DNA of 56,549 bases, counting the filler, from Sluysia triapertura (Eukaryota): assembly GCA_046118255.1 (NCBI GenBank). It is 4 parts of 4 records of this genome, joined end to end, with 100 filler letters (N's around TTAATTAATTAA, not from the genome) between each part and the next. Parts side by side here need not be neighbours in the genome. Positions count along the whole stretch, not along the records: positions 24,644 to 45,472 come from JBJNIA010006661.1; 3 more parts are not named here. One strand, written 5' to 3'. Position numbers and translations under genes: made by a program. Every line of letters starts with the position of its first letter. The first letter of the stretch is position 1. The notes under the pieces were generated by a model. That model was not told where the DNA came from. It ran no database searches and worked only from the letters and a program-made list of their open reading frames with translations. Below, piece after piece: positions 1-56,549 of the stretch.

Positions 1-13887: not shown

Positions 13888-15999
13888 CTCAATACTATTT
13901 TCATAATTATCCGATATATTAATATTATAAATAGCTATTGTAAATGGAAATGTATTCGTAATACTAATTTGTCGACTTAGTTTTGTAATTGTACTATTCA
14001 ATTGAAATTTCGTATTATTGGCATCGTATATCAAAGATCTGAAACAATTAATGAAGTAATTTATTATCTTTATAATTTAAATTATAAATGTGCTATTTAT
14101 GTTTGTAAGTAACTAATTTTATGAAAAATAATCTAAGCTTCAATTATTCTCATTAAGTTATTAAATTTAAAATTACGAAAATAAAAATTGCTAACCCTTG
14201 AATAAGATGGACATAATAGGGTACTCGAATTGTTTGATTGTGATTCGTAGTTATAGTAACAATACCTTGTTGGATATGAGAACTGTTGGAACCTTTGAAT
14301 CCTATATAAATTAATTTAAATAAATATTTAGCAAATATATTAATATAACGAATAGCAAATTTTTCATTACTATAATTAGATAAACAAATATTTAATAAAT
14401 AATTACATTCTTTGACATATGATTAATATTAAAGTTAATTATAGATAAAGATAAACTTTAAGTAACACACAATCCATTAGGTTGTTGCATAAGTTCCCAC
14501 CGTTATATGAAACTTTGTTCTACAAAGACTTTTTGATGTTTGTCGAAGTGTTGTATACCATTAAAAAGCCCATGCTATGCTCAACAAGATTAAAGTAATC
14601 GTTTTTGTCTATTATTTTTTGTCTTTTTTAGAACCGTCAAATGGATTGTCAAGTCGACAAAAAATCGCATTTTCGACACCTCATTTCTTTTCGCCTTTAA
14701 TCGAGGTCAAAAGCGACTGAAGATACCAGAGATATTTGTGTCGTATATGGAGAGGACGCTATAGCTCAGAGAACTGCTCAGAATGGTTTGCCTGGTTCAA
14801 ACACTTGTTCCAGAAGACCAGTCGAGATGGACTAGGAGCAACTTGGGCATCTTTTGAAAGAAGATGGCCGCCAGACATGCAGAGAATTAGGCGAAAAGAT
14901 GAATTGTGATTTTGCGACAATTTCACTCCACCTTTGCTTTCTTTGAAAATAAATGTTTAAAAAACGGCGAGAACTTATGCAACAACTCAATACTTATTAA
15001 TAATCAATTATAAATCCATTATGATTAATTTGACTGCTACAATTAATGTATCTTTATTATTTTTCCATTTTTTAATCAGTTGTAAAATTGTTCATATTTA
15101 ACCGATCACTGTTTCTTCGATCACTGCTCTCTCGCAATAAGTTGAACCGTAACGACTGACTTCGAAAAATAAATAAATCCGAATGAAAGTAATGAAGCGA
15201 CGAGACTTCCATAATTCTAAGTACGGAATAGATGTGATACAAACAAATCTATAATATCCTATCATACGTGTACGACACTAACATAAATAAACAGCGGCAA
15301 TAAGCGTTATTCGGCTATTAAAACAAGTAAATTCATCAGGACGCTTATTGATGCAACCTAGTTGTTCCTATTGTTATGTAATTATAATATAGTTACCTGA
15401 ATGGACGTTGTTATTACTTTAAATTTAGATTTTTAACGTTCTTTTATTCTAAAACAAACAGTCACATCTTTTTCATAGAATTAATACTAAAAATACGACA
15501 AATAAATGTATTACTAATGATATACATGGTAAATATATGAACCACACATGAAACAAATTAACACATTATGAGCGGGTATTCTTAAGTGACAGTACATAAA
15601 ACGGGTAATAATACCCGCCCCGCTCATAATGTGTTAACCGAGATGATCCATATTGATTAATAACACTCTAATAACCTCAAAATAACTTCAACGTATTTCA
15701 TGCGAAAAAATAAGCATAAATCTGCTGAAAAACACTAGTATTATATCAAGAAAGGATACAATTACTGTATGGTACAATTCTAACAGTCGCTTATTAATTT
15801 AAATACAAATTTGTACCGATCGTAAAGAAAAGGTTAATAATTAAAATTGAGCGTTACAAAATAAATTACCTGTATACGTAATAGAAGCAATGGTAACTTT
15901 CCTGTAGCATGGAACAAGAAGAGAATGAAAAATAATATCGATAGCAGGATTAGATTCTTGGAGAACAATGCTCTAAATTATTATAGTCATTATGTAATA

Positions 16000-16059
<60 letters not shown>

Positions 16060-19000
16060 TCATCATCATCAACACCATAACCATCATCATTATTATCACT
16101 ATTATCATCNNNNNNNNNNNNNNNNNNNNNNNNNNNNNNNNNNNNNNNNNNNNNNNNNNNNNNNNNNNNNNNNNNNNNNNNNNNNNNNNNNNNNNNNNNN
16201 NNNNNNNNNNNNNNNNNNNNNNNNNNNNNNNNNNNNNNNNNNNNNNNNNNNNNNNNNNNNNNNNNNNNNNNNNNNNNNNNNNNNNNNNNNNNNNNNNNNN
16301 NNNNNNNNNNNNNNNNNNNNNNNNNNNNNNNNNNNNNNNNNNNNATTTTGCAATGAATATAAAAATAAAAAAAAGGAATTATTGTGAACCACACTTAACA
16401 CACTGAGGACGGTGTGCAATGAGAATTGTACAGCCTGAATTCCCTGATGCTTTATGTAAATATTTAATAAAATTATCTGGACACGTTTATTTACTTGTAA
16501 TTCTAATTTGTTATATGAAATTCCAAACAAGAATATCCATTAATAAGTGATTCTTATATATATCCTTCTGTAACATGGTCTCGCTCACACGATAAAATTG
16601 TGTAAACCCTCACGTGCTATACAATGACACCTATTTATTTCTGTTGTTGAACACAAAATCTACCAGTGTCGAAATTGAAATCAATAATTTAGAAAATACT
16701 GTTAAAAGAACAGAAACTTACAAAATGAATTGATGAAATAGTTTGAGGATAAATATTTGAACATTAATAATAAAAGAAATTAATCAAAATTTAAGATGTG
16801 AATAATGGAAACTGTGTGGTAACTAAACAATTATTCGAATAATAAGAAATATTCGAATATTATTATGAGTGTGTGCATCTATAACTAAGTGAAAATGTAA
16901 GTGTGTGTATTGTTATCGTTAATGTTGAAAGATGCTATTACATTGAATGTAGGTTGTTAACTGTGTTTTAATTGTTGCGTGTAAAATATCAAAGTTATAA
17001 AAATTAAAATATTGTTATTATTAACCTTGATATAAACATCGTACTTTCCATTATTATAGACCAAAATTTTTATCGATTTAGGCGCATCTAAACTTCTAAG
17101 TAAGCCAAAATGAAATTTATCAGTTAAAAGATAAATTTCTGATTCTAAAAATAAAACAATCACATAAAATTTTACAAATTTATAAACAATGTATAGTTTT
17201 ATCAATAATTTAATCGATTAAGTAACAATTAAAAAAGATGTAATAATAAAATATGACAAACAGAAAATATAAATAGATTTTATGGCTATTTTAGAATTGG
17301 TTAGTTGACAAAAAATACAGTTGATCCCCATATAGAGCTAATTCATATAACGCTTTTAATTTTATTAATATAGATAATTAAACTATGTTTATTATTCTGT
17401 TTGTATGCTTATGTTCGCTTTGTATTCTTATAACGCCATAGTTACGTAACACAAATTCCCATAAGGCGGCACGTAACTATCGTAGACTATTGAAATTACC
17501 AGATTACTTCTCAATCATAGAACTAATCAAAGATTTTAGGATTAAAAAATTTATTTTCTATAGTACTTAGACAAGCAAATTGATATGAAAAGTTAGAGGG
17601 TATTGTAGCTTGTAAGATGAAGAGATCAAGATTTTCTAAAGTTTTACAAAAATTTATCAATGTTCTAAAACAATAAAAATATGTTCTTCTTTGGTTTTCT
17701 TAATATTTGATACCCTGGCATGGAAACTCTCCAGACATGAATTACATAGAAAATCTGTGGGATATTGTCAAAAGGAGAGTTTCTACTCATACACCAACTT
17801 ATTGAAACCCTGAAAAAAGTATGGCATCTGTGGTATGTGTCTTTAAGGATCAGGAAGGAGGGCAAACAAAGTACTGATACAACAGTTTGATTTGTAGTAA
17901 ATTGTGTTATCATTCTACATGAATAAAATTTCTTATGTTTTGAATCTCAGTATTTTTATCTATTATTTTACTTTCAGCAGAATTTTTGGAGAAAATAGTT
18001 ATTTTCCAACATTTTAGATTTTCCGTGACAATGTTTTTATACACTTTTGATTAATAGTTTCATAGTATCCTTGAAAAATGTTGAATTTTATCACTAAAAT
18101 CGTAGTATTTAGTCTAATTTAATTAAAATTGTTTAAAAATTAATATATTTGTATGAGTAAGCATCATTTATAGAATTTATTTGCATTCCGAACACCAAGA
18201 TCGTATGAAGTAGATAACATTTGTAAGCATTTGTCATGATTATTATTGCTTTTATTGGCAACCAATGTAATTCCTTAAGATAAGGTGTTACATGATATCT
18301 TCTTCCCACTTGGAGAATTTTTTCACTTTTCTATTGTTGCTAAATAAGTATGTTGAATCAACTATCGCGTATGATTCTATTATTTAAATACAGATTCTAA
18401 ATGCTCCATTCTTTCTAGCTACTTATGTTTTTCTTGGTCTAAGGTCCCTCTTCTGACGACGTACACTTCATTACATCTATGTTCGTCTATGTTGAAGAAT
18501 TTACAAGGGTTACCAATAAAAGTAAAAGTAGAGTTCAAAATTGTAACAATAATTTATAACAATTTATGCTGATAGGAGATTAAGAAAAAGACAAAGTTCT
18601 TTATACTTTATTTAAGCGCCTTTAAGTACTTATTTTACAGTAGATACTAATATTATTATTGTTATTATCATCAAATTAATCTATTCTTACTAAAATTTAA
18701 TATCTATTTCTATATTGTTTAAAAAATATTACTATTGTAAATATTCCATAATAAAAATTAAATATTTATTGCATAATAGTTTAAAAAAATTCTATAAATA
18801 ATTTTTTTGCATGAACTATCTTTATGCATTAAACAAACAAATTAAACAAACTGTTAGTTATTTCCATAGTAATTGGTAATACAAAACCCAATGGAGTTTG
18901 TGAATTATTAGTTCTAATGCGTAAATAACTTGTAAAATTGCCTAATTTTTCTGTCATAATTTTAATTTTCATTATTGTCCTTGTCTCGTAGGGCTGAATA

Positions 19001-20006
19001 TTCCAAACTTTTTTAGATTGAATTGTATTATAACTCGGAAACTCCAAATGAACATCACTACCGCTAGTGTACATTTCTAGTATTTGTATTGATGTATTTA
19101 AAGGATTGTAGAAATAAATTGGACTAGAAATACTTTCATTTGGTGGCAAAACGAATTTATCGAATGAAATTAAACGATAGGGACTCATTCGACCAAAACC
19201 GGAAACTTTGTAAAAAAATTTACCTTTCGAAGTTGATATTTGAAGCTCAGAATCAATAGGTCCGACATTTCTCGGCAGAAAAACTAAATCAAAAGTTGTA
19301 TTGAATTTTGGACGTAAAATGTGATCTTTGAATGTTGAACAATGAAAATCTTTTGATGGTGATGAAATTGATAACAAATGAATTGAATTATCATTCATTA
19401 TATTCAAAATTTTAATTTGTTGCCATTTTGGTTCACCAATTGATCTTAAACAAATGAAAAATAAGATCGTTTAATCTTAATAAAACATAATTTCATGGCA
19501 TGCATATTAATAAAGGTTAAGTTTAATATGCTTACGTGTCTGAAAAGTCTAAAAACGGTGGCTCAAAAATCATTGGATTTGCTGATATAACACCATCATA
19601 TTTCCTTAAAAGATTAAAATTAGACTATAAATTTAATTTTAATGTAATTTACCAGTCATTCAACATCTGCTTAGTCCCCTGAACAAAATTAATCACACCT
19701 TATAAAAATTATATATTACCCTATTATCTTCTTCAAGAACTATTCTTACATCTGGTTTTGAATTAAAATCTGAATAAAATTCAATTAAATGTACGATTAA
19801 AATCACATTTTGATAATCTAAAACCATGTCGAACTACATTCAAAAATCTACATACATAATAATGCACATTTAATATATACATGCAGTACAAATAAAACAG
19901 TCACACAATACCAATAATATTATAAATAATTAATCAAACCTGTGAAAACATCTCCATTGATTTGAGAGATCAAAATTAAACATAAATATAAAAGAAAATC
20001 AAGCAT
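13888..20006 (-). CDS. TMEM131: transmembrane protein 131, 5' part (9 exons; 3' exons not in this scaffold)
   Basis: In-frame GT-AG exons 20006-19940 (signal peptide MLDFLLYLCLILISQING), 19769-19720, 19678-19653, 19604-19536 (FEPPFLDF), 19444-18852 (FHCSTF..FDLVFLPRNVG..YNPLNTSIQILEMYTSGSDVHLEFP..WNIQPYETRTIM), 17144-17026 (FGLLRSLDAPK), 15972-15870, 14301-14196 and 14038-13888 (ITNTFPFTIAIY). Exon order is collinear with known TMEM131. Confidence 0.92.
14477..14990 (+). mobile_element. mariner transposon, internally deleted, in TMEM131 intron
   Basis: TIRs ttaggttgttgcataagttcccaccgtt / aacggcgagaacttatgcaacaactcaa followed by TA. N-terminal transposase MDCQVDKKSHFRH..FAFNRG..RDICVVYGEDAIAQRTAQ.WF..LLKEDGRQTCRELGEKMNC. 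Confidence 0.92.
15562..15633. mobile_element. 72-bp piggyBac-type miniature element
   Basis: TTAA-cacattatgagcggg ... cccgctcataatgtg-TTAA: perfect 15-bp TIRs with a TTAA duplication. Confidence 0.75.
15995..16109. repeat. (AAT)n/(ATC)n microsatellite running into assembly gap 16110-16344
   Basis: Trinucleotide run seen directly. Confidence 0.9.
17690..18118 (+). mobile_element. Tc1-like transposon 3' fragment
   Basis: LIPWHGNSPDMNYIENLWDIVKRRV...LIETLKKVWH (WPGNSPDLNPIENLW motif). The 3' end is shared with the copies at 25110 and 31211. Confidence 0.88.
18200..18400 (-). mobile_element. L2-type LINE ORF2 C-terminal fragment
   Basis: Minus strand KILQVGRRYHVTPYLKELHWLPIKA (HxTPxLxxLHWLP motif). 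Confidence 0.8.
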
Positions 20007-21330
20007 TTGAAATTTTTAAATATATTAAATTTTGTAAAATTTGTTTGTGGATCAATAAAAAAAAATTTAATATTTACAAAGCTCCAAGAAAAATAAAATT
20101 TATTTTTAGATCTAATATTATATAGATATAAAATTAAATAAAAATCTAAACGTGATATAAAGTAAAGATGAAAAGAAAAACTGTTACAAGTGTATGTAAT
20201 GCCACTATAATAAGTTTAAAATCAGCATATATTTACTTAAATTAAATAAATTTTACAAACTATACTTATTTAAAAATTTCGAATAGTTATTGAAAATTAA
20301 AAATTTATTTAGATCACTTAAAAATAGTACTTTGGTTAATTTAAACTTACATGACTTATAATTTTTTGGTTATATATGCAAAACGCTTAATTTACATTTA
20401 ATTTTACATAAAAATATTTAAATTTATTTTATCCCTATTAAACTTTTTATTTTTATTAAAAATTGCAATATTTCAAATTTTATTTTACTTAAATAAATAA
20501 ATAATTTAACGTTTTTTAATACTACTTTTAGGAAATATTTTAGCCATATATATTAAAAATTTTAATAAAAACTGTTTAATTTTCATTTGTGCCAAGTAAA
20601 TATGTACAGAATAGAAAGGTAAATTTTGGTTCAATAAAACTGTCCTTATGATTTCAAGGTATTAAATAATGCATTGAATATCATTTATAATTCAATATCA
20701 TTTTTCATTCAAGTGTTATTTTATAAAACTTATTTCTTAACTAAGTTAATTAAGATTTTAATTTATTTTCAAATGATTCTCCGTGTTCTTTGTTAAACTG
20801 TTTTATTAGAGCTCTATAAAGTTTATTATTTGATTTGTAATTATATTTACATTTAGGATAATTAACTTTTACTCGCGATAAGTTAAATGTTTTTTGATTT
20901 CCTGAATTTCAAATTAATAAAGATATTTTAAAATTAAAATTAATGACATTTTCATAAAGATTTTATTATTGGCTTAAGCCAGTGCAAGAGTTTTAAAAAG
21001 TTTGAGTCTGATTTTTATCTTACCTAAGTAAGAATAACTTGCTTTTATTTTGTGAGTCCCTTACGATATTGGTCTCACACAGTCAGTGAAAGATAATTGG
21101 AACTAGATTCGGTAGTCAAATGGATGCTATGCTTTGCCGGATAAAAATCCGCTATTATAGCGAGGTTGATTTTTTATAATTTTATATATGATCCGTTTTA
21201 TAATGATCTTAGATTTTATATTATTATTTTGTGTCGAATATTATAGATTTTGTAGCTATATACATCATTTATTTATGTGAAGTTAACTATGAGTAATTAG
21301 AAAATTTCTTAATCAAAAAATTTTTTTATA

Positions 21331-21430
21331 TAATTGACTATAACAAAACAAAACTGTTAGACGGGCTGATAGCTCATTGATCAGCTTTGAAGCTAAAAGG
21401 TCCCGGGTTCGATTCCCTGTCAGTCCATTT
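21331..21430 (+). repeat. tRNA-derived repeat / pseudo-tRNA, copy 1 (internally deleted)
   Basis: gggctgatagctca...ggtcccgggttcgattccctgtcagtcca with a B box; upstream taattgacta...tgttagac shared with the other copies. Confidence 0.8.
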
Positions 21431-21996
21431 ATTGAAATCTAACAAAAGCACTTTGTAAAAATTCTAGATCATGATGCTTTTAGTCAAATGATGAATTTTA
21501 TGTTAAAATTAGTCAAATTTATATTCTCAGCAAGCAGATTTCAATTATGTTAATTTGAATTTAAGAATATTATTACCGAATATTTTATTTAATATTAAAA
21601 AAAATAAATAATTACATTTTTATTTTTAATAATAATTGACTTGTAAGATATATTAAAAAATATTTCATTGTTATTATCAATGAAAATGAATTTTGATTTA
21701 ATTGCAGTTGATCCATATTTAAGTAAAGAATCACTTTAAAAATATAATTTATATGAAAGTTTAGATGAATGTGATTTGAAAATTAATTAATTCAAATAGA
21801 ATTTTAGCGATTTGATGCATAAATAGTTAACTGAAAATATTTATAATTCCTTTTGAGCATGGCAGGCAACGTGGCTCAAGATTACGACGACCACATAAAA
21901 ATTTAATGATTGTTCTACGAAATCTATTAAAAAATCTAATGTTTTAGAAAATTCATTAATTAATTTAGATGGATACATTTTAACAACGTCGAATAA

Positions 21997-22513
21997 AAAG
22001 GCGGGCAAGCCGGGCACTGCCAGGGCGCCGATATAAAAATAAAATATATTTTTACATTCATTATTTGTTTACATTTTATAAATTAAAATCGATAATTTTT
22101 CATAAGACATCGATTTTCTTAGCTAGCAATAAATTTTTTTCTTTAATAATTATTTTAATATTGTAAACTATTTACAAACTTATTTTATTGTTATTGAATT
22201 TTTGACAAGTAGCATTACAAAAACTCTTGTATATCAAACGTATGCAACAGGAATAGCATAACTTACTTTTCAAAGTTCTCGCTCCTTCGTTGCTCAAACT
22301 TCAAATGCGTTCGTTATGTTATTCCATATGTTTTATCGCTTGTAAGTAAATAACTATTGTATTATTTTTTAAATAAATTTTTAACACGTTCTTTATTGTG
22401 TAATTTTGATTTTTAGCCTCTTTTACTATTATTTTTAATTCGCAGTAAATTTGTATATTCTTGTATGAAAGGGCGCCCAATTTTGTTTTTGCCGGGGCCT
22501 TAGATCTGGCCCT
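21997..22513. mobile_element. hAT-like nonautonomous element remnant
   Basis: GC-rich subterminal blocks gggcaagccgggcactgccagggcgcc and aagggcgcccaa...gccggggccttagatctggccct in an otherwise AT-rich region. Confidence 0.4.
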
Positions 22514-24543
22514 AGATTTTCATGCAGTTTTTTGTAGTGGTCCAACTGATTTCATGTAATTTCATTACAAAGATAATCCCATAACAAACATTTTCTTACA
22601 ACACAAATGATAAAACTTTCAATTTAAATCACATAATTTTTAAACATTTTATAACTTCTTCACATTTAACATCCTAAAACCTTTTTAATTACTGAAAAAA
22701 TGATAATGAAAGTTTACATTAATATTTGAACAAAATTATATACCAATACTATCACTGCCTTCAAGCACTCTATATTATCTCCACTCTATATTAAATGAAA
22801 TGAAAATTAAAACAGCACATTAACTAAATAATTTGTATATCACAAATAATTTATATATCAGACCACAAATAATTTGTATATCACTCATTTCGAAGATACA
22901 AACATCTAATTATACTAATTAATATCACAACAGTCGACGCAATTATCGAAAGCATAAGTTAAGTATCAAGAATGGTTATGGAAAAGTTAATGTCTTTCGA
23001 AACGTATACAAGAATCAGAATGTTTATTTTATCCTGTCATAAGTATTTCGGATTTAGCGCTTATTTTGCTGAATTTTTTTTACCGAAAAAAAATATGCAA
23101 AAAATTGGCTAGAAAATTCAAGACAAGAAATGAAAAGTACCTTGTCGAAATTGTTAAGAAATGCTGGTCAATAAATAGTAAATACCCAAGTCAAATATTA
23201 ATTTCACATTGAAAACAGAAAAATGTTTTCTTGGATCATTAGGAATAGAGTTGAATAGTTATACTGGTGCTCCAATGTCATTTAATGGTCAGTTAAGTCA
23301 AGATATTAAATTATTTTGAGGAACAAGTATTGGTTGAATTAGTACTTGTGATTTGGCATTGATATGTCGTTATGATGTAGTTTAGTATGTTTACACATGA
23401 AAACTCAGAAAAACCTATCTAAAGAAATATCTACATCTCGTTTAATGGATATGTTTCGCATTGAACAGTTTAAAATACTTCAATAAATCATCCCATATGT
23501 ATTAATGTATATTGTGATGCAATTTTGCATCCAACAGCTTTCGATAAAGATTGTTATATAAAATTTAGAGATTCACTTACTGATATTTTATCGCTTTTCA
23601 CTTAAGTTACATTATAAATAATCAGGAGCTGAGGCTCAGATTTATTTCAATCCGAATATCGTAGATACTAACCTGATTTTTGTAATTTCGTATTATTATA
23701 ATATCTCTTATTTTGTACAAGAATAATGACACATCTGTAGAGGACTCCATAGAAACAATAATAATAATAATTAAAAGTAATAAAAATAATATTAATCACT
23801 CAACTGTTGATTTAATAATAAATTAAATTAGATAATGCATTATAGAAAATATGTCATTTTTCAATGTAGTATGCTCAAATAATTATTTAATAAATTGAAA
23901 GATAATTTTACACATAAATAGACAATATATTAATAAAAATACTAGTATATTAATAACAGAAATTCTAAAAAATTCTTCTGTCATATCTGGACAAGTTCAT
24001 TGCATTTTTAATCAAATCTTTTGGTCGAATTAATTGTCAGTATAATCCAAGTTCTTGATCTTGGAATTCGATCAATATTTAAACAAAGCCTATACTCTAT
24101 TACGTTAGTAAACGATGAATAACAACCTGGTATTCTCGTTCATATGGTTAGTTAAACGATCATTGTAGTACATGGTTGCGTTGGTAAACATTAAATGGCA
24201 ACTTGGTGTTCTCGAACTACTTATTGATATTTTTGTCTGAAGTTTTTGTAACTTTATTTTTATAAGTTTTGTCTTTGTTAGGAGACATAAAATCGAAGTA
24301 AAATCAATTAATTGATCAACTCTCTATTTTTTTTGCTAGAGGAAATTTAATATCAAAAATAAATTTAAAATCAAATATAATTTTGTCAAATATTTAATTA
24401 TTGTTTCTTATAATTGGCATTGTATAAATTTGTTCGGTTTTTACTTCTAAAGAACAATTATAAAAAATTCTTAAAATGGGTTCGCCTACGATAAACGTTT
24501 TATCTTATAAAAGGACGTCTTCGTAGGATTTTAACGCGACTTA

Positions 24544-24643
24544 NNNNNNNNNNNNNNNNNNNNNNNNNNNNNNNNNNNNNNNNNNNNTTAATTAATTAAN
24601 NNNNNNNNNNNNNNNNNNNNNNNNNNNNNNNNNNNNNNNNNNN
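24544..24643. other. artificial scaffold linker
   Basis: 44N-TTAATTAATTAA-44N. Confidence 0.95.
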
Positions 24644-24796
24644 ATATTTTCACAAATAAAAAGGTTGTCTAAGCGAAATTGATGTTAATATATTTATTGT
24701 ATATTAAACTAACGAGATAATCATTTTTGAAAGGAGGAAGTTATTTAACAACTTTGTCTCATAAACAACACTTACTAATTATTATTAAGTAGTGTA

Positions 24797-25135
24797 CTGT
24801 GGTGGCCAAATTATTAGACTAAGGCAGGAAAAATATGTTTTTTGGTGGTCGCTTGGGAAAATGCGGTGGAATGAAGAAAGCATCAGTGAGAAATGATTGG
24901 TATTTGATGAAACTTTCTACGATAACTGTACGACTTTGCAGAAGCAGTTAGAGACTTGCGGAATTCACGTTAGTGCGAGAACAGTCAGAAGGAGACTTGA
25001 GAGCGAGACAACTCAGAAGATAATGGGCTAAGCAACACCAACATTTAACTGAGTCATCTTTTCAAGTATTGGATGACAAGACCACCTATGTAAGAAGGAG
25101 ACCTAATGAGGAGTTTCATAGTATCCTTGAAAATG
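24797..25135 (+). mobile_element. Tc1-like transposon, 5' TIR and deleted transposase
   Basis: TA-ctgtggtggccaaattattagac terminus; LQKQLETCGIHVSARTVRRRL and ESSFQVLDDKTTYVRRRPNEEF, fused to the 3' segment gtttcatagtatccttgaaaa also seen at 18058. Confidence 0.85.
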
Positions 25136-25163
25136 ATATATTAACAATTTAAATGTCATTTAG

Positions 25164-26606
25164 TTAACTTAGACATCGTGGATCAAAATAGCGATCATAT
25201 TAATACACAAAATACGAATGCACATGTGCTAGCCAATAATACAGTCGAATCAGTCAATTTGATTGGTATTCAGTCCATGATCCAATCAAAACCCAATGAG
25301 TTATTTGACAACCAAGCAATTTATCAGAATGAAAACAACTGCAGATTGAGAATGCGTGGTCAAATGAAGTATATGATCGAATGGGATGCTGTGGTTTTTC
25401 TTGGTACACCAATGTTAGTTGTAATGATGTTAATGGTGTGTTTACAAAGGTGCAAAGTAAAGATATAAATAAATTATTCTCAATGAATATTATTGAGTAT
25501 CTTATATTTAGCATGCGTGATGTTAACAGTATGTGGAAAGCCGGTCTTTTTATTAATGATCTGAGTATGCACGATTCAAGTCGTGATTTAGTTTTAGCAG
25601 GTGAACAACAATCAGCTGAACTAAGATTGGCTTTAGAACAAGTAACAAAACTTATTTTTTAACAATTATTATTTTACTTACAATAAAGAGTAAATTATTT
25701 TTATTAAAAAATGTTCATTTAGGAAAGTGAAAAAAGTAAACGACTCGAAGACAGTTTACGACGATTGGATGATGAAATGAGAAGAACAGATGAATTGTTG
25801 TATCAAATGATTCCAAGAGCTGTAGCTAATCGATTGCGTAATGGTGAAAAATCAATGAACACTTGTGAAGTAGATTATGTTTCTTTAAAATTAACATATA
25901 AAACAGGACTCGATATCCTTTTTCTTATTTGCACATACGATTAAGCAAAAAAACAAATCATGAATCACACGAATAGATGAAAGATTAAAAATACAAAAAA
26001 AGAACATAATTTTCTGTAAAATTACTACTGACGATCACTTAAATTCTATTTCTAGTCAGAGATAACACGGGATCACGTAATATTGAACAATTGGACTCTA
26101 ACTGAGTTTATCTGCAACATCTCTCTCGTCAGTAAGAGCAGTGTAGTAATGTAGAGTCAATAAATTATTAGTTATGGAAATAAACTAATAAATAAATAAA
26201 TAATAAATAATTAATAAATAAAGTGTAAATTTGAAGCTTTTTTCTACTTTTATATTTTTATGTTTGCAAGTTGTACTTGTTATAACTACGTTATTAACAT
26301 TAACTGATCTGTTTTAGAAATACCATATTAGTTATACAAATCAGAATATAACTTGGAATTAAGTCTCGACACATTAAAAACAACTTATCAAAATAAGAAC
26401 TAACAGGCTCCTAAACGAGTTATCAATTAAGCAGCTACCAATTTTATATAATATTTTAGACGTTTCCAGAAGTAACAGTACTGTTCAGTGATGTGGTTGG
26501 TTTTACAGAAATTTGTAGTCGCATTACACCCTTGGAGGTCGTTCAGATGTTAAATACCATGTATTCGTTATTCGACCAATTGACAGAACGGTATAGAGTT
26601 TACAAG
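25164..26606 (+). CDS. Gyc88E: atypical soluble guanylyl cyclase (Gyc88E-like), internal exons: PAS/HNOBA, coiled coil, start of cyclase domain
   Basis: Exons ~25164-25413 ([22 protein letters not shown]), 25512-25641 ([33 protein letters not shown]), 25723-25869 ([28 protein letters not shown]) and 26460-26606 ([45 protein letters not shown]). All are GT-AG and in frame. Confidence 0.9.
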
Positions 26607-29604
26607 GTTTGATTTTTTGATGGACATTAGTCTTGTATCACAATTTATATTCTTCTTGTTAGTTAGTATAAGTTTGTTTCGGTTAGTATTCACTAGAGGT
26701 TTACGTTTAATTCGTAATATTTTCTGGAAGCTAATTCTACCTTAGTGGTGTTTGTAAAGTTATTTTATGGATTTTAAATGTGGTATAGTAAATATAATAC
26801 TGCAGTGAATTCTAAATCAACTCATTACAATCATAAACACATTACGTAGTTTTTATTAATTATATTTATTAATTTTTTAAAACAATTACCTACTTACAAA
26901 TGAAAGTAGAATATTTTTGTAATTTTTTGTAATTAACAGTAATATAGAAATAAGTGACCCTATTTCGATTTTTTCCATCCAAAATTAAAAATTAAATTTT
27001 TATGAAAAATTATCCAAATAAATTATAAATTCTTTATTGAAACTTGACTATAAGTTCATAAATTTATGGTTGGTGAACGTGAATAACTCGAAGTACCCGG
27101 ATACAATTCAAGTCCATTGTTGTCAGCTAATGTTTATGTTAATATTTAAAAGCAAAGCTGCTTTTTCTTAATTTTTGTAAAACATAGACTCATTTTTCTC
27201 ACACAACTCATTAACTTATCAATAAAAGCAAGAATACACAAAACAGAATCATAATATTTATTGTTTAAAATATATTAATGAGGACTTAATAACATATTAC
27301 TAACAATGTAATTTATGATAATATAAAGTAACAATTTTATTTATTTATTTATTTATTGATTACTAATAGTAGATAAAATTCAATAAAAATGGTTTGTAAT
27401 TTCCATTATTAATTTGCTTTTTATAACATTATGTAATTTTGTTACGTAATTGTAATGGTTACATAAAGATTGATTTTAAATTATTTTATCGATTTTTCAT
27501 TTTCATAAATACATTATTTTGTAATGGATGTCGTCTCATTTTAGATTAATAGGGTATGGTAAGGAATGGAGAGAATGATGATAATATTAATGATGGGAAT
27601 AATATGATAATATTAATAATGATAATACTAATGACAATAATGATAATGATANNNNNNNNNNNNNNNNNNNNNNNNNNNNNNNNNNNNNNNNNNNNNNNNN
27701 NNNNNNNNNNNNNNNNNNNNNNNNNNNNNNNNNNNNNNNNNNNNNNNNNNNNNNNNNNNNNNNNNNNNNNNNNNNNNNNNNNNNNNNNNNNNNACAAATA
27801 AGTAATAAGTTTTATTATATTAATAACTTGTTTAGACTGTTACTAATATACATTTTGATTTCATAATGACACGAAATTTATAATTTAGACGAAAATTAAT
27901 TAATTATCATTAAATATTAACCTATAATTTATTAATATTTGATTCTCACTAATTAATGAATGAGTATAAAAAGTGCAATTTACAAACAAAAGGACAATCT
28001 TAATTGTAAACCTATAATCACCTAGAGGACGATTTCAAACATAAATCCGTTACTAAAAGTACGAGGAATGCAATATCAACTTGGCGAAGTAATTTTATGT
28101 TGATCCAAGGACGATTCTAACGACAAATTTATCCGCACAATAAAAATTATATCTCAGCACAATCCATATAAAGCAAAGTAATATAATTATTAATTTTCGA
28201 CATAAATTATGAAAGTAAATTAATCTTTTAATATGAGTTTATTAACCATTCGTGACGATATTTTTATTAATTAAATAAAATTAACTGTTTGTTCAATTTA
28301 TTTTTCATTTGTAACTTTAAGAAATAAGAAAAAAGGGATTGAGAGAGAAGTTTGCTAGAATTAATAAGTAAACTTCAAATAAATAAATAAGAGTTAAACG
28401 TGTATAAAAATAAAACTAAAACGTGTATAAAATAAAAAAATAGAATTTAAATAGTAGAGTCAAGAAAATTTGTTAAAGCAATTCCATCTCGAGCAGATGA
28501 GCGAGTACGAGACTCACGTTTTCATTTGCAAATATTTGATAAACACATAAACTAACATTAAGCAGAGCCTGATATCGAGAAAATAAGTAAGAAATAATAG
28601 TAATAGTGTAATTCTTATTGGAAATCTTTACAATGGCCAGCTGATAGAAAATAACAAGAATATATTTTAAGAAAATGTACGCACCTTAACTCAAATTAAA
28701 GAACTCAACAAAAGAATTTGATTTTAAAAAGTAACATTTCATTGAGCAGAACAAATACCGCTTCAGTAAGGACAACTTAAAGTTAAGCATTACAAATAAT
28801 ATCTATAAAATTTTACCGTAATAATAGCAATAGTAATCTAATAGTAATATTATGTAATAGTCACAATTCTCATAATAATAATAATAAGCACAATTTAATA
28901 ATTATTTTATAGTTTTAATATTGTTATTAATTATTTATCATTTTAATTATGTAATAGTAATAATATATTATTTTTTAATTTTATTTTATTTAAAAATATA
29001 ATTATAATATTGAAACTGCAACAGGAATAATAGTAATATTTTTCAATGACAATTAATGTTTATAATTATAATAATAATTAATATAATAACAATAATAATA
29101 ATAATAATATATGATAATAATATCTATAATTATAGTAATATATTTTTAATACCACAACAATAATAATAATTAGCAATAACATAATTAATAAAATAAAAAC
29201 TGAAATTAAAATAAAATTTTAGGAAAATAAACTATAATTGGACTACGAGTAAAAAAGTTAAATATAAAATTTAGCATTCACGAAATAATTAAAAAAATAT
29301 TTAAAAAGAAATACTCGAAAATTGATTAGTACAATTCAAAATTTATGGTTAAATCAAGGAATATGGAAACGCAGATTTATGAATGAAGCAGTAAACATAA
29401 AAAAGTGGAAAATATCAAATATTAGAACCTTTATTATTGTCACTAATTAATTATTCGTTCATTCACAGTCCAATAACACTAATCGCCGTAATATCACATA
29501 AATTTGTTTACACATAATACATAATAAAACATCTACATGATATTAATGCTTTTGTATCTTGTTTCTTAATATTCCACTTATAGCAAATGGTAAAAGAAAC
29601 TAAC

Positions 29605-29889
29605 CAATCTGGTGGTATTTCCGTGGCATCATAATTAAATGCAGTTTCCTCTTTAAATATAACCCAACGATTTCGTCCGAAGAAATACTCATCATTTTCA
29701 TAATATTTATTTCCATATTTATCTTCTCCTACAAATTTTCCCCATTTCAATTCATCAGTTCTGTAAAATAAAAAAACAAAAATGAATAAAAAATTAATTT
29801 AACCTCCACAAAATATATAAAGATCTCAATAAACCACCGTTTAATTTAATACTAGCTTTAATTCTTCGAATGTTTTGTAAAAAATTCAT
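29605..29889 (-). CDS. NDUFA12: NADH:ubiquinone oxidoreductase subunit A12 (B17.2), first two exons
   Basis: Exons 29889-29804 (MNFLQN..NGGLLRSLYILWR) and 29760-29605 (TDELKWGKFVGEDKYGNKYYENDEYFFGRNRWVIF..YDATEIPPDW), separated by a 43-bp GT-AG intron. Confidence 0.93.
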
Positions 29890-31210
29890 AATTAAACTTT
29901 TCTTCACATAAAAACGATTTATAGAAATAATACATAGTCAAAACCTATATAATATTAAAATAATAATACTAAATAATACAAATAATTTTAAATAATACTA
30001 AATATTAATACAAAAATAAATCTATACTTTTGAAATATTTTTATTGCTTTGGTGCAATTTTATTTTATATTGAAATAATAAAACAAATGAAACCATAAAA
30101 ATATAATTCTTGACTCATAAATTAGTTATCAAGTAAGCTCATATTTAAATATATAAAATGTAAACTAATTATAATTAAACCAACAAAAAAGTCATAATTT
30201 TTCATATAATTAATTTGTATAATTAGGTTTTTTCAAAATTTTTAATATAGTTGTTATGCAAATGGAAGTGAATTAATTAATTTGTCAATTCTTTAGCACA
30301 ATTTCTTCATTAGTATGTTCATCAAAAAATAGATATCGATAAAATAATAACAGTTATGAGAATGGGTGTTTTCGATCTCAATAAATCAGTTTTTAACTAA
30401 TAGATGTAAAATTTAGAATAATCTTATTTAAATTCGAAAATAGTATCAAAAAATAATTTTGAAAATATCTAAAAATTACAGCTCTTCATTAGACGCTGTC
30501 AATGATAATTAAAAATTTTAATTGAATCATAATTAAGAAATATGTTTTATTGGATAACGTGAAGTTAATGAGGTATATGTGAAAGGGAGGATCAATATTG
30601 TCCATCGTATATTTTACAATGTATTTATTTAATTTTGATACTGTTTAATTTTTATGACTATTTATTCATTATTTTATTTGTTATTTTAATTTACAATTTA
30701 ATTTTTTAACTATTTAATTTAGTAATTTCACTTTATGTTCACATTTTTTCAAGTATAATCGAATCCTATGGTTATACATAGACCGATGTTATGCAATTAT
30801 ATACTTAATTTTAAAATCAATAACTTAAAATATTGTACTCAAAAAAGAGACACCCTAAAATAGCAAAGATAAAATGTTTCATATTATTCATATTTTCTCC
30901 CTTCGTTCAAATAAATTCTTTTATTAAAATTCAATACATTTTTATAATCATTAGTTCATATAATAAAACATCAAGTTTATTTAAGATAAATGTTACTCAA
31001 TCTTTCAAATAAATATATATGTTCCGTAAAAATTGAAAATTTCATTATTTCTATTATTATTTGATGTGTAAAAATAAGTAATATTTTAATTTTTCATATA
31101 TAAATATTAAATAATAAAATTATGACAGAAAAATATTTATTTAGGATATTTGCTCTCATTTTTATTTGATTATTGATTATCTAAATGAATAATATCGAAA
31201 TTAATACATA

Positions 31211-31575
31211 TTATTAGACTAAAGACCATTTTTCAATACTTTTCAAGGATACTATGAAACTATTAATCTAAAATGCACAAATTCTTGCCATTTACTTCCG
31301 ACAGTTGTCACAGAAAATGTAAAATGTTGGAAATTGTGCTGAAAGTAAAATAATAGATAAAATTAGATACATAAATTTACAACAAACTGTTGTGACAGTA
31401 CTTTGTATCTCTTCATTCCTTATCCTTAAAGACATGCCACGGATGAGCTTGGGGCACAAGCCTTTGATCTCGTCATCGTGATACCATACTTATATTAGGG
31501 TTTCAATAAGTTCCGTCTTGGTAATTGGTTTATGTGATCAATGTATGGAGAGTTCCAAAGCCAAGGAATATTAAT
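31211..31575 (-). mobile_element. Tc1-like transposon 3' fragment (same family as 17690 and 24797)
   Basis: Reverse complement matches 17710-18118; encodes PWLWNSP...TKTELIETLI*VWYHDDEIKGLCPKLIRGMS. Confidence 0.85.
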
Positions 31576-32979
31576 AAAAAGGAATACATTTATTGTAAAA
31601 TAATAAATGGCGAATAAAAATGAATGATCGAATTAATTTTAAAAGGCCTCGTCAATATTTGGCGTAAAATTTGTGAATAATCAAAATTAAATGAATGTAA
31701 AAATAGTGAGCCACGAAATAAATTTTCATTACTCAAAAACATGTTGATGAAAGCATGTATGCTGCTCATGATAAAGTATTTTAAATTAAACGAAAATTAA
31801 TAAATATAAAATATAAATGTTAAATATTAGATTAAGTAATGACAAAAAAACACTAATAATATGTAACATATACGTATAAATATTGAATATGTAAAAAATA
31901 TTTGAAATCAATAACAGTAAATAAACCTTATAAGTAATAATTTTGTATTTAGGAATACAATGATAAATAAAATTCATATTTATATGTAAATAATTTCTCA
32001 GTAAGTAAATATGATTTCAAGACTGAGAAAATACTGTATAAGTGTCTTTTCTAGTAATAATACCACACATAAAAATTTGATACAGTTGAGTTATGGTGTT
32101 GTGTATTTTGGTAAATGATAATTATGGTGAACTCGAGACTAAAACACTCTAATCGTAAACACGATTGTAAAGAGACACGGATTTTGTAAATAAAATCTTA
32201 AACAAACTCCTATGGACTTCCTATTTCGTATTGAAATAAATGATACTACTCATATTAAAGAGATTAATGTTTTAAAAGAAATTATGATATTGCTAAATAT
32301 TTTATTGCTATAGTTAGGCGTGAAAAAAATTTATCTCTTTTGTAAATCTAAAAAAAATTATTCAATCACATTGCCTAAAAATAAAAATTGTTCAGATATC
32401 ACAATGTCTGAAAATAATTTGTATTGTGTGTATAAATAAGTTATGTTAATCTATGTCAAAATAATTTACTAAAATAATTTATAATTTGTGTATCTAAAAA
32501 TAATTTGTAGCATAATATTGATTTTTCCAAAATTTGATGGTATTATTATTAGTATTATTTATTATTTTGTTAATTATTATTATTAGTGTTATTTATTATT
32601 ATTAAAATCATTATTAATATTATATTAATTTCTTAAATTAAATCAATTCTTTAAATAAATATCGTGAATGTTATCATTCATTTACTAAGAAAGGCAAAGT
32701 AAACAAAAAACACAATATGATAATCACAAGATTTTGTACCACGGTCTTCACGGAACTTCTGGAACTTTATCCATTTTATTCAGCGATTAATTTGAACGTT
32801 TATTTGGAGTGCATTCGAATTTTGGACGATATATAATTTTTTTTGGAATCTATCTATAATATATTTGTTACAACACTCAGTGTGTTTTTCATAAGTTTTC
32901 CTCAATTTTAATAGATTATAAAATGATTAGTCTAATTTTTTTAACAACCCCCTTTTTAAGAGAGAGGTAATTAATTAAT

Positions 32980-34236
32980 AGAGGAAGAAATCTTTATGAG
33001 TTATATGCACGACAGATATTTGGAATTTCAGAAGGACAAACAGAGAAGGGAACGAGAAAAATAAAGTAGATTAACAATTCAACCAATCCAGGTTAAAATT
33101 CGGGAATTATTAGATCAACCTTTAGGAGAAAGCATTGAACAAATAAAGGAGATAAAGGAAGTGATATCAAATGAATATAAAAGAAAAAAAATTCAAGAAT
33201 TAATTGACAAATGGGAAGGAAAGACGAAGAAATCGGAATCAAATAAGTTAGCAGATTCTGAATCAAAAGAAACAGAAGAGGAATCTAATACAGAATCAAT
33301 TCCAACAGAAGAAGAATTGAATATAGAATCAAGTTCAACTGAAGAATTAAACCAAGAAAAATAATCAAATAACGAACTTAATGATTACCAAGAAGTTGAA
33401 ACAGACATAGAAAATATTATTAATAATAAAGAAACTGATGATGAAGAAATACAAGCAGAAGAAATGGAAAGAGGAAGAAGATGCCTATTACAGTGTCACA
33501 GAAGAGATGGAAATAGAGGAAATGGAATCAATAATAATAGCTGCTAATGAAAAAATAGATACCCCAGAAACTGATCAAAATATCGAAGAATTTTTATCCA
33601 ATATGCCTCATGGTAAGGACTTAAATAAAAATTTAAATGACTTATTAGATTCACAAATAAGTTTACAAAATGGACATGATATTAAATTAGAAATAGCTAT
33701 TATAAGTAAAGAAGATAGTTTATAAAAAACTAAAGCAAGAAAATTACTAAGAAAAATAGGACAAAAAGAAAGAAAAGATAACCCCAGAGAATTAATGAAA
33801 ATAAGTATAATTATTAATAATGCCCTGAATATTACTATGGAACTCCCAGTTTCTTCAATTGCAAAAGATATTATAGAATTACTTAAGTCAAATGACTCTG
33901 ATATTACTGATGTTGATTTATATTTTTATGATAGAAAACTATTACTTAATAATTATATAAATGATTACGGTTATCCATCAATGAATGGAAACCACGAGGA
34001 AGTATCAATGACTTCCGCAGTTATTAATAATAAATGATGATAATAATGTTGATTTAGACAGAACCCCACGTTCATTTCTAAGAGAATTAATGGAGGATAA
34101 TCATAATGAAAATAATGAATATAAGGATAATTATAATTATAATAAAATAATAGATGTTACTAATGATAATGAAGATGACACAGAAGAAAAACCTGATTAC
34201 ATAATAGATTTAAATAAAAATCCGCATATTTATTAA
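32980..34236 (+). pseudogene. disrupted intronless ORF: acidic region plus ubiquitin-like domain, related to the gypsy gag-env spacer
   Basis: Consecutive E-rich ORF pieces separated by single stops or frameshifts. 33795-33970 MKISII..NITMELPVSSIAKDIIELLK..DVDLYFYDRKLLLNNYINDYG has a ubiquitin-like pattern. The tail PDYIIDLNKNPHI matches HDYIVNLNRNPHI at ~36630. Confidence 0.55.
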
Positions 34237-34320
34237 CTTTGCCCTATAAGATTTTGTTCATTTTAAAAGCTGATTTTTAACTTTTAAATTAAAGAGTCGA
34301 CACTAGATTTATAGTTTTAC

Positions 34321-34480
34321 AGTAACATAGGAAAGTATAATTGAATTAATATACCTTACTATACCTCAACATAAGTTCTTCTAAAATACTGCTTACAACT
34401 TAAGTGCGTAAGTCTAAGATTGTAAGGAACTCACAGTAAAGAATAAGTATAAATTTCAAAGCTTCCTATTTTTCATTACA
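34321..34480 (+). repeat. LTR-like sequence
   Basis: agtaaca...ttaca ends; core gtaagtctaagattgtaaggaactcac resembles 35225-35260 (gtatagccatagattgtaaacggactcat) and 32150-32180. Confidence 0.35.
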
Positions 34481-35318
34481 CATTTTTACAATATAACTAA
34501 TTAATTTAATGAATCTTAATAGTGTATTTTTAATCATTCCATATCTATTATTTATTTATTTAAAATACTATGTTTAAAAAATACTACGCCACATTGCATT
34601 TCGATATTAATATGAAGTAATAATTCACCACAATTAGATGTAATACTTGGAATGCAAGAATTTGTCACAAACTGAGGACACACGTGGAGATCACAAAATT
34701 ATACATAATTTGAAGATAAAATTTAAAGTATGAAGCTCTAAATAGTGGGATCGTTCATTTCAATATTAGAAGAAATTAAAGTTAAAAAACAAAGAAGAAT
34801 AAGAAACAATAAGAAACATAATCTACAATTTATTGCTATGTCCATGTCTGTCGTAAGTTTTTTTATTGTAAGGCCTGTTTCAATTAATTGAAACTCAAAA
34901 TCCACATCGAATAATTTATTTCAAAAGATTGTGTTAATACAATCTGAAATATATAAAAATAGTATTAAAGTAAAACCTCTAATATTTCAAATAATAGTTA
35001 TTGGTGATAATTATAAAGATTTACATTGAATATAAATATATTACATTTGTATTCATTAATAATTACTACTTTTGTTATAACTACATTTTTATTAGATATT
35101 TATTACGTTTACTTATTCTGTTAGATGTTAAATTATTTTTTAGTAATAGAATTTCATCTTGTTCATAACGTTATTATATTTATATTTTATATTATATTAT
35201 ATTATATTTTCTCTTATACCCTGAGCGAGTATAGCCATAGATTGTAAACGGACTCATAAAGTCAAATTTATTTTGTGAGGCTAAGTTAAAAGTACATAAA
35301 ATACACAGCAAAATAATT

Positions 35319-35334
35319 TGGCACCGAATTGGAC
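35319..35334 (+). promoter_or_regulatory. putative primer-binding site (degenerate tRNA-Lys-like)
   Basis: tggcaccgaattggac resembles TGGCGCCCGAACAGGGAC and lies between the LTR-like sequence and gag. Confidence 0.45.
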
Positions 35335-35849
35335 CAACGACATTAACCCATTAAGGACCAGATTTTTTTTCAAAATTTAAAAATCATGACATACATTTAG
35401 TTATCTTGGTATATCACCTTACATACAGACTCAAATATTATAAAAACATTTTTTGTGTACGCAACACATACCAATGCAATAATTGTGCTAGGAAATTTCA
35501 TTATTAAAAATATATTGCAATAAATAAAAAAATATGAACCGTAAAGTCGTCATTTGCTAATGCTTTAAGTATCATATAGTGTTTAAGAATTATAAGTTAT
35601 TTAAGTAAGTATTATTAAGTCTTTTAAATAGACAATTTTCCGATTATATAAGCTATGAAAGTTTCAGGATTAAGTAAGTCATTAAGTTTATTTTGTAGTT
35701 GTATACGCATTAAGCACGGATAATAAATAATATTAACATTAAAAAGAAAAAAAGTTAAAATGACGCTGCCAATAAATGATTTTAGAGAATATATGACTTA
35801 ATTCAACTATAATATTAAGTCTACTGTTATCCTTCCAGAAATAAGAAAA

Positions 35850-36430
35850 GCGTTGCTGAAGCCAATGGCTGGATGGAAATTGAAAAAATTAAATGAAATC
35901 ATTAATTACATAATAGGAGTAGCCATAAAAAAACAAAATAATTCATAATGAGCATAAGCAAGACTGGAACACTTTCAGTAATATATTTACAGAATAAATA
36001 GCTTTAGATGATGTAGATAAGTATTCTGCAAAAGTGTTGAACATAAGAAAACAAAAATATAATGAAACAGTATACGAATTCGCCTGCGCACTTATAAGTT
36101 TACTGGCCTGAGAAAAAATTCCTAATGACAAAAGAGAGTTTTTGTAGATAAATTTAAAGATGGTTAACTAATTTATGTGAACTTAATTGATAATCAACCT
36201 TTTAAGGAAATAGTTAAAAAGCTAAAAAGTAACGAGAGATATCAAGCTGAGGAAAAAGATAATATAAGTTATATAAAGAATAATACTTATAAGGATGAAA
36301 ATTTAGGTTATGAGTCCAAAAATGCATCTCCGAGAAATTTTTGAGACAATAATAATAGAAATATAAGTAATTTTCGAGGAAATGCAAAAGAAATGCAAAT
36401 ACTTTTTGTCCAAGAGGAAATATAATAATG
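35850..36430 (+). pseudogene. gypsy gag (capsid) remnant
   Basis: VAEANGWMEIEK..YIIGVA..KQDWNTFSNIFTE*IALDDVDKYSAKVLNIRKQKYNETVYEFACAL..VDKFKDG..IDNQPFKEIVKKL; homologous to 44410-44770. Confidence 0.8.
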
Positions 36431-37229
36431 TTACGCGAAATAACTCAAGAGGATATGGGAGAACTGAGCTATCAGCCAGTTTAACAATTTTATTTTATCA
36501 TATTCTAAATCGTGGCACTTCAGGCATTTTATTCCAACAGTAGATGAAGTCCCATATTCCTTTTGAAACAGTTCATGAATGAAAATGACATTGAAAACGA
36601 TATTACTGAAAATGATGTGTACCAATTGAACATGATTATATAGTGAATCTTAACAGAAACCCACACATTGAAACCAGCGACAAAGAGACAAATACAATAA
36701 AAAGAGGAGCAAGAAAAATCTAAAATAATACATTTAAACCGCCAAACTCTATTCACTGAAATTCTATTCATTTGACTAAAATAACCTGTGAAAAAGAAAA
36801 TGAAAAAATTGCTCCAGCTACTCAAAGTATAATGTAGGCATTATTGTATGCATTAGGACAAGAAAATACTAATTAAACTAAAGGATTATAGGGTACCTGT
36901 AACAAAAATAATGAAACAAATGGAAGAAAATATAAAAGAAAAAAGCGATTAACTAGACACTGATCAATACAAATTGATAAAAAATAAACAAATTAACGCA
37001 GGATTAAATAATGAAAGATTTAAAATTATCTTAGCCTATATAATGTTTCAATGCGATAAGTTATAATTCTTGTTAGTAAGAAACGAAATTGTGGATTGAT
37101 AATCAAGGATGCCGAAGAAATGTAATAAAAGAAAAACAGAATCAAAACTCGAATAATCCATATAATTTGCTGTCAGATTTATTTAGTTGTTATAACGATA
37201 TGATAAATACGATGATTCCAAGATTAAAT

Positions 37230-37420
37230 ACGAAGATTCATAATAATACTTTTAGCCATGCTCGGCATAAATAAATCGAACGGAATAAAAGCATTTGACG
37301 GTAGCCAGCCGAAACTTCTCTTCACACGAAACAGAAGATTGACCCGAATGCAGACCAAATGGAAGTCGAATAAAACATTCAAAAATTTTAAATGTTTATC
37401 AAGAGGGAAATTAGGTAACT
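37230..37420 (+). pseudogene. N-terminus of viral-type envelope glycoprotein (signal peptide and start of ectodomain)
   Basis: RRFIIILLAMLGINKSNG|IKAFD(G)SQPKL..FSSHETED*PECRPN..LNVYQEG corresponds to the signal-xxG/AY/FDC...SLxxxxxC...Q start of chuvirus-type glycoproteins. Confidence 0.6.
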
Positions 37421-37948
37421 TTTGTTATCACATAAAATTACAAATTTGCATAGAATTCATCTACTAACATTTCCTACATTTCATATCCTCATCTCACATC
37501 ATATGAAACTCCAGTAAAATCATTAAAACATAAACTACTATAATTGACTGTAACAATATTACAATTTGTTCCATTGATATCGCCTTTTCTATTCCGCAAG
37601 AACACCTACATAACTTTATCACTTTTTTAACCTATGTATGTAATTTTATAATTGTTGGATGTTGCACTTTATCATTTTTTGTTCTTTCTATTGATGTATA
37701 TTAATGAAGTACATAACAATTAAAAGACAAAGAAAAGAGCAGTTTTAAAAGAAAAAGACGTCTTGTTTAAATATTATGTTTTGATTAAAATTTTAAAAAA
37801 AGGTGTTTAATATATTAGCGAAAAAATAATTTCAAAAGAAGACTTTGAATACTTTGAGCGAATTTAATATGAAAGATAATGCGCATCGACGATATCGTAA
37901 TATGGAATAAAGAGATCACTTTAAAAAAACATCTATATGCAAACGACG

Positions 37949-38240
37949 CACATTTACTGTGAATGCAAAGAGGAATCAAATTATTACTATGTGGTCGTAT
38001 ATGATCATAATTTATGCAAAGACCATGGCGATCAAACTAAAGAAAACAAATGTATTGTAGATACATGCAAAAAATTTGATTCCAGCTGTGACATTTAGAA
38101 TCAGAAATCCAAGGAGGACTGAAAACGTGGACTCGATGATGAATTTAAACATGTAAATACAAATGTGGTTTTTCTGTGATGATTATCGTTATAGGAATAC
38201 TTCACTTATTGTATAGATTACTTAGATCATGATGTGTTCC
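37949..38240 (+). pseudogene. B-box zinc-finger (TRIM-like) gene remnant
   Basis: HIYCECKEESNYY...HNLCKDHG, then WFFCDD...TYCIDYLDHDV: two B-box-like Cys/His patterns, with stops and frameshifts. Confidence 0.4.
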
Positions 38241-38693
38241 GAATTTCATTCAAAAAAATTTCAAATATAAAGTTTAGAAGTGGTGAAACTTAGTCATAAA
38301 TGCTTTAATTGCTGGAAATGATTTAACGGAATTCAAAAACTCGATTACGTATTACTTGGTTGTGGCTTCGACAAATGAATGCAACGTATTAAACAGCCAC
38401 TTGAGGTTTGGCTCAACGCACTATGATTATTTTTAAGAACGATTAGCTATCATGGAAGAAAAAATTCAAAATAATGTCAGAAGACATTTGGGACATTCAT
38501 TCAAGAAGTTTATATTCAATTGCTTTATGCTCGAGTCTACATTATACGTGTAATCCTTACAAATATAGACTGAAAATTCACAATTTTTCAGAATCGGGAG
38601 TTTTAATTCACTGATCGAGTTTCGTCCAAGAAATTGCAATTTTCAAAACGCATGTTTTGAAAAACATATATTTTTAATGTTGTATTTTTAATG

Positions 38694-39943
38694 CAGTCAA
38701 CCCTCATTAATCCGAAAAATTAGAAATCGATTTCCTTTCGGATTGTGAATTAATTCGAATAATGAAGGAATTTAAAATCTATATGATAGCTAGTTTAATG
38801 ATGAAATTATTAAGAAAATGACAATTATTTATTTAAAAAAATCATCTAACGCTTTTTGCAGAGGTTTCTTTTGAATGAATTTTCTAAAATCATCTTTGAC
38901 TTCTTTTAAATATTTTACTGCATCATTGCTTATTTTTTGAGTAGAGCTGTCTGAAGAAGAACTTGCTTCGATGACAATTTCAATTGTTTGGGCTTATCTT
39001 GTAATTGTCATCGACCTGACCATCTTCAGCACTAAGTACAACATCTTTAACAGTGTATTCTTCTTGACACAGTGCAGTGATTTCATCATCATCAAGCGCT
39101 TCTGTTTGAATCATATCCTCTTCAACCATTATTTGGTGAAGCTCATTTTTGTGTGTCTCAAAAACGGGATCTTCTTCAGTATAAGATCCGTGAATGCCTG
39201 GAATAATCGCAACCTTTTTGAAACAATTTTTGATGATTTCTTGTTTCACAACTTCTGGATCAATTACTGACAAATTTTTCAACCATTTTTTTCTATGGGC
39301 TGAAATATCAACATCATTGAATTTGCTTCTCCATGGAGAACTTTCAATTTCAGATTAAATCGAATCTATAGAATCATCCTTTGCTGAATTGCAGGTCATA
39401 CATATTTAGTGTTTATCCACATTCCTTTGCTTTTGTAATGATAATTTCATCAGTCACATAACCATTTATCCCATCCATTCGAGATATCCATTCCATCAAT
39501 GAATTCTGAAGCAGAGAATGAATTTTCGAAGACTGTCTGGAGTAAGTGTTTGAGCCTTCACAATTTTCATACTTCTCTATTTTTGAAAATTTCTCATGAC
39601 ATTGAAATTCCTAGGTCAAGGTTTAATTCCTTTCTGATAATTTGAAACAATTCACTCAACGACATTTTCTTCAACTCCTTTATTGCACAAATTTTTGCCT
39701 TTTGATGAATTGTAATTTCTGTTCTTTTTCTAGTCATGCGGATATATATTTTAAATAAACTGAAATTGTAAAATTTAAATAATATTAATCCGAAACTTAT
39801 TAGAAATTTAATTCAAAGAAAGCTTTCCGATTGCGGATCGTGAAGTTTCGGATTAATGAATCAAATTTGTCTGGAAAAAAATTAATTTTTTTGGACTATG
39901 AATTCTTAGGATTATTGAACTTCGGATTAATGAGGGTTGACTT
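38694..39943 (-). mobile_element. Tigger/pogo DNA transposon with deleted DDE core
   Basis: TIRs cagtcaaccctcattaatccgaa / ttcggattaatgagggttgactt followed by TA. Minus-strand MTRKRTEITIHQKAKIC (ATG 39737), LMEWISRM..VTDEIIITKAKE, LKVLHGEANS, VKQEIIKNCFKK and terminal QKALDDFFK*. Confidence 0.92.
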
Positions 39944-40134
39944 TATATGCAAAATCTCGTCCCTTCATTTATTTATTAAAGTGTTTTTAATTTTAATAAA
40001 TTTTCGTAGTCTGATTATAATAGCTTTTCATACTTTAATAAAGTTTTTCCAATCAAATAAGCGTAAGGACCTTAAGTGCTTTTTTAATTTCAATTTTCAT
40101 TTTAAACATTTGCTAAGATTAATAATATTCCGGC

Positions 40135-41776
40135 TATTACAACACTAGTAAGAGAATACATGGTTAAAAGGTGAGTAGCAATTATCATAGCCATTATTCG
40201 ATAACAGTATTATCAAATATTTGAAACCTTTTACGATTTTACCTCATCAATGTAGAGATACTTTCGAAACTGGATGTATACGACTGAATGAAGGGAATAA
40301 GTTAAGAATCTTAACACAATCTTAGAACCGCAGGTAATGTATTAATGAATGGAACTTGTGAAGAAGGAATTATAGAATACGAAGGTAAATTTTATCGTAA
40401 TGTTGTGGCCCAGGAAACATATTTTATAAGCTTAAAATCATTTAACGAAAGCTTCGATGTCGAAAAAGGCACATGTAACGATCATATTGCAGAATAGGTC
40501 AGACTAGTTGCAACACGGGGGAATCCACATTAATTTATGAAACAGATAGATTTAAGTGTCCTTTAATATTCCTGAAACAGATAAAATTTAATCTAGTATC
40601 CGGATTGGTATATCGAGATAACGATGAATTTTCAATAGAAGAAATAGAAATAAATAGGAAACAAAAAAAGAAAATATGGACCATTTATAAAACATAAAGA
40701 AACTACGACAATATTAATGTCCAGTAGAGAAGATGACGGATAATTTTATAAAAAGAAGTAGTTATCCCATGTGAAAAAGAAATTACAGAGACTTATTACC
40801 AAAGTATTTATTTAACGGAACAGGCAATATTACAAGGGGATTGAATAAAAAAAATAAAATTAAATATTTATTTTAATAATAAAATAGACTTATATTTTAT
40901 CACTTGGTATTGATGTCATTAGGGTAGATATATCAAATAATGATCGTACCATGCCAACTTAACAAAGAAATATTGCGCACGAAACTCGTAGTTACACTAC
41001 TACTACCATTAGGAGTTTTCGGTAAATTAAAGGGAGAAGTGTTATACGCAAAACGATAGAAGTGCAATTATGGTCAGAAGCAGAATGCATTAATGAGTTA
41101 TCTATACTATATGGTAATATACAAACATATGCAGAACCACTAACAAGAGTTATTTTACCAAAGCCGATATACTGTTCAAACGTAATGGCACCTGATTATA
41201 AAATTCATGATAATTTATGGATATAACTAACAAACAGATATCAGGTTAGACCGCGTGAGATAATAGGATTAATATAATTAAAAGGCCAATTAAAATTTTT
41301 GGCAACGAAAAATATATTAAACTCCGAATTTATACAAATGATGATATTCAAGCTGCATGGATAAAAATACTATTCCCCATAAAAATATCAAAGATTCAGA
41401 CAGATATTGTAGATAAGATAATAATAGAAAAAAATGGTCACGTAAGTTTCGAATTATTAGGATCAGGTTATTCAAGAAAGCAGCATAAAACACTTTAAAA
41501 CAGTTTTCTAATATTAGGCCAAGCTTTCTCCGGACTTATAGGTATTTATATAATAATTCAAGTAATTGCGTTAATAATATCCCAAGAATTTTCAGATGTA
41601 TTTTAAATTTTGGGACGATTTCCAGTTTTAGCTGAAATCTTTTACATCACCATACTAATTCTCAAATAAATGCATTAAAGAAATAAAATAAACAAACTGA
41701 AACCGTAGTTCTACAAACAATAAATTGGAATAATGGAACAGAAATGGAAAAAGTATACCCATTAGCCTCAACTTAA
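40135..41776 (+). pseudogene. chuvirus-type (herpes gB-like, class III fusion) envelope glycoprotein, main body
   Basis: Ordered motifs across frameshifts: HSHYS, HQCRDTFETG, TAGNVLMNGTCEEG..GKFYRNVVAQETYFISL, CRIGQTSCNTGESTLIY..KC, PCEKEITETYYQSIYLTE, LNIYFNNKID, CQLNKEILRTKL, GEVLY, ECINELSILYG..YAEPLTRVIL..YCSNVMAPDYKI..W, NS(G)IYTNDDI..ILFP, and TM segment FLILGQAFSGLIGIYIIIQVIALII. Confidence 0.8.
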
Positions 41777-41796
41777 CCTCTACTTAATGTATTTAT

Positions 41797-44210
41797 ATGA
41801 TATGTGCGAATAACAATTATAATGATGCGGAAAGGCCAATGGCTAAAATTCGAATAAACGGCAGAATGATTTCTAAACTAATAGATACAGGAGCAGTAGC
41901 TTCTTTAATAAACCACAGTATTTTAACTGATGAAGAATTAAAAAATCTTGTGGAGCATGTGTATCATTTATCAGGAAGCACCGAAACGCAATACACATTG
42001 TTGGTATTATGAAACTCAATATTAAATTAAGAGTTATGAAAAATTGTCCTGAGGATACGATTATGGGGATGGATATACTATCACAACTAAAAGGAATAAT
42101 ATTGGATTTTAATAAAGCCAAATTAATGGACACTTGCTCATATAGATGATGATGATGTATTCTTAGACGAAACTTTATGGTAATTAAGCAGAAGTGAATA
42201 TGTAATGCCGGCGAGTACTAATATTTTGCTAAAAGGTCACATTATGTTTACTTCATCAGAACATAACCAGGAAAAAATGGACAAAGGAATAGCTGATTCC
42301 ATTTGTAATAATTGCGAAGGAAAAGCACCGGTTCGAATAAGAAATTACACAAATGATAACAAATGGCTGTATGCAGGAATTAAATTGGGAAATATTGTCA
42401 ATTATAAAGTGGAAATGCATATTATTAACCTTGTTACATGCAAACATATATCAAAAGTACTAGTATAAAATAAGAATGAGAAATAGGCGATGAGGATTAT
42501 GAAGAAATTAAAATTGAAAATAAGAATTTAACAAGAAAGTAAAATGAAAAATTATACATCATTTATAGATACACAAAAGTAACTGAAAAAAATAAATACC
42601 ACATAGGAGATTCTGTTTATCATTAAACGAGAGAGACTGCTAACAGAGGATAACGTAATTCGAAAAAATCTATATAGGATTCCAATATGCAATCGAAACG
42701 AAATACAAAATCAAAGAGATATAATGATTTCTCTCTAGTTAAAAGAAAGATGGAACCATGACTTCTTTTCTAATTATGAGATTCTGCACATATTTCAGAT
42801 AACCAAAGTGGATTTTTTGCCTCTATCTAGAATATAGGAAATGTTAGATAAATTAGGGAACTGTCGGTTTACAAAACGGATGTTGTCAGATAGAAATCGC
42901 AGAAAGCACAAGCACAAAACGGCATTCACGCGTGGCGATGAATTATACGAGTCGTTAGGATTACTGGAGCCCAACGTTCTATGAATTTCATTTTGTCTGG
43001 TTGTAAATAAAGTCATGGTGTACATAAATGAAATAATAATTTTCTTTAATGATTTTGAGACACACTTAAAGAATATATCGATAATATATTAAAAAGTTAA
43101 AAATACACCCTACAATATGTGTATGGGCTGGAGAACAAGTGGAGTTTTTAGAACGCGTACTATCAAATAATGTGATTAAATCCCATCCAAAGAATATTGA
43201 AAAGGTGGTTAAATCCAAATAGCCGGGTAATGTTAAGAAAGTACAAATATTTTTAAGGATTGGCAAACTATTAAAGAAGATTTGTCAAATATTTTGCCAA
43301 AATAACCTTTAAGAAAATTAACAAAAAAAGGATGTTTAATTTAAATAGACTGAAGCTCAAACAAATGCATTTAATCATCTTAAAGAAATATTAACTACTG
43401 CACCAAAATTGATTTTTCCGGATGTAAGTAATTCTTTCATTGTAATAGAAGATGCTAACAATTATGCTTTCGGAGAAATTGTAGGATAAAAGGACAAGAA
43501 TAATCTAGAAGCGGTTTTTATCTACGCTAGCTGCCGTTTAAATAAAGCCGAGATGAATTACTACATTATTGAAAGAGAATGTTTAGCGATTGTCTATACT
43601 CGCAAATTGCTTAGAAATTATTTATTAGGACAAAAAATTTATCTACATATTGATCATAAACCACTTACATAGAGATGAAGTAATGAATTAAACTGATGAT
43701 TAAATAAGTTATCAGAATTCGATTCATAAATTATGGCACCGATTGTATATCCAGATTAACTAACATAGACGAAGAAGGCAATGTAAGTCTTCATGAAAAG
43801 TCGAAGATATAAAATAAATTATAAACATCATATTATACATCAATTAGTAAAAGGCACTTTAAATGAAAACAATCTGAAAGACTGACGGAATTTAACGATT
43901 TAGAAATCGCAGAAATGAATGAAAAACAACACTCCCACAATCTTTAATTAAACCTAAACTAATAGAATTACATGATGGGTAATTGGGTGGTCACCTATCT
44001 ACAAGAAAAGTAAGTATTATTGGAAAGAAACGGAAAACAATATCAGAAAATTGTGTAAAAATTACACAATGTGCTGTAGAAGAATACAGCGAAAAACAAA
44101 AGCACTATCACCTACGGAATTTACGGCTATTGAAATTATGTGTCCATTGCCGGAAACACTTAGTGGAAATAAATAACTGTTTTTGCGGATTATCTAACAA
44201 AGTGAGTGTA
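41797..44210 (+). pseudogene. Ty3/gypsy pol remnant (protease, RT, RNase H, integrase start)
   Basis: LIDTGAVASLI and IMGMDIL (PR); YRIP, KKDGT, KHKTAFT, VYINEIIIF, VEFLE, LANY.RRFV (RT); AFNHLKEILTTAPKL, DANNYAFG, YASCRLNKAEMNY..ERECLAIV, DHKPL (RH); HDG.LGGH, PLPETLSGNK, DYLTK (IN). PR-RT-RH-IN order is gypsy-type. Confidence 0.93.
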
Positions 44211-44279
44211 CATTTGTTCGTAATTATTTTGTTTATTAATAAAAAATTTTTCATTTGAAATCTTATATCTTTTAAAAGG

Positions 44280-45472
44280 AAAAAGAGACCTCGATTATAT
44301 TGATATATTATAATAAGTGGTTATAAAATACAGTTGATATTAATAAAAATTAAATTGTCTAATGGTGCCCTAATGATATAAAAGTATATAAAAATGATAT
44401 AAAAAAGGATATAAAAGGAGTCGCTATTTAGACGTACAAAGAAAGTAAACCAGAGAAAAAACAAGATTGGACTACATTTTTAAATGCATTTACAGAAGAA
44501 ATCACCTTGGATGACATAGGTAAATATCATCTTAGAATGTTAAATATTAGTAAACAAAGAGAAGACGAAACCGTTTACGAATTCCCATGCGCATTAAAAT
44601 TTTTCGTAGTAAGAGCTAAAATACATAGTGATAAGAGAAAAGCAACGTTAATAGATAAACTGAAGAATGGTCTACGACACGAATTGCAAGTATTTGTAAG
44701 TTTAATAGATAATAAACCGTTTAAGGAAGTAGTAAAGACATTAAGGGGTATAGAAAGATCACAAAAAGAAACTGAAAAATCACGAAAAGAAAAAGTTAAT
44801 ATAAATTATATAGATAAGGACTGAATGACCTAAAAATAAACCTAGAGATTACTTCGAGGATAGTGATTTTGAAACAAATAAATGTCAAGAAAATAAAAGA
44901 GGCCTAAACAGTTATAATTAAAGGAATAATTATCAGAATCAAGGAAAAAATTACCAAAATTCAGTCAGAGGTTATCAAAATTCAGGAATAGGAAATAAAT
45001 TCATCATCAAAATTCAAACAGAAACTATCAAAATACAAGATGAGCTACAAGAGGATTCGCCAGAAATTATTCGAACAATGGTCCCAGAGATTATGAGCAC
45101 AATAAAGCTTATAAAGCAACTAGAGGAATAATATATAGACAAAGATGTTGGAGATTTTACAGAGAATGGACAGTATAAATCAATTATTAATAAACAACTT
45201 AGTAAGGAAATAAATAGAGAAAGATTTAAAATAATTTTAGCTTACGTCATATTTCAATGCAATAAGGAAAGGATAAGTGATAAGAATAAAATAAATAAGG
45301 TTATAGAATTCGTTGATAATGGACATTATGGGTCCTCTTCCATAAACTATTAATGGCAATGAGTATATAATTGTATTTGTGCATTATTTGACTAAATGGC
45401 CAGAGGTTTATCCGAGGCCTAATCAAAAGGCTGAAACAGTAGCACAGATACTCGTAGAAAAGATTATATATA
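44280..45472 (+). mobile_element. second, related gypsy element: gag, spacer fragment and integrase core, truncated by scaffold end
   Basis: KQDWTTFLNAFTEEITLDD..KQREDETVYEF..IDKLKNGL (gag); knuckle remnant RCWR.YRE; NKQLSKEINRERFKIILAYVIFQC (matches 36980-37060); DIMGPLP*TINGNEYIIVFVHYLTKWPEVYP.PNQKAETVAQILVEKII (integrase). Confidence 0.88.
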
Positions 45473-45572
45473 NNNNNNNNNNNNNNNNNNNNNNNNNNNN
45501 NNNNNNNNNNNNNNNNTTAATTAATTAANNNNNNNNNNNNNNNNNNNNNNNNNNNNNNNNNNNNNNNNNNNN
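45473..45572. other. artificial scaffold linker
   Basis: 44N-TTAATTAATTAA-44N. Confidence 0.95.
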
Positions 45573-45682
45573 AAAATGGACTGACCGGCGATCGAACCCG
45601 GACCTGTAGCTGCGCAGTTCGATGCTCTACCCACTGAGCTATCAACCCCGTCTAACAAATTTTAGATTACTTTAGTCAATTA
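45573..45682 (-). repeat. tRNA-derived repeat / pseudo-tRNA, copy 2
   Basis: Reverse complement gggttgatagctcagtgggtagagcatcgaactgcgcagctacaggtccgggttcgatcgccggtcagtcca-tttt. A and B boxes, acceptor and D stems are recognisable; the anticodon stem is unpaired. Confidence 0.85.
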
Positions 45683-45839
45683 TGCTACATGGAACTTTAG
45701 GGCTGTATCCAAATATGTATGTGTTTTAAATAGATTTTCAGACGAAAATTAGGTTTAACTGAGTTCATGCAAGGAAAACCACCATATAGAGCAAAGTCGA
45801 ATTTTAATTAAATTTTAATTATAAAATGCTGAAATTTTC

Positions 45840-47920
45840 TTATTTAGAATGATGAAGAAATGATGAATTAAGTATAGAGTGATTGCTATGAAAGAAAAGA
45901 ATCCGAAAATGAGGTTGAAATGTTTGTGAAATGGTTCGTTTTGGAAAGAGAACTTTAAACATTTTCCATTAAAAAGTTGAGTGTGCGGAATTGAAAATTA
46001 ATTAAACTGTAAAAACTAAAGTTAAATTCCCCATCATTTTTAAGTATGTCAATAATAACAATAATTGTTATTTATGTAAGAAGCGATTCATGAAAAAATA
46101 GATAAGAAGAAAATAGAGTAGAAGAAAAGATAAGAGATGATTGTTAATCGAATTGTTACGTTTTGCTTGACAGGTCGTACCATGTAACTGTAAAAGTCTT
46201 TTTAGTGGGTTTAATCTTTAAAAGAGGTTTTGATGATTTGCATAATAGTAATTCCTGATTGTGAGTTTGAGAGTGATTGTACAATAAAGAGGTATAAAAA
46301 CGAATACTTAAAAAATATAAACACAACAAAAAAAGGGCAACATTCATGAGAGACAACAAAAAAGAAAATTCATGATTATTATAACGATTTTTTATTTTTT
46401 TATTGTTTTATGATTTTAATTATTGCAATGTTTTGTACTGAAAGTTTAAGCTTACACAAAAAAGAATATATTTGAAGACGAGTACACCTAAATATGCTGA
46501 AGTAATCGCAAAATGGTAGATTCACATCACATGTTTTATAGTTTAAATAAATTAAACTGTGGGATTTTGAGTCAGACTTAAAGAAAAACAAAATTAATGC
46601 TGTCTTGAATATATATTATCTGCAAAATAAAACAGATACAAAATGATAAACAATTATAATGATAATGATTTTGAGCCTTAAAAATTAACTCTTAGGCTGT
46701 TGCGATTGATTTTAAAAAATAAATTAACCTAGCATTTTTACGGTCTAGGAAAAAGTTAATGTATTTTACGTGTGATTTTAGAAATCCTATAATAAATTCT
46801 ATTTTAAAACTTAACAAATGCCTTACTTTGATATGGAACTCTGTTTTCTCGAGAATATGGTCGGAGATAGCGTTACAATTTTCCTTGTAAATTCCAATGG
46901 TTTATATACTCATCTTCGCCATCTTGTTTATTTATTTTTCATTGATATGATTAAAGAAAAGAAAATATTTTTTGGAATTATAAATTTTGAAATAATTTAA
47001 AATAAGCAAATATTTATTTATTTACTTCAATAAGTAGTATTAAAATATTTAATAATGAATTTTATAATTTGTTAAATTAATAATATTCGATAATATCTAA
47101 AATAAATAAATCACTAAATAAATAAAATATCACAAATATCAATAATTAAAATTATAATAAATATGTAAATAGCATGATGTTTTATTATAATATTTTAATA
47201 AATTGTCTAAATTCTATTGTATTTAATCAGTAAATGACAAATGTTTGTGATATTGTTAGTGATATTAATTTTTTTGATTTGTGATACCCAACATTATTAA
47301 AAATAATTTTTAGGAAATTTAAGCTATTCATAAATTTGAATTTCTTGGGGGCTCCCTGTCCGAATTACTTTCAAATATTTTAAATTATATATTTAATTAT
47401 AATTATAATTATAATTACAATTTTAACATTTTAGTTATTGATTTTAATTGAATTTTGGGAGACTCCCTCCCAAATTATTTTAGAGTTTTGTGGTTATTAA
47501 GTTATAATAGAATTATTCAATAAGATATAAATATTATTATTTATTTCAATTTCTTTAGATATTGGTATTTGAATTTTTTGTTGTTCATTGTTCATTGAAT
47601 AGATTTTTGTGGTCTTAATATTGTCATAAATATTATTGTTAACTTTGAAATTTAGTTATTTAGTTTACTTGTATTATTTTTCAAGCAGAAATTTATAATA
47701 ACGACCTGAATTTGATTATGTAATTGTTATATTATTGACATATTGTTATTAATTTGTATTAAGGACGTAATTTTTGGGTTGAGTAAATATCATTATTAAA
47801 ATAAGAAATTTTATGATAAGTTATACTTGATACAGTGAATATTGAAATAATTTGAGATTTTATTTAAGTAAATTAAATTGATATTGGTTTATTGTTACTA
47901 TTAATTTCAAAGATACAACA
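45840..47920 (-). repeat. unidentified dispersed repeat family, copy 2
   Basis: 45840-46380 is similar to 11130-11600; 47430-47920 is similar to 11780-12190 and inverted relative to 48122-48600. Confidence 0.7.
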
Positions 47921-47975
47921 TTATTATTATTATTGTTGTTGCTGGGGTAAAAGGCCTTAAAGTGCCATGATGGTA

Positions 47976-48079
47976 TATTGACTATAATAAAATAACATTG
48001 TTAGGCGGGGCTGATAGCTCACTTGTAGAGCATCGAACTGCGCAGCTAGATGTCCCGGGTTCGATCCCCGGTCAGTCTA
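47976..48079 (+). repeat. tRNA-derived repeat / pseudo-tRNA, copy 3
   Basis: gggctgatagctcacttgtagagcatcgaactgcgcagctagatgtcccgggttcgatccccggtcagtcta followed by (ATT)n; perfect T-arm. Confidence 0.85.
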
Positions 48080-48080
48080 A

Positions 48081-48121
<41 letters not shown>

Positions 48122-48123
<2 letters not shown>

Positions 48124-49110
48124 GCGTCTTTGAAAATTATTTGTGACAATAAATCAGTATCAGTTTACTTTGTTTAAATAGGATCTCAATAATTTCAATG
48201 CTCACTAGATCAAGTATAAATTATCACAAATTTTCTTATTTTAATAATATTTATTCAACTCAAAAATTACGTGCTTGATTCAAATTAATAACAGTAACTC
48301 AATGATATAATATAAGTTATTATAAGTTTCTGTTTCAACAATAATACAAGTAAATTAACTGAAACTGACTAGATCTCAAAATTAACAATAATTTTCATAA
48401 CAATGTCAAACGCACAATAATCTATCCAAAGAAAGCAGAGTTGACTCAACAAATATCAAAATATCAATATCTAAAAAAGTATAAAATAATAATACTTATA
48501 TATTGTCAAATAATTCTATTCTAACATAATATCAGAAAAGTTATAAAATAATTCAGGCAGGGAGTTAAAATAATAATCAAATAATTAGCGTAAAAATTAT
48601 TATAGTAGCAAAATTTATTTAAAGATTGCCAAACAAATACTTTATTTATTTATTTTAATAATAATTAAAATAATAAAAAAAATAATAAAAAACATTACCA
48701 CAGTCATGAATTAGCTGATTGTGTGATTGTATTGTAAAATTTTTAAGTTTTTCATTTTATAATTTCTCATCATCTAATCAATCCTGAGTTTCACAATAAA
48801 ACACTCTCACAGAAATAATCAAAACCTCTTTGAGAATTAGACCGACAATAACTACTTTATAAAGTACATGGTACGGTCTGTCAAACTTCATTAGGTACAA
48901 AACACAAAAATTTGATTATTGTTCAACTATTATTTTCTTCTAATTTTTGATTCCTAATTTTGTGATTAAGTAGTAAGTTACTTAAATGACTTTAATGGTC
49001 ATGATATAAATTTTCACTCTAAACCTTAAATGGTTAATACTATGTTTTCAAATAAATGATTAATAAATTCGAAATCATTAAATGGTTTTGCTTTACACGC
49101 TTTTCCAGTT
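48122..49110 (+). repeat. unidentified dispersed repeat family, copy 3 (inverted relative to copy 2)
   Basis: Reverse complement of 48122-48600 aligns along its length to 47430-47920; 48750-48895 is the reverse complement of the 11400-11540 block. Confidence 0.75.
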
Positions 49111-49613
49111 TGTTATATCATAAAATTATACTAAATTATTTATTTAAATCTATCACATTATTCTCCCAACTAGCATCGCAAAGATTTTACGGATGAGATA
49201 TTGAAACAATAATTTTCTATTTATGAATAATATATTTCCAAAGAATTATTGAAATTCATTATTTCATTAATTTTAATCAAATTATTATTAATTTAAACTT
49301 AGTTCACGGTTTTTAAATTTCATTCTGCTTATAAAACTTAAAAAATTATACATACAAAAATTTTTTTTGATTATAGCTTCGTCATCATGAGTTTTTTGTT
49401 ATTATTATATTAAACCTTATAGTGAATAAAGTAAACGTAAATATCACTCCTTGAAAAAAGTATAAAGACAACTGTCACATTATGAGCTTAAATAATTACA
49501 TTCAATGTCACTGCTATTTTATTATAATGTTGTGTTTTTTCGTTTATTAATATTCCTCTTTAATAACTAAAAGTCAAATAAAAATGAATCTCGATATATT
49601 TTTATATAACATT

Positions 49614-49750
49614 TATAAAAATCAAATCTTTTATATGACAAATATAATTCTATAAATCAACTTCTTTATATCACAATTATAGTTCTATAAATCAAACATT
49701 TTATAAAGTTAAAATACTTCTTAAATCAAATTCTTTAATAAATTATTGTC
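49614..49750. repeat. degenerate ~35-bp tandem repeat, about 4 units
   Basis: Units of tataaatcaa..ctttata..a.aattata.ttc. Confidence 0.55.
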
Positions 49751-50999
49751 TAACTCTTTAAAAATCGCAGGGGTTACACAAAATAAATGTTGTTTTCAAA
49801 AATAAAATATAAAATAATAACAAAATAAACGCTACTTTCCATTAACCACGTAAACTTATCTTTATTTTAATATTATTACTGAAGAAAAGATTCAAAAAGT
49901 GTTATCCAAAACTGAATTGAATCCAGCGTCCTTATAGCAAGAAGTTGTTTCTATAGTTCTGATCTTTGGCTCTTGACTATTTTGTCACTTGTTACTGTTA
50001 TCGTTTTTTTGTGTTTTTGTTGTAAAAGTTAGCTCTTTATAAAGTATCCAGATAATTGTCAGATAGTCGCGAGTACAATTTAATTATTTTGCATGTCTAC
50101 TACACATACTACTTTCTTAGATTCAGTTTTATGCCGACCCATTACTAAAATGAGATTTCAATATTAATTTCCGACTTTAGATTGCCTGACTATTATCGGG
50201 AGATAATGAGTTTTATGAAGAACAAACCCATATCTCTTTAAAAGAATCAAATCATAATTTAATATCACAATTGGAATTATACAAACAGATATAAAAATAC
50301 GTTATCCTAATTTACCTATAGTTATAATCTAATATACTTCTTTTAAGAACAATATTTTATATCGTACGTAAAACGTTAACGGTACATTAAACTTCAATCT
50401 CAATAACGTATACGAACTTGTTTCTTTACAAGCTTTAATTTAATATCTGCTTCTATTATATATTATTTTATATATGAATTTTACTAATTAATTAATAATA
50501 TTAATTTCGCGTTATCTACGTTGACATGCTTTGGTATGATCATTACAATTCACCATGTATGCTGTTCGTCACTATATCTTTATAAATAATAATTTACCAC
50601 CATTCTCAATTAATCTACTAATTAATATGCTCTTAACATGTTAAAAATCCTTTAAAAACATATCGGACTCCTCATCAAACGATTACCAACCCCAACCATA
50701 ATTTATGTTTATGAATGCGTCACTGCAGGATTAAAATGTTTAAAATCATAAACAAAATTAATTTTCAAAACTAGAAAAATTTAATTAATTGAGTAACATA
50801 ACCAAACAGTCAATTAATAATTTTATCTTTCAGTATGAATATAATGAATTGATAATTATTATTATTCAAAATTATATCTTTGTTATATTGAACTCATACC
50901 AAAGCGACATGGTTTTGTTACTTCAATTAAATTTTTTTTATTTTATATACTAACTTCTTTTTTTAGTAACAATTTTTATTTATTTGTAGGAAACTGCCT

Positions 51000-51534
51000 A
51001 TGACAAAAACAATTACTAAAGTAAGTTAATATTAAATGCATGATACATACTTTAGCCTTCTACTCTGAATAAAATAGTTCGCAAAAACTTACCTCCCAGT
51101 TCAATAAGATATAAATGTGCATTAACAAACACAATTTACGATGTACTCAAAAATCGTGGCTGGCAAGAAGTTACTGGGTAATAAATTATTTTCATTACAT
51201 AAATGTATACTTTTTATTTAGAGATGATGAACAATGGGATTTTTTCTGGTGTGATAGAGAATGGTTAGCTAACAATTACGACAGAACATATTTACCAGAA
51301 AATGCCCGTATTTGTCATTTTAGAAATCATTTTGAAGTAATCAAAAGTAGAAAAAAATTTATCTGATTTTTGTTTAGTTAACTAGAAAAAATTTCATGGT
51401 AAAAAATTTTAAGCGTTATAAAAAGAAATTAGAAAAAGATGGCAAAGGTGAATCTGAAAAGTATGTTGTTTGTTATTATTTAATTTAAATTTTATTTCAG
51501 AATTAATTTTTATCCGTCTACATTTGAATTGCCA
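51000..51534 (+). CDS. TTLL9: tubulin polyglutamylase TTLL9, first five coding exons
   Basis: Exons 51000-51020, 51056-51177 (IRYKCALTNTIYDVLKNRGWQEV), 51222-51336 (WDFFWCDREWL..ICHFRNHFE), 51378-51460 (LTRKNFMVKNFKRYKKKLEK) and 51501-51534 (NFYPSTFELP); 35-44 bp GT-AG introns, all in frame. Confidence 0.9.
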
Positions 51535-53089
51535 GTTAGTTTAATCATTTTATTGAAATAGCAAATGTTTTTTTGTTTTCAAATATATTTTTATGGACTT
51601 TCATTGCGTCATATTCAAAAAACAAACTTCATTATAAATCTAATAGAAAAATAGGTATCTTTTACGCAATTATCCTGTTATGATGAAATCTGATTTTAAA
51701 AGCACATATTAGAAAACATCTCAAATTTTGTTTTAGTAGTTTCTAACATTATCCTCTGTTTTATTTTGTTGCATATGTAATGGAGTTTACGTTGACATGT
51801 GAGATTTATAATTTAATTTGAAAATATAAACTGTAAACTGATGAAATTACGAGAAAATAAAAGTGTAATTCTAAAACATCTTAATAATCTTAAAATAATT
51901 TGACTAAAAAATTAAATATTAAGATATCTTAATAGCCAAAAATAAAGGAAAGAAAATACAAATGGAATCCAAAAAGTATAAACTTCAACTTGCTATTAAA
52001 GTTCGCAATATTATTAACTACAAATTTCATTTTTTCCAACCTAATATAATGTATTCAAGCTAATGTTATAATAAATGAAATTGGCTATAATGTAACAGCA
52101 ATAGAAAATAGTAATTAATAAATATCGTAAATGAATTTAGACAATAATTAAAACAATTTTGACAAAAATATAATACGAAGTAATTATATATTCCTTTATA
52201 AATAACTAAACTTAATTAACTTGTTTTATATTCAAAAATAATTATAAAATCAATCGAAAATTACATAAATCACTGTTTATTTAGTACTTACAAGATAACA
52301 TTTTTCGTACTAATAATTTATATACCATCATATAATCTTCACTGAGATAGACCAATTTATGGCATTCAATTTTAGTTGGTTTATCGGGGATTTTAAATCT
52401 TTAAATTATCACGTAAATATATTTCATCAATTAAATTCAATTTAGCAATATGAAGATTAATTTCAACATAATCGTGACTGTTGAATGATCTATTCAATGC
52501 TTTGTAGCAAAGCTTTGATGTGATTTGATTCTTCATTTGGATATAAGATCAGTAAGTAAAATATTAACTAGGCAATCAAATACTTAACTACAAATAATAC
52601 TTTTGACAAAAGGAAAAATGTACACCACATCACTTCGTTACGTATCTTTGGATTTATTTAACAATAATTGGTGGAATGAAAAAGAAACGTGAAAGAATGA
52701 TTTGTTTATGTTATTTTAGTAACAAATGTTGCTTATGTAGTTTCTTTTTGAAACAAAATATAGAATTTTAAAAGAGAATTTATTCATAAATTAATTAAAC
52801 AAATATAATTATAGATACCTTGTAGATCAATCAATTAAAATTTGATAATACAGTTTCCCAATATGTTATAATCTTCTAATTCTCCGACAATTTTCAGCGT
52901 TTTTTAATTCTTCTACTTGCATTTAATATTTCAGGGCCTTTTATAGTCACAATTCTAATTCGCAATAATAATTCCAATAATAATGTCAGATAATAAATTC
53001 AATATAATAAACCACAAATAAATTCAATAATAGAATGCAATAAATTCAATAAAATAGTAACTGCAATTATACAAGTTTAATCTTTGTTT

Positions 53090-53091
<2 letters not shown>

Positions 53092-53156
<65 letters not shown>
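53092..53156. repeat. (ATT)n microsatellite
   Basis: Direct observation. Confidence 0.95.
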
Positions 53157-53157
<1 letters not shown>

Positions 53158-54414
53158 TTATAAATTTTCGGTAATTATTATTAAATAGAAAATATACTGA
53201 AAAATTAAAATAGATGATATTAATATGAAAATCATATTATTAATGAGATTAACCCATTAATATACTCTATATAGGATAGCTTATGCATAATTTAAAAATC
53301 GCGGTATTTGTTTAAATTAATTAAAATGCAGGTTCAAACAATAGAAAATCCTAAAACCAATGCAAAAAATTATTAAAATATGGTGAAAAATTAACGAATG
53401 TATTAAAGTGTTAACCGATATTCAAAAAATAAAATTCACAGTATTATCAAAATTCCGCAAATATTTCAATCGTTTTATGTATATAATTATGCAGCATCCC
53501 AAATTCTTTCTTAAACGAAAAGAGGAATTAATGAAAATGATTTTTTACAATATAACTTAATTATAAATATTTATCATGTAATATCACTTTCATTAAAAAC
53601 AAAGTATTAAAAAATCATTAAATAACAAAAGTAAACTCACATCAAGTATTTACCAATAAGAACTAATATTCGATTGTCTTGCTAATATTAATGATTATGA
53701 GCTTTATTCCTCACCGAAGAGATGTTTCTAATTCGCCTATCAAATGATATTGCTTATGCACATAAATAAATCTACAAAATGGACTTATGCAGTTTTTTAT
53801 CGGTTTGAAATCAGAAATCATTCTTTTGCTTAATTACATCTATAAATGCTAACATTATCATGCTGGAAAGTATTCATTACGACAATTTCATGGTTTAAAT
53901 GTGCCAATACTTTTCATAGTACATTAAAATTACTGGAAACTTTAACAAAAATCAACGTTTCCTGCTGAGAAGTGCCGTCCAAAATTAACAACGACCATCC
54001 GCCATTTTACATCTTTATCATTAGGCTCTAGGCCACCGATATTTTTCACATCATTGAATAGTATGTTAGATAAAATTGAGTAATGCGTGCTTTTTGGTTC
54101 ATACCAATCAAGTTTCTTTGTGCTTTTGGTTAGAACTGGTTCTCCTTTTTTACTTTTGCATATCCAGCTTTTCAAAATCGATATATAACCTGATATTCAT
54201 TTAGTCCTTATAGCCATTGAAATGTGTTTTGGTCTCTTCGCCGTATTCAGGGTGTTTTGAAATATTAATTTCATAATTGGATTTACAAAACGTCAGATAT
54301 ATTCATACATTTAATTTCTTCTCTGTGACTCGAAAATACATTTATTTTGACTTAATATAAGATATATAAAACTTAACATAAGCGATCGTGTGCATGTGCA
54401 AACTCAGATATTAA

Positions 54415-54893
54415 CCTTAAGATTACCAGATGTGGGAAAGATTGCCCACAATACATATTTCTTTATTTTCAATAAATTGCATATTTAAACATTACAAATT
54501 ATTCTCTTCTTTAAATGTAAAAGACAAACATAATTGTTGCATTTACCACATACTAGAAATTCTTTTAGATTTTTGCTTTTCTTCGCGTTATAGAATATTT
54601 ATAACAAATACAGCATCTTCTTTGGAATGTTGATGTTGGTGCTTTGTTTAAATATTTCTCTGAACAAATGGCTTTGATTCCGCTCAAAACATCAGTGTGA
54701 AATCCTACAATGTTTCTTCATTCTACGCAAAATTAGAATTGAAAAGTAATTAAAAATTCATGTTTTATGAAGCCGAAATGATACTTATAAAATTACATTA
54801 AAAAAATTTTCAGAACTTCAGCTCAATATATTCAATAATTATAAAAATTAAAATAGCTGTGGTCAATTTTGTCCATGCTTGGTAATCGTAGGG
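54415..54893 (-). mobile_element. piggyBac transposon, internally deleted, retaining Cys-rich C-terminal domain
   Basis: TTAA-ccttaagattacca ... tggtaatcgtaggg-TTCA termini; minus strand QRRCCICYKY..RKAK..VCGKCNNYVCLLHLKKRIIC. Confidence 0.85.
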
Positions 54894-55338
54894 TTCAAAT
54901 AATATATATTGTAAGATTAGAGTTATTATTATTTTGTAACCGCAACAGTGAAATATGCATCAGTTCAAATCCCATCACGATATATCTACCATTTATTCCT
55001 GTAACCAAAGCACTATCATAATCTATGAATTTACAATGAATAAACTCTGACTTTAATAATCTTTTGATTACTTTTTAATTTTACATGTTAAAAAAATAAT
55101 ATTTAAAATTATCTCATAAAAATATATTAATATTTTAACCAAAAAATGACAAAAATGTGTAATATATTTCTAGTTACTTAAACATATTGTGTACTTTTTT
55201 TTAGTTTTATCATACTGTTTTCTTTAGATTTTAATTTAGTAACAAAAAAAGTATTTTGGAATAAACAATTTTTTGTATTACATTCTTACAGCTTCATCAT
55301 TAGTTGTATTATTTATAATTATATATTTAGAAACTTAC

Positions 55339-56013
55339 ACTAATAGATTCACGCAATCCAGTTCCATCGACATCATTAATGTTTGTTTCTAAATATAAAT
55401 ATCCTCCAATCAGTTTTAGTTCAAACCAAACATTAGGTTTTGTTCTGTGCGTTCGGAAAATAGTCCCATCTGATTGTTGTGTTTTGAACGAAATAGCAAT
55501 ATCATCTGAATGTGTTTTCATCATACGATTTTTATTATCTTCATTTTTAAAGTCAATTAAATAGAAGCTGATACCGAGACTTACCAACGGTTCTGAATTT
55601 CGTACACAAACTTCACTTCGTTGAATATTGTCAACTGGTGAACGATATGTTCGAGATGTTATCGAACAGTCACAATAAAAATTAGCTTCACCAGTGAATG
55701 GATAAGTACGATCGTGGCACGAGCCACCTTGACATAAAGATGCTTTACAACTAGGTATATCATCTAAACATTTGCCACTAATATCAATACCACTAATTTC
55801 TCCCGAATACTGATTAATTGTACCTCTGGGATCAATGTATTTATCATCGTTTACGCGTATGTAATTAACACATCCAACAAAACCAATACGTGACCAAACA
55901 TTCCATGGAAGACGACTAGGACTATCTATTCCTCCAATGTATGTATAAGTTCCAAATGCTTTCTGATGACCAGTACTATCTTTGATCGGTATAGGTACAT
56001 TATCAAATGTGGC
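55339..56013 (-). CDS. NRXN: alpha-neurexin-like exon (LNS-EGF-LNS)
   Basis: 675-bp open exon between tttcAG and GTaagt: YIGGIDSPSRLPWNVWSRIGFVGC..CKASLCQGGSCHD..FICDCSIT..C..MKTHSDDIAISFKTQQSDG..ELKLIGGYLYLETNIND; collinear with the LNS3-EGF2-LNS4 region of neurexin. Confidence 0.82.
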
Positions 56014-56475
56014 CTGAAATTAAAGGTTATGAATCATTAAAATATGTATGAATCATCCAAAAATTGTTGCCATAAATATATTAAGGTCAATCAATATAAA
56101 AATTAAGATGATTAATAATTTTGTAAAAAAAATTTCACTAAATTTTTATTATTTATTATTTAAATAAATCATTAATAATATTATTAATATATTAAATACC
56201 GTTAATAAAATTTATGCATATTTTTTATTTTATCTTTCAATTTTATTATTCATTACTTTAATCCAAACACCTACTAAACTAAAAATAAAATTCAAATCAA
56301 TAAATATTAGGCTAAATATGTATTCTAAAAATAGAAACATAAGTGTTAAAAGCAGTTCAGTAATCATTCGTGCAAATATCTGCACAGAAATGGAAAAGAA
56401 AATAGAAAAATAATGCACAAAATGAAATAATTTGATATACCTAAAAAGCGATTATTAATCATATGTTAATTTCAA

Positions 56476-56549
<74 letters not shown>
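56476..56549. repeat. (AAT)n microsatellite switching to (ATT)n
   Basis: Direct observation. Confidence 0.95.

Follow-up and report, generated by a model that had tools for sequence, protein, structure and literature searches.

Our analyses indicate that the region 35160-44250 of the window (the whole stretch of 56,549 nucleotides of DNA that was analysed) is very probably a dead, insertion-split copy of a Ty3/gypsy retroelement of the gag-env-pol kind, which carries an envelope gene of the chuvirus/gB type, belongs with the planarian Burro-like "ancient errantiviruses" and is probably part of the genome of a flatworm; the ancestor, when still active, likely encoded a single polyprotein. The recognisable parts follow each other on the + strand in the order capsid remnant, chuvirus/gB-type env, PR-RT-RH and the start of IN, and the element spans ~6.4 kb when a later insertion is excluded, its 3' end being truncated. 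No long ORF is left in 35160-44250, and the lesions that inactivate the copy comprise many stops and frame changes (17 stops in the mapped pol segments), a 2.7-kb insertion in env and a truncated integrase.

The envelope gene is present in two pieces. The 5' piece (37231..37411, + strand), identified by profile and hydropathy, comprises a signal-like hydrophobic segment (37237-37269, mean hydropathy 3.2) and the start of the ectodomain. Here the env profile aligned 37234-37435 with its positions 3-73, of which positions 3-30 scored 6 bits (not significant by themselves) and positions 31-73 scored 13.4 bits; with five shuffled sets of 1884 chunks the score never exceeded 8.2 bits. The main remnant (40137..41776, + strand) holds a class III ectodomain of the chuvirus/gB type, a TM segment (41523-41579, mean hydropathy 2.5) and a cytoplasmic tail, and it was identified by the Pfam family PF24664, by collinear tblastn matches to relatives and by the env profile, positions 101-588 of which cover 40224-41594 with up to 68 bits. 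PF24664 (Monjiviricetes_fusion) was matched in two frames of 40100-41800 with E values of 4.6e-11 and 4.5e-6, stops being read as X. When it is read with an X at each break (22 X in 538 positions), the env scores 317 bits against a profile of 18 relatives, and it retains 46 of the 73 invariant columns and 9 of the 14 cysteines that are conserved in relatives. The hydropathy values and the retained cysteines bear out the signal segment, Cys-patterned ectodomain and TM segment that had been noticed earlier from the sequence. The accompanying suggestion that the fusogen was captured independently by this lineage is not supported, given the 26-35% identity of the window env to the 18 relatives and the same layout in all those relatives in which env and PR are both present.

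The assignment of this env to the class III fusogens, which the earlier note had also proposed, is upheld by PF24664 and by a predicted fold. The ectodomain of an intact relative (P0005), folded with an 18-row alignment (pLDDT 72, pTM 0.44), had its best match to a viral model in the glycoproteins of chu-like viruses (E 2e-33, TM up to 0.64), and among solved structures it matched herpesvirus (HSV) gB (E 2e-13). The model, which was made on this intact relative and not on the window copy, shows a predicted class III fold that is chuvirus G/gB-like. The fold of the relative and PF24664 are shared with the G proteins of Chuviridae/Jingchuvirales, and the fold also with herpesvirus gB, whereas the sequence identities are low (~18-21% to the top chu-like hits and 10-13% to gB) and the env is here located inside a retroelement polyprotein.

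The two env pieces, which end at 37411 and resume at 40137, are separated by some 2.7 kb of foreign DNA. This secondary insertion (37412..40136, 2725 nt, no strand assigned) is delimited by a contig joint and by the env profile, which runs on across it. One contig of depth 4354 joins 37411 to 40137 and, because its short side comprises 21 letters only, the continuity at the protein level is the stronger support for the joint. Nested in the insertion on the - strand is a DNA transposon of the Tigger/pogo type (38695..39942) with 22-nt perfect terminal inverted repeats and a Pfam match to HTH_Tnp_Tc5 (E 1.9e-4); the outer part is of no recognised family, neither a Pfam family nor a terminal repeat having been found in it. 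Once the element had integrated, the copy would have received this insertion of 2.7 kb, been cut short at the 3' end and fallen into decay.

The pol region that follows env on the + strand consists of an aspartic protease remnant (41824..42134; RVP, E 2.3e-4 in Pfam, and profile), a PR-RT intervening domain (42139..42468; pol profile E 2e-12), the RT with a degenerate catalytic motif, connection and RNase H remnant (42571..43672; RT_RNaseH_2, E 1.2e-21 in Pfam), and a truncated integrase that retains its zinc-binding region and the start of its core (43866..44179; profile positions 754-873 of 1129). The intervening domain occupies the position of the domain called dUTPase-like in Burro (PMC6431247, in the part of that text available), and no Pfam match to a dUTPase was found in 42139..42468. 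Overall, the pol profile covers 41824-44179 with its positions 2-873 of 1129, and the integrase ends at ~44179. The RT and the zinc-binding part of IN are collinear with relatives by tblastn and profile, and the RT-RH part at 43097-43666 is 35-40% identical to 13 relatives; the stretch 43672-43866, which is the site of the RNase H "mini" domain bridge in ancient errantiviruses, is decayed and shorter than in relatives. The best solved match of the relatives' pol is Ty3 Gag-Pol (E 1e-175), and in a tree of the RT-thumb/RH region, built from the window and 13 relatives without labelled references, the window sits on a very long, unplaced branch. Hence, the gypsy-type pol of the earlier note is supported by the Pfam matches to PR and RH, by the collinearity of RT and IN and by the Ty3 match of the relatives; its complete PR-RT-RH-IN series holds for PR, RT, RH and the start of IN, but the integrase is cut short and the RT motif is degenerate.

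Upstream of env, a broken gag capsid remnant (35941..36302, + strand) was recognised with a profile of 8 relatives, which matched 35941-36132 with an E value of 1.4e-8 and 31 bits, well above the best scores of 3.4-11.7 bits from five shuffled sets of 1884 chunks, so that the capsid remnant postulated earlier is confirmed. This gag is 43-57% identical at the aa level to a second gag fragment at 44453-44821. Between gag and env lies a spacer (36530..37200, + strand), 55% identical (aa) to 45141-45266, with a helical segment at the place of the BCL2-like domain of Burro, which is a candidate position only; the distance from gag to env is ~0.9 kb here as against several kb in Burro-like relatives. 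For the window spacer, no Bcl-2 match was obtained in Pfam, with a 2-sequence profile or in the PDB, and no useful one in the Atlas; hhalign gave Bcl-2 a probability of 1%, and the single-sequence fold is all-helical with a pLDDT of 56. In relatives, the matches to Bcl-2 are weak (E 0.0015-0.008).

Two separate fragments of related copies, both on the + strand, lie close to the element. The fragment at 33065..34236 comprises the acidic/helical region and the ubiquitin-like domain of a gag-env spacer; the Ubl profile of the relatives matches 33609-33890 with an E value of 4.4e-5, and the Atlas gives PF11976 with a score of 0.87, as a lead only. This fragment has a short match to 36634-36669, and its depth is 45,000-80,000. 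In the second fragment (44411..45472), which ends at an assembly gap, profiles identify a capsid (E 4e-12), a spacer and then directly an integrase core (E 7e-24), without env, PR or RT; its depth is 47,000-67,000.

At the 5' end of the element, a possible and unproven LTR remnant (35160..35318, + strand) is followed by a PBS-like TGG site (35319..35330, + strand), 8 of whose 12 letters agree, as compared by eye, with the tRNA-Phe primer site in the available part of supplement 1 of PMC13524379. Within the bin 35080-35495 the summed contig depth, 41 at first, reaches 3233, consistent with the boundary of a repeat. No second copy of the LTR was found within the window, and ARAGORN found no tRNA genes in it. 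The LTR and PBS-like end described in the earlier note is retained as a possible feature; its LTR lacks a partner in the window and its PBS agrees in 8 of 12 letters only.

The order of the genes is common to the relatives of this element. A phmmer search with one env frame and no length filter yielded 8 proteins, all of which contain PF24664; in five of them env is followed by the protease in one chain, and the other three, 186-492 aa long and encoded on contigs of 0.8-5.9 kb, consist of env alone. A second search, which spanned proteins of 1444-4598 aa only and so favours polyproteins, gave 13 hits, every one with env and PR and 10 of them also with RT, env always being first. Gag features are present at the start of some proteins (zinc knuckles in 4 of 11 new relatives, Ty3_capsid in one), and in the metagenome contig L001 a single open frame of 3426 aa runs through Ubl, Bcl2-like, env, proteases and pol. 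The metagenome scan gave at least one locus among the 589 pattern matches listed; in viral contigs, no locus was confirmed by scans that used the gag fragment or the env alignment, and a protein search based on words from a single env frame gave 0 matches among 1246 candidates. The env-PR-RT-RH-IN series of the window is collinear with the intact relative P0005, and its TM-to-PR spacing resembles that of P0005 and P0025. From the env-PR polyproteins, the open frame of L001 and the collinearity of the window with P0005, the ancestral state of the family was most likely a single gag-env-pol polyprotein. Judged from these sequence comparisons, the gag-env-pol order is native to the family and not an artefact of nesting. 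A continuous gag-env-pro-pol ORF is reportedly also a feature of the non-canonical endogenous retroviruses of nematodes.

In the intact ancestor, one transcript and one polyprotein would have given rise to a capsid, the enzymes of pol and a class III fusogen anchored in the membrane. The ectodomain would have entered the ER by way of an internal hydrophobic segment; at the TM segment, the transfer would have stopped, so that PR-RT-RH-IN came back to the cytosol; and the host signal peptidase together with the protease of the element would have released the parts. Trimers of the class III fusogen on budded particles could then have carried the element between host cells; the once-infectious nature that the earlier note ascribed to the lineage is likewise putative. 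The window copy itself is capable of none of these steps.

The low identity of the window element to all database relatives leaves room for a distinct family. In its broadest form, this would be an unlisted, compact and very abundant gag-env-pol family (the env being only ~35% identical to anything in the databases searched), possibly of a new host lineage, that coexists with a more abundant gag-spacer-integrase derivative (44411-45472) as a non-autonomous hitch-hiker on its enveloped particles; we regard this proposal as unlikely. Somewhat less likely still is a distinct compact gag-env-pol family, again possibly from a new host group, with a stop codon proper to env and separate expression of pol by re-initiation, frameshift or splicing. 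In its favour are the stop at 41774-41776 with an ATG 20 nt downstream, the closest database relatives being only ~35% (env) and 40% (RH) identical, and the spacer of ~0.9 kb where Burro-like relatives have several kb. The earlier note had placed the end of env 20 nt ahead of pol, and both this stop and the ATG exist, but a separate env ORF does not follow from them: the stop and the TM segment are read in different frames, intact relatives lack a stop at this place, and one more stop is to be expected in a copy as full of stops and frame changes as this one (22 X in env, 17 stops in pol). For these reasons, it is likely one lesion of decay among many. Moreover, no examined relative with both env and PR has these in separate proteins.

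Very improbable is the view that nested or tandem insertions produced the order by chance, a free env fragment having come to lie between a gag and a pol that belong to different elements. The region does resemble a nest, with a 2.7-kb insertion that contains a Tigger-type element in env and with related fragments at 33065-34236 and 44411-45472. However, single natural polyproteins show env, PR, RT, RH and IN in the same succession, no relative with both env and PR departs from this order, and TM and PR are spaced much as in P0005 and P0025, so that the earlier reading of the gag-env-pol order as real is sustained. BEL/Pao elements share the PR-RT-RH-IN order. Some of them carry Chuviridae-like glycoproteins (PMC13524379, as far as available), but a BEL/Pao element of this sort, as in mosquitoes, is hardly credible here. 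The Pfam matches of the window and of the relatives include RT_RNaseH/RT_RNaseH_2, those of the relatives also Integrase_H2C2 and, for one protein, Ty3_capsid; none of these matches is to a family of the Pao type, and the best solved match is Ty3.

The preferred reading, a decayed gag-env-pol element of the Burro-like kind, places the window copy beside elements that have been described before. According to the available text of PMC6431247 (2019), Burro/GYPSM1 of planarians are giant gypsy-like LTR retrotransposons of >30 kb with an ORF1 of ~4900 aa, in which an env with matches to mononegavirus fusion proteins lies between a BCL2-like domain and PR, and which also contain a dUTPase-like domain and a ubiquitin-like one (PF11976); for Dugesia japonica, fragments that have decayed through stops and frameshifts were already noted there. 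The window copy shares with Burro the env between gag and pol, the PR-RT-RH-IN series with a PR-RT intervening domain, the high copy number and the ubiquitin-like domain of the spacer, the latter here only in a neighbouring fragment. Unlike Burro, it has a size of ~6.4 kb, a broken frame and no LTR pair; zinc knuckle, ankyrin, BIR and MATH domains were not found in it, and a BCL2-like domain is unproven. Given its size, it is classed here as Burro-like and not Burro, within the GAG-ENV-POL errantiviruses with gB-type env.

A systematic account of such errantiviruses with HSV/gB-type env (PMC13524379, 2026, in the part available) records them from Nematoda, Bryozoa and Platyhelminthes, including six families with 1-215 copies in Schmidtea mediterranea; Burro is not mentioned in the available text. 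With Smed_errantivirus_1-6 (C1a) of that account the window element shares the gene order, a gypsy pol and an env of class III that has both a signal segment and a TM, and the cysteine and motif pattern of its env in domains I-II is the same as in the Schmidtea C1a rows (by eye, identity not being computed). In contrast, the published GAG-ENV-POL errantiviruses are intact, whereas the window copy has none of the intact ORFs that the criteria of PMC13524379 call for. In the nematode non-canonical endogenous retroviruses, the env/pol order is flipped in a metavirus and the glycoprotein is of an RNA-virus type (Sacco et al., 2022, as cited in the available text of PMC13524379). None of the terms Burro, envelope and env was matched as a whole word in PMC8532177. 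The layout, which the earlier note called unusual, is not undescribed: it was published in 2019 for Burro and systematically in 2026. Because publications already cover the gag-env-pol layout, the class of env and the probable host group, a single dead copy adds little. The intact relatives, in which gag, a class III fusogen and pol are joined in one polyprotein, pose a question of topology and processing, viz. how pol returns to the cytosol and what an output of 1:1:1 means. If intact copies are expressed, they would make it possible to observe, in an animal that regenerates, whether enveloped particles are formed.

The window is animal DNA with assembly gaps and a G+C content of 18-33% per kb, and Pfam identifies in it exons of TMEM131, of soluble guanylyl cyclase and of a laminin-G (LamG) protein. 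The TMEM131 piece has four protein matches in all, two from molluscs (40% identity) and two from bees (37-38%), and these low identities make an insect or mollusc host improbable, in agreement, as far as insects are concerned, with the earlier view that the host is probably not an arthropod. In the env table of PMC13524379, as available, the four-residue TGES motif of the window env is confined to 3 rows, all of them Schmidtea C1a; this pattern, together with the neighbouring Ubl-like fragment and its PF11976 lead, suggests that the host is likely a flatworm. In the one sequencing run that contains this DNA, 8448 records were aligned to the stretch, and no more than 785 reached >=99%; the summed contig depth over the env region is 7,000-41,000, a quantity which, as the tool warns, is not a copy number, and the long contigs that match this copy have depths of 13-21. 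Many diverged relatives of the element are present in this run, and the depth data suggest a large expansion of the element family in the host.

A second fragment related to the gag-env-pol element is located at positions 44411-45472 of the window, where the capsid and spacer lead directly into the integrase core; this arrangement reflects a deletion confined to one copy or, alternatively, a non-autonomous derivative of the element. The summed depth over it (contig depths from one sequencing run, not a measure of copy number) is very high (47,000-67,000), and values of 45,000-80,000 are found over a third related fragment (33065-34236), which contains ubiquitin-like and acidic/helical segments. 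The ubiquitin-like part of this third fragment is absent from the main copy of the element. Env is split by an insertion whose outer part (37412-38694 and 39943-40136) is decayed and has frames rich in Cys/His; no family was matched by this part in a Pfam search, and no terminal repeat was found in it.

Among the related database polyproteins (viz. P0005, P0013, P0016, and P0024), the extra domains are repeated aspartic proteases, ankyrin repeats, C2H2 fingers, and an Ig domain following the integrase. The database record of P0005 assigns it to a Flavobacteriaceae MAG, but its source is likely animal DNA misbinned into that MAG. In the metagenome contig L001, a separate 496-aa ORF (10617-12107) downstream of the gag-env-pol polyprotein frame carries an RNase_T-type exonuclease domain (E 1.4e-5).

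The sequences at 12193-12292, 24544-24643, and 45473-45572 are identical N-linker-N gap markers and count as assembly artefacts rather than repeats. Within-window comparison revealed similarity of 36462-36539 to 47940-48024 and to 21336-21376. Two tRNA-like sequences matched by Rfam (45577-45648, minus strand, 37 bits; 48008-48079, plus strand, 41 bits) are not called by ARAGORN and are possibly SINE heads or pseudogenes. Host exons are present for TMEM131 (18829-19467, minus strand), a soluble guanylyl cyclase (HNOBA; 25333-25659, plus strand), and a laminin-G protein (55330-56019, minus strand).
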